Sequence record: PZ386974.1
From: a phage
DNA: 64,000 bases
Direction: 5' to 3' (one strand)
The translations under genes and the position numbers were made by a program. The notes beneath the pieces are model-generated. The model did no database searches. It worked only from the letters and a program-made list of their open reading frames with translations, and was not told the DNA's origin. Position 1 is the first letter of the stretch. Every line of letters begins with the position of its first letter. This document shows, in pieces, positions 1 through 64,000 of the stretch.

Positions 1-390
1 TTCTTTTAGAAGAGCCGGTAATTGGGCCGCAATGCGAGGACCATAGAAAGTGTTGAAGTTCGCAGGCAAAGCATCTGATTTTGGTTTAGAAATAAATTTA
101 GCGACATTAGGATATGCTTTAAACGCTTCTTCTGCATCAGTACCACCAGAAATCATAAACTTCCAGAAGTCTTCGGCATATTCATAAGAGATGCGGTTAA
201 TACGTGGGTCGGTCATTTTGAATGATGATGGATTGTCAACAACTACTGTCATGGACCCGATTTCATTACAACGTCCAATACGAGAATTAGTTACGAATTC
301 GGGGTTTTCTAAAATTTCACGATTGACTGCTTTAAATGCGGTTTGAAAATCTGCGGCTTTGATATATTTCATTGTGTTATGTTTTCCCAT
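1..390 (-). CDS. hypothetical protein, N-terminal ~130 aa only; gene runs off the window start
   Basis: Open minus-strand frame from ATG at 390 (GAGGT SD 5 nt upstream) to position 1; not in ORF track because truncated. N-terminus MGKHNTMKYIKAADF... does not match my recollection of T4 gp42. Confidence 0.5.
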   Translation of the reverse strand, partial: MGKHNTMKYIKAADFQTAFKAVNREILENPEFVTNSRIGRCNEIGSMTVVVDNPSSFKMTDPRINRISYEYAEDFWKFMISGGTDAEEAFKAYPNVAKFISKPKSDALPANFNTFYGPRIAAQLPALLKE

Positions 391-432
391 GTTTACCTCA
401 ATACAATTTATTATATACTCAATTCGTAAAGC

Positions 433-672
433 TTATTTGAATTTCTTGGCAATGTTGATATAACGTAAAGCTTCAGAATCTATACTTCCAAGAACACTAT
501 GAAGGAATGCATCAGTGTAGTATTCCAATTGAACAGGTTCTTTAATCACTTTAGCCGCTTTGGTTTCAAACAGGCCCATAAGGGCCTTTTTAAGAATTTG
601 TTCGTTAGTGTTCAGTTTAATAGTCAAAATCTCTTCGTTAAGATTATAATTAAAAGTTTTTCTAGAAATCAT
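433..672 (-). CDS. hypothetical protein (79 aa)
   Basis: ORF tiling the minus-strand gene array; start overlaps stop of upstream gene (669/672). Confidence 0.45.
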   Translation of the reverse strand: MISRKTFNYNLNEEILTIKLNTNEQILKKALMGLFETKAAKVIKEPVQLEYYTDAFLHSVLGSIDSEALRYINIAKKFK

Positions 673-1838
673 TCCGGGTACCTCAAAGCGTCATCAGAGT
701 TAGTTATATCAATAATAGATATAGAGTTTTCTGCTAACCCGTTTTTAGATAATTGACGTTTATAATACCTTTCACAATATGTACACGTTGACCCACAGAT
801 TTCATTAGCACAATCAAAATCTGGATGTCTGAACCACCTTTTTTCTAAAAAGCCATCTAACAAAGAGGTTTCAATATTTACTGTATGTGAAAACTCAGTC
901 TCATTTTCAAGAGTGAAAATAGTCTCTAAAGGCTTCCACAGTTCTAACAAATTACCTTCAAACTTTTCAGAAGCGTATGCTTCAAGAACTTTCAAAATGT
1001 AGTCTGTGCTACCTGTACGTCCTGAAACTTTGAATTGAGTGATACCAATATCATTATAAAGTTTCAAATCTTGAGGACGAACAAAACGAGTTCTCAACCA
1101 ATTAAATGGGTCTGTATCACGAGCTTTAATACAGTGCTGCATTGGATATCCGTTTAAGGATTTAGCATCATCAGCTGTAACATCAGTACTATGGAAAATA
1201 TAGCAAGAGTCACGATAGCTACAATGTGTTGTATACCCTTTACCAGCATTAGAACAGAACTCGTTTACAAGAACTTCAAATATTATATTGTTCTTATTGC
1301 AAAACTCTGCTGCACGCTTCAGGAAAGAAACTGAACGGTTCTTATGAATTCCGCAACAGACCTTTTTGATGTTATATTGGTCATGCAAGTATTTGATTTG
1401 AGTTACAGCATCGACATGTAGAATTGTTGAAACTTCAATCTCAATATCTTTATTGACTTCACGAACAATTTCCATAACAACAGGGTTAGCGATAGTAATA
1501 CGCCATACGCCTATTGACCAAAGATACTGAACATAATCCTGAATAGCTTTCTTCTTCCACTCAACTAGTTCTCTTTTTGAACCAGGATTTATCGTGTTGA
1601 GTGTATAGTTAAAGCAAATACCTAATTCGTTACAACGTTTAACGTAATCTTCTAACATCTTTTTGTCAACGTCAGGAAGCCTAAAATCAGGTCTGGCTGC
1701 TACAAAAGCCATTTCTCTTGTAGAGCCGTATACTTCGTTTATCAAGCTATTAGGATAAGTTTTATTGAGCTCTACGATTTTATCAAGAAGAGCTAAATCA
1801 AAATTCGTTCCGATTTTAAAAGTATTCATTTTTTGCAT
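669..1838 (-). CDS. Cys-rich protein of unknown function (389 aa); candidate transferase or metal-binding enzyme of the sugar-nucleotide cassette
   Basis: Long ORF with many Cys including C-terminal C-x3-C-x2-C (CGSTCTYC); no family assignable by eye. Confidence 0.6.
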   Translation of the reverse strand: MQKMNTFKIGTNFDLALLDKIVELNKTYPNSLINEVYGSTREMAFVAARPDFRLPDVDKKMLEDYVKRCNELGICFNYTLNTINPGSKRELVEWKKKAIQDYVQYLWSIGVWRITIANPVVMEIVREVNKDIEIEVSTILHVDAVTQIKYLHDQYNIKKVCCGIHKNRSVSFLKRAAEFCNKNNIIFEVLVNEFCSNAGKGYTTHCSYRDSCYIFHSTDVTADDAKSLNGYPMQHCIKARDTDPFNWLRTRFVRPQDLKLYNDIGITQFKVSGRTGSTDYILKVLEAYASEKFEGNLLELWKPLETIFTLENETEFSHTVNIETSLLDGFLEKRWFRHPDFDCANEICGSTCTYCERYYKRQLSKNGLAENSISIIDITNSDDALRYPE

Positions 1839-1884
1839 CTCGCGTTAATTGATGCGATGGTTTTTGCAGGTCTTACTTAAATTA

Positions 1885-2286
1885 TTATAGGTTCGGTTTA
1901 TATGATTTAAATGTTTCGAATTCGCCTTTATTCATAAGAGCTTTGAATTCGTCGGGACGCATAGCTTTGTCGTCGATAATCCAATCATATACTGGTTTAT
2001 GTGTTAGCAAATTATGGTACTTCAAACCAATGTTTTCCAAGTTCTGAATCAGACTTGGGAGAATGTCAATTGCTATACGACCAGGACCTACTGACTTCAT
2101 ACCGCGAGCAGTGTAAAGCGTTATGGTATGCCCTGCATCATACAGGGCATTAATGGCAGACACCATTTCGACGTCTGGTTTGAAGTTCACGTAATCACGA
2201 TTGTTATTCCACTCTGTTATACAATCATCGACATCAAAATAAAGATTAAGCATGTTTTCTACACGGTGCATTAGATTCGTTCCCAT
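1885..2286 (-). CDS. putative HAD-like phosphatase (133 aa)
   Basis: N-terminal hhhDxDD motif (LYFDVDDCIT) and C-terminal DD (WIIDDK) resemble HAD motifs I and IV; short, so tentative. Confidence 0.5.
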   Translation of the reverse strand: MGTNLMHRVENMLNLYFDVDDCITEWNNNRDYVNFKPDVEMVSAINALYDAGHTITLYTARGMKSVGPGRIAIDILPSLIQNLENIGLKYHNLLTHKPVYDWIIDDKAMRPDEFKALMNKGEFETFKSYKPNL

Positions 2287-3956
2287 TGATGAGTGATATC
2301 GCCACCGATTGGACGGTAAGAAACACCAGTTTCTTTATCAGTTAGTACCCATTTACCAGGATTTTTTGTAATCAGAGTAGCCGTTACAGGTTCTGCTACG
2401 TCATAACTAATAGAGCCGTCTTGAAGTACACGGCCCATGTTACGTAATTGCTTAGTCAGAAGTTCCATACCTTTATAATATGCGGCTACCGCTTTAAGTG
2501 GATTATTCTTGAAATAACCACCTAATGCAATCCAGATAATTGCTACGGCCAAATGATGATACTCGTTAAACGAACTCAGCTTTCCATATTTGTAAATTAA
2601 TGGATTGATGTTAATAGTCACATTACAAGTTGTTTCGTCAATAGTAAACTGTCCCCAGGTCGGATTAGCGTTGAATTCATCATAACCTGAAACAGCATAA
2701 AGCACTTTAGCTTCATCATACAATTTTGGCCCGTAAATCTTGGTTTCACCAAAATATCCACGAGGGTCGATAAACTTGACTTCGCCGTTATCAGTAATCA
2801 TAGTATTACTGAAGTTCGGGTCACCATGAATAACAGAGTACTGTCCCTGAGAACGGTTATGATAACGAATAAGGTGTTCTAAAGCTTGTTTCAGCATTGG
2901 CTTCAGACGCCCAATCTTAGTGTAGTTCACATGGGTGATTTTACCAAATGAATCAATCAATGGTTGAATGCTTTCACAACGATCAATAACTTTCGTATAG
3001 AATTCTTTAGTGAAATCACGACGAACAGTTTCAGGACTTACAAAATAAGTGTCTGTGCTGAATTTCAGTGCATCTAAAATTGCATCAACAATTTGTGGAC
3101 GAGCAAGACTTGATTTGGATTTAATATATTCAAATGCCGGCTTACCTTTAATGCGTTCCATTTCAAAGTTATTTTCATTAACAGAAACTAACTGAGGAAC
3201 TGAATCTGATTTCACTTTAAGATACCATGAAATCTCATCTTTCTGAAGAGCTCGACCCTGTTCGGTTAATGCGAATTTAGTTACAGTTTCTTCACCAATT
3301 TCAACTGCATTAAAACTACGATTAAGTTCACGAACTTCATGAGCTTTTTCAAGTTTAGGCATATCACCTAAATCAATTAGATTCATAAGCTCTGATTTAT
3401 TGAATGCGCTGCCGTAAAGGAATTCTACGAAATCACGTCCTTTGCAGTATTCATGAATTTCCTCATCGGTAGAACCCATATAGAATTCCCAGTCTTTGAA
3501 CTGATAAATTCCTACAACATTACCACCTGTTGAACCTACGTTAGTGATATTTTCACCGTCGAAATTATATCGACATTCGTCACCCTTAACATAGATTGCG
3601 TTAACATTCCAAGACCATGAACCAAAATCGGGAATAATATCACACCAGTTAACAATTACATTATGGCCGTCTAAATCTTTGTGTAATTTAGCAAGAGCAT
3701 AAGCAGAACCATACGCTTCATCAACTGTGCGAATAGTCACATTGAACCCTTCTTGCTCACAATAAGCTCGAACAGTTTCAGCAAATTTTGAATGAACTAC
3801 TACAATAATTTCATCTGCGCCAAGGTCAGAATAAATTGTATACAAATTGCTCAGAATAGTGTCTTGTTTATAGTTAACAAGCACCTTAGGAATATGATGC
3901 GTTATTGGATATAAACGAGTCGCCAGTCCAGCACCAAGAATAACAGCTTTTTTCAT
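2271..3956 (-). CDS. bifunctional sugar-1-phosphate nucleotidyltransferase / kinase-like protein (561 aa)
   Basis: N-terminus MKKAVILGAGLATRLYPIT matches the G-x-G-T-R-L-Y-P-[IL]-T signature of RmlA/GlmU-type NTases; C-terminal HGDPNFSNTM...FIDPRG resembles APH/choline-kinase catalytic motifs. Confidence 0.7.
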   Translation of the reverse strand: MKKAVILGAGLATRLYPITHHIPKVLVNYKQDTILSNLYTIYSDLGADEIIVVVHSKFAETVRAYCEQEGFNVTIRTVDEAYGSAYALAKLHKDLDGHNVIVNWCDIIPDFGSWSWNVNAIYVKGDECRYNFDGENITNVGSTGGNVVGIYQFKDWEFYMGSTDEEIHEYCKGRDFVEFLYGSAFNKSELMNLIDLGDMPKLEKAHEVRELNRSFNAVEIGEETVTKFALTEQGRALQKDEISWYLKVKSDSVPQLVSVNENNFEMERIKGKPAFEYIKSKSSLARPQIVDAILDALKFSTDTYFVSPETVRRDFTKEFYTKVIDRCESIQPLIDSFGKITHVNYTKIGRLKPMLKQALEHLIRYHNRSQGQYSVIHGDPNFSNTMITDNGEVKFIDPRGYFGETKIYGPKLYDEAKVLYAVSGYDEFNANPTWGQFTIDETTCNVTININPLIYKYGKLSSFNEYHHLAVAIIWIALGGYFKNNPLKAVAAYYKGMELLTKQLRNMGRVLQDGSISYDVAEPVTATLITKNPGKWVLTDKETGVSYRPIGGDITHQWERI

Positions 3957-4137
3957 GTTGAAGTCCTCATTGGTAAGTAGGAGTATTGTACACTATTCTA
4001 GTTAAAGCATTCATACTTTGCTTGTAGTCCAATCATAATCCATCCAATTACAAGTGTTGGAATCATTACTGGAGCCGTTAAGCTCCAGTAGATAGTCATG
4101 ACAAGCATCAATAGTAAAAGTCCTATTGTTATTGCTT

Positions 4138-4773
4138 TCATTGTTCGCCTCGTAACATGGCACCTAGTGCACCGCCTGGATGGAACTTAAGGAAGTCATT
4201 AGAGGTAAATCCACGCTCAGACGAAAGGTTGATAGCGAACGTATCGATAAGCGCTAACAACAATGTAGTGGACATAGTCGGAGCTAAAGAGTTCTCGTCA
4301 ACTTCTACCGCGATACCGGTACAGAACGTATAATCAAAAAGAGCTTCGTATTCTTGTGGAATGTCAGGGTTACAATGTAACAGAATCTGTTTAACCTGAG
4401 GACGAATCATACGAAGATGTTTAGCAACACCTATCATTTCTTCAGTCTTACCAGAACGACTGATGTGAACTAATACATCATTAGGTGCAATAAATCCTGC
4501 GTCACCATGAGAATAATGCCCGGTGTTCAAGTACATACTCGGGATACCGAGTGAAGCAAATGTCTCAGAAGCTTTAGTTGCAATATTAGCATTCTTACCA
4601 ACACCTGTAATAATTACTCGGCTTTCATAATTACTAAGTCCTGGGCGTCGAAGAGTTTCTAGAATAGCATTATAACGAGCAGGGTTTTGACTAATTACTT
4701 TGGCCATAGCGGCCAAAGAAGAAGCTTGTTTTATGATTGCGTCAATAGCGATAGTAATAGGAGTAGTTTTCAT
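4138..4773 (-). CDS. SIS-domain sugar-phosphate isomerase (arabinose-5-P isomerase / GmhA-like), 211 aa
   Basis: GVGKNANIATKASETF and VHISRSGKTEEM are classic SIS-domain motifs; no CBS domains. Confidence 0.7.
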   Translation of the reverse strand: MKTTPITIAIDAIIKQASSLAAMAKVISQNPARYNAILETLRRPGLSNYESRVIITGVGKNANIATKASETFASLGIPSMYLNTGHYSHGDAGFIAPNDVLVHISRSGKTEEMIGVAKHLRMIRPQVKQILLHCNPDIPQEYEALFDYTFCTGIAVEVDENSLAPTMSTTLLLALIDTFAINLSSERGFTSNDFLKFHPGGALGAMLRGEQ

Positions 4774-4813
4774 ATTTCTCTCATTTAATTAGTTTACCGT
4801 CCATGTCATTATA

Positions 4814-7525
4814 TCAAAAATCGAACATATCGAACAGAGATGCTTTCTTCTCGTAATCGAGTTTCGCTGCTGATGTGAATCCTTCAAGTGGTTTAATAAA
4901 TGTCTTCTCAAGGAGAACAGTGTAGTCCATCCAATGAAGTACGTCGTCTTTAATTAAATCTGTGATTTCAGTACCAGAAGGCCATGCGATACATTTATCA
5001 CCGAATGGGTTTCCTTCACGTAAAGGCAGAACATATACTTTTTCACCTTCTACAACTTGCGGCGCATCGATATTACCTTTGATAGCCCGGTTATACGTCA
5101 GAATTCCACGAATATGGAACGGGCATTTGGGACCAGGGAATCCACCGACGTCATATTTAGCAATGTTATTCGCAGAAGATACCGACGCGATGCTAATATA
5201 ATTCAATTGACGGAATTCTTTTTCAAACTCTTTAAAATATTCTTGTAATGATTCTTCACCTTCTTGAAGCATACGACGAATACATTCCTTAAGAGCTTTC
5301 TGTACTGCTTTAGGGGTCGAAGATTTCTGAGTCTCTAGACCCATGATTTTGAGTTTAGGCTCAGCGTATCTGGTTCCTTCCATATCCCACACGTTTAATG
5401 CATAACGTTTCTTACCAGTCCAAAATCCGCCAATACCTTTAGAACCAAGCGGAGGCCCAGCGATAGCTTCTCGGTCCATGAACATTAAGTGTTGTTTATT
5501 GTTCATGTATTCACACATTTCACGGAAACCTCTATCAATAGCAGGTTCCATACGTTCACGTGCAAACTTATCTAAGAAGTCTACCCAATGGTTGGTATCA
5601 CGGAATTTAGATTCACCAACCTTATCGATAATTTTATCAGCAGATACGTAAATAGAGTCTGTATCACCATAAAGAACGAAAGCTTCACCTTCTGTACCAC
5701 AAACTTCATTCAGATATTCATTAACTTTACGTTCAATCCACTGTAAAGCCATTTGCCCGAATGTTGTGATTGCAGTAGCATTACGCAAATCATAATAACG
5801 GAACCAAACGTTGCCAAGTGCACCATAAAGTGAGTTGATGAGCAATTTACGGTTAATTTGTGCAGTCATACCTGCAACTTCAGTACGTTGAGCTCTAAAC
5901 AACATTTCGTTAAGAGATTTAGCAGACAACTTTTTAATCTTTTCTTTAATCTCATCACTGAAGTCGAAACGATAATCAACATCTAATGGTTCGTCAACAG
6001 AAAGATTAGGATTATGCAATGCCTCTTTAATTATTTCACCATTGCGTTGAGCCGCAAGCATATAACCTTTGTGTTCTTTACGTTGATTAAAGACTTTAGT
6101 GATTTCAGTTGGAACAACACCGTCACGGTCTTTATAATACATCATGCCGTTAGGAGAACAACTGTACACATCAGAAGGACGTTCAGCAACAGCGTTAATA
6201 TAATCATGCAATGGAGCTACTTTAAACGTTCCTGCTATTGTTTCTGGGCTAATATTCACTTGGCGAATAATACTTGGATACAGAGATGTGAGGTCGAAGC
6301 TCATCACATATTTGTATCGATTTGGAATAGGTTCCTTAACAAAAGCGCCAGGATAAGGTTGAACCGGATGAGAACGACCTTGTGGAATCACCTTGTTCTG
6401 CTCTTTAAGGCTATTAAAAATAATAGCATCCCATGTTTTAATTGGGCTAAACACAGATTGAATCTGTATCTTAGCATAATAACCCATGTCCAAGCTCAAG
6501 TTAATGAACTGACGTTTACCATCAATTTGCAATACACGATACACGTCGATAATGTTATAAGAAATATATCGTTGGTGATTGCTTTCACGAAGCTTAGAAA
6601 TAGGGCCGTCATATTTCAGTTTACCAACGTTCAATTCAAATTCTGAAATGTAATCCAGAGAATACGACGGTTGATTGGTAAAAGAGAATTTTTTGTAAAG
6701 GTCAATGTAATCAAGAACAGAGATACCGAACAATGTAATGATTTCACGAGAACCATACATGTTTTCGATAACTTTAACACGAGTTTTACGATGTGGTGAT
6801 AAACGTTTCGCAGTAGATTCGCCAAAAATATTCTTGATTCGGTTATACACATATGGAATATCAAATGACTCAACGTTCCATCCAGTCAAAATGACAGGAG
6901 TTTTCTGTTGCCAGAAGTTGAGATATTCCATCAACAATTCTTTTTCATTATCGAACGGCATATAAATGATTTTATCGATAATTTCGGATGGAACTTCATC
7001 ACCACCTTGTTCTTGAAGCTTAGCCGCAATTTCGATAGACCATTCTTCCACATTACCGTATGGAGAATTCAAAAGGTCAAATACGTAGAACCTGTCGTCA
7101 ATTGAGTCATAATGGGTGATAGCATCAATCGGATGTTTTGCTTGTGACGGCTCAGGGAACCCGTCCGGAGATGTTACTTCGATGTCGAAGTTAGCCACAC
7201 GAATTTTTGTATGGTCGTATTTGATTTCATAGTTATAAGTGTCAGACAAATACGCCAATTTGAAATCGTCCATGCCAAGTGCTTCAAGTCCGATATCTTC
7301 CATGCGTTTAATCCATTGGGAGGCATCACGCATATTAGCGAACAACTTACGAGTACACGGCTTACCGTAGATATCGAAATATTTCGTAGCCTGACTTTCT
7401 GGACAATGAGCAAACAGTGATGGTTTATATTCTACTTCACGAGTACGTTCACGGCCATTAGAATCGATGTAACGTTCAAAAATTGAATCACCAATCTGTT
7501 CAACCGTTAAGTAAAATTCTTTCAT
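4814..7525 (-). CDS. 43: DNA polymerase (family B), T4 gp43
   Basis: 903 aa; N-terminus MKEFY...ERYID..G.ERTREVEY and YGDTDS motif; co-linear with T4 gp43. Confidence 0.95.
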   Translation of the reverse strand: MKEFYLTVEQIGDSIFERYIDSNGRERTREVEYKPSLFAHCPESQATKYFDIYGKPCTRKLFANMRDASQWIKRMEDIGLEALGMDDFKLAYLSDTYNYEIKYDHTKIRVANFDIEVTSPDGFPEPSQAKHPIDAITHYDSIDDRFYVFDLLNSPYGNVEEWSIEIAAKLQEQGGDEVPSEIIDKIIYMPFDNEKELLMEYLNFWQQKTPVILTGWNVESFDIPYVYNRIKNIFGESTAKRLSPHRKTRVKVIENMYGSREIITLFGISVLDYIDLYKKFSFTNQPSYSLDYISEFELNVGKLKYDGPISKLRESNHQRYISYNIIDVYRVLQIDGKRQFINLSLDMGYYAKIQIQSVFSPIKTWDAIIFNSLKEQNKVIPQGRSHPVQPYPGAFVKEPIPNRYKYVMSFDLTSLYPSIIRQVNISPETIAGTFKVAPLHDYINAVAERPSDVYSCSPNGMMYYKDRDGVVPTEITKVFNQRKEHKGYMLAAQRNGEIIKEALHNPNLSVDEPLDVDYRFDFSDEIKEKIKKLSAKSLNEMLFRAQRTEVAGMTAQINRKLLINSLYGALGNVWFRYYDLRNATAITTFGQMALQWIERKVNEYLNEVCGTEGEAFVLYGDTDSIYVSADKIIDKVGESKFRDTNHWVDFLDKFARERMEPAIDRGFREMCEYMNNKQHLMFMDREAIAGPPLGSKGIGGFWTGKKRYALNVWDMEGTRYAEPKLKIMGLETQKSSTPKAVQKALKECIRRMLQEGEESLQEYFKEFEKEFRQLNYISIASVSSANNIAKYDVGGFPGPKCPFHIRGILTYNRAIKGNIDAPQVVEGEKVYVLPLREGNPFGDKCIAWPSGTEITDLIKDDVLHWMDYTVLLEKTFIKPLEGFTSAAKLDYEKKASLFDMFDF

Positions 7526-7606
7526 TTAATTTCCTTTAGACGAGTTATTGTCTTTTGTTTGTTGATGAACTTATTATACTCCAAATGGGACCGAAGTCCC
7601 ATTGCT

Positions 7607-7984
7607 TTAATTACCAATTGTATATTTTGCTTTCAAAGTCCAGTCATCTTTCTGTTTAAAAGAGATAACACGGAAGTTATTAGTCAGGCCAAACAGATCT
7701 TCACGAGCAGAGTCTTCAATAACAATCAATCCCCAGTCTTCAAGCAACTGGGCAATCGAATCACGTCGTTGGTAGTCTTCACCATCAATATCAACTTGAC
7801 GCCCGTCCATACGCAACATTTCTTTAAAGTGGACGATGTAATATTTACCTTGCTTTTGGAGGATATGACAGGACTGATAAAGAACTTTATCCTTGTTATT
7901 AGCGATGCCCATACGGGTCAGAGTCTCTTTGACTTTAAGAAAATCTTCGGGGTTCTTCAATTTAATTTCAATCATTTTTACCAT
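7607..7984 (-). CDS. regA: translational repressor RegA
   Basis: 125 aa ORF between 62 and 43, conserved T4 position. Confidence 0.8.
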
Positions 7985-8541
7985 TCCAATGCTAATTTTT
8001 TAAATTGTTTTTGTTCTTTCACATTTTTTGTAACTTCTTTGAGAAACTCATCAGTGACCATGGCCTTCAGTTCTTTAAGGACTATTGGCAACTTGTTATT
8101 TTTTTCAAGGAGCCGCTTATACTCAGTAGCATCATTCATGTTGATTGTGTAACGTTTCATCAACAGTTTGATAACTAGTAACTCTGAAGTGTCTTCGACT
8201 AGTTTAGCCCATTTAGAGAATCGACGACCACGCGGAATTGCCGCCATCATATAGTTGAAGTGCGCTTCATCACTTAATTCAGAACCGACTAAGTTCATCA
8301 TGTAAACAGCTGGCATACATTCTGGAAACTGGGATAATGAGTTCTCAACCATAAATTTTGAGTAGTCAACCTGAGCAATTGACATAGGTTTCTTTTCATT
8401 AATAGCATTAATGATTTTAAAGAATTCATTCTCAGGTTTTTCTTTAAACATATCAGCACATTTTTGAATCGCATCAGCGTCATTAGACTTCCATGCAATT
8501 TGGTGCTCGTTAAGCCGGACGTCATCATCGAATAAGTTCAT
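7978..8541 (-). CDS. 62: clamp loader small subunit gp62
   Basis: 187 aa, directly downstream of gp44 with overlapping stop/start; T4 synteny. Confidence 0.85.
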
Positions 8542-8542
8542 A

Positions 8543-9505
8543 TTATTTCCAAGTCAGTTCGCAGGTCAGTTGAAGAAGCATATACATAACATGTAATTCA
8601 ATATTACTTGCTAATCCATGAAACTTGTTGTTTTCGCCTGCAATTTCATAAAGCGAAATAATACTTTTACCAGGTGCAACTTGGTCATAACATTCTGAAA
8701 CTAATTTATCGATGAACCATGAATAATCTGCGGCATATTTTGGAGCTAATGCACGAAGCTGTTTGATATCTTTGTTCTTCATTGCTTCGATAACATCAGA
8801 GACTGTGCCACGGTCATTAGTTACGATAGACAAAATACCCGCATCAAGAACACCTTTAGACGAGTACTGGTCTAATTGGCCAATTGTACGACGAAAGTCC
8901 GGGAAGTTCTTTTTAACCAGAGCTGCAACAACTTTCATATCAGCGATTTCGATATTTTCATTCTTACAGATTTCAACCATACGATGAATCATTTTCTTCA
9001 TCATCGAGATTTTATCTTCTTCGGTTGGACGTCCGAATTCGATAACTCGACAACGACTACGTAACGGTTCGATAATTCCATCGATGTTGTTGGCAGTAAT
9101 AATAATAGAACAGTTACTAGAGAATTCTTCCATAAACGTACGAAGGTGACGTTGTGATTCGGCGAGACCACTACGATCAAATTCATCAATAACAATAACT
9201 TTAGGCTTGCCTTCCATTGAGACTGAACGAGCGAATGCAGTTAATGGACCACGCACAAAATCAATCTTACAATCAGAACCGTTGACGAACATCATTTCGG
9301 CATTGATATCATTACATAATGCTTTTGCTACGGTTGTTTTACCTGTACCAGGAGAAGGAGAGTGCAAAATAATATGAGGAAGTTTTCCTTTAGATACTAA
9401 AGACTTGAATGTTTCATGGTCATACGCAGGCAGAATACATTCGTCAATGGAAGAAGGACGATATTTCTGTTCTAGAATGTGTTCTTTGGAATTGATAGTA
9501 ATCAT
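8543..9505 (-). CDS. 44: clamp loader large subunit gp44 (AAA+ ATPase)
   Basis: 320 aa; Walker [11 protein letters not shown] and Walker B VIVIDEFD. Confidence 0.9.
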
Positions 9506-9580
9506 GTAATTTTCCTCATTATCATTAAACTGGAGGATTTCTCCTCCATAATCGTACTACATTAAACGTAAAGCTTTGAC

Positions 9581-10267
9581 TTAGAAGTCGTGAGTAGAAT
9601 CGGCTTCCATCGCAATAACATAACTTACTTGAGAGCTTTCAAACTTAGCTGCAACTTTATCACCAGCTCCCCACAACATTACTTTATAGTTACCTGGCTG
9701 AATTTTCATATTAGCCATATTGATTACGAAGTTAAAGTTGTTAGAACCATCATAATCAGTAAGAGTCAAAGAATACTTAGGACGAGTTAGTCCAGAATCT
9801 TCAACTTTATTATAACCATTGATAACAATTTTACCATCTTTATTTGTAATAGCAATTGTATCAATCTGGAGACCACGTGAAACTCGAAGCAATTGTTGAA
9901 GGTCTTCAGCTTTAATTTCAGTAATCACAGAAGCCACCGGGAATTGAATTGGCTTATTAGGAAAAACAATGGTGCTCTTGTCGGCAGCAGGCCAATAAAC
10001 TGTGGAACGTGTATCTGCAATTTTAATATTGCCGTCAGTGTGCATTGAAATTTCAGCATCGTCAGACACTAGACTCAAAATGCTTAAGAAGCTATTCAAA
10101 TCATAAAGTGCTACGTCAAAATCAATTTCATCAGAGATATTTGCTTCCGCATAAGTGGTGCCATTAACTGCACGAGTCATAATAAATTTACCTTGACTCA
10201 GCAGAATGCCGGAGTTAATAGAGGCAAAGTTTTTCAGAATAGCGATAGTATCTTTAGACAGTTTCAT
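9581..10267 (-). CDS. 45: sliding clamp gp45
   Basis: MKLSKDTIAILKNFASINSGILL matches T4 gp45 N-terminus; start set at second Met (AAGGAA SD) rather than ORF-track start 10282. Confidence 0.9.
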   Translation of the reverse strand: MKLSKDTIAILKNFASINSGILLSQGKFIMTRAVNGTTYAEANISDEIDFDVALYDLNSFLSILSLVSDDAEISMHTDGNIKIADTRSTVYWPAADKSTIVFPNKPIQFPVASVITEIKAEDLQQLLRVSRGLQIDTIAITNKDGKIVINGYNKVEDSGLTRPKYSLTLTDYDGSNNFNFVINMANMKIQPGNYKVMLWGAGDKVAAKFESSQVSYVIAMEADSTHDF

Positions 10268-10309
10268 TTTATTTCCTTTCAAGACAATTCAAAGTTTATA
10301 ACAAATTTA

Positions 10310-10726
10310 TTATGCAGCAACCATCTGCTTTTTAATAGCTTCAGGCAGTGATTCAATATATTCTGGAATTTTAGAAGCAACAATTTCACCAGCTGCAATT
10401 AGTTGTTCGTCGGCATCAACACAGTAAAAATCTTCAAGGCGTTCAGAACCGTCTTTATCAAGAACGATTTTAGCACCTGCTTCGATAGAATCTTTATAGT
10501 GCTTACGCATCAAATGAATCCACATATCAGACACATCGTTATCAATAAAACCATAAATCATAAAACGAGTTTCTTGTGGCAAAGATTGGAGTTTTTTAGC
10601 ACTTGCGTCATCACAATGCAGGACCCATGCTTTACGAACACGATTATGGTTATGCGGGTTAGCGTCAGTACGGATAGAAGTAACTTTCAGATCAGCAGCG
10701 GTAAAACCTTTAGCAGTAGTAAACAT
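10310..10726 (-). CDS. rpbA: RNA polymerase-binding protein RpbA (by position)
   Basis: 138 aa ORF between 46 and 45, as in T4. Confidence 0.6.
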   Translation of the reverse strand: MFTTAKGFTAADLKVTSIRTDANPHNHNRVRKAWVLHCDDASAKKLQSLPQETRFMIYGFIDNDVSDMWIHLMRKHYKDSIEAGAKIVLDKDGSERLEDFYCVDADEQLIAAGEIVASKIPEYIESLPEAIKKQMVAA

Positions 10727-10738
10727 ATTATTTCTCTC

Positions 10739-10939
10739 TTATTCGTAGAAGTCGGTAACTGTCCATGCGGAATTGCGATTAGACATTATTTTATTATACT
10801 CATCTTTAAAAGCAGATTTGAGCATTTGTTCAGTAACAATATGTTCTTCACCTGAAAACGTATTGGTCAAAACATATTTTTTAATTTCAGGGACAACGAG
10901 AAGATGTTGGCCAGTTGAATACTCCATGTTGTTCTCCAT
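10739..10939 (-). CDS. hypothetical protein (66 aa)
   Basis: Small ORF in minus-strand array between 46 and rpbA. Confidence 0.45.
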   Translation of the reverse strand: MENNMEYSTGQHLLVVPEIKKYVLTNTFSGEEHIVTEQMLKSAFKDEYNKIMSNRNSAWTVTDFYE

Positions 10940-10981
10940 TTAATTTGATGTGGTCATTATAACCACATCGTGTTAAAGCGT

Positions 10982-12670
10982 TTATGAAACAGTCATTACA
11001 GTAAATCGTCCAACTTTGCTCATCCGAAGATGTTGTCCATAACGTTGAGGGTCATGGTCTCGATGAGAGATAATGAACACATTAGTATTTTGTAAACTTC
11101 CAAGAATGGTATCTATAGCCTTAACAGCCTCAGAATCGACAGCCCCGTCAAAAACCTCATCAAGAATCAGAGTGTTGATTTTAACACCAGAGACCTTTTC
11201 AGCAATATCTCTCCATGTAAACAACAATGCGATATCGATACGTGCCTTTTCACCTTGACTAAATGAAGCATAACTAAAATCTTCACGACCACGTGATTTT
11301 ATAGATTCATTGAATTCTTCGTCAATAGAAAACACGTAATCAGCTTCCATGATTTTAAGATAATGGTTAATCTGCTTGTTGAACAGAGGCACATATTTTT
11401 TAATGATAGCACCTTTAATACCAGAATCTTTTAACATATCTGTGATAATACCACGATGGTATTTTTCAAGAACGATATCCGATTTTGTTTTAATGATTTT
11501 ATCAAGTTCTTTTTGAAGCAAAGCTATCTCATCGGCATGGTCGATAAATTCTGCTGAGGCTTGCTCTATTGCAGCTTTAACTTTCTTAGCTTTATCAATA
11601 GTGGCAATCATTGCTTGTTTCTTGGTATGAATATCAGATGCAAGGTCCTGTTTAGTCTTAACATTAGCTCTATATTCGTCCACTAGGACACTCAGATTAT
11701 CTCTGTGACATGTAAGTTGCTCGAATGAGTGATTACATTCGTGAAGCTTATCGGTAATCTTAGAGACAATAGGATCACCCTGGTGCAACTGTGATGCACA
11801 AGTAGGACATGTGCCACCATCATGATACATCTTAATAACTTTGTTGTATGAGTCGATTTTAGATTTAATCAAGAATGCTTCTTGTCCTATCTTGTTGAAT
11901 GCCTCAGTAGGGTCTTCATCAAGAACGATATTAAGTAGTCGCTCATTAGCTTCTTCGATTTCTGCTTTTAATGAACGAGCTTCTTTGGCTAGGTCGTCAT
12001 ACATATTCTGTAGACGCGCTACATTATCACCAGATAATTTCTTTTGACGTTCGATATTCTCGTTATAAATCTTAATTTGTTGGATAACACCATCTTTCTT
12101 GGCATCGAGAACTTGTCCCTGGGAATTAAGTTCTCGAACTTGAGACTTATTGATTTTATCCATTTCGGCGAGTGTGCCGACTTCTAAAAGGTCTTCGACA
12201 AGTTTTCTACGAGCAGGGGTGCTAAGAGCCATGAAAGGGGTATACCCTGCCGTCCCAAGCACAACGATCTGTTTAAAAGACGCGTATGACATTCCGATGC
12301 TACGTTCAAATTCTTCTTGGAAGTCACGACTGCTGGCAGATTCATCGAGACGAACACCGTCAACGGAGATTTCGAAAATATTGGGCTTTTGGCCACGTCT
12401 AATGAAGTATTTTTTATCATCGAATTCCATCCAAAGCTCAACTAAGAGCTCTTTCTTGTTCGTGCTATTAATGATTTGTCCTTTCTTAACATCACGAAAT
12501 GGTTTACCGAAAAGTCCGAAAGTAATGGCTTCTAACATCGTAGATTTACCACCGCCATTTTTACCAGTGATTAATGTCTTTTGGACTTTATCTAATTGGA
12601 TATCAATAGGATTCCCACCTACCGACATGATGTTTTGATAACGAACACGATTTAATTTAAATGATTTCAT
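10982..12670 (-). CDS. 46: recombination endonuclease subunit gp46 (SbcC/Rad50-like ATPase)
   Basis: 562 aa; Walker A GKNGGGKST near N-terminus, coiled-coil middle, C-terminal ATPase motifs. Confidence 0.9.
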   Translation of the reverse strand: MKSFKLNRVRYQNIMSVGGNPIDIQLDKVQKTLITGKNGGGKSTMLEAITFGLFGKPFRDVKKGQIINSTNKKELLVELWMEFDDKKYFIRRGQKPNIFEISVDGVRLDESASSRDFQEEFERSIGMSYASFKQIVVLGTAGYTPFMALSTPARRKLVEDLLEVGTLAEMDKINKSQVRELNSQGQVLDAKKDGVIQQIKIYNENIERQKKLSGDNVARLQNMYDDLAKEARSLKAEIEEANERLLNIVLDEDPTEAFNKIGQEAFLIKSKIDSYNKVIKMYHDGGTCPTCASQLHQGDPIVSKITDKLHECNHSFEQLTCHRDNLSVLVDEYRANVKTKQDLASDIHTKKQAMIATIDKAKKVKAAIEQASAEFIDHADEIALLQKELDKIIKTKSDIVLEKYHRGIITDMLKDSGIKGAIIKKYVPLFNKQINHYLKIMEADYVFSIDEEFNESIKSRGREDFSYASFSQGEKARIDIALLFTWRDIAEKVSGVKINTLILDEVFDGAVDSEAVKAIDTILGSLQNTNVFIISHRDHDPQRYGQHLRMSKVGRFTVMTVS

Positions 12671-12921
12671 ATGTATTCTCTTCGAATGAAGTCCTCTACA
12701 TATTTTAACATGTCATCTCTATCAGCAAAATATTCATCTAGTTCTGCATACATAACAACACCTGGCGCGTACTCACAGGTAACATACATTGTTCCAAAGA
12801 AACTAGGAGTTGATTCCTCGTAATTCTCAGTCCATTCAACGATACCAATATAACCGTCACCAATACTAAATTCATGACGATGGATTTCATAATCAGTCTT
12901 CGTCATTATACGCATCCTCAA
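12667..12921 (-). CDS. hypothetical protein (84 aa)
   Basis: ORF between 47 and 46, coupled start/stop. Confidence 0.5.
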   Translation of the reverse strand: MRMRIMTKTDYEIHRHEFSIGDGYIGIVEWTENYEESTPSFFGTMYVTCEYAPGVVMYAELDEYFADRDDMLKYVEDFIRREYI

Positions 12922-13150
12922 TACACGCTTCAGCCATTTTAAGAATAGAGCCAGGAGTATCGTTGTCCATTATATTAAAGCTAAATTCAATAGCCCAGTC
13001 GGTGCAGACATGAACTGCTTTAACTTCATTGCCTTCAACGCGTAATGGCTCAATCCAATACTTGATAGTGTTCTCGAATCCATCATCATCTTTAACGTCA
13101 ATTTCAACTTCAAGGTTGAGTCCAGCATTGTTAAATTCATCTAAAGTCAT
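12893..13150 (-). CDS. hypothetical acidic protein (85 aa)
   Basis: ORF between 47 and 46. Confidence 0.5.
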   Translation of the reverse strand: MTLDEFNNAGLNLEVEIDVKDDDGFENTIKYWIEPLRVEGNEVKAVHVCTDWAIEFSFNIMDNDTPGSILKMAEACIEDAYNDED

Positions 13151-14166
13151 TGTGTTGCCTCGATATAAAGTTCGTTGGAATATTTGACCAGCGCTTCTCT
13201 GTCTTCGTCTGAGATATCTGGAATCGCGTCAATATATTCTTTAATGATATCTTGAAGTGATTTAATCTCTATTTCCTGGTCGTCATCAGATTCAACACTG
13301 TTATCAACTTTAGAAACCATACGAAGAGAGTGAACTACTTTTTCAAGTTCAGATTCAAACTTAGTCAACTCTGAATCGATTTCTGATACTATAACACGTA
13401 CGGCTAGATTAGTATAATCAGAATAATTGATTTTGCCTTTAAACGGATAAGTGATTCGTCGATGCCATGTTGTTTCATTAGGAATAAATTCCATACGTTC
13501 AACATCAGTGTCAAATACCCAGAATCCTCGAGGGTCGTTCTCATCGCCTGCAGTAAGGGTCCATGGTGTCCCAATATATTTGACGTTAGCAGCTTCAGAG
13601 ATTGTGTGGAAGTGGCCGGACCAGACTTGTTTATAGGTCTTTAAGAAATCAGGTTCAAGCCCATGAGACTTCATTCCTTTATAGAAATAAAAGCCATTCA
13701 GTTCCCAGTGCCCAACACAATACGCTGCGGAAGAAGTCTTGATGTGCTCTAAGATTTCACCTGTATTTTCTTCACACATCCATGGAACGATATCAATCAG
13801 ACATCCGTCAAAATCTACAGTAGTTGGATGTTCATAAATAGTAAAGTTTTCAAATTGAGTTAACAATTCAGAAACAGTGTTAGGTGTTATTGTATTCTTA
13901 AACGCCATGTCATGGTTTCCTATCGTGACATGAACGTGAATGCCTGCTTTAGAAATCATATCAACGATTTCACGATTGAATTCCATTGTACGATGTGTTA
14001 TTGCTTTACGGACGTCAAACCAATCACCGTACTGAATCCAAGTTTTAATCCCGTGTTTCTTAGAGTATTCAATTGCTTGTCGAATACCATCACGTTGAAT
14101 ATCTTGAACCCATGGGTCGTCTTGTTTGACTCCGATATGGAAGTCGCCTAAGTGCAAAATTTTCAT
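13147..14166 (-). CDS. 47: recombination endonuclease subunit gp47 (Mre11/SbcD-like nuclease)
   Basis: MKILHLGDFHIG phosphoesterase motif I plus GNHD motif; 339 aa. Confidence 0.9.
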   Translation of the reverse strand: MKILHLGDFHIGVKQDDPWVQDIQRDGIRQAIEYSKKHGIKTWIQYGDWFDVRKAITHRTMEFNREIVDMISKAGIHVHVTIGNHDMAFKNTITPNTVSELLTQFENFTIYEHPTTVDFDGCLIDIVPWMCEENTGEILEHIKTSSAAYCVGHWELNGFYFYKGMKSHGLEPDFLKTYKQVWSGHFHTISEAANVKYIGTPWTLTAGDENDPRGFWVFDTDVERMEFIPNETTWHRRITYPFKGKINYSDYTNLAVRVIVSEIDSELTKFESELEKVVHSLRMVSKVDNSVESDDDQEIEIKSLQDIIKEYIDAIPDISDEDREALVKYSNELYIEATQ

Positions 14167-14212
14167 ATTATTTCCTCATTAGTTAATTCATTTTATCATC
14201 CGTTTATAAAGC

Positions 14213-14237
14213 AAAAAAGGAACTCCGAAGAGTTCCT
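14213..14237 (-). terminator. putative intrinsic terminator (hairpin GGAACTC-CGAA-GAGTTCC followed by U-run on minus strand)
   Basis: Perfect 7-bp stem followed by T6 on the minus strand, upstream of gene 47. Confidence 0.45.
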
Positions 14238-14409
14238 ATCCACATAATACACCGTACAGAGGCTCATTTGAACTTTTAAATCGAATGGGCTTGTACGTAA
14301 TAGTTCCTTCGGCTTTAGCTTTATCATAAGACTCTTTAAAACGTCTCATTCTTTCTGCTTTGCCTTTACGGATTTTATCGAAATTTTCAGAAGTCGGGAT
14401 GTTCGTCAT
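14236..14409 (-). CDS. hypothetical small protein (57 aa)
   Basis: ATG-initiated ORF below the 60-aa track threshold, filling the gap upstream of 47. Confidence 0.3.
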   Translation of the reverse strand: MTNIPTSENFDKIRKGKAERMRRFKESYDKAKAEGTITYKPIRFKSSNEPLYGVLCG

Positions 14410-14448
14410 GCATAAGCACCTCTCAGAAAATGCCTAAATCAATTTCTC

Positions 14449-14670
14449 TCATCGTTTCCACCATTTCTTAACTTGAAATGAATCGACCCACACGAGTTGT
14501 TTTGGGTCTGCCTTTACAATAGGCGGACAAATTTCTGTAATAGAACCGTCGTGATATTCCTTTTCAGAAATTTTAACACAAAGAGGACCTCCCAATTTAA
14601 GGGTGAACCCTGCGTTCAGCTTCAGACGTTTAAACTTTGTTTGAACTAGCGCCATTAATGATGTCCTCAA
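14449..14670 (-). CDS. hypothetical protein (73 aa)
   Basis: ORF in the 55-47 interval where T4 has alpha-gt. Confidence 0.4.
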   Translation of the reverse strand: MRTSLMALVQTKFKRLKLNAGFTLKLGGPLCVKISEKEYHDGSITEICPPIVKADPKQLVWVDSFQVKKWWKR

Positions 14671-14953
14671 TAGCCTGACGAGTAGTAACCCACTGGATTT
14701 TAATTAACTTGTCATTGTACGGTTGTCGTAGAATATCCCGAGATTTCTTAATAGCATATTCGTAAGCTTCGAAGTTGTTTTGAATTGCTGCTTCTTGAGC
14801 ATGAGCATAAAGACGGTTTAGTTCAAAACGATTCTTTTTAAGAATCTTTTCGGATTTTTTACGTGCTTCAGCTTCATTTTTCTTTTGGATTTCTTGTAGC
14901 ATTTTAGCTACTGCATCTTCTGCTTCTTTATTTTCAATAATCTCGGTAGTCAT
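14630..14953 (-). CDS. hypothetical protein (107 aa)
   Basis: ORF in the 55-47 interval. Confidence 0.5.
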   Translation of the reverse strand: MTTEIIENKEAEDAVAKMLQEIQKKNEAEARKKSEKILKKNRFELNRLYAHAQEAAIQNNFEAYEYAIKKSRDILRQPYNDKLIKIQWVTTRQAIEDIINGASSNKV

Positions 14954-14954
14954 A

Positions 14955-15164
14955 TTATCTCATTAAATTAAAATAAAAACGTCCATCCTCTTCAATACAG
15001 AACTCATACTCAACCGGAGTCCCGTTTATTGAAAATGACACGTCATGTGGGTTCAAAGGGTCGATGTCAAAATTAATTTTAAATTCACGACCCAACAGTT
15101 TTACCAAATAAGGGATTGCTTCGTCAAAAGGTTCTTCTAAGTAGTTAGAGATGTCAATTGTCAT
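14955..15164 (-). CDS. hypothetical protein (69 aa)
   Basis: Start moved to ATG at 15164, which overlaps the gp55 stop; ORF-track start 15248 would overlap gp55 by 95 nt. Confidence 0.45.
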
Positions 15165-15729
15165 CCTCATATAAAAAATCCAAACTAGGCGAATCGCTAA
15201 CAACTTCCTTCTTTTCAGCCCCAGGAGCTTTATAAGCGGATTCTTCATAATGCGTCATTTTATCGTAGATGTCTTGAATAAACGTTTCATCTACCAACGC
15301 TACCATATCATCGTCATGACTGTCATAGACATTATGAACGAAGTAACTATATTTCTTTGCAACTTCCTTACGTTCTTTTTTGATACGTTGGACAAAAGCA
15401 TTAAAACAAGCTCGAGTTATGTATGCATGTGGGTTATTGTACTTAGTTTCGTCGAAATTATGAAGTCCCTTAATAGAGGCTTCAATCCCATCTGCAATCA
15501 TCTCCTGCTTCCAAGACTGGGTATATCCTGAAAAGTTGAAACGTTTGGACAGGCCTTCGGCGATAAGCATAATTGCTAAACCGATGGTATCATTCTGACG
15601 AATAATTTTGTTTGGGTCTTTATTATTTAAGAGCTCCTTTTTCCACTCGATTATAGCGGCGAGAAGCTCTTTATTATTCACATAGTTATTTTTAGGTTTT
15701 TGTTCAGTCATAAGTACCTCTTGGCTCAA
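15154..15729 (-). CDS. 55: late-transcription sigma factor gp55
   Basis: 191 aa; YVNNKELL...[61 protein letters not shown] matches T4 gp55. Confidence 0.9.
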
Positions 15730-15759
15730 TTCATAGGTCTATTATATCATAATATTTAG

Positions 15760-15766
15760 AGACCTA
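15760..15766 (-). promoter_or_regulatory. possible MotA-box (TGCTTTA) of a middle promoter upstream of gene 55
   Basis: Minus-strand TGCTTTA about 12 bp upstream of an AT-rich -10-like hexamer; the flanking inverted repeat ATAGGTCT..AGACCTAT lies at 15735..15756. Confidence 0.3.
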
Positions 15767-15783
15767 TCTTAAAGCACGAGATA

Positions 15784-16053
15784 CTATCGGAGCAAACAAT
15801 AAGCCTGAAACACTTTTTCCATTAAACGTTTGAACTCATGGATATCGATATAAAACTCAGTAAGACCGGCATTATAAAGAAAATCTAAAAAGTTATCATG
15901 TGTTTCGTTATAGTCGCCTTCGTTTAATTGAGATACATGAGTTTCCCAAAAACCAACACCTTTAACGAATGGAAAATACGTGACTTTCATGAAGTTATCG
16001 ACGTAAAATTCGCCCAGCTTTTCTTCAGTTATACTGATTCGAGTTAATTTCAT
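15784..16053 (-). CDS. hypothetical protein (89 aa)
   Basis: ORF in minus-strand early array. Confidence 0.5.
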   Translation of the reverse strand: MKLTRISITEEKLGEFYVDNFMKVTYFPFVKGVGFWETHVSQLNEGDYNETHDNFLDFLYNAGLTEFYIDIHEFKRLMEKVFQAYCLLR

Positions 16054-16277
16054 TTTAGTTCCTTTGCTGCTTCAAGAGCAGCATCCAGCGAATCAAATTG
16101 GTCAACGAAATCAATATTCAACGCATCGTCAACCGTAGCATATAACCACCATTGTTTGAATTCATATTCTAGGATAAATCCAGGCCCTTCAATCTGAGGA
16201 AGACCTAGACTATTTGTACCAACTTCGTAACCAGCTAGACGCAGGTCATTAATCAAAGTTTCTGTTAATACGCTCAT
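16050..16277 (-). CDS. hypothetical acidic protein (75 aa)
   Basis: ORF with coupled start/stop. Confidence 0.5.
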   Translation of the reverse strand: MSVLTETLINDLRLAGYEVGTNSLGLPQIEGPGFILEYEFKQWWLYATVDDALNIDFVDQFDSLDAALEAAKELK

Positions 16278-16645
16278 TTTACCGCCTTAACAATTTTAAG
16301 GTCAACGAATTTTTTCTTACGTTGATTTTTCATACGACGGATAGTCTTTTCAGAGATTTCATGTTTCTGATAAGCTTTAGATTCAACACCAAATGCAGCA
16401 ACGTCAAATTCAGAAAGAATATATTGTACTAGAATTTCACGAATAGAATTACGTCCAATTTTCTGGTCGTGTTTTTGCATGATTTCGTAAAGACGGAATT
16501 CCCATGCGTCAAGAACTTGAGGAGTAACAATATTGCCAGATTCCAGAAGAGCAACAACTTTATCGAAAGCGAAAGAATTAACTACGTTTTTGATTTTAGT
16601 AGACATATTATTTTCCTCGGTTATTTTATTATCCAACGAGAGCAT
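16274..16645 (-). CDS. hypothetical protein (123 aa)
   Basis: ORF; promoter element immediately upstream. Confidence 0.5.
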   Translation of the reverse strand: MLSLDNKITEENNMSTKIKNVVNSFAFDKVVALLESGNIVTPQVLDAWEFRLYEIMQKHDQKIGRNSIREILVQYILSEFDVAAFGVESKAYQKHEISEKTIRRMKNQRKKKFVDLKIVKAVK

Positions 16646-16673
16646 TATACTCTGCTCCCAAGAGTCTGTACAC
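16636..16673 (-). promoter_or_regulatory. early-type promoter (-35 GTGTAC, 18-bp spacer, -10 TATAAT) with inverted repeat around -10
   Basis: Minus strand GTGTAC-N18-TATAAT; near-identical copy at 46042..46077. Confidence 0.5.
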
Positions 16674-16912
16674 TATTTTTTAAGCATGAAAAGTAAGTAA
16701 TTTGTATCACGTGGAGTAATATCAACACCCATATCAAAGATGCCTTTATAGATCGGGTATTTGTTTTCGGTTGTATCGAAGCTGAAACTATTTCCATCAC
16801 AACTAACAGTAATAGCATCTGTTAAAATGTCATACTCAATCCTAACAATTGAATCCCCAATTTTAACGTCGAGGTGTTTTTTGAATTTGATAAAATCTAA
16901 TTCTTGGGCCAT
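16673..16912 (-). CDS. hypothetical protein (79 aa)
   Basis: ORF. Confidence 0.5.
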   Translation of the reverse strand: MAQELDFIKFKKHLDVKIGDSIVRIEYDILTDAITVSCDGNSFSFDTTENKYPIYKGIFDMGVDITPRDTNYLLFMLKK

Positions 16913-16943
16913 GATATTTTCCTCATTTTAAGACGATAGGAAG

Positions 16944-16973
16944 ATAATAACATGTCTTCCTATCGTTGTACAT
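16944..16973 (-). promoter_or_regulatory. early-type promoter (ATGTAC-N18-TATTAT) with 8-bp inverted repeat ATAGGAAG/CTTCCTAT flanking -10
   Basis: Read directly on the minus strand upstream of ORF 16673..16912. Confidence 0.45.
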
Positions 16974-16975
16974 TA

Positions 16976-17176
16976 TTAACCGAACTTTTTAGCGCCTTTC
17001 CAGCCTTCGTACATAACTGCACAAGTCAGTAGTACAGCGTGCTGGCATTCTTTGTATTTGTAAATCCAGAACCAGCGTAAGAAGTCTTCATCCTCAACGC
17101 CGTTGAGTTTCATATTGGCAAAGAATTCGGCACGTTCTTCACGAAGCTTTTGCGATAACATAGATTCAGGATTCAT
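16976..17176 (-). CDS. hypothetical protein (66 aa)
   Basis: ORF. Confidence 0.45.
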   Translation of the reverse strand: MNPESMLSQKLREERAEFFANMKLNGVEDEDFLRWFWIYKYKECQHAVLLTCAVMYEGWKGAKKFG

Positions 17177-17400
17177 TTTGTGTTCCAGGCCCCATTTTCA
17201 TCGATGAACTTAATCCAGTCATTTACAGACCATTTAGTTGTATCACCCTTTGGATTAACATTTAAAGTATATAATCCCTGCTTAAAAAGCATTCGTTTGA
17301 TATTCATAATTTCCTCAACTGTAACGATAACATTCGTTAGCTTTACGTTTGGCTTCAGTATGAGAAGTATTATAATCATAATCTTCTTTACTGTAAACAT
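17173..17400 (-). CDS. hypothetical protein (75 aa; true start may be internal)
   Basis: ORF overlaps the 3' end of the upstream ORF by 86 nt in the ORF-track model. Confidence 0.35.
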   Translation of the reverse strand: MFTVKKIMIIILLILKPNVKLTNVIVTVEEIMNIKRMLFKQGLYTLNVNPKGDTTKWSVNDWIKFIDENGAWNTK

Positions 17401-17635
17401 CTTTTTTCAACTTACGAACTTCTTTGCGGAGTTGTCGATTCATTTCATTCTTGACTTCAGAATCAACGCCTTTCATACGTTTCCATTTATCTGAGCGGAA
17501 AATGTTTTCAACCATGTCTTTGTGGCTAACACCGTCAGGAGCTTTACGCTTACCAAAATAGTCGTAATCGCGAACTTTCAAATCTTTACGACGATATGTT
17601 TTACCCATAAGTACCTCAGAGGTTGATCGATACAA
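17315..17635 (-). CDS. hypothetical basic protein (106 aa; start may be internal at ~17608)
   Basis: Lys/Arg-rich ORF. Confidence 0.45.
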   Translation of the reverse strand: MYRSTSEVLMGKTYRRKDLKVRDYDYFGKRKAPDGVSHKDMVENIFRSDKWKRMKGVDSEVKNEMNRQLRKEVRKLKKDVYSKEDYDYNTSHTEAKRKANECYRYS

Positions 17636-17864
17636 CGCGTTTGATAAAATTCACTTCACTTACTGAAAGGTCTTTAAGACCGATTGATTCTAAACGCTGA
17701 GTAAGCGTCAACATCGGGATATAATCCCATTGAGTTTTATTTGCTTGATAAGTACGAACGCCATTAGCAATTTCAACATGCAAATCGGAAATGGTAATGA
17801 ATACCGGATGCTCGTCATTAACTTTAAGGGTTAGAACAACCTTCTTTGAATCTAAACTAATCAT
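17616..17864 (-). CDS. hypothetical protein (82 aa)
   Basis: ORF. Confidence 0.5.
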   Translation of the reverse strand: MISLDSKKVVLTLKVNDEHPVFITISDLHVEIANGVRTYQANKTQWDYIPMLTLTQRLESIGLKDLSVSEVNFIKRVVSINL

Positions 17865-18205
17865 GGCTTAATTTCCTTCGCAATTGAACAGAAGATACTA
17901 CGGTCACAAAGCATTTCACCAATTTCTGGATATTTGATTGAACGGTACCAAACATCCAGGCTTGAAACTCTGGTTATCTGTACTGCATTACCGTTGACAG
18001 AATAGTACTGGTCAACCTTAATTTCTTTATCTTCAATTGTCATTTTGTTTTCCTCTGTGGTAGATGGTGCTAATCTTAACATATCTATCGAGGATGTAAA
18101 CTGTTTTATGAAAATATTTTTGATTTGAGAGGGGCACAAGGAGATAATGAAGTGAAGATTCCAATGGATTATATTAGAAATGAGATAAAGAAGACCAGGC
18201 GGCAC
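17861..18205 (-). CDS. hypothetical protein (114 aa)
   Basis: ORF. Confidence 0.5.
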   Translation of the reverse strand: MPPGLLYLISNIIHWNLHFIISLCPSQIKNIFIKQFTSSIDMLRLAPSTTEENKMTIEDKEIKVDQYYSVNGNAVQITRVSSLDVWYRSIKYPEIGEMLCDRSIFCSIAKEIKP

Positions 18206-18209
18206 CTGG

Positions 18210-18533
18210 TCAATCTTCTATGATATCAGAGTCATATCCTAATGAAATCAAGGACTTTTTAAACTCTGCAATATTCTTTTGTTTCTTATCATTTAAAAAT
18301 ATGACAGGATAACGAATATTAAGTGAAGTGAATCCTGCACGTTTAGCAAGAGATACGATTAAAGGACGGTCATATTCAATCTTACCATTATTAGTGAGGA
18401 CTTTATAAAATGTATAAGGAGCATTGAGCTCCTTTAAAAGTTTTGTAACAGTATAACATCCTGGACAACGTCCTACTTCTTCAGGGATGCCATAGATTTC
18501 AATCTTGTTCTTTAAGTTCGAGTTTTGTTCCAC
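18210..18533 (-). CDS. nrdH: NrdH-like glutaredoxin (probable GTG start)
   Basis: KIEIYGIPEEVGRCPGCY carries a CPGC redox motif; the ORF-track N-terminal extension (to 18662) is hydrophobic junk overlapping another coding frame, so start set at GTG 18533. Confidence 0.55.
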   Translation of the reverse strand: MEQNSNLKNKIEIYGIPEEVGRCPGCYTVTKLLKELNAPYTFYKVLTNNGKIEYDRPLIVSLAKRAGFTSLNIRYPVIFLNDKKQKNIAEFKKSLISLGYDSDIIED

Positions 18534-18817
18534 GAGAAATAATTCCTTGGTAAGCCCAATAAGGAGGATTAACAGAATCCTCGCCAGAGTTTTCTTCAGG
18601 AAAATAAACCTGGATAACAAATCCAGACTCATCAAAGGTAAAATAAACCGTAGGCAGTTCACCTAACAATTCGACACGAGCATTAATTTCTTCTAGATCT
18701 CGTTCACGTCCAGCCCAAAAAACTAGGATTTAGACTACATTCATAGAAATAATAGTCATTACCGAACATATCAAAACCTTTCCAACTCTCTACCACATAC
18801 CGCTCAAAACTAATCAT
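18499..18817 (-). pseudogene. frameshift-split ORF (~109 aa if joined) upstream of nrdH
   Basis: ATG at 18817 opens a 37-codon frame ending at TGA (18704); a +1 frame with good coding character but no ATG continues from the T6 run (plus A6 at 18717..18722) to 18499. Confidence 0.35.
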
Positions 18818-18819
18818 AA

Positions 18820-19035
18820 TTAAGCCTTTTTATCAAGAACAGAATTCAGTTTATTAGTAATTTTGTCCAAACGTTCATTGAATTCGCTGGAGGATAAACC
18901 CTTTTCTGGAGAAATTAAACTAATCACGAAAAATACACCAGTAAAAGGAATAAGAAAAATAGCTCCAACTGCCATAAACAAAAAGAACGTTACAGTTGTA
19001 AGAAAATCAGCTAAACCTTTACGAAATTTATACAT
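18820..19035 (-). CDS. small membrane protein (71 aa)
   Basis: Hydrophobic stretch FLFMAVGAIFLIPFTGVFFVISLI. Confidence 0.5.
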   Translation of the reverse strand: MYKFRKGLADFLTTVTFFLFMAVGAIFLIPFTGVFFVISLISPEKGLSSSEFNERLDKITNKLNSVLDKKA

Positions 19036-19145
19036 ATTTACCCTTAATTAACTAAGCATTGATAATCATTAAACTATATTGCGAATAAAATTCTGGGCCA
19101 AAACGAAAAATCATATCATTTATAGTATCCATAATATAATTCAAT

Positions 19146-19616
19146 TTAATCATGTTTCCACACCCCATCGGTATTTGACCAAAGTCGCTGATTATCTGAT
19201 CCTCGCCACAGCTTTTTAGTCGGAAGATTTTTCTCATACTTCCCATCAATAATAACATCAACATATTTAAGCATTTCTAGTTGTTTAATATCTTCAAACT
19301 TATATCCTGTCCACAACCAAATGCTTTTATTGGGATAAAGATTTTTTACTGTTTGAACAATGCGATGAATAACATCTCGGTTATCAGGATAGAGAGGGTC
19401 TCCTCCGGTTATAGTTAATCCTTCTATATAATCATTATTCAAACATTCAATTAATTGTTCTAGTGTCTCTCCAGTGAATGGAACACCGTTTCTAGCATTC
19501 CATGTTGATTTATTATAACACCCTTCGCATTTATGCAAACAACCTGTGACGAAAAGAACGACCCTGCAACCAGGGCCATTCACAAAATCGCAAGGATAAA
19601 ATCTATCATAATTCAT
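19146..19616 (-). CDS. nrdG: anaerobic ribonucleotide reductase activating protein NrdG (radical SAM)
   Basis: Cys cluster CRVVLFVTGCLHKCEGCYN; 156 aa; adjacent to nrdD. Confidence 0.9.
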   Translation of the reverse strand: MNYDRFYPCDFVNGPGCRVVLFVTGCLHKCEGCYNKSTWNARNGVPFTGETLEQLIECLNNDYIEGLTITGGDPLYPDNRDVIHRIVQTVKNLYPNKSIWLWTGYKFEDIKQLEMLKYVDVIIDGKYEKNLPTKKLWRGSDNQRLWSNTDGVWKHD

Positions 19617-21430
19617 TGGTGTTTAACCCTATGCATGATTTCTTTATTTTTGCCTAGATTAAATCCGCGTTCGTTCGGGTTTCCAAGATAACCACACGTT
19701 CTTCTTATTGTGTTCATCTTTTTAGGATCAGTTTCTCCACAAATAGAACAAACAAATCCGTTTTCAGTAGGAGTCATTTCATGGGTACTTCCACACGTAA
19801 AACATTTATCTACTGGCATATTAACACCAAAATAATCTAAATGTTGTGCAGCATAATCCCAGACAGCCTCAAGTCCCTTTAAATTGTTTTTCATATCTGG
19901 AAGTTCAACATAAGAAATGTGACCACCTGACGCAATGAAATGATATGGCGCTTCACGAGAAATCTTTTCAAACGGAGTAATATTTTCTTCTACTGAAACA
20001 TGGAAACTATTAGTGTACCAGCCTTTATCAGTGACATCCTTTACACTTCCATATTTTTCCGTGTCGAGTTTACAGAAACGATAACACAAGTTTTCAGCAG
20101 GAGTAGAATACAAGCTAAAAGCAAAACCGGTTCTTTCGGTCCACTGTTTAAGATGAGTATTCATTTTAGTTAAAATTTCTTGTCCAATATCACGACCGAC
20201 AAGAATATTCAATTCGTGAATACCAATGTATCCTAGGGACACTGAACTTCTACCGTTTTTAAATAACTCAATTATATCGTCATCAGGTTTAAGACGGACC
20301 CCGAATGCACCTTCTTGGTAAAGAATAGGAGCAACAGTCGCTTTAACCCCTTTTAAGGAACTAATTCTACACATCAAAGCTTCAAAACACAAATCCATTC
20401 GTTCATCGAACAATTCGGCAAATTTCTGTTCATTGAACTGTGTTCCAATATAAGAATCTAATGCGATACGAGGAAGATTCAGTGTTACAACACCGAGATT
20501 ATTACGTCCATCAAGAATTTCATTACCGGTCGAATCTTTCCATACGCTCAAGAAACTACGGCAACCCATTGGAGAAACAGGAACTGAAGAACCGGTAATA
20601 GCTTTATTATTCTTAACCGAAATAATATCAGGATACATTCTTTTGCTTGCGCACTCTAGAGCAAGCTGCTTAATATCATAGTTCGGATCATCTTTATAAA
20701 GATTAACACCTTCTTCAACAAACATAACAAGCTTAGGGAAAATAGGAGTTATTCCATCACGACCAAGACCTTTAATGCGGTTTTTAAGAATTGCCTTCTG
20801 AATCATTCGTTCAGTCCAATCGGTTCCCGTACCAAATGTAATTGTTACAAAAGGCGTTTGTCCGTTTGAACTAAAGAGAGTATTTACTTCATATTCATAA
20901 GCTTGGAATGCGTCATAGACATCTTTTTCTGTTTTGGATTGAGCATAATTCAACGCATCAGCGATTTGCCATTTTTCTGCATCTTCAATATGTTTTGCAT
21001 AGGTGCGTTTAACATAAGGAGAAAGTACTTTATCTACATTAGCAAAAGTCGTTCCGCCATACTGGTGAGAAGCAACTTGTGCGGTAATTTGTGCCATAAT
21101 TGCAGTAGCAACGCCAATAGATTTAGGCGTTTCAATTTGAGCATTGCCTAATTTAAATCCATTCTCAAGCATCCCATTTAAATCGACTAAACAGCAATTA
21201 GTAAATGGAAGAGCAGGAGAATAATCAATATCATGCATGTGAATGATTCCGCTTTCATGCGCATTCATAATAAAAGACGGGACCATATTTTTGGCAATGT
21301 GCTTAGACACAATACCAGCCATAAGGTCCCGTTGAGTTGGAAAAACACGAGAATCTTTATTAGCATTCTCGTTTAAAAGGTCTTTATTAGTTTTATGAAT
21401 TAATCCTTCAATTTCTTTTTCAATTTTCAT
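19613..21430 (-). CDS. nrdD: anaerobic ribonucleoside-triphosphate reductase NrdD (uninterrupted)
   Basis: 605 aa; C-terminal glycyl-radical motif RRTCGYLG and Zn-ribbon CFTCGS...CSICG. Confidence 0.95.
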   Translation of the reverse strand: MKIEKEIEGLIHKTNKDLLNENANKDSRVFPTQRDLMAGIVSKHIAKNMVPSFIMNAHESGIIHMHDIDYSPALPFTNCCLVDLNGMLENGFKLGNAQIETPKSIGVATAIMAQITAQVASHQYGGTTFANVDKVLSPYVKRTYAKHIEDAEKWQIADALNYAQSKTEKDVYDAFQAYEYEVNTLFSSNGQTPFVTITFGTGTDWTERMIQKAILKNRIKGLGRDGITPIFPKLVMFVEEGVNLYKDDPNYDIKQLALECASKRMYPDIISVKNNKAITGSSVPVSPMGCRSFLSVWKDSTGNEILDGRNNLGVVTLNLPRIALDSYIGTQFNEQKFAELFDERMDLCFEALMCRISSLKGVKATVAPILYQEGAFGVRLKPDDDIIELFKNGRSSVSLGYIGIHELNILVGRDIGQEILTKMNTHLKQWTERTGFAFSLYSTPAENLCYRFCKLDTEKYGSVKDVTDKGWYTNSFHVSVEENITPFEKISREAPYHFIASGGHISYVELPDMKNNLKGLEAVWDYAAQHLDYFGVNMPVDKCFTCGSTHEMTPTENGFVCSICGETDPKKMNTIRRTCGYLGNPNERGFNLGKNKEIMHRVKHQ

Positions 21431-21900
21431 TTTAAACTCTTTCTAAGCTGCTTTTTGAATGAAGCTATTAATTGTGTTTTAGTGTCAGATTCATTATATT
21501 TAAATCCTCTTTGAAGCATCTCAGTCATCATTTCCTCTTTACCTAGTCTTGAGAACTCTTTAGTTTTGTCTGGAACAAAATTAGGATGGATATTATTATC
21601 AGAATAATCTTGTTTCAAATAAGCAAGAAGAGCTTCAAGCCATTCGAGGTAATCAACGTTTTGACCTTTAAGACCAGAACGGTTGAACTTATGCTTCATT
21701 TGACCTTCTGCTGCGTTGCACAGGTTACATAGTAAACCACGAACCTTACCTGCTTTTGGCCCGTTTAATTCATGGTCGTGGTCAAGATGGTTACCTTGAA
21801 CATCAGGGTCTAATTCACGGTGGCAAATAGGACACTTACCGTTCTGTGCATCATAAAATTTTTGTTTTTCTTCTTTATATTTTGCGCCTGATAATAACAT
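21427..21900 (-). CDS. 49: endonuclease VII (Holliday junction resolvase) gp49
   Basis: 157 aa; KEEKQKFYDAQNGKCPICHRELDPDVQGNHLDHDHELNGPKAGKVRGLLCNLCNAAEG is near-identical to my recollection of T4 endo VII. Confidence 0.9.
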   Translation of the reverse strand: MLLSGAKYKEEKQKFYDAQNGKCPICHRELDPDVQGNHLDHDHELNGPKAGKVRGLLCNLCNAAEGQMKHKFNRSGLKGQNVDYLEWLEALLAYLKQDYSDNNIHPNFVPDKTKEFSRLGKEEMMTEMLQRGFKYNESDTKTQLIASFKKQLRKSLK

Positions 21901-21935
21901 GATAAACCCTTACCTTAAATAGATAAGGGTATTTA

Positions 21936-22349
21936 TTAACTTAAACGTCTTTCTAAATATTCAATGTATTCTGCGGCTGCTTGCATCAGGTTACCTTCAT
22001 AGCCGTCGTTATTTTCTTGTCCGGCTAATTTAGCTAATGCATAAGAAATTCGTTCACCTTCGAATTCACCAAGTCCGCCATCACAAACTTCTTGGTCAAT
22101 TTCTTCGAGTTCATCTATTGAATGGGATTCCCAGAAGCACCAAAGAGAAGTATCACGGTCATAGATGCAAAGTTTCTCACCTGTGTTCAACATCACTTCG
22201 ATAATGCCATGGTCGCCATAACCATCTTCGGTAGTAGTACCAATTACCTTGATGATTGTTCCTTTCTTTAATTCAGGAAACTTGACTTGTAGTTCTTCAT
22301 CTTCTTTAACAATCTTGAACCATTTACCGCGAGTTTCAGAAATATTCAT
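21936..22349 (-). CDS. hypothetical acidic protein (137 aa)
   Basis: Start placed at ATG 22349 (MNISETRG...), 1 nt after the stop of the upstream ORF; the track extension to 22487 is hydrophobic and overlaps that ORF. Confidence 0.45.
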   Translation of the reverse strand: MNISETRGKWFKIVKEDEELQVKFPELKKGTIIKVIGTTTEDGYGDHGIIEVMLNTGEKLCIYDRDTSLWCFWESHSIDELEEIDQEVCDGGLGEFEGERISYALAKLAGQENNDGYEGNLMQAAAEYIEYLERRLS

Positions 22350-22350
22350 A

Positions 22351-22548
22351 TCAATATTCTCTATAAAAGTTACGATGAGAACGTTTAGCTTTGCGAAGCT
22401 GACGTTTAGTAGGACGAACTGTAAATGGTTGTCCAGAGAAAAAATTCGGATCGGTTTTAATAAGCAAATACCAATCATGCTTGCCATTTTTTAATAAACG
22501 GTACAATAATTTAACTTGCATAATAATCTCTTCCCATTTCCATATCAA
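22351..22548 (-). CDS. hypothetical basic protein (65 aa)
   Basis: ORF with basic C-terminus. Confidence 0.4.
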   Translation of the reverse strand: MIWKWEEIIMQVKLLYRLLKNGKHDWYLLIKTDPNFFSGQPFTVRPTKRQLRKAKRSHRNFYREY

Positions 22549-22822
22549 TTAATTCATTTATTGAAGGTTCATCATAACACGTTTCTTCGTCGTTGTAAAA
22601 TGTTTCGACGTCTGGCTCGACCGTCTCCCATCGAGCCGAATACCACGGTTTAACCGCGGAGCTTATTGAGCTCTTCATAATCAATCCAGGATTCTAGTCC
22701 GGATGGTAAAGCCGATTCAATTTCCCAAAGAAGCTCTTCAATTTTTTGAAGACGATCTAATTCTTCAACAGGAATAGTAACCATTGATGGAGCTCTTGCT
22801 GCACTAATATCGTAAATCATAT

Positions 22823-23038
22823 TTACCCCAGTTTAACCATGCAATCGCCGTATTTCCATTTAGAAATAGACTTTTCGCCATTAGAATAATAAACTTCGAG
22901 TTTAGCACGATTATTTTTAATTTGAATAACCTTGGCTGTCATCAAAGTTCCATACCCATAGTAAACTGCAACTTCATCACCTACATACACCGCGTTTCCA
23001 CGGTAGTCATGGATATAATCAGTTCCTTTAAGCATCAT
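22823..23038 (-). CDS. hypothetical protein (71 aa)
   Basis: ORF. Confidence 0.45.
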   Translation of the reverse strand: MMLKGTDYIHDYRGNAVYVGDEVAVYYGYGTLMTAKVIQIKNNRAKLEVYYSNGEKSISKWKYGDCMVKLG

Positions 23039-23298
23039 TTAAAATATTCCCGCAGTTGATCAAATCCACCGATCGAAGTTCCATCAGGAGCAAACACCTG
23101 AGGCATCGTCAACCCAACATGTGTTTCACGTCCTAGTTTATTCAGAAGCTCGTCAATTTTTTCTTCATCAAATACACCTTTCTCTGGCATCACGTTAATG
23201 AATTCGAACGGCTGTTTCTTAACAGTCAGCAATCGTTTCGCATTATCACAATAAATGCATTTATGAATAGTAGAGTCATACCCGTACACTTTAAACAT
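23035..23298 (-). CDS. nrdC: glutaredoxin/thioredoxin NrdC
   Basis: MFKVYGYDSTIHKCIYCDNAKRLLTVKKQPFEFINVMPEKGVFDEEKIDELLNKLGR matches T4 NrdC; CxxC motif; start at MFKVYGYD. Confidence 0.85.
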   Translation of the reverse strand: MFKVYGYDSTIHKCIYCDNAKRLLTVKKQPFEFINVMPEKGVFDEEKIDELLNKLGRETHVGLTMPQVFAPDGTSIGGFDQLREYFK

Positions 23299-23704
23299 TA
23301 TTTTTCCTTTCATCAATTAAATATGCAATGCCAAATACAATACATGTAATAAAACCTGTGATACAGATAGAAACCAACAACACTGTACCAAAGAACCAAA
23401 TCAAGTTATCTTTAGTAGTTTGTTTGATATCCATCTCACGAATTTCTATAGCTATCGTATCACCTTTATTCAGAAGCGTATAAAACGATGGCGATACACG
23501 CCTGTCAAAAACTCGTCCTTGCTCATCTTTATAGACGGCAATAAATTCTAATTTAGAATATTTTCCTGTAGATTGACCTGAGATTAGCTCTACTACCTCC
23601 ACAGGAATTACTTTAGTTTCCATGTAAGTATTCTGGCTGTTCCAAATGAACGGGATGATGGCAAAAACTAAAGCTGCAATAAAACAACGAAGACTATATC
23701 TCAT
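23291..23704 (-). CDS. membrane protein (137 aa)
   Basis: N- and C-terminal hydrophobic helices. Confidence 0.5.
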   Translation of the reverse strand: MRYSLRCFIAALVFAIIPFIWNSQNTYMETKVIPVEVVELISGQSTGKYSKLEFIAVYKDEQGRVFDRRVSPSFYTLLNKGDTIAIEIREMDIKQTTKDNLIWFFGTVLLVSICITGFITCIVFGIAYLIDERKNNV

Positions 23705-24009
23705 TATAATGTTCTCTCAAATTTGTGGAAGCATTTACGGCATTTCAATTTCAAGTTATCACTGGTCCAGTTAACCAGTTGGACTTGGATAGTTCCACAT
23801 TCTGGGCATGGGTGTTTTGCTGCCGATTTGGCAGCATTTTCACGTCGTTCAACCATTTTCATTATTTCGTTCCATGCTGGAGGAACGAACTCTTCTTCAC
23901 CATGAATTTTATCTCGCTGAACAAATTCAATCTTTGAACTATCATCAATAAACTTAACTAAGCCATGATTAGTGCTCATATCAATATCCTCTAGAAGACG
24001 TAGGTTCAT
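23704..24009 (-). CDS. zinc-ribbon protein (101 aa)
   Basis: CPECG...CRKC Cys pairs. Confidence 0.5.
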   Translation of the reverse strand: MNLRLLEDIDMSTNHGLVKFIDDSSKIEFVQRDKIHGEEEFVPPAWNEIMKMVERRENAAKSAAKHPCPECGTIQVQLVNWTSDNLKLKCRKCFHKFERTL

Positions 24010-24956
24010 TATAACACCTCAATGGCATTTCGTAAACCATCCGCTTTCGCGTTCAGAGCTTTTAACGATTTAGTCTGTTCTTTAATCTGGGCTTCGACTT
24101 CTTTAAGACGAGATTTGAGATATTCACGTTCTTCGCTCAAGTTGTCAACTTTTTCTACTTTAGGTTCTTTAATAGTCTTAAGTTTATACTCGTTAGGGTT
24201 CTTCAACTTAATTTGAATGCGAGAACTGAATAACATCGAACCGTTATCTTCGGTTTCGTCATACATTTCTACTACGTCCATGATTCTTAACATCATGCGA
24301 AGTTTATAAGACAGCGAACGAACGGTTTTATTGTGCTTCTTAATTTCTTCAGCTTTCATGGTGCCGAGATTACGTGAGTAGTAATAAGGAACCTGGATAT
24401 CAATTGACAATGATGCGTTACCATTACCTGTTGGTTTGAATACTGCAGTAACCCAATCTTTAACATGAACTTTATTTGTACGATCATCGCCACCAGTGAA
24501 TAATTTACGAGAATGTTTAAAAAGCATATTCACTTGGTTATTGAATTCACAAGCAAATTTATCAGCAAATTTAGTTTCAGGAATGGTAGATAACCAATCA
24601 GCCAAATGAGTCTTTTTAACATCATTAACAATAGTGAATTCAACCAAATCGGTTTTAGATGTCACAGATTTAATAAAGCTCGGCTTCATAAAGTTTTTAA
24701 TGTTATCGCGAGCTACAGTAGAAGATAATAAACGAGAACGTTTGAACCATTGAAGCAGCGTCCCTAATGAATGAGAATATGCATTTTGAGTATCTTTACA
24801 GATATGATTTTCTTGGCCTGTGTATGTAAGAAAATCACGAAGAATACTATAAACCACACCTTTATGTGGAACATCAGTCCAAGCACCAGTAGCACGTTGA
24901 GCGTGAGCGTTAGCGATAAGACCGGCAAAGTATTCAATGTAATGTGAACGTGTCAT
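24009..24956 (-). CDS. hypothetical protein with C-terminal coiled coil (315 aa)
   Basis: First of three tandem ~320-aa ORFs, each with its own promoter element. Confidence 0.6.
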   Translation of the reverse strand: MTRSHYIEYFAGLIANAHAQRATGAWTDVPHKGVVYSILRDFLTYTGQENHICKDTQNAYSHSLGTLLQWFKRSRLLSSTVARDNIKNFMKPSFIKSVTSKTDLVEFTIVNDVKKTHLADWLSTIPETKFADKFACEFNNQVNMLFKHSRKLFTGGDDRTNKVHVKDWVTAVFKPTGNGNASLSIDIQVPYYYSRNLGTMKAEEIKKHNKTVRSLSYKLRMMLRIMDVVEMYDETEDNGSMLFSSRIQIKLKNPNEYKLKTIKEPKVEKVDNLSEEREYLKSRLKEVEAQIKEQTKSLKALNAKADGLRNAIEVL

Positions 24957-24984
24957 AATATTTTCCTCTCGTTAAGATAAATTC

Positions 24985-25014
24985 ATTATACTCCAACCAT
25001 CCTTGGTTGTAAAC
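24985..25014 (-). promoter_or_regulatory. early-type promoter GTTTAC-N18-TATAAT with spacer hairpin CAACCA-AGGA-TGGTTG
   Basis: Consensus hexamers and 18-bp spacing on the minus strand; copies at 26005..26034 and 46546..46575. Confidence 0.55.
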
Positions 25015-25018
25015 TGAT

Positions 25019-25978
25019 TTATGATTTTAACGCATTCATTGCGTTAAAAAGTTTAGAATACTGCAACTGGAGATTCGTTACAACACTTTGAGCATCACGA
25101 AGCTTAGCTTGTGCTTTGTCAAGTTCAACAGACAGTTGGTCCATAGTGGCCTTGATTTGATTGTAATGGTAATCTTCGACCGGAAGAAGGTCATTAGAAA
25201 CATTTAGTTTTACTGCAGACAGTTTGCACACATTTGGCAAACCTTTAAACATTGATTTACCCGAAGTAGAATAAGCACTTAGGACTTCGGCCTGTTCAAT
25301 TGGGGTCCCAGTAAGCGATGCTTCAAACGTTGCATTTTCCTTTTTAAGATTTTGATAATATTCGGAGTCTTTGTGCCACCATGGCGCAGGAACCTTTTTA
25401 CCAATAGATACACGAGCCTGGATAGCGATATGGCCCTTATTCTTGATAGGGTTGATAATATTAAGCTCACGAGAATAAATTGCTTTAATCTGGTGGATAT
25501 TATCACCTAACACTTCCAATGCTTGGTGGAATACACGAGCAACGTTATCATTCTTAGGTTTATACGTAAGAGTGAACTCATTCTCACTGATAACCATGAT
25601 TTCCAACTTATCGTAAGTATATTTCAAATGTTTCATGTTAATTGCTTGAGGACGAATACGAGAAGCAATGGCCATCAGATTGTTAAGGTTATTCCGGAAC
25701 TGCTTAGCGAAATATTGACCTTCACCGCCAATACAAAAATTACGAAGTTTCTGTTTGGCCAATAAACGGCTGAACTCACCATTTTTAATGAACTCTTTAA
25801 CGGGTGTGTTAGTAACGCATTCAAATTGGGTAAACATACGAGAAGTAATCCCATAATATGAACAGATTTCCTCAATCTCTTCAGGAGTCTTTACAGGCAT
25901 ACGGATAGGATTAGGTCCTGGAGTATATGCGTTCGAGGTAAATTCTTTGATAAGTTCTCTACGTGTAATAAAAGCCAT
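25019..25978 (-). CDS. hypothetical protein with C-terminal coiled coil (319 aa)
   Basis: Second tandem ~320-aa ORF. Confidence 0.6.
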   Translation of the reverse strand: MAFITRRELIKEFTSNAYTPGPNPIRMPVKTPEEIEEICSYYGITSRMFTQFECVTNTPVKEFIKNGEFSRLLAKQKLRNFCIGGEGQYFAKQFRNNLNNLMAIASRIRPQAINMKHLKYTYDKLEIMVISENEFTLTYKPKNDNVARVFHQALEVLGDNIHQIKAIYSRELNIINPIKNKGHIAIQARVSIGKKVPAPWWHKDSEYYQNLKKENATFEASLTGTPIEQAEVLSAYSTSGKSMFKGLPNVCKLSAVKLNVSNDLLPVEDYHYNQIKATMDQLSVELDKAQAKLRDAQSVVTNLQLQYSKLFNAMNALKS

Positions 25979-26004
25979 TTTATATTCCTCATGTTGAAAA
26001 ATTT

Positions 26005-26034
26005 ATTATACTCCAACCATCCTTGGTTGTACAT
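26005..26034 (-). promoter_or_regulatory. early-type promoter (ATGTAC-N18-TATAAT) with the same spacer hairpin
   Basis: Near-identical 30-bp copy of the 24985..25014 element. Confidence 0.5.
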
Positions 26035-27029
26035 CATTCCTTAAGAAGTTTTACTACTTGAATAAGATTAGCTCGTTCTGTTTTATTTTTACCGTTTAAG
26101 CCTGCTAATCGTGAGATTTCATCGTCAGTCTGTTGAATAGTTACATTAAGTTCGTTAATCAAAGCTTCAAAGTATTTGATTTGCTCAGCATGTTTTGATT
26201 CAAATTTCTGAACCGGAATAACGTCTTGGTTCAGTTCATCAATAAGGTCTTTAAGAGCATCTTCTTGGTTGATATCATATTCAACTTCTTTTATTTCTTC
26301 AACTAGCTCGTCTTTATATCTAACGTCTTTTAGTCCTGGTGCTGGTCCTGAAATCTCTTCTTTAAGAGTACAAACATACCCAATACGGTATCCAGTGCCG
26401 TCTCGCTTGATATCAACTTCGTCGATAAATCCACAATGTTTGAGACCAGAGCCGATTAGGTCAAAATATCCTTGACGACGTCCTTCAAACGTTACACGAA
26501 CTACTAAGACAGTTTTGCCTGCAATCTTTTGAAGCTCACATTTATAAAAGTCAGTTGAACCTGAATAACGTGGATGAGTTTTAAAGTTCATCTGACGATC
26601 TAGGCCCATTTGTAAACGTGCTGTTACGGCCATAAAACGTGTTTGGTTCTCGTTAAGATGAGCAACAATCCATTTCAAAGGCATTTTACACTGTTCACGA
26701 CCGAACAAATCAGTACGTCCTAGATTACGCAGGATGTTGTTAGAGTTAATCATCGACAGAACGTTAAGTTTATTCAGCGCGCTGAAGATTCCATCAGCCA
26801 TTGATTTTCCGTAGCCTTTACACGCTTTAATAAGCGCTCGCGGTAGATTAGTATAGATTTCAGACGGCATATGAAAATCAAATTTACTAACCAGTAATTG
26901 ATGAACTTGGATAGCAATTCGTTCATAATTAAGCGCTCTGCGATCATTATGGTCTTTAAACCACACTTTAATCTGTGAAGCACATAAACCGTTAATTTCA
27001 TGTTTTATCGCATCAGATGTAATGCTCAT
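26034..27029 (-). CDS. hypothetical protein with C-terminal coiled coil (331 aa)
   Basis: Third tandem ~320-aa ORF. Confidence 0.6.
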   Translation of the reverse strand: MSITSDAIKHEINGLCASQIKVWFKDHNDRRALNYERIAIQVHQLLVSKFDFHMPSEIYTNLPRALIKACKGYGKSMADGIFSALNKLNVLSMINSNNILRNLGRTDLFGREQCKMPLKWIVAHLNENQTRFMAVTARLQMGLDRQMNFKTHPRYSGSTDFYKCELQKIAGKTVLVVRVTFEGRRQGYFDLIGSGLKHCGFIDEVDIKRDGTGYRIGYVCTLKEEISGPAPGLKDVRYKDELVEEIKEVEYDINQEDALKDLIDELNQDVIPVQKFESKHAEQIKYFEALINELNVTIQQTDDEISRLAGLNGKNKTERANLIQVVKLLKE

Positions 27030-27091
27030 AACTATTTCCTCAGATTGAATTGGAACTCAAAACCATTATAACCCGTCCTTGGGTAAAGCGT

Positions 27092-27619
27092 TTATGCGTG
27101 AACCGTCTTTAAACGTTCTTCAAATTTCCGAAGAGTACTAATACGTTCTGCTTTCTGTTTTGTATAGTTTGCAATACGTTCCGAAGTGAGAGCGTATCGT
27201 TCGTTTACTGTTTCTTTCATGAAGTCAGGGATTTCACGAGAAGCTTTAATTTCATCAAACTTATCGAGTACTGCCTGGTCTTCAGCGATTAAATTTTCGT
27301 ACATCTCGATATCTTTCTTAATAAACTCGATATCTTCCTGGGTTACTTTGGATAAACGAGATGCTTTATCCTTTTTGTACTGCTCGTTAGTTTCACGAGA
27401 CCAGAATAATGTACGGTTTTTGTTAGTGTTTTTGTAGACTTCCACAATTCCAACTGAATCGATGATAACAATCCAATTCCAGCGAGATTTGAAAATCTGA
27501 CCTCCATCTACGGTAATCTCGTTACCATAAGCAACGTCATTAAAGAACTTGCTTTGTGCTTCAGATTTAAATTTACCGTCGTTATAATTTACCAGGTTGA
27601 AAATATCTTTAGCGTTCAT
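27092..27619 (-). CDS. hypothetical protein (175 aa)
   Basis: ORF with coiled-coil C-terminus. Confidence 0.55.
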   Translation of the reverse strand: MNAKDIFNLVNYNDGKFKSEAQSKFFNDVAYGNEITVDGGQIFKSRWNWIVIIDSVGIVEVYKNTNKNRTLFWSRETNEQYKKDKASRLSKVTQEDIEFIKKDIEMYENLIAEDQAVLDKFDEIKASREIPDFMKETVNERYALTSERIANYTKQKAERISTLRKFEERLKTVHA

Positions 27620-27646
27620 GTTTTACCTCCAGTAGTTGATAGGTCT

Positions 27647-27675
27647 ATAATAACATAACCATAGACCTTGTAAAC
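27647..27675 (-). promoter_or_regulatory. early-type promoter GTTTAC-N17-TATTAT with inverted repeat GGTCTAT/ATAGACC
   Basis: Read on minus strand upstream of ORF 27092..27619. Confidence 0.5.
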
Positions 27676-27677
27676 AA

Positions 27678-27965
27678 CTAAAAGAAACTTTTTTCGGTAT
27701 TTTTTCCACTGAACCAAACCGACTTCGGGATTTTTTGTAATTTTTCAGATTTAAGTTTCTCTTCCTGTTCTTTCTTATATACACCCTTGTCGTACTGGAG
27801 CATCTCTATGGCATTCTTTTGCAAACGATCTAAGGTAATTAAGGCTTTAGTTTTTCCTTTCAAGGAAGAGTCCTGGCGAACCTCCTCGCTATATTGCATC
27901 GTAGAACTAACCATACGATGAGCATAGAGTTCGACTGCGGCTTTAATTTTTTGCATAAAATCCAT
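27678..27965 (-). CDS. hypothetical protein (95 aa)
   Basis: ORF. Confidence 0.5.
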   Translation of the reverse strand: MDFMQKIKAAVELYAHRMVSSTMQYSEEVRQDSSLKGKTKALITLDRLQKNAIEMLQYDKGVYKKEQEEKLKSEKLQKIPKSVWFSGKNTEKSFF

Positions 27966-28102
27966 AACATATCCTCTTTGATTTGTACATCATTATTTTA
28001 AATATTTCTATGCCCTCAGTAGGTTCCTAGTGTCCTTCTTTGAGGTAAGCCATATGATTATTCATCTTTATGGCTTTTGTTACCTCAGAACTTCCTATAA
28101 GC

Positions 28103-29104
28103 TTATTTCAGTAAAGTTACTTCGGAGATTTCCTCCCAACCATCTTTATCAGTTGAAATAAAATCTGCTACATAAAGAGCCGTACGTAATGATACATTGC
28201 GAAGACGAGATACGTTAGCCTTCATCCAGGACAATGCTTTGTACGTTTCAGCATCAGTCAGACCACGTTTCTGCATCATGTCAGTAGATAATATTACGTC
28301 TTCAACTCGAACCATAATCTCTTCATTAGAGTGTACTCCAAGGTCGAGATACACTGAACGAGATACTAAAGCTTGAAGGTGTGGGGCAAGTTTCGAACCA
28401 CGTTCTAACTCTTTATCGATATCAACGTTTGTAATGAAAACGATAGTACCTTCAAACTCAAATTCTTTATCAATACCCTTATCATCAAGATAAGATGACG
28501 CAGTGCTCCAACAAACTTTGCGTTTATCTCCGGTATCTAATGCTGCTTTAAGAAGGTTCAAGATATCCATATCAGAGAATACATCAACATCGTCGATTAA
28601 GAGAACGCTGTCTGCATCACGGTTGAGCCAAAGTTGTTCGTAAAGGCCGATACCAGAGATTTTACCATTAATGCTTTTGTATTTGATGAAACCATTATCA
28701 TTAGCATTATTAAGTGCTTTATCCAGAGAATACGTCTTACCAATACCGGCTGCACCTGAAATGATGAGTGAACGAATTTTGCCATCGATAATGCCATTCG
28801 TCATCATGTTCATTACTTTAAAGCGTTTGTTGATACGAGTTTTCATATCTTCAGTGCTTTCAACAACTGCAACTGGTGATGTCTCAACTCCTTCCATTAC
28901 GATGTCTGATTTGAAGACCCATACTCCACGTTCAGAACCATCAATCATAACGAAAATTTTACCATCACCTAAGTGGGAACATTCAGGATTAAGCTTTGCT
29001 GGGAACCATGTCTTTGTGGCGACATAAGAACCAGAGATTTCGTTATTACGATAGATACCTTTTTTGATTTGAACGTTGAACATTTTATTCTCCAATTTAC
29101 TCAT
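28103..29104 (-). CDS. P-loop NTPase / AAA-like ATPase (333 aa)
   Basis: Walker A ISGAAGIGKT and Walker B-like VLLIDDVD. Confidence 0.6.
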   Translation of the reverse strand: MSKLENKMFNVQIKKGIYRNNEISGSYVATKTWFPAKLNPECSHLGDGKIFVMIDGSERGVWVFKSDIVMEGVETSPVAVVESTEDMKTRINKRFKVMNMMTNGIIDGKIRSLIISGAAGIGKTYSLDKALNNANDNGFIKYKSINGKISGIGLYEQLWLNRDADSVLLIDDVDVFSDMDILNLLKAALDTGDKRKVCWSTASSYLDDKGIDKEFEFEGTIVFITNVDIDKELERGSKLAPHLQALVSRSVYLDLGVHSNEEIMVRVEDVILSTDMMQKRGLTDAETYKALSWMKANVSRLRNVSLRTALYVADFISTDKDGWEEISEVTLLK

Positions 29105-29121
29105 TTCGTTTCGATAGGTCT

Positions 29122-29150
29122 ATAATAACATATCCTAAAAGCATGTACAC
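29122..29150 (-). promoter_or_regulatory. early-type promoter (GTGTAC-N17-TATTAT)
   Basis: Hexamers and spacing on the minus strand upstream of the ATPase gene. Confidence 0.45.
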
Positions 29151-29201
29151 TACTTTTTAAAAATATTTTAACCCCCTAAAGGGACCCGAAGGTCCCCACA
29201 T

Positions 29202-29483
29202 TTACTTATCGCACTTAGCAACATAATTAGGCATATCACAGAATACGGAGCGAGTAACTACTCGACCCTTTGACCATGCTTCAGTTGCTTGTCCGGCAGT
29301 GCTATTAATATAGCTTGATTTGATATTCTCAATACCCTGAGAATGTGATGCATTTACCGAACCGTTGGAAGGCCCAGAAGACTGGTTACCACCAGCTCCT
29401 GCACTACCGCTGGCTGCACCCGTGGTAGCACCAACAGAGAACGCCATCATTACTGCGAATAAACCAATTACTAATTTTTTCAT
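29202..29483 (-). CDS. secreted Gly/Ser-rich protein (93 aa)
   Basis: N-terminal signal-peptide-like MKKLVIGLFAVMMAFSVGA followed by a low-complexity Gly/Ser/Ala region. Confidence 0.5.
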   Translation of the reverse strand: MKKLVIGLFAVMMAFSVGATTGAASGSAGAGGNQSSGPSNGSVNASHSQGIENIKSSYINSTAGQATEAWSKGRVVTRSVFCDMPNYVAKCDK

Positions 29484-29514
29484 ATTTACCTCAAGTGAAT
29501 GGTTATTTATCTAT

Positions 29515-30504
29515 TTATTTATAGTAAGAATTATGATTTTCGAGATAGACTTGCTCAAGGAAATCATCCCAGAAACTCATATCTACTTTTTGTTGCATAC
29601 CGTTCTTAGCGGCTTGTTCTGATGCTTGTTCAACTTGGTCAACGATATCTTCTAGGAATTCTTGTACAGTTTTAAACGTATGTTTACCAAGCTTAACATC
29701 GAGAATAAATGGAGCATCCTGAAGCGGGTAAACCAGGTCACCGGTTTTGTAAATTTCCAATAATTGAAGTCCACCACGACATGCATGACTCAATGCTTTC
29801 CAGTCAATACCTTCGTTGGCTTCCGCCTTACGAGCACGTTCACCATAGTTCTCTTCCAGTTTAACCAGGATGGCATTGAACTCTTTATTGGTTAACGTGT
29901 CTTGGAATTTACGGTCCAACAGATTATAGAATGTTTGCTTACCTGTTTTCTCGTTTTCGGTTTCAACCCACGAAGCAAATTCACCTACAGGCAGAACATT
30001 CTTCATATGTGATAAACGAATTACTGCACCATTATCAAAGTATTGTCCCCATTCATTAGAACGTTTAAGGGCTTGTCGAAGAACAGCCAGTCGAGAACCC
30101 TTGACACCGTATTTAGAAGCTTGCTTACGGACATACCCTAAATAAGATTTCATGTTAGTGGTATAGAAACGAGACCTGTTATCTTGAATATACTTCCATA
30201 CATCAGGCAAATCAGATTTAACTACTAGACTTTGTGGAGTGTGAAGCATATCTAATGCGACGGTTTCACCATCTGCAGCTAGTTTAAAGAAATATTTGAG
30301 ACTATATAACTCATGGTCCACGTCGTCTTTTGTGTTCTTAGAAGATGTGTTATTCGTGTTCTTGCTCATATGTTCTTTAACGTTACCGGTCAAGATATCA
30401 CGAGCATGAGGGACATAAATTTCTTTAAAATCAACGTCAGATTCTGGGGTAGACGTTCCATAAAGGTGGCTACCAAAGTAGCCTTTCATAATTGTTTTCA
30501 TCAT
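29515..30504 (-). CDS. Pol-beta-superfamily nucleotidyltransferase-domain protein (329 aa)
   Basis: N-terminal GS-x9-SDVD motif (YFGSHLYGTSTPESDVDFKEIYV). Confidence 0.55.
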   Translation of the reverse strand: MMKTIMKGYFGSHLYGTSTPESDVDFKEIYVPHARDILTGNVKEHMSKNTNNTSSKNTKDDVDHELYSLKYFFKLAADGETVALDMLHTPQSLVVKSDLPDVWKYIQDNRSRFYTTNMKSYLGYVRKQASKYGVKGSRLAVLRQALKRSNEWGQYFDNGAVIRLSHMKNVLPVGEFASWVETENEKTGKQTFYNLLDRKFQDTLTNKEFNAILVKLEENYGERARKAEANEGIDWKALSHACRGGLQLLEIYKTGDLVYPLQDAPFILDVKLGKHTFKTVQEFLEDIVDQVEQASEQAAKNGMQQKVDMSFWDDFLEQVYLENHNSYYK

Positions 30505-30974
30505 TTAGCCTTATATTCAAGAGTAGGACAGACTTTTTCTTTACGAGCTTTAAGGTATTCACCTATTAATGATTTCTTACGTTCAATAGGCGCAAGTCCA
30601 TTTTTAATTCGTTCTTGGTTTTGTGCAATGAGCTCAATTTCTTTATAATATTTTCTGTCGTTATATTTGTCTAACAACCAAGACGGACCAATTACCGCCC
30701 CGACAGCAATAAGAACCATTACTGATATTGTTAAAATGCCTATACCAATTGAAGCAGGAACTAATGTCCATAAACTACTAAAGACAAAGAATTTAGTTAA
30801 AATTTCTTGGCCAATGATTGCGGCACCTGCTAAAGTTGCAAATCCAACAATTGAAACAGCCAATACCGGAATAAACGTTTTCCAAAAATAAGCACATAAT
30901 GTTTTCGGACGATTCCATGTACTATTGAACGTGGCATAAATTTTAAAGTGCCAAGAGTTTTCATTGATAATCAT
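30501..30974 (-). CDS. membrane protein (157 aa)
   Basis: At least two predicted TM helices. Confidence 0.5.
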   Translation of the reverse strand: MIINENSWHFKIYATFNSTWNRPKTLCAYFWKTFIPVLAVSIVGFATLAGAAIIGQEILTKFFVFSSLWTLVPASIGIGILTISVMVLIAVGAVIGPSWLLDKYNDRKYYKEIELIAQNQERIKNGLAPIERKKSLIGEYLKARKEKVCPTLEYKAK

Positions 30975-30983
30975 AATAATTCC

Positions 30984-31514
30984 TTATTTCAAAGTCGGGA
31001 TAATAGAATCGAGATAAGCTTTAAGAGCAACTGCTTCATCTTTGTCTAATGTAATGATATGTTGACGAAGGTCGTCAATTTGACGAATAACTACAACATC
31101 ACCGTCTTCATAAGAAGGATTAACGCTCAGGACTGTTGTATAGTCAGGGTTGTCCTGATTTGTAATAAAAGCATTACGACATTTAGCCCATTGAAGTTTG
31201 GCCTTTTTGGCTGTTTCAGATTCCATGAATTCTTTCACTTTAGCGACGAATGTTTTCCAATTATTAATAGAAAAACATTCGTCTTCTGTTTCGATATTAA
31301 CCCCACTATAAAGTCCGTGATAAAAACGAACTTGAAGGTCTTCATCAATGTTAATTACAGATGCATGGCCTGGTGGATTGAGTTTCAAAATCTTGTCCAG
31401 TTCCATAGGAAGAATAGTAACAGCATCATCTTCTTGCGTCAGAACGTAAGCATAACCGCGTTTTTCAATACATAAATCACCAAACAATTCAGTTGTTTCA
31501 ATTACAGTTTTCAT
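30984..31514 (-). CDS. hypothetical protein (176 aa)
   Basis: Start placed at ATG 31514; the ORF-track start at 31526 is a TTG. Confidence 0.55.
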   Translation of the reverse strand: MKTVIETTELFGDLCIEKRGYAYVLTQEDDAVTILPMELDKILKLNPPGHASVINIDEDLQVRFYHGLYSGVNIETEDECFSINNWKTFVAKVKEFMESETAKKAKLQWAKCRNAFITNQDNPDYTTVLSVNPSYEDGDVVVIRQIDDLRQHIITLDKDEAVALKAYLDSIIPTLK

Positions 31515-31515
31515 A

Positions 31516-31695
31516 TTATTCACCAATTAAAGTTTCAACAAAATTCACCAAAGCATTCTGGCAAGCGTCAACCTGATTTTCATAAAAGTCTCCGTTATCA
31601 TTTACCGCATGATAAGCTACATCATTCAAATCTGAATCGGCTTCACGTAAGTCATGGATAAGGTCCATCAATTTATTAGCTTGTTCACGGGTCAT
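31516..31695 (-). CDS. hypothetical small protein (59 aa)
   Basis: ATG ORF just under the track threshold, with stop/start overlap to the downstream gene. Confidence 0.3.
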   Translation of the reverse strand: MTREQANKLMDLIHDLREADSDLNDVAYHAVNDNGDFYENQVDACQNALVNFVETLIGE

Positions 31696-31822
31696 TTTAC
31701 CATACTCGTTTCAATAAGATTCACTATGCCGTTTACCATGTTATAAGTAAACATCGGATAATTGTATTGTACTACAACATAAGCGATAAGCAAAAGTTTC
31801 ATTTTGTTCTCCGTTCGTTTTG

Positions 31823-31860
31823 ATAGGACTACTATAACATAGTCCTATCAAGTTGTAAAC
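31823..31860 (-). promoter_or_regulatory. early-type promoter GTTTAC-N18-TATAGT with 7-bp inverted repeat ATAGGAC/GTCCTAT flanking -10
   Basis: Same architecture as 50036..50075, 43471..43508 and 42187..42223. Confidence 0.5.
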
Positions 31861-32096
31861 TACCGATTGTGTTTTAAATGTTGATAAAGTTCTTCAACTT
31901 GTTTAGGGTCCAAAACAATTAAGTCATTTTCTTGACGAAGATAAATCCATCCCTTATCCCCAGGGCCATTTTTACAAAACATCACCGTCGTCATATCGTC
32001 ATCTTCAGCGCTTTCAGGTAAAAGTTCAAGTACACCATCTTCAGATTTTCCAGTATAATCGTAAAGCATAATATCCTCACATAATCTCGTTAACAT
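31860..32096 (-). CDS. hypothetical protein (78 aa)
   Basis: ORF. Confidence 0.45.
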   Translation of the reverse strand: MLTRLCEDIMLYDYTGKSEDGVLELLPESAEDDDMTTVMFCKNGPGDKGWIYLRQENDLIVLDPKQVEELYQHLKHNR

Positions 32097-32256
32097 ACAT
32101 TTGCAATTCGGTGTGCGTATCAGCCATCTTTTTCATAGCTCTGTTAATGTCGATGTCTCCATCTTCGCAACCATGAGCATTTTCCCAATCAGATACCGCA
32201 TTAGCGTACTCTTCAATCAAAAACATCAACTTAGAAATTTTTTCTTTACGTGACAT
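32077..32256 (-). CDS. hypothetical protein (59 aa)
   Basis: Start moved to ATG 32256 (GAGGAG SD) because a promoter element and a terminator lie inside the longer ORF-track model. Confidence 0.4.
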   Translation of the reverse strand: MSRKEKISKLMFLIEEYANAVSDWENAHGCEDGDIDINRAMKKMADTHTELQMYVNEIM

Positions 32257-32283
32257 AACGTTCTCCTCTAGTAAGTAAGGTCT

Positions 32284-32312
32284 ACTATAACACAACCTGA
32301 GGAAAAGTAAAC
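32284..32312 (-). promoter_or_regulatory. early-type promoter GTTTAC-N17-TATAGT
   Basis: Hexamers on minus strand between the rI terminator and the next gene. Confidence 0.45.
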
Positions 32313-32323
32313 TGCTAAATGCC

Positions 32324-32350
32324 AAAAAGCCCCAACCTTTCGGAAGGGGC
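32324..32350 (-). terminator. intrinsic terminator downstream of rI (GCCCC stem, U-run)
   Basis: Motif AAAAAGCCCCAACCTTTCGGAAGGGGC on plus strand; near-identical copies at 47169..47195 and 47711..47740. Confidence 0.6.
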
Positions 32351-32357
32351 TATTAAA

Positions 32358-32660
32358 TTAGATAGATGTAGGCTCTAATTTTATTTTCATGAACTCAGCA
32401 AATTGTCTGGCGGTTTTTATGCCTTGTTCATGACATTCAAATGCATCATCACAGGGACTATTTTTGTAATGCTTTGCCATATACTTATAGAATTTTTCAG
32501 AATTCTCGACATTTTGAATTTCAAACAAAGTATATACGTTTTTAATCCCTGATTCCATAAAGTTATCAAAATATGGGTCGATATGTGCAGTACCAACGAT
32601 AGGAGTTGTTGCTGCAAAAAACCCCAGCATCGCTATGACAGCTATCGCTCTTAAGGCCAT
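32358..32660 (-). CDS. rI: lysis-inhibition regulator RI (periplasmic antiholin)
   Basis: 100 aa; hydrophobic N-terminus and DPYFDNFMESGIKNVYTLFE resemble T4 RI; located next to tk as in T4. Confidence 0.75.
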   Translation of the reverse strand: MALRAIAVIAMLGFFAATTPIVGTAHIDPYFDNFMESGIKNVYTLFEIQNVENSEKFYKYMAKHYKNSPCDDAFECHEQGIKTARQFAEFMKIKLEPTSI

Positions 32661-32672
32661 ATAGGCCTCCTG

Positions 32673-32885
32673 TTAATTTTGGCCAGTATTTATTTTTCGC
32701 CTTTGGACGGCCTTAACATCTGTGAGGTATTTTTCCAGCTTGCGCTTGCGTGTATAATCAGCTTTAGAACCAGTTTGACGGATATCCTCATTTAAATGAG
32801 AAATAGAATGTCCTAATTCTCTTCGGATTTCATCCAATTGGGTTACAGTAAGATTACGAAGTTGTCTTTCGTTTAATTGCTGCAT
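32673..32885 (-). CDS. hypothetical protein (70 aa)
   Basis: ORF between tk and rI. Confidence 0.5.
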
Positions 32886-32912
32886 ATATACCTCTTGGTT
32901 AGATATTAGTAT

Positions 32913-33494
32913 TTATAACAACCCTGTCAAATCATTCCAATGCTTCCGGCATAATGACACGTATCTATCAGTATCACCAATTTCAATTTGACTGCCATCT
33001 GTAATTGGAAGTCCGTCTTCCGTGACTCTAGCTACCATTGTGGCCTTTTTACCACAATGACAGACACCTTTAAGTTCAACAAGCTTATCGGCAATAGCCA
33101 TTAATGCTTGAGAACCTTCAAATAGATTACCTTTAAAATCTGTTCGTAGTCCATATGCCATTACTGGCACATTGTATACGTCAACAATACGACTAAGTTG
33201 ATACACCTTTTCAGTAGTTAAGAACTGAGCTTCGTCAACAAATACACAATGAATATCCTTTTGTGCTGCAGCCCATTTATAGAATTCAAAGATGTCCATG
33301 TCTTTTGTAATTATATTGGCATCCTGACGAATACCAATACGAGAGACTATTTCACCTTTTGAATCACGAGTATCAATAGCCGGTTTAAGAACTAATACAC
33401 CCATGCCACGTTCTTTATAGTTATGTGCAGCAGTAAGTAATGAAGCAGACTTACCGGCATTCATAGCGGCATATGTAAAAATTAAACTAGCCAT
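32913..33494 (-). CDS. tk: thymidine kinase
   Basis: MASLIFTYAAMNAGKSASLL P-loop and C-terminal CHCGKKA...CRKHW Zn motif. Confidence 0.9.
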   Translation of the reverse strand: MASLIFTYAAMNAGKSASLLTAAHNYKERGMGVLVLKPAIDTRDSKGEIVSRIGIRQDANIITKDMDIFEFYKWAAAQKDIHCVFVDEAQFLTTEKVYQLSRIVDVYNVPVMAYGLRTDFKGNLFEGSQALMAIADKLVELKGVCHCGKKATMVARVTEDGLPITDGSQIEIGDTDRYVSLCRKHWNDLTGLL

Positions 33495-33503
33495 AAGAGT
33501 CCC

Positions 33504-33686
33504 TTATAGTGAATTCACGTAGTCAATGAGTTCTTGTTCTTTCCTGTCAAATGATTCCATCAATGCGTGATATTCTTCGTCCGTCAAAGGAGCATATTCA
33601 TCGTACGCATTGGTGGCTGCTTGTTCATCCAATAGGTCATGGATAAGTTCAAACAGTTTAGTTTTCTCTTCTTTAGACAATTTCAT
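33504..33686 (-). CDS. hypothetical acidic protein (60 aa)
   Basis: ORF. Confidence 0.45.
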   Translation of the reverse strand: MKLSKEEKTKLFELIHDLLDEQAATNAYDEYAPLTDEEYHALMESFDRKEQELIDYVNSL

Positions 33687-34177
33687 TTAGGTTCCCAATC
33701 AACAATCACAATTTCTAGTTTAGTGGAATACGTATCCAAAATCTCTTCGATGACATCCCAGTTTCCACCACCAATACCTGCACCAATTCTTGGCATATAA
33801 ATTACAGGCTTTGTTATCTTATTCTTTCCGAATTCATTTAATTCTATTATACAATTCATTAAAGCAGAGTACTCAAAATTAGGTCCCGGCTCAAACTGTG
33901 TATAAAGATTAAAGCAATAAGCTTTATGGGTCTTAAAATATTTTTCATAAACCGAATAAGTCCCGAGTTTAGACTCGTCTCCGAATTCGGTTTGAAGTTT
34001 ATCGGCTTCCAGAATTTTTGGATAAGCCTTTGCTAATTGTCCTGCCACACCCGCGCCCATTGTATGAAAACAATTACACCCATGAGCAATATTATTACCT
34101 TTAGAAAACAGGGCGACAATATCGCCCTTGATATAGTTTTTAATCACTTGCTGCAAGTCCTCTATTATAAGAGTCAA
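33683..34177 (-). CDS. possible macro-domain-like protein (164 aa)
   Basis: NNIAHGCNCFHTMGAGVAGQLAKAYP loosely resembles the macro-domain Gly-rich loop; tentative. Confidence 0.4.
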   Translation of the reverse strand: MTLIIEDLQQVIKNYIKGDIVALFSKGNNIAHGCNCFHTMGAGVAGQLAKAYPKILEADKLQTEFGDESKLGTYSVYEKYFKTHKAYCFNLYTQFEPGPNFEYSALMNCIIELNEFGKNKITKPVIYMPRIGAGIGGGNWDVIEEILDTYSTKLEIVIVDWEPK

Positions 34178-34487
34178 CTAGACGGTCCACCATAGAATTG
34201 CATGCTGCCTTATCTTTAGGTTCCGCCACCGAGCATTCTAATATTTGCCATTTTTTATAGTATCTTTTAATTAAGGTAGACGCCTTGAACCTACTAGACG
34301 CCCCATCTTTTTCTCCGTCTTTATACGCATATAACAATTTTTGTGAAAAATCTACTTTACACTCTTGACTTTTACCACAATAATCAGACGCCGTTCTATT
34401 TGTATACTCCGTTACATCAGTATATGTAGTATTAGCAAGAGCGTTAAATGAAACCAAGCCAACTATTAAAGCCAACATTTTGGTCAT
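34140..34487 (-). CDS. secreted protein (115 aa)
   Basis: Signal-peptide-like N-terminus. Confidence 0.45.
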   Translation of the reverse strand: MTKMLALIVGLVSFNALANTTYTDVTEYTNRTASDYCGKSQECKVDFSQKLLYAYKDGEKDGASSRFKASTLIKRYYKKWQILECSVAEPKDKAACNSMVDRLVDSYNRGLAASD

Positions 34488-35026
34488 TCTTTTATTTCCA
34501 GTAGTTTATTTGATTTAAGGTAATTAGCCTTTTCTAGGACTTCAGAAGCATATTTATTTCCAGCACTTGTCTTCCATCCCGCATTATATGAGGATATAGC
34601 TTTTCTTATATCCCCGTTATGTATATTTAACCAATAAGAAAATTCGATATAAGCCCATCTGGCTGAATTAGACCGCTTAGATAGCATTTTCTTAATTTGG
34701 GCATCAGTCATATTATAACCAAGCTGGTTAATTCGTGCCCTCATTGTTGGTAGATAATTTTGGAACATTCCATACGCATGGTGACCTTTCTTATCTTTAA
34801 GATTAATACCAGCAGATGATTCCTGCCATAGTATTGCGGCCATTATGTATCCAAGTCCTTTCTTATGCATATTTTCATGCGTTTTAAATTTTCCATCCTT
34901 AGAAAACTGTTCCCCAAACTGATAAGCATAATTCAAGTTATCGAGTTGGACATTACTAAAAGTATGCTCGGAGCTATGTGCTGATAACGAAAGAGCAAAT
35001 AGACCAGCGAGTAGTGCTTTTCTCAT
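34484..35026 (-). CDS. secreted lytic-transglycosylase-like protein (180 aa)
   Basis: Signal peptide plus WQESS..GMFQ motif reminiscent of SLT domains. Confidence 0.5.
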   Translation of the reverse strand: MRKALLAGLFALSLSAHSSEHTFSNVQLDNLNYAYQFGEQFSKDGKFKTHENMHKKGLGYIMAAILWQESSAGINLKDKKGHHAYGMFQNYLPTMRARINQLGYNMTDAQIKKMLSKRSNSARWAYIEFSYWLNIHNGDIRKAISSYNAGWKTSAGNKYASEVLEKANYLKSNKLLEIKE

Positions 35027-35034
35027 GTTTACCT

Positions 35035-35493
35035 CTAGATTTTAATCACTGCTTTAGAAGCTTTTCCTGGTAGTCGTTTACTGTTAATAATAGCCATTCT
35101 ACATTGAAGAGTCTTCATTTTGAATGCCGGATTTTCGCGACAAACTGTAAGTCCTAACCAAAGATTTCCATCAGTTATTTCTAAACGGCCTGGGCGGTAC
35201 TCGACACCTTCGACAAAATCTTCATCAACATCCGGACGTGCCGGCATTGATAAAAATTCTGCAACTTCTTTAACGTGATTTTTTACTTTATGAAATAATT
35301 CAAAAACGTAATTCTCATCTATTTCTCTCTGGATGGCACGATCTAAGAGATGTTGAGAATACTTGATATGAAAGCCTGGTAGTCCAAGAGACTTTGCAGC
35401 ATCTTTTATACCGGCATTTATTTTGCGGAACTCCGTTTCAAAGATTCGACGGAGTTTATTACGGCGGATAAAAACTTCCGAATTGATAGTCAT
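35035..35493 (-). CDS. regB: endoribonuclease RegB
   Basis: MTINSEVFIRRNKLRR...YSQHLLDRAIQREIDE matches T4 RegB; start set at MTIN (35493). Confidence 0.85.
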   Translation of the reverse strand: MTINSEVFIRRNKLRRIFETEFRKINAGIKDAAKSLGLPGFHIKYSQHLLDRAIQREIDENYVFELFHKVKNHVKEVAEFLSMPARPDVDEDFVEGVEYRPGRLEITDGNLWLGLTVCRENPAFKMKTLQCRMAIINSKRLPGKASKAVIKI

Positions 35494-35503
35494 TTTGATT
35501 TCT

Positions 35504-35550
35504 CCTCTAGTTGACAAGTCTATAGTAACACAACTAGAGGAGAAGTAAAC
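35504..35550 (-). promoter_or_regulatory. early-type promoter (GTTTAC-N17-TACTAT) embedded in inverted repeat CCTCTAGT/ACTAGAGG that contains the regB Shine-Dalgarno
   Basis: Hexamers and 8-bp arms read directly; the 3' arm on the minus strand includes the GAGGAG SD. Confidence 0.5.
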
Positions 35551-35849
35551 TACTCTTTGAAAGGAATTAACTTTTTAACTGCTTTAGATACTTCGTCACG
35601 AACCTGATGGAAGTTCTTGAGCTGTTCAAGGCGTTGTTCGTAATACGCAATCTCATCTTCTTCAAGACAATCGTCAGCGTCTTCTTTCAGATATGCCTTG
35701 TACTCATTAAAGAGGGCCCATAGGCGGTTCTCAAAGTCATCAAGGCTTTGAATTTTCTTGTGCTTCGGAACAAGGCCAAAAGGATTGCTTTCAGTTATGC
35801 GTCTAGATGCTTCATAATGAGTTCCAAAGCCTGATAGGATTTGAGCCAT
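35550..35849 (-). CDS. hypothetical protein (99 aa)
   Basis: ORF. Confidence 0.5.
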
Positions 35850-36130
35850 TAGTATTTTTCCTCAGGTCGAAATACCGCACGACATGCCCACATGCTGGCT
35901 TCTTTTAGATGTTGCTTAGCATACTTAAGAGCCTGCACTGCATCCATATCTTCTTTGGTTTGTTGCTCTGTTTCATTTTCTTTCAAGATATATGCTTCTT
36001 CAATCAGAGCATCAAACAACAATCCAAGACGGACTTCTGCATCTTTAATAGCGTTCACTTTACCGATTTTATCATCGGTATGCGGCTTGTAGCCTTTGAT
36101 GTCTTCAATCGACATAAGGAATTTCCTCAT
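35849..36130 (-). CDS. hypothetical protein (start uncertain)
   Basis: ORF-track model (to 36283) overlaps the upstream gene; internal Met starts are more plausible. Confidence 0.4.
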
Positions 36131-36329
36131 CGGTGGCAAGGTCATATTCGACCAATTGGATAGGCTCATTAATACCATATCCACGTACAGTGATATCAGT
36201 TGTCGGATAGTTTCCAGTAATATCACCCATTCTAAATGCTTCAGTGAATGATTGCTCGCCTGAGCAACTAAACCAGGCGGCAAAACATTTTAAAACATCT
36301 TCAGACCCTTCTATAATCAATTTAGCCAT
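36105..36329 (-). CDS. hypothetical protein (74 aa)
   Basis: ORF. Confidence 0.45.
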   Translation of the reverse strand: MAKLIIEGSEDVLKCFAAWFSCSGEQSFTEAFRMGDITGNYPTTDITVRGYGINEPIQLVEYDLATDEEIPYVD

Positions 36330-36691
36330 TATAGACTCTCAGTAAAGGTGCGAGCGATAACGTCACGCTGCTGTTCCGGAGTCAGAGAGTTAAAGCGAAC
36401 TGCATAACCGGATACACGGATGGTCAACTGCGGATATTTTTCTGGATGCTTAACTGCATCTTCCAGAGTTTCACGACGCAGAACATTAACGTTCAGGTGT
36501 TGACCACCTTCAATTTTAACTTTAGGTTGTTGTTCAATTTCAATTTCACGGGCATTCAAACCGTAGAAAATTTCCGGGTCTACAATAGCGTCTTCTTTAA
36601 AAGTCTTAGAGACAATAATCCTGGCTTGAGTACCGTCTTCAAAATAAATAGTGCCTTTGTGTGTGCCTTCAAGAATTTGATATGCTTTCAT
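36329..36691 (-). CDS. autonomous glycyl-radical cofactor (GrcA/YfiD-like; T4 Y06I-type)
   Basis: C-terminal ~65 aa [59 protein letters not shown] carries the RVSGY glycyl-radical motif and matches my recollection of E. coli GrcA; the N-terminal 55 aa are unrelated. Confidence 0.85.
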
Positions 36692-36697
36692 ATAACC

Positions 36698-37006
36698 TCA
36701 ATTAGAAAATAAATTTATCCAAGTTTTTTCTTTAATCAAAAATGGGTCGGAATTAAACGCCATTAAACTTTGAGTGATTAATCCCTTAAATGGCCCATCA
36801 ATAAATTCCATTTTGAAATGTGGAATACTAGTCATTAACCGTGCATTAGGAGCAGTACAAAAAACCTGCTGCCCTGCGAACGGACCTTTAGTCAAACGGT
36901 ATCGTTTAGGTTTAAAATGGTAAATCTCGTAATTTTCTACAAGGGCCCTTTTATTGCATACTGGGCTGTTATAACAATGCTCAAAAACTTCAATAGTGGT
37001 CATCAT
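36698..37006 (-). CDS. hypothetical protein (start likely internal, ~102 aa)
   Basis: ORF; the track start overlaps the upstream gene by 67 nt. Confidence 0.45.
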   Translation of the reverse strand: MMTTIEVFEHCYNSPVCNKRALVENYEIYHFKPKRYRLTKGPFAGQQVFCTAPNARLMTSIPHFKMEFIDGPFKGLITQSLMAFNSDPFLIKEKTWINLFSN

Positions 37007-37542
37007 TGCATTCCAATCACAAAAAATTGAGGACGAGCAATACCACCGATGCAATATTTGCTTTTGCAACAGTGTTGGACTGTTTTAATATGGATGTCGT
37101 AAATCTTATCCATATCAGGAGCTTTAATAGGCTCGTCAATTATGTACAGAATACGAGAAAGCGTTAATCCACGGAATTTATGTCCTTCATTACCAATAAA
37201 ACTACGGACAGAATCAGTAAATAAACGGAATCGAATATCATCGCTAGAATATCGAGAAAATTCTTTTTCAATGTTGCCGGCAGAAATTTTAGCGTAAGCT
37301 GAAGTATTAGAAAGAACAATAACTGTTCCGCCATCATACAACCAATTAGCAGCAAAATTAGTCACAGCAATTGATTTACCGGATTGTCTGCCGCCGTCTA
37401 AACGAAGTGTACAGTACTGCTTGAGTACGTCTTCAAATGGTGGGGCATAACCGTTCTTACAAATTTCTTCTACTCTAGCATCAGAATGGTGTGTAAAAGC
37501 ATTCATCAGGGATAGATAAGGTCCGGTTAAAAATGTTCTCAT
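37003..37542 (-). CDS. P-loop-containing protein (179 aa)
   Basis: GGRQSGKS Walker-A-like motif. Confidence 0.5.
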   Translation of the reverse strand: MRTFLTGPYLSLMNAFTHHSDARVEEICKNGYAPPFEDVLKQYCTLRLDGGRQSGKSIAVTNFAANWLYDGGTVIVLSNTSAYAKISAGNIEKEFSRYSSDDIRFRLFTDSVRSFIGNEGHKFRGLTLSRILYIIDEPIKAPDMDKIYDIHIKTVQHCCKSKYCIGGIARPQFFVIGMQ

Positions 37543-37715
37543 TTAGTTTCTCTTAAGGTTGGGGCCGTTCCGTGGCACATGTTAGGTCCTTCGACTCGCT
37601 ATGTAAACCCATTACCGCACTTGGGCTCGACCTTATTACAGGTTGGAAAAGGTACATCACTCAGAGGACTCGACGTTCATGAGGAGAGGTTGCGTTTCCC
37701 TTTATTAGGCAAGAA

Positions 37716-38045
37716 TTATACTCTAGGCTTTTGAGCTTGTTTGGTATTGGATTCCCATGCAGCTTTGGTAATTTTGTTAGCGGCATAACCAAAGGCATTA
37801 GATAGAACACCTTTAGAGTTGAATACATCCAATCCAATAAGTACACCGGCTGTGTTAAATTTAGGAGCAAAGTACGCATTAGTTTTAGAAAGAGCTTTTT
37901 TCAATTCAGGGTCTTGAACCAAACCATCAAAAACGCCTTTACTATTTACTTTATATGTTACTTTGGGATTTTTACCTTCTTCGATAGCAGCTTTCTGTTC
38001 CGCAGATAATGTAACTTCAGTGATAAACTCTTGATACGTTTTCAT
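37716..38045 (-). CDS. internal protein (IP) candidate with capsid-targeting sequence
   Basis: N-terminus MKTYQEFITE matches the T4 IP capsid-targeting consensus MKTYQEFIAE. Confidence 0.65.
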   Translation of the reverse strand: MKTYQEFITEVTLSAEQKAAIEEGKNPKVTYKVNSKGVFDGLVQDPELKKALSKTNAYFAPKFNTAGVLIGLDVFNSKGVLSNAFGYAANKITKAAWESNTKQAQKPRV

Positions 38046-38070
38046 TTTGTTCCTATTGTTTTAATTTATG

Positions 38071-38385
38071 TTATTCTTTAGGGAAGTTTTTAGAGTATGC
38101 ATCATAAAGTTTATTACCGATGCGACGGAAGACTTTAGCTGCAAAACGGTTTTCAGGGTTTTTAATCATGATTTGCATCATGTAAGTTCCTGCATCCGAA
38201 AGAGCTTCTTCATAGTACCCATTAATTTCTTTAAGGGTCCTACGTTTACCACCAGGACCATCAACAGTAATTTTCCATTTACCTGTAGAAGTGCGGCTCG
38301 GTGGCTCAACTTGTTCAATCCAAATATAACCACCTTCAACGCGTTGGTTGGCGGATTCTGCAATAAATTCTTTATACGTTTTCAT
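38071..38385 (-). CDS. internal protein (IP) candidate with capsid-targeting sequence
   Basis: N-terminus MKTYKEFIAE. Confidence 0.65.
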   Translation of the reverse strand: MKTYKEFIAESANQRVEGGYIWIEQVEPPSRTSTGKWKITVDGPGGKRRTLKEINGYYEEALSDAGTYMMQIMIKNPENRFAAKVFRRIGNKLYDAYSKNFPKE

Positions 38386-38449
38386 TTTTTGTTTCCTTGT
38401 TTGTTTTGATAGAGTAATTATACCATATTAATACTTAAGCGTAAACAAT

Positions 38450-38710
38450 TTAAGCTTTACCGCCAGAAATAATTCCGAAGTTGTTAAAATCGTATCCAAT
38501 ATCGTCAACATCTACTTTAGGGCTTGCTACAACATAAGCAATTTCACTACGTTTTGCATAGGTGTTGATTTCTTTACCATCGCCACCTAAGAAAGAATAC
38601 CCATTACGCTTTAATGAGCCAAAGTCTTCCGCATCACCAATGAAAGCTTTAACTTTAAATTTAGGACCTTTGGCATCTGCTTCAATGATAAATTCTTGAT
38701 ACATTTTCAT
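38450..38710 (-). CDS. internal protein (IP) candidate with capsid-targeting sequence
   Basis: N-terminus MKMYQEFIIE. Confidence 0.65.
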   Translation of the reverse strand: MKMYQEFIIEADAKGPKFKVKAFIGDAEDFGSLKRNGYSFLGGDGKEINTYAKRSEIAYVVASPKVDVDDIGYDFNNFGIISGGKA

Positions 38711-38716
38711 TTTTCC

Positions 38717-39130
38717 TTAGTAAATTGATTTACCATAGTATTTGTACCAAGTCGGACGTTGAGCAATTTTTTCATCTAAGCGTGCTTGACTTATCGCAAT
38801 GGACGCTTCGGACGGGACGTAATTATTACGAAATTCGGCAGGGATGTCGGAAATATCCTGGACAGTCGTGTCCTTGATTTTGAAACCACGTTTCAAGCAT
38901 TCAGCGATTAGCTCGATTTGTCGTAAACGTAAAAATTCGAGTTTGTCGTAAAAGAATGTTACGTGACCTGTGCCTAAGATAAATGTTGGAGAGATTTTAA
39001 AATCCTTTACACGTTTACCGTTTTGAACATGTTTACGGACTGCACCAAATACGCGTGGTAATTCACGATACTCAGCCATAAGATGTTGGTCGGCCAGTTC
39101 AGAAACAAGCGTTAAATTGATACGGGTCAT
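38717..39130 (-). CDS. denV: endonuclease V (pyrimidine-dimer DNA glycosylase) DenV
   Basis: [34 protein letters not shown] matches T4 DenV; start set at MTRINL with GGAGG SD. Confidence 0.9.
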
Positions 39131-39135
39131 AATTT

Positions 39136-39187
39136 CCTCCAAGTAGTTGATGAATGTATAGTATCAAAGTCCTTGGAGGAAGTAAAC
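39136..39187 (-). promoter_or_regulatory. early-type promoter (GTTTAC-N18-TACTAT) within inverted repeat CCTCCAAG/CTTGGAGG that contains the denV Shine-Dalgarno
   Basis: 8-bp perfect arms; -10 lies in the loop; the 3' arm is the SD. Confidence 0.5.
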
Positions 39188-39188
39188 A

Positions 39189-39485
39189 CTATTTTTCTGA
39201 AGCGCCTGAAATATATTTTTCAAGACGTTGTTTCATTAGCGAGCCGTTCTTAGCGATTTCTTCTGGTTTATCGCACATACGCAACAGTGCTTCAAGCTTA
39301 ACGATATCACTGGTGCGCTCAAATTTGCGAGTATCTATCTTACTAGCAAGTTCAGAAATACGTGCTAATAGACTTTCAGCTTCAACCAAAGCTGCACCTA
39401 GCTTAGTTGCAAATGTGTCGGTAGCTTCGTTAAGAATAGATTCTGATAAAAATTCACTATATGTTTTCATATATACGCTTTCCAA
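39189..39485 (-). CDS. internal protein (IP) candidate with capsid-targeting sequence
   Basis: N-terminus [10 protein letters not shown]. Confidence 0.65.
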
Positions 39486-39955
39486 GTTCCTGTTTTAAAT
39501 GTTGAGATTACGCGTTTCGCGCGATTAGGTGTCTGACGATACCATTTAGATTGGGCTAGATTTACTGCCGCTTCGTCCCAACGTTTCTGTTGAAGCATAC
39601 GAAGAGAATTAGTAAAACCGGCGACGCCTGCTACACCCATTTGGAAGACCATATTGACCAACGCACATCGACGAACCGCATCTAAAGAATCATACACCGG
39701 TTTAAGTTTAGCATTACCCAAGATTCCGCGAACGGCTTTATCAACGTCTTCATTAAATAGCTTTTCAGCCTCATCAAGGGTAATTGTACCGTTGCATTTA
39801 CGACCGATCATTCTGTCAAGTTCAGCTTTAGCTACGGCTAAAGACGGGTTCTTTGTTACTAAATGGCCTATGCCAATCGTCCAAAAGCCTTCAGTGTCTT
39901 TGTATAAAGTCAGTCTAAGACCTTCGTCATTACGAAGCATTTCAAATATATTCAT
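39467..39955 (-). CDS. e: endolysin (T4 lysozyme, gene e)
   Basis: [32 protein letters not shown]...[15 protein letters not shown] matches T4 lysozyme; start at MNIFEML (39955). Confidence 0.92.
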
Positions 39956-39989
39956 AATACCTCCCACGTTTATAGGAGGTATTTATTAC

Positions 39990-40448
39990 TTATAGGAGTG
40001 TAGTGAGCACCTTATATAATGATTTGCCCATTACATATTCCCATTGAGAAGGTTTAATTAAAGCGAATGCATCAAATTCAGGAATCTGTCGTCCGTCTGG
40101 GAATGTATGATAGGAATTACAAACACTGTTTCTGAATTGCTCGTGCTCTACAGGGATGGTATATAGGAACAGATGAATATTCTTATTGTCTGAGTAATGA
40201 TGTTCACCTAGGTCTTTCAGGAAGGCAGGGTCATATTGTGTAAACCCAGTTTCTTCTTCGCATTCACGAATAGCGGCTTCAATAGGAGATTCACCAGGCT
40301 CGACACGTCCTTTAGGAATATCCCACCGATGAGCTAAAGAACCTTTAGGACGAGAACCAGTTACACGCCCCATGAATAATTCTTTATCTTCGGTAAGGAA
40401 AATAATACCGGCTGATAGTTCTTTCACTTTATTTTTCTTACTCATCAT
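39990..40448 (-). CDS. nudE: Nudix hydrolase (NudE-like)
   Basis: Nudix box GRVEPGESPIEAAIRECEEETGF; position next to e as in T4. Confidence 0.75.
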   Translation of the reverse strand: MMSKKNKVKELSAGIIFLTEDKELFMGRVTGSRPKGSLAHRWDIPKGRVEPGESPIEAAIRECEEETGFTQYDPAFLKDLGEHHYSDNKNIHLFLYTIPVEHEQFRNSVCNSYHTFPDGRQIPEFDAFALIKPSQWEYVMGKSLYKVLTTLL

Positions 40449-40689
40449 CTCGGTCCCATGATTTGGCCATTAATTCGGACATAAATTCTTCAATGCGCGT
40501 TTCTTTAGATGGACTTTCACTATTAGAGACCGCAAGTTTGTAATCTGCAATAGGACAGAACATATCAAGGTCCATATTAAGGTCGTCTTTGATTTTTTCT
40601 TCTGACACATCTTTATCGTATGTGTACAGATAACTATCACATGATTCTGATTTAATGTAAATTGCTATACTCATCTCAAATTCCTGCAT
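40438..40689 (-). CDS. hypothetical protein (83 aa)
   Basis: ORF. Confidence 0.45.
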   Translation of the reverse strand: MQEFEMSIAIYIKSESCDSYLYTYDKDVSEEKIKDDLNMDLDMFCPIADYKLAVSNSESPSKETRIEEFMSELMAKSWDRDDE

Positions 40690-41162
40690 TCGGTAATAAA
40701 ACGTTCAACTTCGTTATTCTTGGCTTTTATCTTGTCTTTATGTTCTTGTAAACTACTTTTAATAAGATTAATAATGATGGCGGCGGTACCTCCACCAATT
40801 ATACCGCCAATTATACTTACGATACTAGATGCTAATAAGATAGCAATAATATCAACAAAACCGAAAGAACTCACCTTAGTACTGAAAAACCATATAGACG
40901 GTACAAATATAATCCATCCTGTTATCCATTGACACTTATTGAAAAACTTTTCAAGCTCAGCTTGAGTTGTTCGTATTACTTCATCGATAGGTTGATATCC
41001 ATTAATGTATCTGTTCACGATAATACCTGCTGGCTGGTCGATTTTAAATTCTTGGCAAATACGTTTAACTAAGTAGGATGGACATCCTGTCCAATCTACT
41101 GAATAGTATGAAATACCTTTATTGCCGTCGTCTATATTAGACCAATATGTTTTGTTAATCAT
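40671..41162 (-). CDS. membrane protein (163 aa)
   Basis: Two hydrophobic helices followed by a Gly-rich segment. Confidence 0.5.
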   Translation of the reverse strand: MINKTYWSNIDDGNKGISYYSVDWTGCPSYLVKRICQEFKIDQPAGIIVNRYINGYQPIDEVIRTTQAELEKFFNKCQWITGWIIFVPSIWFFSTKVSSFGFVDIIAILLASSIVSIIGGIIGGGTAAIIINLIKSSLQEHKDKIKAKNNEVERFITECRNLR

Positions 41163-41848
41163 TACCAGCCTTCCATAGGGAATTCCAGATAAACTTGAGC
41201 ATTGACACGAATTTCATTGGTAATCTTTTTAACTCGGTCTGTATTACGAGATACACGTCCGAACCAACGCCATCCATTACTAATTGCACGAGAACCAGTG
41301 TGCCATGTTTGCCAATCAAACTGAAGAAGAGTACGGTCTGGAGCTTCCCATTTCTCTAGTTCACCTTTTTCAATTTTTTCGAGGACTTCTTTGTGCCACT
41401 GGCGATAGATAAGTTCGCCATCAGGAATCTGACTGAACTCTGCAGTTCCTGTTGCAAAATGAGTAGGACACACATCAGCGTTAACAAGACCAAGAATATG
41501 TTCAGACAAATAGCGAGGATTGTCATAATCAGGTTGTCCTGCAGTAATAAAATGTTGTCCTGTTGGAATATCCGGGCGTGGTACGTCATCATGGTGATAA
41601 CCAGGAATAGCAGGATACCAACCAGGCATCAGCATATGGACTCGTGAATCAAATACTACATCCGAGTCTTTCCAATCGTCAGGAAGATTTTGGATAAAGC
41701 TACGAGTAATTGGACCGCCGTTATCAAAAGCAAAATTCAAATCGCAATTAAAGAACATAGGCTCGTTTTTAATCTGGTCATTTTTAATCGCATGAGCAAA
41801 ACCACCTACTGCACGAGCTTGACTATTAAACACTTTAGAACTATTCAT
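41162..41848 (-). CDS. hypothetical protein (228 aa)
   Basis: ORF with good coding character. Confidence 0.55.
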   Translation of the reverse strand: MNSSKVFNSQARAVGGFAHAIKNDQIKNEPMFFNCDLNFAFDNGGPITRSFIQNLPDDWKDSDVVFDSRVHMLMPGWYPAIPGYHHDDVPRPDIPTGQHFITAGQPDYDNPRYLSEHILGLVNADVCPTHFATGTAEFSQIPDGELIYRQWHKEVLEKIEKGELEKWEAPDRTLLQFDWQTWHTGSRAISNGWRWFGRVSRNTDRVKKITNEIRVNAQVYLEFPMEGW

Positions 41849-41849
41849 A

Positions 41850-42155
41850 TTATTTTCCTCGGCATTCTTTAATGAAATTTTCTAGATTGGTAGATTCAAT
41901 AGCTTTTTTACGAGCTTCGGCATGTTCTTCTTCAGACAATCTACATTTGTAATTGACCCAGACATTATGGTCGAAACTAGTTGTGGCATATAATAACAAT
42001 GCTCCAACGAATAGCAAAAACGGCGATAAGAATACAAAACCAGGAACACCATCCATATCGTACGCCTTTTGTAATACTGCAACAGAAAGAGCTGCGTAAA
42101 AAGGTGATGCAAATATTGTTAAAAGACCAATTCGGTTGGTTTCGCCTAATTTCAT
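41850..42155 (-). CDS. membrane protein (101 aa)
   Basis: Two TM helices. Confidence 0.5.
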   Translation of the reverse strand: MKLGETNRIGLLTIFASPFYAALSVAVLQKAYDMDGVPGFVFLSPFLLFVGALLLYATTSFDHNVWVNYKCRLSEEEHAEARKKAIESTNLENFIKECRGK

Positions 42156-42186
42156 AATATTCTCCTCATGTTTTAATAGGACTACT

Positions 42187-42223
42187 ATAACATAATCCTA
42201 TAATTGTGTAAACAGTTTTGCGA
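42187..42223 (-). promoter_or_regulatory. early-type promoter GTTTAC-N18-TATAGT with inverted repeat around -10
   Basis: TAGGACTACTATAACATAATCCTA on plus strand. Confidence 0.45.
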
Positions 42224-42225
42224 AA

Positions 42226-43182
42226 TTATTTGAAAGGTTTTACCATATGGAAATTTTGTTTGAAACGTTTGACGTAATCGTCATGTCCTAAACTTTGGTA
42301 CATACTTACTACTTTGCTGTAGTTTTCCCAGGCATATTCACGGAACCAACCGGAGGTGATGCTTGTACAGACTTTTTCCAATGCCATCATAAAACTGGCT
42401 TCAGGGTTAATTTTAAAGTCATTAGGAATTTGAGAACGTTCTAATGCTAGTACACATGATTCTTCGTATACGCCGGCCAATTTGACCATTTCTGGTAATG
42501 ATTCGAACTTCTCGCGTGAGGTCATGACTTCAGAACCATCTTTCATATAAAATGTATACGCTGGACGGTCTGTTAGTGCAATGGCTTCATGAATAGTATC
42601 ATGGTCATATGTATAGATGTCATCTTTAAAGAACGCACTTTTAGAAGTGTCAAGAACAGGGTGAGCATAGTTCAAGGTTTCTTTCTGGCGTTTCAGCATA
42701 ATTTCAGTAAGTTCATCGTTCAGCGTAACACCTTTACCACGAAGATACTGAATATGGTTCATAGTCTTTAAAAAGAATGGGTTATTTTTCTTGAAACGAT
42801 GAGACATCTTAATTGCAAGACATATCTCAGGAGTTGCCCAGTAAAACCCGTTCAAACGGTCTTTAGTCAAATTTTTCTTGGCGTATTTTAAAAGGTCATA
42901 AGAAGACGTGAAATCTTCAGGAGTGAGTTCACCGACTAATTCACGGACATTAGTGATTGCCGGAACGATATATGCTTCAAAATGAGTTTCGCGTCCATTA
43001 TGGAAGCATTTGAAAACTTGGACATCAGGGTTATCTTGGTGAACATATACACCCATCATTTGATTTTTGAATGCATTCCAAGAACATTGGTCCGCAATAA
43101 AGTCCCAGTCACTATTTTTGATAGCGTTAGAATCAATAAGACCGTGATAGTGAAGTGCACGAGAACCAATAACTAACATCAT
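42226..43182 (-). CDS. hypothetical protein (318 aa)
   Basis: ORF. Confidence 0.55.
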   Translation of the reverse strand: MMLVIGSRALHYHGLIDSNAIKNSDWDFIADQCSWNAFKNQMMGVYVHQDNPDVQVFKCFHNGRETHFEAYIVPAITNVRELVGELTPEDFTSSYDLLKYAKKNLTKDRLNGFYWATPEICLAIKMSHRFKKNNPFFLKTMNHIQYLRGKGVTLNDELTEIMLKRQKETLNYAHPVLDTSKSAFFKDDIYTYDHDTIHEAIALTDRPAYTFYMKDGSEVMTSREKFESLPEMVKLAGVYEESCVLALERSQIPNDFKINPEASFMMALEKVCTSITSGWFREYAWENYSKVVSMYQSLGHDDYVKRFKQNFHMVKPFK

Positions 43183-43210
43183 AATATTTTCCTCGGATTA
43201 ATTCATTAAC

Positions 43211-43462
43211 TTAAATTTCACGACATGCGATATTATATTCATCCCAGAGGTCATCGTGTGAAGCCTCTACCAATGGAACGATTGTACCGTTTATGTCTTC
43301 ATTATAAGGGCAAATTGTACAGTGCGCATCTTCGAATCGGATGCCTTTGTGTTCAGATTTTTTATAACGCATATCGAATATCTTTGCAAACTTTTCACGA
43401 GTAATGGTTTTACCAACCACTTTGGTTCCGATACTTTCGTAATAAATCATTGTGGACTCCAT
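43211..43462 (-). CDS. hypothetical protein (83 aa)
   Basis: ORF. Confidence 0.5.
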   Translation of the reverse strand: MESTMIYYESIGTKVVGKTITREKFAKIFDMRYKKSEHKGIRFEDAHCTICPYNEDINGTIVPLVEASHDDLWDEYNIACREI

Positions 43463-43470
43463 TTGTTTTG

Positions 43471-43508
43471 ATAGGACTACTATAACATAGCCCTATCTTG
43501 TTGTAAAC
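43471..43508 (-). promoter_or_regulatory. early-type promoter GTTTAC-N18-TATAGT with inverted repeat ATAGGAC/GCCCTAT
   Basis: Member of the ATAGGAC-type element family. Confidence 0.45.
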
Positions 43509-43512
43509 TGTT

Positions 43513-43710
43513 TTAGCAAGAATAACTAGATGATACCCAGCCTTGAACAGTGATACTATTGTGGGATAATGAGATAGCGTCCTGGAGATTCAGACCTGCG
43601 TTATCTTCAATCCACAATGTAACTTCTTCACGCTCTTCGGTTGCAATTTGGAACAGGTTTTCCAGAGCAGCTACTGCCGTACGTACAGCACAATCTAATT
43701 CACGAGACAT
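43513..43710 (-). CDS. small protein with conserved C-terminal ...QGWVSSSYSC (65 aa)
   Basis: Shares C-terminal G-W-V-[AS]-S-S-x-x-C with the next two ORFs. Confidence 0.5.
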   Translation of the reverse strand: MSRELDCAVRTAVAALENLFQIATEEREEVTLWIEDNAGLNLQDAISLSHNSITVQGWVSSSYSC

Positions 43711-43719
43711 ATTGTTTCC

Positions 43720-43992
43720 TTAGCAAGTGTGAGAAGATGCTACCCAACCACCGGTTTCGAGGCTCAGGTTGTAGTCGTATTGATAAACGTCAGCCCATTC
43801 AGCATAACCGTTTTTTGTACAACGTTCAAGATCGGCTTTAAGCTGTCCGGGTGAATGATAGGTTCCACCCATACCATAAGCTGGATACAAGTCGAATGTT
43901 GTGTTTTGTTTATCAGCAATTTCTTTGGCAGCCTCAATAGCTGCATAGATTTTTGCTACAGCTTCAGCCAGCTCGGTTTGTTCTTTAGACAT
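43720..43992 (-). CDS. small protein with conserved C-terminal ...GGWVASSHTC (90 aa)
   Basis: Paralogous C-terminus. Confidence 0.5.
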   Translation of the reverse strand: MSKEQTELAEAVAKIYAAIEAAKEIADKQNTTFDLYPAYGMGGTYHSPGQLKADLERCTKNGYAEWADVYQYDYNLSLETGGWVASSHTC

Positions 43993-44001
43993 AATGATTC
44001 C

Positions 44002-44307
44002 TTAGCACAACGCAGAAGACGAAACCCAAGCACCTTCAGTAATAACGTAACCATTACCTTCACGCTTAACATCGCCACCATTATTTTCAATTTCGTTTTT
44101 CATCCACTGGGATACGATTTCACCCTTAGGATAATAAGTACGGCCGCTACCATAATCACCTACAGAAAACGATACTGCATATTGGTCTGCGATCTTTGTT
44201 GCTTCTTCTTCGATACGTTCAGCTTGATTCAGAAGTTTATAAATTGCATCTGAAGCGGATTTGGCATCATTAAACTCTGGTACTTTAATTTCAATAATCT
44301 TACTCAT
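44002..44307 (-). CDS. small protein with conserved C-terminal ...GAWVSSSALC (101 aa)
   Basis: Paralogous C-terminus. Confidence 0.5.
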   Translation of the reverse strand: MSKIIEIKVPEFNDAKSASDAIYKLLNQAERIEEEATKIADQYAVSFSVGDYGSGRTYYPKGEIVSQWMKNEIENNGGDVKREGNGYVITEGAWVSSSALC

Positions 44308-44405
44308 TTTCTACATTCCTTAATAAAGTTTTCGATTGTTTCATTTTCACGTCTAGCTAGGAGTTCATTATAACTAATCATTTGAGAAGCGTAAACAGTA
44401 TAAAT

Positions 44406-44828
44406 TCAGTTCAGGCTTTTGCATCTTATCTCCTTAACGAATTCCATAGCTTCTTCGTATTCATACTTTTTAACAGCTTCATCATACTGAGCTTGGGCTT
44501 TTGCGCACTGAACTTTCCATTCTCTTAATCGGGCTCTGTGATGACGGCCTTGGTACCAATATCCCACCCAGTTAATAGGCATTAATAAAAATGGCACAAT
44601 AAACGACCCGGCTATAATAAGTAAAAACACTGCATCAGACGATATAACTTCACTAGAATCTAAAACAGCTCCTATAATCATAAAGATTAAAAATGCTAAA
44701 GCTAAAATAGGGCCAAATAGTACTTCATTTGGGATTAATTTACGCTTATATTCATACGCCCAGGGCTTACTTGGCATGTATAGGGTTGGCTTTGACATAT
44801 TCTCTACATTCCATAATAAATTGCTCAA
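44406..44828 (-). CDS. membrane protein (start may be internal)
   Basis: Two TM helices; the track start overlaps the upstream gene by ~60 nt. Confidence 0.45.
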   Translation of the reverse strand: MSNLLWNVENMSKPTLYMPSKPWAYEYKRKLIPNEVLFGPILALAFLIFMIIGAVLDSSEVISSDAVFLLIIAGSFIVPFLLMPINWVGYWYQGRHHRARLREWKVQCAKAQAQYDEAVKKYEYEEAMEFVKEIRCKSLN

Positions 44829-45384
44829 GGATTAAATTGTTAGTGAAATTAGGACTAACAACCATAGTTTCATAAAGCGCATCAATAGCACTTAAAGCAT
44901 CAACTCTTTTAAGCAAAGGCTTGCCTTCATACATAGTTTCAGAATCGATGATTAACGTAAAGTAATATTTTTTATTATCGACTAGAACTTCTGTATCGAT
45001 ATAAAACATATTAGACCTCAGAAGCTTATCTCTAAAACCATAATAATCTTCTGAACGTTCACTGATATATTCCAATTCGGTGTTTAAACAACAAACAGAC
45101 CACGTAGGAGCGACGAAATCAGTGAATCTAATATCATGGTCTGCGACTAGTTTAGCAATAGCTCCGATATCATGAATCATAATACCTGGGGCTAATAAAG
45201 ATTTTCGGCGATTTGCGTATTCAGTTGTCTCATAAGAAGCTGACCAGTACCATTTACGTCCAGTTGCAACATATCGTAATGAATCAACTAAAGACGTAGG
45301 TGGATTTACCTTATCTCGGAACTCTTCGAACATTGAGTCAATATCATTATTTTGGTTTCGCATGTTAACTCCTTTATTATCCAA
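44767..45384 (-). CDS. hypothetical protein (205 aa)
   Basis: ORF. Confidence 0.5.
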   Translation of the reverse strand: MDNKGVNMRNQNNDIDSMFEEFRDKVNPPTSLVDSLRYVATGRKWYWSASYETTEYANRRKSLLAPGIMIHDIGAIAKLVADHDIRFTDFVAPTWSVCCLNTELEYISERSEDYYGFRDKLLRSNMFYIDTEVLVDNKKYYFTLIIDSETMYEGKPLLKRVDALSAIDALYETMVVSPNFTNNLILEQFIMECREYVKANPIHAK

Positions 45385-45386
45385 AA

Positions 45387-45410
45387 GGAGGACCGGAGTC
45401 CTCCGTATTA
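45387..45410 (-). terminator. putative intrinsic terminator (GGAGGAC-CGGA-GTCCTCC hairpin)
   Basis: 7-bp stem with T-rich flanks on both strands. Confidence 0.45.
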
Positions 45411-45412
45411 TT

Positions 45413-46021
45413 TTATTTCAAAGAGTTAATATATTCTTGTACATCAGCAGAAGTGGTTTCGACACCGGCTGGAGTACCATTGAATGTTTCAACACGAGTC
45501 AGAGTGTCTTCGATATCAACCTTAGTCAGTGCAGCGATTTCAATTACATCATCGGCCGTAGAGATACCAAGGGCATTGGCTGCTCGAGTTTCACGAATGT
45601 ATTCGAGTTTGATTGCCAGATTCTGACGAGCATCATCAAGTTCAACCACCTTACGAGCAATTTCAATTCGCATAGCGGCATACCCGTCAGCTTTTGTATT
45701 AAGTTGTTCGGCAGTTCGACGATACAGAAGACCAAGCTTAGCATGCATGGTAACATCTTGTCCTTCAGCCAGGAGCTTACGAATTTCACGTTCCTTAGAA
45801 GCGGCTTGCTTATTCTTTTCGATAACAAGTTCGCGAATACGTTTTTCTTCATTAATAGATTTAACAGAAGCCGTTTTTAGTTCTTTGATTTGGGTAATCA
45901 ACTTATCTGCAGCTGCATTATACTGTTCTTCGACAGTCAGATTTTTAGCCATAGCAGTACCCAGTTTAGTGCGGATGAATTCAACAAGTTTCTTCAGTGT
46001 GTTCATATTATTACCTTTCAA
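45413..46021 (-). CDS. coiled-coil protein (202 aa), possibly PspA/IM30-like
   Basis: Largely alpha-helical, charged heptad-like composition; family assignment tentative. Confidence 0.5.
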
Positions 46022-46041
46022 TTGGTGGTTTATTATCCAAC

Positions 46042-46077
46042 GAGAGCATTATACTCTGCTCTCAAGAGTTTGTAAAT
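46042..46077 (-). promoter_or_regulatory. early-type promoter (ATTTAC-N18-TATAAT) with 7-bp inverted repeat GAGAGCA/TGCTCTC around -10
   Basis: Near-identical to the 16636..16673 element. Confidence 0.5.
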
Positions 46078-46304
46078 TATTTTTTAATCAAATTGACATA
46101 AAACTTGGCGTCTTCGGGGTGCATGCCTTCGCAGTATTCTTCAACCATGAACTTCTTAACAGCTTCATAAGGACCGCTAAGATTAAGCTCAGTTGTCCAG
46201 AACTTGGAATCTTGTACTGAATCGATACGAACTTCAGGGTGACGGTTGCGAATAACTTCTTCAGTGTATTCATAATCAACGACATCAATACTAACTTTAG
46301 CCAT
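46077..46304 (-). CDS. hypothetical protein (75 aa)
   Basis: ORF. Confidence 0.45.
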   Translation of the reverse strand: MAKVSIDVVDYEYTEEVIRNRHPEVRIDSVQDSKFWTTELNLSGPYEAVKKFMVEEYCEGMHPEDAKFYVNLIKK

Positions 46305-46574
46305 TTTGTTTTCCTCTTGATTTGATAGGACTACTATAACATAAACTTACTTAGATGTAAATTATTTCAACGTCACCTTTAGCTGCTTTATAACCTTCAG
46401 CCCAAGATACAACAGAGTTTTTATCTGAGGATTCAAATTCAGGCATTGGACTTTCACCAATATTCACACAGTATGTTTCTTCATTTTCATCGAACCAAAT
46501 AATTAAAGTAGTCATTTTGTTTACTCCTCTGTAGTTGATAAGTCTATAGTATCACCATCCTTGGTGCTTGTACA

Positions 46575-47078
46575 TCATTTATTTTTAATTTTGCAAATTT
46601 TTTCTGCTTCAGCAATTGCAGCGTCAATGATGCTTTGTGCAATTTTATTACTAGTTGACCTGGCAATCACACTAAGAACAATTTCTTTTTCTTCACCACC
46701 CCAACCCCAAGTCCTTTGTTCGTGGGTACCTTTAACTACAGCTGAAACTTCAACAGAACGTCCACCATCAGAAGTTTTAACATCTACAACCCAATCACCA
46801 TCTTTCTCTTCTACCCTTGATTTATCCCAAGAAATACTAATATATGATTCGCTATCAATAGAAGTCGCCGGGTTTTTCTCTACCGTAAGACCTTCACTTT
46901 CCAGCCATTCAATAGTATTTGCGCATAAATCTGAAGAACACCTAATCGGAAACCGGCAAGATTTTTCACCTTTAGCTGCAGCGTTATACATCTTTTCTAA
47001 AATACGCTTTTGCACGTTTTTAAAAATAGTTTCAGCAGATTCTTCAGATTTTTTATTCAGTTCAGTGTAAAGACTCAT
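46575..47078 (-). CDS. hypothetical protein (167 aa)
   Basis: ORF. Confidence 0.5.
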   Translation of the reverse strand: MSLYTELNKKSEESAETIFKNVQKRILEKMYNAAAKGEKSCRFPIRCSSDLCANTIEWLESEGLTVEKNPATSIDSESYISISWDKSRVEEKDGDWVVDVKTSDGGRSVEVSAVVKGTHEQRTWGWGGEEKEIVLSVIARSTSNKIAQSIIDAAIAEAEKICKIKNK

Positions 47079-47168
47079 AATATTCTCCCCATGTTTTGAT
47101 AGGTCTATAGTAACACATCTAGGGAAGAAGTAAACATCTTTATGAAATATTTTTATGCCCTAGATACC

Positions 47169-47195
47169 AAAAAGCCCCAACCGTAAGGAAGGGGC
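47169..47195 (-). terminator. intrinsic terminator downstream of the IP-like gene
   Basis: AAAAAGCCCCAACCGTAAGGAAGGGGC on plus strand, i.e. hairpin then U-run on minus. Confidence 0.55.
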
Positions 47196-47201
47196 ATTCT
47201 A

Positions 47202-47666
47202 TTATTTAATTTGTTTAGCAGACCAGATACGGTCTTTAATAAGTTTTTGGATATCTTCAACATACTCAAGGCTATGAGCGTGAGGATTATCTTTGAAGCT
47301 ATGTGCTCGTGCCAGTTTCTGGCCTTCTGTTTTGATTACTAAAAGCTCTTTAAGAATTGCTTCATACTTAGAAATAATTCCTTTGGCGATATTTTTTTCT
47401 TGAGCGGCTTTAGGGTCCGCTTTTGGTGCAGGTGCTTTACCTGTAGCTTTCTGGAACAATTCACCTGATGCAGCTAGGCTTTTAAAAACTCGGCTAACAG
47501 TATTAGCATTAGTAAAACCTTCGGCTTTAAAATCTCTAATAAAACGGAAACGTTCTTCATCAGAGGCGTCTTTGTAAGAATATTTACCTGCTTGAATTGC
47601 TGCAATCGCAGCGGCTTTTACATCTGAACTAGATTGTTCAGTCAAAAATTCAGCGTATGATTTCAT
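47202..47666 (-). CDS. internal protein (IP) candidate with capsid-targeting sequence (154 aa)
   Basis: N-terminus MKSYAEFLTE. Confidence 0.6.
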   Translation of the reverse strand: MKSYAEFLTEQSSSDVKAAAIAAIQAGKYSYKDASDEERFRFIRDFKAEGFTNANTVSRVFKSLAASGELFQKATGKAPAPKADPKAAQEKNIAKGIISKYEAILKELLVIKTEGQKLARAHSFKDNPHAHSLEYVEDIQKLIKDRIWSAKQIK

Positions 47667-47710
47667 GTTGCTTTTCCTAAGTTAATTAACTTATCTATTT
47701 ATTATTATGC

Positions 47711-47740
47711 AAAAAAAAGCCCCAACCTTTCGGAAGGGGC
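47711..47740 (-). terminator. intrinsic terminator at the end of the tRNA/small-RNA transcription unit
   Basis: A8 followed by GCCCCAACCTTTCGGAAGGGGC on plus strand. Confidence 0.6.
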
Positions 47741-48052
47741 TATGCCTTGCGGCAACCTTGTCGGGGTTCCACCTGCTAAGGCAAGTGTTTGTACGAAACG
47801 CCGGGATTCGAACCCGGTTATTAAGTAGTTGACGCTACTCAATATTTTTAAAAGGCCATATCTCGACCATATCCGAACGTTCCGTCAAAAACGCTACTCG
47901 GCTTACGGCAAAGATATTTCCTCGAATCGATAATTCGGTGCGCCGTTTCTGCTGTGATGTAAGGGGATATTAACAAATCGTAAAGATTTATTAAGACCAG
48001 TCCTTACTCAGGGAGCATCAGTCCGACGACTTACCGGTAGCGACCCGGCTTC
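47741..48052 (-). ncRNA. structured non-coding region with a tRNA-like T-arm (candidate small stable RNA or degenerate tRNA)
   Basis: No ORF; minus-strand CCGGG-TTCGAAT-CCCGG at 47801..47817, 10-bp palindrome GGAACGTTCC, repeated GAGTAGCGT; no complete cloverleaf could be folded by eye. Confidence 0.3.
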
Positions 48053-48397
48053 TTATTTTGACATATCATCAATTTGCTCTCGACGCCGACGCCATAGATT
48101 AATCACTTCATTAACACATTCGGCGTTTGATATATGACGGCAATAATATAATGATTCGCGTTTCTGGAACCGATGTTGCAATGGGATTTCGTTTAAAAGG
48201 TCTTTACGGTCAAAGTATTCAAAACTAGTTAACCCAGAACGGTTTTTAATGAACTTCCAATGACCGAATTCATTTTGAACATAGATGTAATCTGCATGTT
48301 GGTATAACAAATTAATCAATCGGTCTGAAATAACTGTATCATGTTCGTTAAAATAAAACGTTAAATCATGAACTACCAGATAAATATTGCCTTTCAT
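48053..48397 (-). CDS. hypothetical protein (114 aa)
   Basis: Start set at ATG 48397 (GAGGAA SD) to avoid overlap with tRNA-Arg. Confidence 0.5.
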   Translation of the reverse strand: MKGNIYLVVHDLTFYFNEHDTVISDRLINLLYQHADYIYVQNEFGHWKFIKNRSGLTSFEYFDRKDLLNEIPLQHRFQKRESLYYCRHISNAECVNEVINLWRRRREQIDDMSK

Positions 48398-48415
48398 ATT
48401 TTCCTCACTTAAAAT

Positions 48416-48492
48416 TGGTCGAGACAGAAGGATTCTAACCTTCAACCTACGGATTAGAAGTCCGTTGCTCGATACAATTGAGCTATGCCTCG
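48416..48492 (-). tRNA. tRNA-Arg (anticodon UCU), CCA encoded
   Basis: Manually folded cloverleaf: 7-bp acceptor stem (one G-U), D-stem GCTC/GAGC, anticodon stem ACGGA/TCCGT with loop CTTCTAA, T-stem GAAGG/CCTTC, discriminator A + CCA. Confidence 0.8.
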
Positions 48493-48498
48493 AATATA

Positions 48499-48572
48499 TG
48501 ACCCAGACCAGATTCGAACTGGTAACCTTTCCCTTATGAGGGGACTGCTGCTAACCATTGAGCTACAGGGCC
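48499..48572 (-). tRNA. tRNA with CAU anticodon (Met or lysidine-type Ile)
   Basis: T-arm ACCAG-TTCGAAT-CTGGT, anticodon loop CTCATAA with U33/A37, acceptor stem with one mismatch; CCA not encoded. Confidence 0.6.
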
Positions 48573-48651
48573 TAAATAACTTTCTATTATGAAAGGCACT
48601 TTAGAGTACCTTTGGTAATAGAGGGTATGAATTAATAATAACACATAATTC

Positions 48652-49167
48652 TTAAAGCAAATCAATCATTTTAACAGTTGGCAAAACGATTTCTTCTTCA
48701 ATATAAGCAAATTCGACACGTTCAACTACACGCAAGAAATCGTAATCATAGTATTCAGAAGCATAGCCAAGAATATCAATAAGACCTTGAGATATCTCAT
48801 CGCCTTTCACAAAGAACAGGTCGAATACGCGGGCTTCGTCTTCTTCAGATTTATTACCAAGGTCGACTTCAATATCAAAGACCTTTTTAATGAATTCCGG
48901 CTGGAGCTGGTCTGAAAACAGTCCTTCAACCAGATATTCGTAGATAATAAGCGAGCAATCACTGAATGGTGTATTACCACAGTAACGTTCAGCTTTAGTG
49001 CTGGAATGACGACTCTTAAATTTCTTCAAGAGATATTTAAACTGTTGGAGCTCATGTTCTTCCACACCAAATAATGTTTTGGTTTTATAGTTGTCACCGT
49101 CATTTTCCCAAGTAGTGACATCAATTACGTAACCCTTAGGAATTGTACTGCCTAAACAAATATTCAT
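48652..49167 (-). CDS. hypothetical protein (171 aa)
   Basis: ORF. Confidence 0.5.
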   Translation of the reverse strand: MNICLGSTIPKGYVIDVTTWENDGDNYKTKTLFGVEEHELQQFKYLLKKFKSRHSSTKAERYCGNTPFSDCSLIIYEYLVEGLFSDQLQPEFIKKVFDIEVDLGNKSEEDEARVFDLFFVKGDEISQGLIDILGYASEYYDYDFLRVVERVEFAYIEEEIVLPTVKMIDLL

Positions 49168-49171
49168 TTAC

Positions 49172-49462
49172 TCACCGTACCATATTAATGTAATTATATT
49201 CAATGCAACGTAATTTCAAAGGATTCTTGAAAATATCATATTCAAGAGGGCCTTGTTCTGTTTCAATAAAGAAATCAAAGTTAACTGTGTTAAATTTATC
49301 GTCTTCACAGAGTAATTTAACTTGCGAAGATGAACGGTCGATATAAACCTTTTCAACCTCAAAGTTAGTCAGAATACCGTAGTCATCGACTAGTGCTTTA
49401 GCTGCTCGTTGGTCGCTTTCATATCCGTTCTCGACAGATTTTACTTTAGCGTAAAGAATCAT
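49172..49462 (-). CDS. hypothetical protein (96 aa)
   Basis: ORF. Confidence 0.5.
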   Translation of the reverse strand: MILYAKVKSVENGYESDQRAAKALVDDYGILTNFEVEKVYIDRSSSQVKLLCEDDKFNTVNFDFFIETEQGPLEYDIFKNPLKLRCIEYNYINMVR

Positions 49463-49839
49463 GAATGTTCCACCATTTCAAAGGTATGAGCATCAACAAT
49501 ATGATACCAGTCAAAATTTTCTTCTGCGTTTTTATAAATTTCGCGAAGAGCCTCAACAGTTTTTCCTGTAGCAACAAGGTCGTCAATACCACCAAGAGGA
49601 TAACAGTCATAACCAGCAAACAGAAGGAAATTAATAGTTTCTGTAGGTTCTGGATGCAGAACTCCGTTATCGTCTACCACTTCAAAGAAAGTGTAAGAAG
49701 GAGTACAAGTTTTAATCCAGGTCCATGCTTGAGCTGCTGAATCAAATGGTCTGCGTATCAAACGACAATCAGGGTCTTTAGAAGGATTTGCTTCAAAATC
49801 CGCATATACATGATATTTCATTTTACTCACCTTTTGCAA
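49459..49839 (-). CDS. hypothetical protein (126 aa)
   Basis: ORF. Confidence 0.5.
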   Translation of the reverse strand: MQKVSKMKYHVYADFEANPSKDPDCRLIRRPFDSAAQAWTWIKTCTPSYTFFEVVDDNGVLHPEPTETINFLLFAGYDCYPLGGIDDLVATGKTVEALREIYKNAEENFDWYHIVDAHTFEMVEHS

Positions 49840-50029
49840 TTTTATCCATAACGATAGCGATTAAACCGATTAGAAATGCTACTACCAATGAGATAGAATT
49901 TTCTGATGTTGACAGTAGTCCGCAAATGAATCCTACAAACATCGAAAAACTAAAAGCCATTGAAGCAATTACTACAGCAACATTACGAATCAGTTCAGCG
50001 CGTTTCATTTTATTTCTCCATTTACTCAT
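49823..50029 (-). CDS. small membrane protein (68 aa)
   Basis: Single long hydrophobic segment; promoter element directly upstream. Confidence 0.45.
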   Translation of the reverse strand: MSKWRNKMKRAELIRNVAVVIASMAFSFSMFVGFICGLLSTSENSISLVVAFLIGLIAIVMDKIAKGE

Positions 50030-50035
50030 TTGTTT

Positions 50036-50075
50036 TGATAGGACTACTATAACATAGTCCTATCAGCATGTAAAC
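50036..50075 (-). promoter_or_regulatory. early-type promoter GTTTAC-N18-TATAGT with perfect inverted repeat ATAGGACTA/TAGTCCTAT flanking -10
   Basis: Hexamers, spacing and 9-bp arms read directly. Confidence 0.5.
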
Positions 50076-50078
50076 TAC

Positions 50079-50366
50079 TTATAGAAGAGTTTTTGCAATA
50101 ATTTTAAGCTGAGCTACAGAAATATGCTTAGCTTTAAACAGTGCAGTCTCTTCAGCCGGAGAGATAACAATAGTAGCGCCATCTTTCTTAGCAGACCATC
50201 CATCCCCTAAATAAACAGTACCTTTTACTTCTTCGCCGTCAACCAGACTAATCATTGGTTTACCCTCGCGTCCTTTATTTGCTTTAATAACTTCGGAAGT
50301 AAGGGTTGCTTCGGTCAGAGTAGAAACGTTAGCAACAGGTGATATAAATTCTTTATAGGTTTTCAT
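50079..50366 (-). CDS. internal protein (ipI-like by position) with capsid-targeting-like N-terminus
   Basis: N-terminus MKTYKEFISP; located upstream of 57B as ipI is in T4. Confidence 0.6.
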   Translation of the reverse strand: MKTYKEFISPVANVSTLTEATLTSEVIKANKGREGKPMISLVDGEEVKGTVYLGDGWSAKKDGATIVISPAEETALFKAKHISVAQLKIIAKTLL

Positions 50367-50399
50367 TTTATTTCCTTGAGGTTGTTTATTTGATAGGAT

Positions 50400-50429
50400 G
50401 ATAGTAACACACCATCATCCTTATGTAAA
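50400..50429 (-). promoter_or_regulatory. early-type promoter GTTTAC-N18-TACTAT with inverted repeat AGGATGAT/ATCATCCT
   Basis: Upstream of the ipI-like gene. Confidence 0.45.
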
Positions 50430-50443
50430 CTGTTTTGTGAAAA

Positions 50444-51129
<686 letters not shown>

Positions 51130-51133
51130 TTTA

Positions 51134-51868
51134 TTACCTTAAGATTGTTTCAATTTTAGAATAAAGCTCTTCTAAAGAGCCGTCGTTTGTAATAACTAAA
51201 TCGCCTTCTTCAATAGGCAACCCAGCTTCTGTAATATGTTTATCGGTGGATTCCGTACCAGAGCGAACCACATGAATAACTGTAGCACCCATCGCTCTAG
51301 CGGTTTCCATTTCATGGACTTGACGTGTATCGGTTACGACATAGTAATCGAAATCACTTCCAATATAATCCATATAGTTTAATGCAAAAAGCTTAACCCA
51401 ATACATACGGTCAAATAAATTAACGACAACATCCGTACCGAGGGCTTGCATAAGACGGCGGATTGACCATGTGTCGTTGATATTATTTATAGCTTCACGC
51501 AGGGCTTCATATGGTTTAATATCTAGATACGAATATCCACCTTCTAACGATGATAATACTTTAACATTATTAATCGGTAAATATTGACTTTGTAAATAAA
51601 TTAGCGCTTCTTCCATTAATTCAATAACATCCAACTTATTGATATTTAATGGCGTTTCACGGTCGTATCCAACACCTTCAAAGTATTCATATTTCAACTC
51701 AGTGAATACATCAGGGTTTTCAGCATGTTTACGTTCCCAGGCTATTGCTAGAGCGTCTTTAATCGGATAGGCCAATTGGTATTTTACGGATTTAAAGTTT
51801 GAATTGATGTAATCAGCAGTGGTGTCTTTACCACTACGTTTGATGCCGCTTAAAAAGATTAGCTCCAT
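51134..51868 (-). CDS. 1: deoxynucleoside monophosphate kinase gp1
   Basis: MELIFLSGIKRSGKDTTADYI P-loop and DRMYWVKLFAL motif match T4 gp1. Confidence 0.9.
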   Translation of the reverse strand: MELIFLSGIKRSGKDTTADYINSNFKSVKYQLAYPIKDALAIAWERKHAENPDVFTELKYEYFEGVGYDRETPLNINKLDVIELMEEALIYLQSQYLPINNVKVLSSLEGGYSYLDIKPYEALREAINNINDTWSIRRLMQALGTDVVVNLFDRMYWVKLFALNYMDYIGSDFDYYVVTDTRQVHEMETARAMGATVIHVVRSGTESTDKHITEAGLPIEEGDLVITNDGSLEELYSKIETILR

Positions 51869-51921
51869 AGGTTTTCCTCATATAATTTATGAGTGATTAT
51901 AACATACGGAGCTAGAAGCGA

Positions 51922-52512
51922 TTAACGCAAGGAAGGGTGTCTAGAAATGGATTTAGATTCGACCGCTTGACGTGGTTGTTGAGATACAATGACTTCACCA
52001 TCTTTTTCTATCGTCATATACGCGTAGTGAATAGTTGCTACGCACGTAACGGCAGGGTCAGAGTCTTCGGTGTAACTAAATTCAATTTCACTCAAATCAG
52101 AAATCCATGGTTTATAGAAATTTGCCGTCAAAACTACTTCTGTCTTATTGTTGTTTAAAATGTGCAAAGTAACAAACTCAGGACCATCGGAGTGGGCCGT
52201 ATTATGTCCGGTTATATAGTTATTAGTGCTGAGCATCCATTTATACATGTTCATCCAGGACGTCATGTCTTCATCAACTATAAATCGTACAACAAAAGGG
52301 TCATATTCAAATGTGGTGCCTGCACGCATTGCACGTCCTAACCCCATTGTGCCTGTCACAGTTTCAACAACAGGAATTCTCACACCTGGCAATGGAGCCG
52401 TTTGGGCATTGAGCACAAAACCTGAAGTTCGTGTACTATCTGGGATATCCACAACAAAGTTTGTTATATTTGTTTGGTTAAAAATCTGTCTCGTTGGACG
52501 AGTCATAAGCAC
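51922..52512 (-). CDS. 3: tail completion / sheath stabiliser protein gp3 (by synteny)
   Basis: 196-aa ORF between 1 and 2. Confidence 0.7.
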   Translation of the reverse strand: MLMTRPTRQIFNQTNITNFVVDIPDSTRTSGFVLNAQTAPLPGVRIPVVETVTGTMGLGRAMRAGTTFEYDPFVVRFIVDEDMTSWMNMYKWMLSTNNYITGHNTAHSDGPEFVTLHILNNNKTEVVLTANFYKPWISDLSEIEFSYTEDSDPAVTCVATIHYAYMTIEKDGEVIVSQQPRQAVESKSISRHPSLR

Positions 52513-52608
52513 CTCAAAAACGCTTTAATAAAAATGCAGTATAATGGTTTTAGGTCTCTTCCATTAATCCGGTTCAACAGAATATCAGAAGAACGGAAGA
52601 GAATAGAA

Positions 52609-53430
52609 TTAAGATTTCCAAACAGTATTCGCAGAGAAACGTTTTCCTTTTGACATAAACTGCTGAGTAGGTAACATGATTATGTTAGCCCAGTCTTTAG
52701 GAGCTATTTCTGTTATTGTTCCTCTAATGTGGCCTGGCAGGTATGCTTTAATCATTTTGTCAGCACCTTGAAATCCTTTCACCTTGCTCCAGTCTATCTT
52801 CAACTTTGTGTTATTAGTAATAGTAGTTGTGCTAGCATATTGCTTCAGCAATTCTTCAAGAAACTGTTGGCGTGCTTTAGGTGGGATATAGTGCAAGTTT
52901 AACCCATACATCAAATTATGTTTACCTAATCCTAAATAAATAATCAAAGGATATCGGTCCCAGTATGGCAGAGTATCTTTATGTTTAGCATCATACACGT
53001 AAGTATAAATTTTGCCTGGCGTAGGCTTGACTACTTTATGACCTTTTACACTTTTTTTAATTGTTTCAACAAACCACTTAGATGATTTGTTGTTTACTGC
53101 TGCGCCTTCATTTCTAATCTTTTCTCGTATTGAACTGCGAAACGAGTTTATCATCAGAAGTTGACGTTCTTGCTTATTGAGTTTATTTTTAGGTTTAGAT
53201 TCAAGCGTTTCAATTTTCTGTGCAGTCTTAATAGATGATGCATATCTAGACATTGCAGATGTAAACGACGAGTATTTTATTCCTTTTGATTCTGCAAATG
53301 CTTTTGCAGTGATTCCTTTCTCTTTAGCTTTCTTGTATTCTAATCCTATCTCAATCCATTTTCTTTCATTCATAGACTGAGCAATCTTAGGGGCTTGTAC
53401 GCCTTCAGATATAATTTGGAATATGCTCAT
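52609..53430 (-). CDS. 2: DNA end-protector protein gp2 (by synteny and size)
   Basis: 273 aa, basic; T4 gp2 is similar in size. Confidence 0.7.
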
Positions 53431-53432
53431 AA

Positions 53433-53882
53433 TTACCCCTTGTATCCGAGTTTTCTAAGACCATCTTCGGTTAGAACTCGAAATTTTATATTTCTCTTTT
53501 CAGCAACAGCTGAGGCAGCTTTCCATTTGTCACAGTTCACAGACCACGTGTAGATTTCATTCATATAACGTTTCTTTGCTGCAGTCGTAAGATTTGCAGG
53601 CTTAATAGGTGGTTGAGTTTCTTTCTTTGGTTTTATTTCTACAAAGAACTCTTGACCTGATGCATCTTTCATCCATATGTCCATATAGTATCGACGTTTT
53701 TTACCTTCTGCGTTACAGAAATATGGAATTACTGCTGTTTCACTACCCCATGCAATAATTTCTGGATTTTTATCCAACCATTCGAAAAAGAATTTTTCCC
53801 AGTTTGAACGATACGTTATTTTGGTATGGTCTCCACGGTATTTTTTTAAATTTTTTGGGACCCATTTACCAGAGTAGGCCAT
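53433..53882 (-). CDS. 4: head completion protein gp4 (by synteny)
   Basis: 149 aa; divergently arranged with gene 53. Confidence 0.75.
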
Positions 53883-53893
53883 GTTGTCCTCCT

Positions 53894-53901
53894 TATAAAT
53901 A
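53894..53901 (+). promoter_or_regulatory. late promoter TATAAATA for gene 53
   Basis: Exact TATAAATA 43 bp upstream of the gene 53 ATG. Confidence 0.7.
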
Positions 53902-53908
53902 GTATTAT

Positions 53909-53916
53909 TATTTATA
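53909..53916 (-). promoter_or_regulatory. late promoter TATAAATA (minus strand) for gene 4
   Basis: Exact TATAAATA on minus strand ~27 bp upstream of the gene 4 ATG. Confidence 0.65.
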
Positions 53917-53943
53917 CCAATTTCATATTGGAAGGAGACTATC

Positions 53944-54519
53944 TTGTTATTTACATTCTTCGACCCAATAGGATATAGTGCTAAAACAGTTAATAAGAAC
54001 GCACCTACTATTCCTATGACAGATATATTTCGTAACTATAAAGAGTACTTTAAGCGTGTGGCCGCCAATTATAGATTACGTTCTTATTACATTAAAGGCT
54101 CTCCACGCCCTGAAGAACTAGCGAATATCATTTATGGCAACCCGCAATTATACTGGGTTCTTTTGATGTGTAATGATAACTATGATCCGTATTATGGTTG
54201 GATTACATCTCAGGAAGCAGCGTATCAAGCTTCTATTCAGAAATATGCAAATGCCGGCGGCGACCAAATTCTTTATCATATTAACGAGAACCGTGAGAAA
54301 TTTTACAATTTGGTTTCATATCCGGACGAGCCTTTAGTGTGGTACGATAAAGGTGATGAAGCTCGTAAGTATCCGCAATATAAAGGACCTTTAGCTGCAG
54401 TAGATACTTATGAAGCGGCAGTATTAGATAATGAAAAACTTCGTAAAATAAAAATTGTTGCAAAAGAAGATATAAACTCGTTTATTACTGATTTGATTCG
54501 TGAGATGGAGATTGCATAA
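53944..54519 (+). CDS. 53: baseplate wedge protein gp53
   Basis: 191 aa, immediately precedes gene 5 with ATAATG overlap. Confidence 0.8.
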   Translation: MLFTFFDPIGYSAKTVNKNAPTIPMTDIFRNYKEYFKRVAANYRLRSYYIKGSPRPEELANIIYGNPQLYWVLLMCNDNYDPYYGWITSQEAAYQASIQKYANAGGDQILYHINENREKFYNLVSYPDEPLVWYDKGDEARKYPQYKGPLAAVDTYEAAVLDNEKLRKIKIVAKEDINSFITDLIREMEIA

Positions 54520-56252
54520 TGGAAATGATTAGCAGTAGCCTTAATTGGTTCGTGGGTGTTGTCGAAGACAGAATGGACCCATTAAAACAAGGGCGAGTTC
54601 GAGTTCGAGTCGTTGGTCTTCATCCAGCACAGAGAGCACAAGGTGATGTACAAGGTATTCCTACAGAAAAACTTCCATGGATGACTGTTATTCAACCTAT
54701 TACGTCTGCATCAATGTCAGGTATTGGCGGTTCTGTTACAGGTCCTGTTGAAGGAACTCGAGTATATGGTCATTTCTTAGACAAATGGAAAACAAACGGG
54801 ATTGTACTTGGTACATATGGCGGGATTGTACGTGAAAAGCCTAATAGACTTGAAGGTTTTTCAGACCCGACAGGCCAGTATCCGCGACGTTTAGGTAATG
54901 ATACGAACGTATTAAACCAAGGTGGTGAAGCTGGTTATTATTCGAACTCTAACGTAATTCAAGATAACAACTTGGATTATGGTATAAACCCAGATGATAC
55001 AGATTTAGCAAATATTCCAGAAGATGATGACCCTAATTTTACAATAACAGAAATGTTACGTCGTGACGAAGGTCTTCGTGATAAAGTGTATTGGGACCAT
55101 CTCGGATATCCTACCGTAGGTATTGGACACCTTATCATAATGGAAAAGACCCGAGATATGTCTCGAATTAATAAATTGTTATCTGATCAAGTAGGGCGTG
55201 AAGTAACAGGAAATCCGGGAACTATTACATTAGAAGAAGCAACAGCGTTATTTGAGAAGGACCTTGCTAAGATGCAGAAAGACATTCGTTCTAATTCTAA
55301 AGTAGGTCCTGTTTATGCTAAAATGAACAGATCTCGCCAAATGGCATTAGAAAACATGTGCTTCCAAATGGGCGTTGGTGGTGTAGCAAAATTCAATACT
55401 ATGCTTAAAGCAATGGCCGAAGGTGATTGGAAAACTGCATACAAATCTGGGCGCGATTCATTATGGTTCCAACAGACTAAAGGACGCGCTTCACGTGTAA
55501 CAACAATTATTTTAACCGGTAACATGGAATCATACGGTGTTCCTGTTAAAACACCGCCTTCACCAGGAGTTGGTGCCGATTTAGTTACTAGAAATACCGA
55601 TTCAGAAGACCCGGCTGGTCCTCCTGTTCCATTAGATTCACGCATCCTTTTTAAAGAACCAGAATCAAGTTATCGTGGTGAGTATCCATATGTTCATGCT
55701 ATGGAAACAGAAAGCGGTCATATCCAAGAATTTGACGATACTCCAGGTAATGAACGTTATCGCTTAGTTCATCCAACAGGGTCATATGAGGAAGTTTCTC
55801 CGTCTGGGCGACGTACTCGTAAAACTGTAGAAGACCTTTTTGACATCACTAATGGTGATGGGAACTTCTTGATTTCTGGCGATAAGCTTGTTAACGTTGG
55901 TGCTAATGAAATATATTATAACATGGCAGACCGCCTCCATCAAATAGACGGCAATGACACAATCTTTATTCGTGGTAACCAATCTAAAACTGTTGAAGGC
56001 GATGGAACTCTTTACGTTAAGGGTAATATCAAAATAGTTGTTGACGGAAATGCAGATATTCTTGTTAAAGGTGATGCTAAAACTCAGGTCGAAGGGAATC
56101 ATGATTACACCGTTAACGGAAACGTTAAATGGACCGTTAATGGTAATGTTGATATGACTGTTGCCGGGGATTGGGCAGAAACAATGTCTACAATGAGCTC
56201 AGTAGCTTCAGGACAATACACTGTTGACGGATCTCGTATTGATATTGGGTAA
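54519..56252 (+). CDS. 5: baseplate hub + tail lysozyme (cell-puncturing device) gp5
   Basis: 577 aa; lysozyme domain (MLRRDEGLRDKVYWDHLGYPTVGIGHL) and C-terminal VxGxxxxxV beta-helix repeats. Confidence 0.92.
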   Translation: MEMISSSLNWFVGVVEDRMDPLKQGRVRVRVVGLHPAQRAQGDVQGIPTEKLPWMTVIQPITSASMSGIGGSVTGPVEGTRVYGHFLDKWKTNGIVLGTYGGIVREKPNRLEGFSDPTGQYPRRLGNDTNVLNQGGEAGYYSNSNVIQDNNLDYGINPDDTDLANIPEDDDPNFTITEMLRRDEGLRDKVYWDHLGYPTVGIGHLIIMEKTRDMSRINKLLSDQVGREVTGNPGTITLEEATALFEKDLAKMQKDIRSNSKVGPVYAKMNRSRQMALENMCFQMGVGGVAKFNTMLKAMAEGDWKTAYKSGRDSLWFQQTKGRASRVTTIILTGNMESYGVPVKTPPSPGVGADLVTRNTDSEDPAGPPVPLDSRILFKEPESSYRGEYPYVHAMETESGHIQEFDDTPGNERYRLVHPTGSYEEVSPSGRRTRKTVEDLFDITNGDGNFLISGDKLVNVGANEIYYNMADRLHQIDGNDTIFIRGNQSKTVEGDGTLYVKGNIKIVVDGNADILVKGDAKTQVEGNHDYTVNGNVKWTVNGNVDMTVAGDWAETMSTMSSVASGQYTVDGSRIDIG

Positions 56253-56255
56253 TAT

Positions 56256-56771
56256 ATGGCACAAATACTTCCTTTAAATACCGACTTAGGAGAAGACATG
56301 GAAGGGGCGTCTATTGACGTCCTTTTTACTCCACAGTTAGAAACAACCGAAACTTTAGTGTCAATAAATATAACAGATTATGAACCGACACAAGGCATTA
56401 CGGTAGATGGTAATCGTTTATATGGAACATATGAAAGTGTGTTTAGCTTTTCTTCGGATGCATTGAAATACCGATTAAATGATGATTTTGAAACCGCATC
56501 TTCATGGGATGATTTACCAAAAGATGAATCCACACAGTTATATTTGTGGAGAGCTCCTCAGAATCTTCGTAAAGTGTTTAGTTATACGGTTGAAATGATT
56601 TATAACCACCAAGAAGAAAGTTCATCAGGCGGTTCTAGAAGTGACTCTGGTACAGAACCTCCACCGGCTCCAGTACAAAAAACTCTTACTAAGGTTTATA
56701 CAAAAACTATAGTAGGAAATTGGAGCAAATGGGCTCATCAATTACGAAACTATGTTTATGTGAGGCCGTGA
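56256..56771 (+). CDS. 5.1: gp5.1-like protein (by position)
   Basis: 171-aa ORF between 5 and 5.4. Confidence 0.55.
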
Positions 56772-56773
56772 AA

Positions 56774-57067
56774 ATGTCTGGCTTAAGTTACGACAAGTGC
56801 GTTACAGCAGGTCATGAAGCATGGCCTCCTACTGTAATAAATGCTTCCCAATCTAAAGTGTTCACAGGCGGTATTCCTGTTCTTGTGGCAGGAGACCAAA
56901 TAACACCTCATACAGAAATTAAAAAACCATACGAGACTCATGGAGGTGTTACTGAACCTCGTACATCTAAAGTATACGTCACCGGTAAAAAGGCCGTTCA
57001 AATGGCTGACCCAATTTCATGCGGGGATACTGTTTCTCAGGCCTCGTCAAAAGTCTTTATAAAATAG
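56774..57067 (+). CDS. 5.4: PAAR-repeat spike-tip protein gp5.4-like
   Basis: 97 aa from ATG 56774; Cys/His spacing and V-rich beta pattern consistent with a PAAR fold; position before gene 6. Confidence 0.6.
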
Positions 57068-57075
57068 GAATTAAA

Positions 57076-59049
57076 ATGGCAAACACTCCTGTAAATTATC
57101 AATTAACCCGAACAGCGAATGCTATTCCCGAGATTTTTATCGGGGGCACATTTGCCGAAATCAAACAGAACATTATCGAATGGCTTAATGGGCAGAATGA
57201 ATTTCTTGATTATGATTTTGAAGGTTCACGCTTAAACGTATTGTGCGACCTTTTAGCATATAACACTCTTTACATCCAACAGTTCAGTAATAGTGCAGTG
57301 TATGAAAGTTTTATGCGTACTGCAAACTTGCGTAGTTCTGTTGTACAAGCGGCTCAAGATAACGGATATCTGCCTTCATCTAAATCAGCAGCACAAACAG
57401 AAATTATGCTCACATGTACGGATGCATTAAATAGAAACTATATCACCATTCCACGTGGCACTCGTTTCTTAGCATACGCTAAAGATACTTCTGTTAACCC
57501 ATATAACTTTGTTTCTACTGAAGATGTCATTGTAGTTAAAGACAAAAATAACCAATATTTTCCACGTCTTCGATTAGCTCAAGGACGTATTGTTCGCACT
57601 GAATTAACATTTGATAGATTAAAACCTATCATTATTCGTGATAAGAATATTGACCGTAATTTGGTTAAGTTGTATGTTGACGGAGCAGAATGGATTAACT
57701 GGACTCGTAAGTCGATGGTTCACGCTGGTTCTACGTCAACAATCTATTATATGCGTGAAACAGTTGATGGGAACACCGAATTTTATTTTGGTGAAGGCGA
57801 AATCTCTATTAACACATCAGAAGGTGCGTTAACATCTAACTATATTGGTGGCCTTAAACCTGTTCAGGGTTCTAAAATCGTAATTGAGTATATTTCTACT
57901 AATGGCGCAGATGCTAACGGTGCTGTAGGATTTTCTTATGCTGATACATTAGCTAATATCACGGTAATCGATATTAACGAGAACCCTAGCAATAACCCAG
58001 ACTTTGTCGGGGCCGATGGTGGTGGTGACCCTGAAGATATTGAACGTATCCGCGAATTAGGCACAATTAAACGCGAAACTCAACAACGTTGTGTAACCGC
58101 TTCCGACTATGACACATTCGTCTCTGAGCGGTTTGGTTCTATTATTCAAGCGGTTCAGACGTTCACTGATTCTACTAAACCCGGTTATGCATTTATTGCT
58201 GCTAAGCCTAAATCTGGATTGTATTTGACTTCTGTCCAACGCGATGATATCAAAAACTATTTAAATGATTATAACTTAGGGACTATTACACCTGTTGTTA
58301 TTTCGCCTGATTATTTGTTTATCAAAATGAATATCAAGGTTACATACGCGTTGAATAAACTCCAAGAATCAGAACAATATCTTGAAGGGCAGATTATTAA
58401 TAAAATAGACCGATATTATATCGAAGATGTAGAAATTTTTAACTCATCGTTTGCAAAATCTAAAATGCTAACTTATGTCGATGATGCAGATATTTCTATT
58501 ATTGGTTCTTCAGCTACTATTCAAATGGTTCGCGAAGTACAAAACTTCTATAAAACGCCTGAGGCCGGTATTAAATACAATAATCAGATTAAAGATAGAT
58601 CGATGGAATCTAATATATTCTCGTTTGATTCGCACAGACCTAATCCAGAAAATGCAAACGAAACTATTAAATACGGTGTTCGCATAGTATCTTCTGACCG
58701 TAATGACCGTGGCATAGGTCAAGTTATTATTGGTCCATTTGCAGACGGTGATGTTGTTGAAAACGAAAATATACAACCTTATACAGGTAATGATTTTAAT
58801 AAACTTACTGTTACTGACGGACGAAACAAATACTATTCAATTGGTGAAGTGAATTATCCTGCCGATTCGATTTATTGGAACATTGCTAAAATTGACCTCA
58901 CTTCAGACCGTTTTGAAGTTCAAACAATTGAACTTTATTCAGACCCTGCAGATGATATTATTTTTACAAAGGACGGTTCTTTAATCGTATTCGAAAATGA
59001 CTTACGTCCTCAGTACTTAACTATAGATTTGGAGCCTATTTCACAATGA
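57076..59049 (+). CDS. 6: baseplate wedge protein gp6
   Basis: MANTPVNYQLTRTANAIPEIF matches T4 gp6 N-terminus; start set at MANTPV. Confidence 0.9.
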   Translation: MANTPVNYQLTRTANAIPEIFIGGTFAEIKQNIIEWLNGQNEFLDYDFEGSRLNVLCDLLAYNTLYIQQFSNSAVYESFMRTANLRSSVVQAAQDNGYLPSSKSAAQTEIMLTCTDALNRNYITIPRGTRFLAYAKDTSVNPYNFVSTEDVIVVKDKNNQYFPRLRLAQGRIVRTELTFDRLKPIIIRDKNIDRNLVKLYVDGAEWINWTRKSMVHAGSTSTIYYMRETVDGNTEFYFGEGEISINTSEGALTSNYIGGLKPVQGSKIVIEYISTNGADANGAVGFSYADTLANITVIDINENPSNNPDFVGADGGGDPEDIERIRELGTIKRETQQRCVTASDYDTFVSERFGSIIQAVQTFTDSTKPGYAFIAAKPKSGLYLTSVQRDDIKNYLNDYNLGTITPVVISPDYLFIKMNIKVTYALNKLQESEQYLEGQIINKIDRYYIEDVEIFNSSFAKSKMLTYVDDADISIIGSSATIQMVREVQNFYKTPEAGIKYNNQIKDRSMESNIFSFDSHRPNPENANETIKYGVRIVSSDRNDRGIGQVIIGPFADGDVVENENIQPYTGNDFNKLTVTDGRNKYYSIGEVNYPADSIYWNIAKIDLTSDRFEVQTIELYSDPADDIIFTKDGSLIVFENDLRPQYLTIDLEPISQ

Positions 59050-62000
59050 CAGTAAAAGCGCCAGCAGTCACAAGTCTCAGAATATCCAAGTTGTCCGCTA
59101 ACCAAGTTCAAATACGCTGGGATGACGTTGGTGCTAATTTCTACTATTTCGTAGAAATCGCTGAGACTAAAACGGCAGACGGGGAAATAATTCCACCTGC
59201 CAGCTACAGATGGATAAATTTAGGATATACTCCTAATAGCAACTGGTTCGAAAATAGCTTAGACCCATTAACTTCTTATATTATTCGTGTATCAACTGCC
59301 GCCGAAGGCTTCGAGAGATCTGATTGGGTATATACTGAAATATTTGAATCATTTCAGACTAACGCTTATACATTTCAACATATGATTGAAATGCAATTGG
59401 CTAACACTTTTATTAGAGAAAAATTTACAAATAACAACATGGCTTATGTCGATTTTAATAACGACACTATAATGGCAGCTCTAATGAATGAATCGTTCCA
59501 ATTTAGCCCTGCTTATGCAGATATTTCATCTATTAAAAATTTCATTATTGGCGAAAATGAGTATCATGAAATTCAAGGTTCGATTCAACAGGTGTGTCAT
59601 GATATAAACCGTGTTTATTTGATGGAATCCGAAGGAATTCTTTATTTGTTTGAACGGTATCAGCCTGTGGTTAAAGTCTCTAATGATAAGGGACAAACCT
59701 GGAAATCGGTTAAATTGTTTAATGACCGTGTAGGGTACCCTGTATCAAGAACAGTGTATTACCAGACAGATTACACCACGTATGTTCTTGGGTACGATAA
59801 ATTATTTTACGGCCGTAAATCAACAGACGTTCGTTGGTCTGCTGATGATGTGAGATTTAGTTCTCAAGATATAACATTTGCTAAAATTGGTGACCAGTTA
59901 AATTTAGGATATGATGTAGAAATATTTGGTAACTATGCATCATTACCTGCTAACGTATCACGTATTGCAGAAGCTATCGTTTGCAATGACGATTATGTAT
60001 ACGTTGCTGCTCGAGATAAAGTTCGTTTTATTAAAACTAGTAATGCCCCTATTGATTCAGACCCGTTATCTCCGACATATTCCGAACGTTTGTTTGAACA
60101 AGAAACATTTAACATCACAGGTAACCCTAAAGCAGTTTGCTATAAAATGGATTCTGTCGGTGGTAAAATATTTGCACTGATTATTGGTGAAGTTGTTAAT
60201 CTTAATGACGACCCGAGGACCACTCCTATTGTCGATTCTGCTGATAAGGGTGTTTACGTTCTAGACCATGATGCTGGCACATTTAAACGTGTGTTTGGTA
60301 ATACTGAAGAAGAACGCCGTCGTATTGAACCTGGGTACACCAGTATGTCTACTGATGGTGTTGAGTTATCTATTTCATCTAGTAATTTTAAATTTTTAGA
60401 ATCAGATATTGTTGATGACCCAAAAACACAAATCAAGTACGGTTTAATCGGTGCTGTTAAATATGAGTATCCTCGCGAATGGTTGGCTGATAAACATTAT
60501 CATATGATGGCATTTATTTCAACTGAAGACTCTCAATGGGAATCGTTCACTCCTCAACCGATGGAATACTATGCTGAGCCATTCTTTAGTTATTCTAGAA
60601 AGTCTGGTACTCGTTGTTGGATTAATAACTCAGACAAGGCCGTTGTAATTTATTCTGATTTACTTTACACTAAGGTTATTGAGAATCATCCACTTAGTTC
60701 TTCAGACCGTGAAGTTCATGAATATTGGAAGGACGGTGACTGTACAATAGTGATGCCTAACGTAGATTTCACCGGATTTAAAAAATATGCATCAGGCATG
60801 ATTTTCTATAAATCATCAGGTGAGATTATTTCTTATTATGATTTTAGTTATCGTGTTAGAGATAATGTTTCTATAATTTGGAAGCCTACTAATATATTCT
60901 TAACAGCATCGTTACAAAACCAAGAAAAAGATACCACATGGACTCCTGTAGAAGAGAATGGTATTGCAGACCCAGATTTACGACCATTGCTCACTACAAT
61001 GATGCCGGAGTCTTATCTTTTAGATAATTCAAACTTCGAAGCATTCTGTGAGGCTTATATTCAGTATCTTTCTGACGGCTATGGGACCCATTATAACAAC
61101 CTTTTAAATCTTATTAAAAATCAATACCCGCGCGAAGAACATGCGTGGGAATATTTGTGGTCTGAGATTTATAAACGAAACATTTACTTAAACGCCGAAA
61201 AACGCGATTTAGTGTCTCGTTTCTTTGAATCAAGAAGTTATGACTTCTATTCAACTAAAGGAACTGAAGCATCATATAAATTCTTGTTTAAAGTGCTTTA
61301 TAACGAAGATGTTGAAATTGAAATTGAATCTAGTTCCGGGACCGAATATGATATCATCATTGAATCTGATTCGTTGACAGAAGATTTGGTCGGACAAACC
61401 ATATACACCGCGACAGGACGTTGTAATGTGACGTATATCGAGAGAAGTTACTCTAAAGGTAAATTACAATGGACTGTAACAATTCACAACCTCTTAGGAC
61501 GTTTAATCCAAGGACAGGAAGTTAAAGCTGAAAGACTCCCTGGTTTTGAAGGTGAAATTGTTCGTGGTATTAAAGGTAAAGAGCTTTCTCAGAACAACAT
61601 CGATTACATAAATCGTGGTAGAGCATACTACGTAATGAAGATTAAATCTAAACTTCCATCATCTCGTTGGAAATCAGACGTATTACGTTTTGTTCATCCG
61701 GTTGGATTTGGATTTATCGCAATTACCCTTCTCACAATGTTTATTAACACCGGATTAACACTTAAACATGTTGAAACCGTTATTAATAAATACAAAAACT
61801 ATAAGTGGGATTCTGGATTACCGACTAAATATGCAGACCGAGTGGCTAAATTAGACCCACAAGGAAATGTTGAGTTTGACCCTATTACAGGTAAAGCGAT
61901 ATATGAAATAGGCCCTATGGCTGGTCAAGATTATCCATTACCCGAAGATTATAACGCTGAAAACAATAACTCCATATTTCAAGGTCAACTTCCATCGGAA

Positions 62001-62144
62001 CGACGTAAACTGATGAGCCCATTATTTGATGCGTCCGGAACAACATTCTCTAAATTTAGAGATTTGGTTGAACAGCGGTTAATCGATAATGTAGGAAATC
62101 CAAGAGACCCCGTGAATCCACCACAGGTTAAATTAGATGAATGA
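59046..62144 (+). CDS. 7: baseplate wedge initiator gp7
   Basis: 1032 aa, same length as T4 gp7; synteny 6-7-8. Confidence 0.9.
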   Translation: MTVKAPAVTSLRISKLSANQVQIRWDDVGANFYYFVEIAETKTADGEIIPPASYRWINLGYTPNSNWFENSLDPLTSYIIRVSTAAEGFERSDWVYTEIFESFQTNAYTFQHMIEMQLANTFIREKFTNNNMAYVDFNNDTIMAALMNESFQFSPAYADISSIKNFIIGENEYHEIQGSIQQVCHDINRVYLMESEGILYLFERYQPVVKVSNDKGQTWKSVKLFNDRVGYPVSRTVYYQTDYTTYVLGYDKLFYGRKSTDVRWSADDVRFSSQDITFAKIGDQLNLGYDVEIFGNYASLPANVSRIAEAIVCNDDYVYVAARDKVRFIKTSNAPIDSDPLSPTYSERLFEQETFNITGNPKAVCYKMDSVGGKIFALIIGEVVNLNDDPRTTPIVDSADKGVYVLDHDAGTFKRVFGNTEEERRRIEPGYTSMSTDGVELSISSSNFKFLESDIVDDPKTQIKYGLIGAVKYEYPREWLADKHYHMMAFISTEDSQWESFTPQPMEYYAEPFFSYSRKSGTRCWINNSDKAVVIYSDLLYTKVIENHPLSSSDREVHEYWKDGDCTIVMPNVDFTGFKKYASGMIFYKSSGEIISYYDFSYRVRDNVSIIWKPTNIFLTASLQNQEKDTTWTPVEENGIADPDLRPLLTTMMPESYLLDNSNFEAFCEAYIQYLSDGYGTHYNNLLNLIKNQYPREEHAWEYLWSEIYKRNIYLNAEKRDLVSRFFESRSYDFYSTKGTEASYKFLFKVLYNEDVEIEIESSSGTEYDIIIESDSLTEDLVGQTIYTATGRCNVTYIERSYSKGKLQWTVTIHNLLGRLIQGQEVKAERLPGFEGEIVRGIKGKELSQNNIDYINRGRAYYVMKIKSKLPSSRWKSDVLRFVHPVGFGFIAITLLTMFINTGLTLKHVETVINKYKNYKWDSGLPTKYADRVAKLDPQGNVEFDPITGKAIYEIGPMAGQDYPLPEDYNAENNNSIFQGQLPSERRKLMSPLFDASGTTFSKFRDLVEQRLIDNVGNPRDPVNPPQVKLDE

Positions 62145-63141
62145 TTCAAGTGTTATCTATCGTGCAATAGTTACATCAAAATTTAGAACAGAGAAAATGC
62201 TGAATTTTTATAATTCAGTTGGGGATGGAGATGATAAGAACTCCATTTATATTACGTTTGGACGTTCAGAGCCTTGGGCGTCAAATGAAAATGAGGTGGG
62301 CTTCGCCCCACCTTATCCTACAGATTCTGTTCTTGGTGTTACTGATATGTGGACCCATATGATGGGTACCGTTAAAGTTTTACCTTCAATGTTAGATTCT
62401 GTTATTCCTAGACGTGATTGGGGAGATGTGCGATATCCAGACCCTTACACGTTTAGAATTAACGATATAGTCGCATGTAATACTGCTCCGTACAACGCGA
62501 CAGAAGTTGGAGCCGGTTGGTTAATTTACCGTTGTTTAGACGTCCCTGACGTAGGGCTCTGTTCAATAGAATCTTTAGATAATAAAGACGAATGTCTTAA
62601 ATTAGGTGGTAAATGGACTCCGTCTGTTCGTTCTATGTCTCCTCCTGAAGGCAGAGGCGATGCTAATGGGGTTATCGAAACCGGTGATGGATATATTTGG
62701 GAATATCTTTATGAGATTCCTGCCGATGTGTCAATTAACCGTTGCACTAATGAATATCTTGTAGTTCCATGGCCGGAAGAAATTAAAGAAGACCCCACCC
62801 GTTGGGGATATGAAAATAACTTAACTTGGCAACAAGACGACTACGGCTTGATTTATCGTGTTAAAGCTAATACAATGCGGTTTAAAGCATATTTTGATTC
62901 TGTTTATTTCCCTGAGGCAGCTTTGCCAGGTAACAAGGGTTTTAGACAGATATCAATTATCGCAAACCCATTAGAAGCTAAGAAAAATCCAAATGACCCT
63001 AATGTTAAAGCAGAAAAGGATTATTACGACCCTAGAGACCTGCAACGTCATTCTGGTGAAATGATTTATATGGAAAACCGACCACCTGTTATTATGGCAA
63101 TGGACCAAACAGAAGAAATTAACATTTTGTTTATGTTTTAA
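62137..63141 (+). CDS. 8: baseplate wedge protein gp8
   Basis: 334 aa, same length as T4 gp8. Confidence 0.9.
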   Translation: MNDSSVIYRAIVTSKFRTEKMLNFYNSVGDGDDKNSIYITFGRSEPWASNENEVGFAPPYPTDSVLGVTDMWTHMMGTVKVLPSMLDSVIPRRDWGDVRYPDPYTFRINDIVACNTAPYNATEVGAGWLIYRCLDVPDVGLCSIESLDNKDECLKLGGKWTPSVRSMSPPEGRGDANGVIETGDGYIWEYLYEIPADVSINRCTNEYLVVPWPEEIKEDPTRWGYENNLTWQQDDYGLIYRVKANTMRFKAYFDSVYFPEAALPGNKGFRQISIIANPLEAKKNPNDPNVKAEKDYYDPRDLQRHSGEMIYMENRPPVIMAMDQTEEINILFMF

Positions 63142-63144
63142 TTA

Positions 63145-63170
63145 GGGAGCCTTCGGGCTCCTATTTTTGT
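63145..63170 (+). terminator. intrinsic terminator after gene 8 (GGAGCC-TTCG-GGCTCC + T-run)
   Basis: Perfect 6-bp stem with tetraloop followed by TATTTTTG. Confidence 0.6.
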
Positions 63171-63173
63171 ATC

Positions 63174-63181
63174 TATAAATA
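63174..63181 (+). promoter_or_regulatory. late promoter TATAAATA for gene 9
   Basis: Exact TATAAATA 33 bp upstream of the gene 9 ATG. Confidence 0.7.
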
Positions 63182-63213
63182 GAATATAATATCGGACAAC
63201 AAAAGGCAGAATT

Positions 63214-64000
63214 ATGGCATTTTTTAAGCAAACTCCTAAACAATTAATCGATACCGGCGAAATTGGTAATGCCTCAACAGGTGATATCTTATTCGACGGT
63301 GGTAATAAAATAAATGACGATATCAACGCTATTTACAATGCATTTGGCGATCAACGTAAAATGGCCGTAGCAGATGGAACCGGACCTACAGGTCAAACTA
63401 TTCATGCCACAGGTTATTATCAAAAAGGAAAGGCGGTCGATTATCAAACTCCTATTAAACCAGGCACTATGCATGATATTGATGCTTCTGATGGTGGTGT
63501 GATTGTTATTATTGACCGTCCTGAATTAGGTGACTCTGTAGAATTCATAAACTCTAATGGGTCTATTTCTGTTAACAATCCTTTAAGTATCCAAGTAACT
63601 GATGGTTCAATTAAAGGTGTTCTTAATAATCTTGTTATTTCCACCCCTTATACCCATGTTGTTCTTCGTTGTGTTGAAATTAATGGGCCGACTTCAGTAT
63701 GGAATTATTCTACTGATAGCATGTTTGGGCAGAAAGAATCTCCTGTCGATGGGACTTGGAGTCTTACAGGAAACACAGTTTCTATTCCTCTGTTTTATCG
63801 CACAGATTATAACATGGCTAAATTGCTTGTTACATGTCAATCCGCTGACGGTAGAAAAATAAAAACATGTGAAATAAATATTCTAATAGATACAATTAAC
63901 TCAGAAGTTCTTTCTACCGAATTTGCAGTAATGCGAGTTGGTAATGTAGATGAAACCGACGAGATTGCTAATATTAGCTTTAGTATTATTAACAACTTTG
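63214..64000 (+). CDS. 9: baseplate wedge / long tail-fibre socket protein gp9 (N-terminal part; continues beyond window)
   Basis: MAFFKQTPKQLIDTGEIGNASTGDILFDGGNKINDDINAIYNAFGDQRKMAV matches T4 gp9 N-terminus; frame open to window end. Confidence 0.85.
   Translation, partial: MAFFKQTPKQLIDTGEIGNASTGDILFDGGNKINDDINAIYNAFGDQRKMAVADGTGPTGQTIHATGYYQKGKAVDYQTPIKPGTMHDIDASDGGVIVIIDRPELGDSVEFINSNGSISVNNPLSIQVTDGSIKGVLNNLVISTPYTHVVLRCVEINGPTSVWNYSTDSMFGQKESPVDGTWSLTGNTVSIPLFYRTDYNMAKLLVTCQSADGRKIKTCEINILIDTINSEVLSTEFAVMRVGNVDETDEIANISFSIINNF

Follow-up and report, generated by a model that had tools for sequence, protein, structure and literature searches.

What is encoded at the end of the tRNA gene cluster of this phage, where a tRNA-type arm stands in a stretch that folds into no canonical tRNA? 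The question concerns positions 47741-48572 of the record PZ386974.1, of which the whole analysed stretch of 64,000 nucleotides is referred to below as the window. Two answers had been offered in the initial annotation: small stable RNAs similar to RNA C and RNA D of phage T4, or a decayed tRNA. In this work, the locus was analyzed by comparison with T4, the RB69 group and other T4-like phages, combined with RNA covariance models. It is very probably the distal end of a phage tRNA transcription unit that carries the orthologues of T4 rnaD and rnaC, with a biogenesis that would be of the tRNA type.

T4 RNA C and RNA D have been known since the 1970s, and their homologues in T4-like phages were noted earlier (PMC12685909); for this genome, the annotation alone changes. 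The function of both RNAs is stated as unknown (PMC9697503; PMC3014915), and for this 50-year-old question the comparison provides handles: a covariation-supported fold of rnaC; a defined contact between two of its loops, which mutations can disrupt and then re-establish; the behaviour of rnaC as a tRNA gene in the arrays of many genera, with rnaD confined to one group; and a natural knock-out (Dhakavirus without rnaC) together with at least four versions of the distal hairpin of rnaD.

Gene content of the locus and its counterpart in T4

The best matches of the window are RB69-type phages (96-97% identity), and its gene order is the same in the top match, SA79RD (Mosigvirus), and in RB69; by sequence, its source is an RB69-like (Mosigvirus) phage of the T4 type. 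All genes of the locus are located on the minus strand, in the following order of transcription:

48499-48572, minus strand: tRNA with anticodon CAU, isoleucine-like (ARAGORN; Rfam RF00005, 54.0 bits, gathering score 29)
48416-48492, minus strand: tRNA-Arg (UCU) with an encoded CCA end (ARAGORN; Rfam RF00005, 66.6 bits, gathering score 29)
48053-48397, minus strand: 114-aa ORF (ORF list; phrog_3355, unknown function, E=7.8e-50)
47937-48056, minus strand: rnaD homologue, 120 nt, colinear with the T4 annotation
47792-47930, minus strand: rnaC homologue, 139 nt, bounds as in the T4 annotation, 138/139 identical to T4 rnaC
47742-47791, minus strand: conserved 3' trailer, in which one hairpin of 7 bp (CACUUGC-CUUA-GCAGGUG) and some shorter ones form
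47711-47741, minus strand: intrinsic terminator of the tRNA/rnaD/rnaC unit, a hairpin followed by U8

The two tRNAs are the only ones that ARAGORN and RF00005 detect in the entire window, as had been claimed, and their description as a minimal set, smaller than the eight of T4, is correct: such a set is typical of the RB69 group, and the RB69 reference is annotated with the same two. Both belong to the eight types present in T4. The CAU tRNA is identical to the annotated T4 tRNA-Ile at 73 of 74 positions; because of this homology, it probably accepts isoleucine and reads AUA; tRNA-Met, its label in most database records, is less likely to be right. The sequence of tRNA-Arg (UCU) is not close to that of its T4 namesake.

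The 114-aa ORF is a homologue of RB69ORF150c, according to the annotation of relatives, and its TAA stop codon (48055-48053) adjoins the 5' end of rnaD. It falls inside the span considered in the initial annotation and is separate from the RNAs. Comparison with T4 Trna.3 revealed no similarity, and the Pfam search returned nothing beyond a sub-threshold match to DUF2654. The remaining part, 47741-48052, is an ORF-free stretch as described, at a threshold of 60 aa; it contains only TTG- or ATG-initiated frames of 34-45 aa, on both strands. Most records of RB69-type phages leave this region blank or carry spurious 'hypothetical protein' CDSs in it.

In T4 (NC_000866), rnaC and rnaD are annotated as misc_RNA at 70908-71046 (T4s001) and 71053-71171 (T4s002), respectively. 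The identification of the stretch rests on this annotation, on a colinear alignment, and on identities of 138/139 (99.3%) for rnaC and 105/121 (86.8%) for the neighbouring rnaD; the ends of both RNAs in this phage are transferred from T4. The two loci share the order of the RNAs, their strand, their placement at the distal end of the cluster of tRNA genes, the 6-nt spacer between rnaD and rnaC, and the trailer with terminator (87% identical). They differ in that rnaD directly follows tRNA-Arg in T4, whereas here the ORF of the RB69ORF150c type intervenes and rnaC starts 486 nt downstream of tRNA-Arg, on the same strand and ahead of the terminator of the unit; the T4 locus also has the homing endonuclease gene segB upstream. 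The first of the two earlier proposals thus holds: the stretch encodes what are, judging from alignment and synteny, the orthologues of the T4 'species 2' (rnaD) and 'species 1' (rnaC) stable RNAs.

Structure and conservation of rnaC

The rnaC homologue folds into a four-way junction composed of a 7-bp acceptor-like stem formed by its ends, a long arm, a 10-bp hairpin and a T-arm. Its elements are as follows, all on the minus strand:

47923-47929, minus strand: 5' strand of the acceptor-like stem, CGAUUCG, pairing with 47800-47794
47793-47800, minus strand: 3' strand of the acceptor-like stem, CGUUUCG (47800-47794), with the U that follows it (47793); supported by covariation and RNAalifold
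47876-47895, minus strand: apical stem-loop of the long arm, with loop L1 UUGACG at 47888-47883
47819-47844, minus strand: hairpin 2, whose 10-bp stem carries loop L2 (CGUCAA, 47834-47829)
47801-47817, minus strand: T-arm CCGGG-UUCGAAU-CCCGG, seen in the sequence

Several observations made earlier find their place in this fold. The tRNA T-arm that had been noticed is real and belongs to rnaC; the 3' strand of the acceptor-like stem follows it directly, as in tRNA, and the next nucleotide, U (47793), occupies the discriminator position. The reported repeat, GAGTAGCGT in the minus-strand sense, occurs twice and nowhere else in the window (plus-strand form ACGCTACTC at 47832-47840 and 47891-47899): the first GAGUAGCGU copy lies inside the apical stem-loop of the long arm and the second inside hairpin 2, and the loops L1 and L2 are complementary. 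A reported 10-bp palindrome was not recovered, the longest perfect palindromes in 47700-48075 being of 8 bp (TTTTAAAA at 47846, GAACGTTC at 47875 and TACCGGTA at 48032). The annotated 5' end of T4 rnaC lies 1 nt upstream of the acceptor-like stem.

The fold was evaluated on an alignment of 31 distinct rnaC sequences, in which more than 12 T4-like genera are represented. Among the pair cells of the alignment, 92.3% are paired; shifting the partners by 1-3 columns lowers this to 36-45%. Changes on both sides were found in 16 pairs, a count reached by none of 500 shuffles, and RNAalifold independently predicted the same four-way junction, the acceptor-like stem included, with compensatory changes in 20 of 36 pairs. 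In the apical stem of the long arm, both sides have changed in 6 of 7 pairs, and in hairpin 2, in 7 of 10 (phage PG7 has another stem sequence there with the same loop). The middle pair of the T-arm is G-C, U-A or A-U across genera, and for the acceptor pair at columns 4-140, 16 sequences have GC and 15 have AU, with none broken. The acceptor-like stem also contains two U.U mismatches, invariant in 31/31 aligned sequences; phage PM2 has U-A at both of these positions, so that its stem (AGGUUCG/CGAAUCU) is fully Watson-Crick except for one G.U pair. The L1-L2 pairing is 100% paired, with an A-U to G-C replacement in Marfavirus (UUGGCG/CGCCAA); this covariation is seen in one lineage, and the complementarity is down to 4 bp in PM2. 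An A-rich linker, AAAAAU, is conserved. The 3' tail reads U-ACAA here and in T4 and U-CCA in Marfavirus and PM2; in most genera it is UACAA rather than UCCA. Since the T-loop of Kanagawavirus IME523 and Winklervirus (UGCAUNC) departs from the consensus, full mimicry of the tRNA elbow is not conserved.

With canonical tRNA, rnaC shares the 7-bp end stem, the four-way junction, the placement in tRNA arrays, a 5-bp T-arm with a 7-nt UUCGAAU loop joined directly to the 3' acceptor strand and, in two lineages, an encoded NCCA tail. Unlike canonical tRNA, it is 139 nt long, has an arm of ~70 nt where the D-arm would be, contains two invariant U.U mismatches within its acceptor stem, and lacks an anticodon: the corresponding position is taken by the 10-bp arm, the 6-nt loop of which is paired to the loop of the other arm. 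The earlier statement that no complete cloverleaf is present is therefore right for canonical tRNA only. All tRNA and tmRNA models applied reject the stretch (RF00005 gives no match in 47741-48052 even at E up to 10, and ARAGORN gives none there; ARAGORN finds no tmRNA in the window, and no Rfam tmRNA model matches), yet rnaC does fold as a cloverleaf-like junction.

The window contains nothing but the two tRNAs at Rfam gathering scores, and at E up to 10 in 47600-48700, rnaC and rnaD are covered by chance-level matches only, including isrK (16 bits) and tRNA-Sec (17 bits); snoRNA matches in the same search were likewise at chance level. Thus, no Rfam family covers the stretch, but a dedicated rnaC model does. 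This model (R1), for which 15 sequences from other genera were used and no T4- or RB69-type sequence, matched 47789-47930 of the minus strand at 138 bits (E=5.6e-32) and the annotated T4 rnaC at 137.8 bits; 80 chance pattern matches from bacterial genomes scored at most 18 bits. These matches came from a split-pattern scan of bacterial and archaeal genomes, which returned at least 120 matches, 80 of them re-scored; the pattern is too loose for 596 Gb, and the scan is uninformative on bacterial homologues. Pattern scans of metagenomes and IMG/VR yielded mostly near-identical T4-like contigs. One locus, L051, proved to be a chance match.

The comparison with related phages proposed in the initial annotation showed that homologous rnaC is carried by T4, the RB69 group and other T4-like genera. 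In at least 8 other genera, it is located within an array of tRNA genes and flanked by them on either side. In a Dhakavirus, rnaC is precisely absent, and the trailer is kept directly after rnaD.

rnaD, the trailer and transcription signals

The predicted structure of rnaD consists of a 5' hairpin, GCCGG[GUCGCUA]CCGGU, and a long, irregular rod that CGUCG/CGGCG closes and whose distal part varies (MFE -36.7 kcal/mol, z = -3.46). Both elements were predicted in 19 of 19 rnaD variants, among which the distal hairpin has at least four different sequences; the core motifs are common to 22 related loci. The 3' end reads ...GGCGCACC, that is, CACCG in place of the CACCA of T4 rnaD, and the distal hairpin also differs in sequence from that of T4. 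In contrast to rnaC, rnaD was found only in the T4/RB69/VR7/Dhaka group.

A convergent host-adaptive SNP has been described in rnaD of phage BW1 (PMC12685909). The C at 48015 in rnaD, unique to this phage among the variants (U in the 18 others), was considered as an equivalent of this SNP and rejected: by the published coordinates, the BW1 change falls within the distal hairpin, ~41 nt away from the 3' end of rnaD (PMC12685909). A conserved rnaD core with a swappable distal hairpin might reflect a host-specific interaction, although we regard this as doubtful.

The trailer downstream of rnaC is probably a processing region. The strong terminator with which the stretch had been said to end was confirmed as the hairpin AGCCCCUUCCGAAAGGUUGGGGCU followed by U8 (47741-47711, minus-strand sense), and the record of a close relative has a terminator feature, of approximate position, under the match; a simple terminator scan missed the hairpin because of its internal U.U mismatches. 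A promoter scan around the cluster gave promoter-like matches at background level only, and no T4 late-promoter box (TATAAATA) was found near it, the nearest being at 51484.

Proposed biogenesis and function, and alternative explanations

We infer that rnaD and rnaC are cut from a polycistronic transcript by the host tRNA-processing machinery. In rnaC, the 7-bp end stem stacked on the T-arm and followed by U at the discriminator position would form a tRNA-type handle of the kind recognised by RNase P, 3' trimming exonucleases and the CCA-adding enzyme. The RNase P cut at its 5' end is only putative because the T4 5' end lies upstream of the stem, and the two invariant U.U mismatches of the stem and the UACAA tail of most genera also count against such a handle; in other genera, an RNase P cut at the next tRNA would free the 3' side. 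The ~70-nt arm and the 10-bp hairpin would replace the D-arm and the anticodon arm, and the UUGACG-CGUCAA pairing would lock the molecule into a compact, nuclease-resistant shape. The ends of rnaD, a rod-like hairpin preceded by a small 5' hairpin, would be generated by endonuclease cuts and not by RNase P. Upstream of rnaD there is an ORF here and no tRNA. Processing by RNase III or 'RNase F' has been reported for species 1 and species 2 RNAs, as have rT and pseudouridine in species 1. The CCA end of some T4 tRNAs is provided by the host enzyme, and RNase P prefers CCA-containing substrates (PMC11143913).

Several known RNAs combine an acceptor/T-arm handle that recruits tRNA-processing enzymes with a non-tRNA body, as rnaC would: tmRNA, YrlA and other Y-RNA-like RNAs, and mascRNA. 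The tRNA-like part of YrlA is internal, with the ends of the molecule building the Ro-binding stem, whereas the acceptor stem of rnaC is formed by its own ends. Two hairpins with fully complementary 6-nt loops are also a feature of kissing-loop RNAs (ColE1 RNA I/II and HIV-1 DIS). Unlike in those complexes, the pairing in rnaC is intramolecular, and its role as a tertiary lock is proposed from one covarying lineage.

We tentatively suggest that rnaC acts as a protein-binding tRNA mimic, i.e., a decoy, sponge or scaffold for a host or phage factor that recognises tRNA, and not as a base-pairing regulator; this is one possibility, favoured because its most conserved loop nucleotides pair internally and its invariant features are those of the acceptor stem and the junction. 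Deletions of the T4 tRNA region are viable, and since one Dhakavirus also lacks rnaC, the RNAs appear dispensable in some settings. A broader proposal, which we consider rather unlikely, is that rnaC founds a family of tRNA-derived structured RNAs, widespread in more than 12 T4-like genera and so far absent from catalogues: a movable module of tRNA arrays that would bind or titrate a tRNA-recognising factor, with the distal hairpin of rnaD as a second, host-specific surface; such a surface would fit the BW1 SNP in rnaD. The core of the proposed family would be the loop-loop-locked four-way junction with the invariant tandem U.U of the acceptor stem, and possible targets include a host tRNA-targeting defence nuclease, a processing enzyme or the CCA enzyme.

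Two other explanations appear improbable, to a similar degree. The RNAs could lack a function of their own and be structured 3' 'caps' or processing by-products that shield the upstream tRNAs from 3' exonucleases and position the processing and termination signals. Their location at the 3' end of the unit, directly ahead of the terminator, here and in T4, agrees with this explanation, as do the conserved trailer hairpins and the Dhakavirus that precisely lacks rnaC. However, a cap would have no role in the genera where rnaC is flanked by tRNAs on both sides; the invariant loops and tandem U.U represent more constraint than a generic stable hairpin needs; and the near-identity of rnaC with its T4 counterpart far exceeds that of the adjoining rnaD. 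Alternatively, rnaC and/or rnaD could be small RNAs that control mRNAs of the host or the phage in trans by base pairing, as might be expected from RNAs that are abundant and count as late in T4 infection (PMC9697503), from the conserved AAAAAU linker of rnaC and from the adaptive SNP in BW1 rnaD (PMC12685909). Against such a role, the best-conserved loop nucleotides of rnaC pair with one another, neither RNA has a terminator hairpin and U-tail of its own of the Hfq-binding type, and T4 has no functionally characterised trans-acting regulatory RNA (PMC3014915).

The second of the earlier proposals, decayed tRNA gene(s) left from a larger T4-like tRNA set, is highly improbable. It could draw on the T-arm and acceptor-like 3' strand, on the presence of two tRNAs here versus eight in T4, and on the weak Rfam tRNA-Sec match over 47793-47885 (17 bits, E=2.8, gathering score 47). 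However, T4 has all eight tRNAs and nearly the same rnaC, and four helices have been kept by compensatory changes across the genera examined, with the double-changed pairs and model score given above. The internal acceptor stem used by the tRNA-Sec match, ACGGAACG (47885-47878) with CGUUUCGU, was rejected, since its fourth pair is G.U in 15 of the 31 sequences and broken in 16, with no double changes. As its substitutions indicate, the rnaC element is not decaying; an ancient origin from a tRNA gene is plausible.

It is equally hard to credit that the stretch encodes small proteins: although the 34-45 aa frames exist and the GenBank CDSs RB51ncORF141c, ar1_138 and vBKpnF48_274 overlap the homologous region, the start codon is TTG, or ATG for frames on the non-transcribed strand, conservation as frames is lacking, variation tracks base pairing and not codon position, and T4 RNAC has been detected directly as an RNA by Northern blot and classed as late together with RNAD from RNA-seq (PMC9697503).

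Gene layout and identity of the region

Every gene in this region of the window is located on the minus strand. Over the full 64 kb, ARAGORN identifies two tRNA genes and no more, in agreement with the initial annotation, which had folded only an Arg-UCU and a CAU tRNA. In the Rfam scan of the window, no family apart from these two tRNAs reached its gathering score; neither rnaC nor rnaD is covered by any Rfam family. The rnaC and rnaD ends listed below are predicted, being T4 annotation carried over.

Features of the tRNA region, in the direction of transcription
48499-48572 (-): CAU-anticodon tRNA (ARAGORN; Rfam tRNA model, 54.0 bits)
48416-48492 (-): tRNA-Arg(UCU) (ARAGORN; Rfam tRNA model, 66.6 bits)
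48397-48053 (-): 114-aa ORF of RB69ORF150c type, phrog_3355, unknown function, between tRNA-Arg and rnaD
48052-47741 (-): ORF-free stretch downstream of the 114-aa ORF
48056-47937 (-): rnaD, T4 boundaries transferred
47930-47792 (-): rnaC, T4 boundaries transferred
47742-47791 (-): trailer between rnaC and terminator, conserved with T4 and Dhakavirus
47741-47711 (-): terminator, hairpin and U8, closing the ORF-free stretch

The ORF-free stretch and its terminator were described accurately in the initial annotation. The 10-bp palindrome reported there is absent, the longest perfect palindromes being 8 bp. The stretch is colinear in alignment with rnaD (“species 2 RNA”, 71053-71171) and rnaC (“species 1 RNA”, 70908-71046), the misc_RNAs at the distal end of the tRNA cluster in the T4 reference record. 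Since 105/121 and 138/139 positions, respectively, are identical to T4, the earlier guess of small stable RNAs like T4 RNA C/D was literally correct, and the stretch comprises their orthologues. RB69-type phages match the region at 96-97% identity. The best match, SA79RD, was checked directly: it belongs to Mosigvirus and shares the gene order of the window. In the RB69 reference genome, both tRNAs are also present and the homologous gap is left without annotation. The feature is already known and is ordinary for the RB69-type group. A 2022 transcriptome study, which included Northern validation with an RNAC probe, classed RNAC and RNAD as late and “of yet unknown functions” (PMC9697503).

In many GenBank records, homologues of rnaC and rnaD are covered by “hypothetical protein” CDSs from automatic annotation (e.g., RB51ncORF141c, ar1_138, vBKpnF48_274, and NM4.3 XRA41194). 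Apart from the T4 reference, the only matches listed in which rnaC is annotated are T4T, RB6, and Kha5h.

The CAU tRNA is most likely an AUA-reading isoleucine tRNA, because it is identical to T4 tRNA-Ile at 73 of 74 positions; it is named tRNA-Met in RB69 and most related GenBank records, and tRNA-Ile in two records among the matches listed. The tRNA-Arg(UCU) shares few identical positions with that of T4 in a four-tRNA alignment and so is not its sequence homologue; at this position, the window and T4 lineages apparently have distinct Arg-UCU genes. The trailer, which together with the terminator is 87% identical to T4, holds a 7-bp hairpin (CACUUGC-CUUA-GCAGGUG) and may be where the cluster transcript is processed on its 3' side.

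Fold and distribution of rnaC

In an alignment of 31 distinct sequences, the structure supported for rnaC is a four-way junction resembling a cloverleaf, made up of four parts:
Stem, 7 bp: nt 2-8 (CGAUUCG) with the 7 nt directly after the T-arm (CGUUUCG)
Long arm: base AGG/CCU, terminal hairpin with loop UUGACG
Hairpin, 10 bp: loop CGUCAA
T-arm: 47817-47801 (-), as noticed in the initial annotation

Pairing holds in 92.3% of pair cells under this structure model, versus 36-45% with the 3' partners slid by 1-3 columns. Changes on both sides occur in 16 pairs, a count reached by 0 of 500 shuffles, and RNAalifold, not given the model, returned the same helices with compensatory change in 20 of 36 pairs. 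At the third acceptor pair, 15 sequences have A-U and 16 have G-C, with no break in any, and in Pectobacterium phage PM2 both invariant U.U positions of the stem become U-A (AGGUUCG/CGAAUCU). The annotated T4 5' end lies one nucleotide outside the stem; the tail that follows the stem is U then ACAA in most phages, and U-CCA, a tRNA-type end, in Marfavirus and PM2. In Kanagawavirus IME523 and Winklervirus phages, the T-loop (alignment columns 124-130) reads UGCAUGC, UGCAUUC, or UGCAUCC versus UUCGAAU, so that mimicry of the complete tRNA elbow is not conserved, although the T-arm stem covaries even there. The acceptor pairing implied by a weak tRNA-Sec match was rejected, being broken in half of the sequences.

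The 5' half common to both hairpins is GAGUAGCGU, a repeat already seen in the initial annotation, with copies at 47840-47832 and 47899-47891 and none elsewhere in the window. Only the T4-type version of the long arm carries it; the other version does not. The 6-nt loops of the two hairpins are perfectly complementary in every aligned sequence (n=31); they change together in Marfavirus (UUGGCG with CGCCAA), and in PM2 both are altered, with complementarity down to 4 bp. A loop-loop contact is likely, not proven, because the joint Marfavirus change is one event.

A covariance model trained solely on genera outside the T4 and RB69 groups scored window positions 47789-47930 (-) at 138 bits (E=5.6e-32) and annotated T4 rnaC at 137.8 bits, versus at most 18 bits for 80 chance pattern matches in bacterial genomes. 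By BLAST and pattern scans, homologues were gathered from Tequatrovirus, Mosigvirus, Gaprivervirus, Kagamiyamavirus, Kanagawavirus, Winklervirus, Gelderlandvirus, Karamvirus, Moonvirus, Mosugukvirus, Marfavirus, and an unclassified Citrobacter phage. For the majority of these genera, rnaC (~140 nt) lies within the tRNA array, and in EcS1, CF-SP2, VPA32, LC53, Pet-CM3-4, and COW86c rnaC takes up the exact space separating two tRNA genes. Dhakavirus CLBP2 (locus L043, 505-700) is a natural rnaC knock-out: rnaD is joined directly to the trailer hairpins and terminator, with rnaC precisely missing (CACCGAA followed by CACUUGCC).

Gene-free gaps of ~330-365 nt follow rnaC in Kanagawavirus-group phages IME523 (L003, 1643-2006) and PEi20 (L033, 544-873). 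The rnaD motifs are absent from both gaps, which could be sites of other non-coding RNAs.

Proposed processing and function

Both RNAs are orthologous to those of T4, have conserved folds, and are placed in the tRNA array; of remaining interest are the question of their function, the structural model, and the natural variants gathered here. Host tRNA-processing enzymes would excise them from the polycistronic transcript, with the acceptor/T-arm handle of rnaC as the presumed recognition element, and the loop-loop lock would give a compact, stable rnaC body. We tentatively favour rnaC as a protein-binding tRNA mimic over base-pairing regulation and a pure 3' cap, because in the model the loop nucleotides of rnaC that are best conserved pair within the molecule. 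The same internal pairing counts against a putative base-pairing regulator, which is improbable, and a pure 3' cap seems just as unlikely.

Variation of rnaD and its upstream junction

The rnaD core motifs were confined to the T4/RB69/VR7/Dhakavirus group, and in every case rnaC or the trailer follows immediately downstream. All 19 of 19 variants share one fold, in which a 5' hairpin, RCCGG[GUCGCUA]CCGGY, is followed by a rod closed by CGUCG/CGGCG and the end ...GCACC. The flanks are near-invariant and the distal hairpin (window ~47965-48008, -) has at least four versions of unrelated sequence, every one of which still forms a hairpin. A 2025 evolution study described rnaC and rnaD homologues in the T4-like phage BW1, in which a SNP in rnaD was the sole convergent mutation once the phage had adapted to a semi-permissive host (PMC12685909); by approximate mapping of the coordinates in that study, the SNP, ~41 nt from the rnaD 3' end, falls in the distal hairpin. 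A host-specific interaction through this variable hairpin is a weak and rather doubtful lead.

Upstream of rnaD, T4 and several contigs have a tRNA, and other relatives have either of two different ORF ends; in the window, the rnaD 5' end directly adjoins the 114-aa ORF at its stop codon. A tRNA upstream therefore cannot be what the rnaD 5' end relies on. The junction has the look of a gene-exchange hotspot.

At window position 48015 (-), rnaD nt 42 is C (GAUGCUCCC), and U in 18/18 other distinct variants collected; the C would strengthen the predicted pair with G105.
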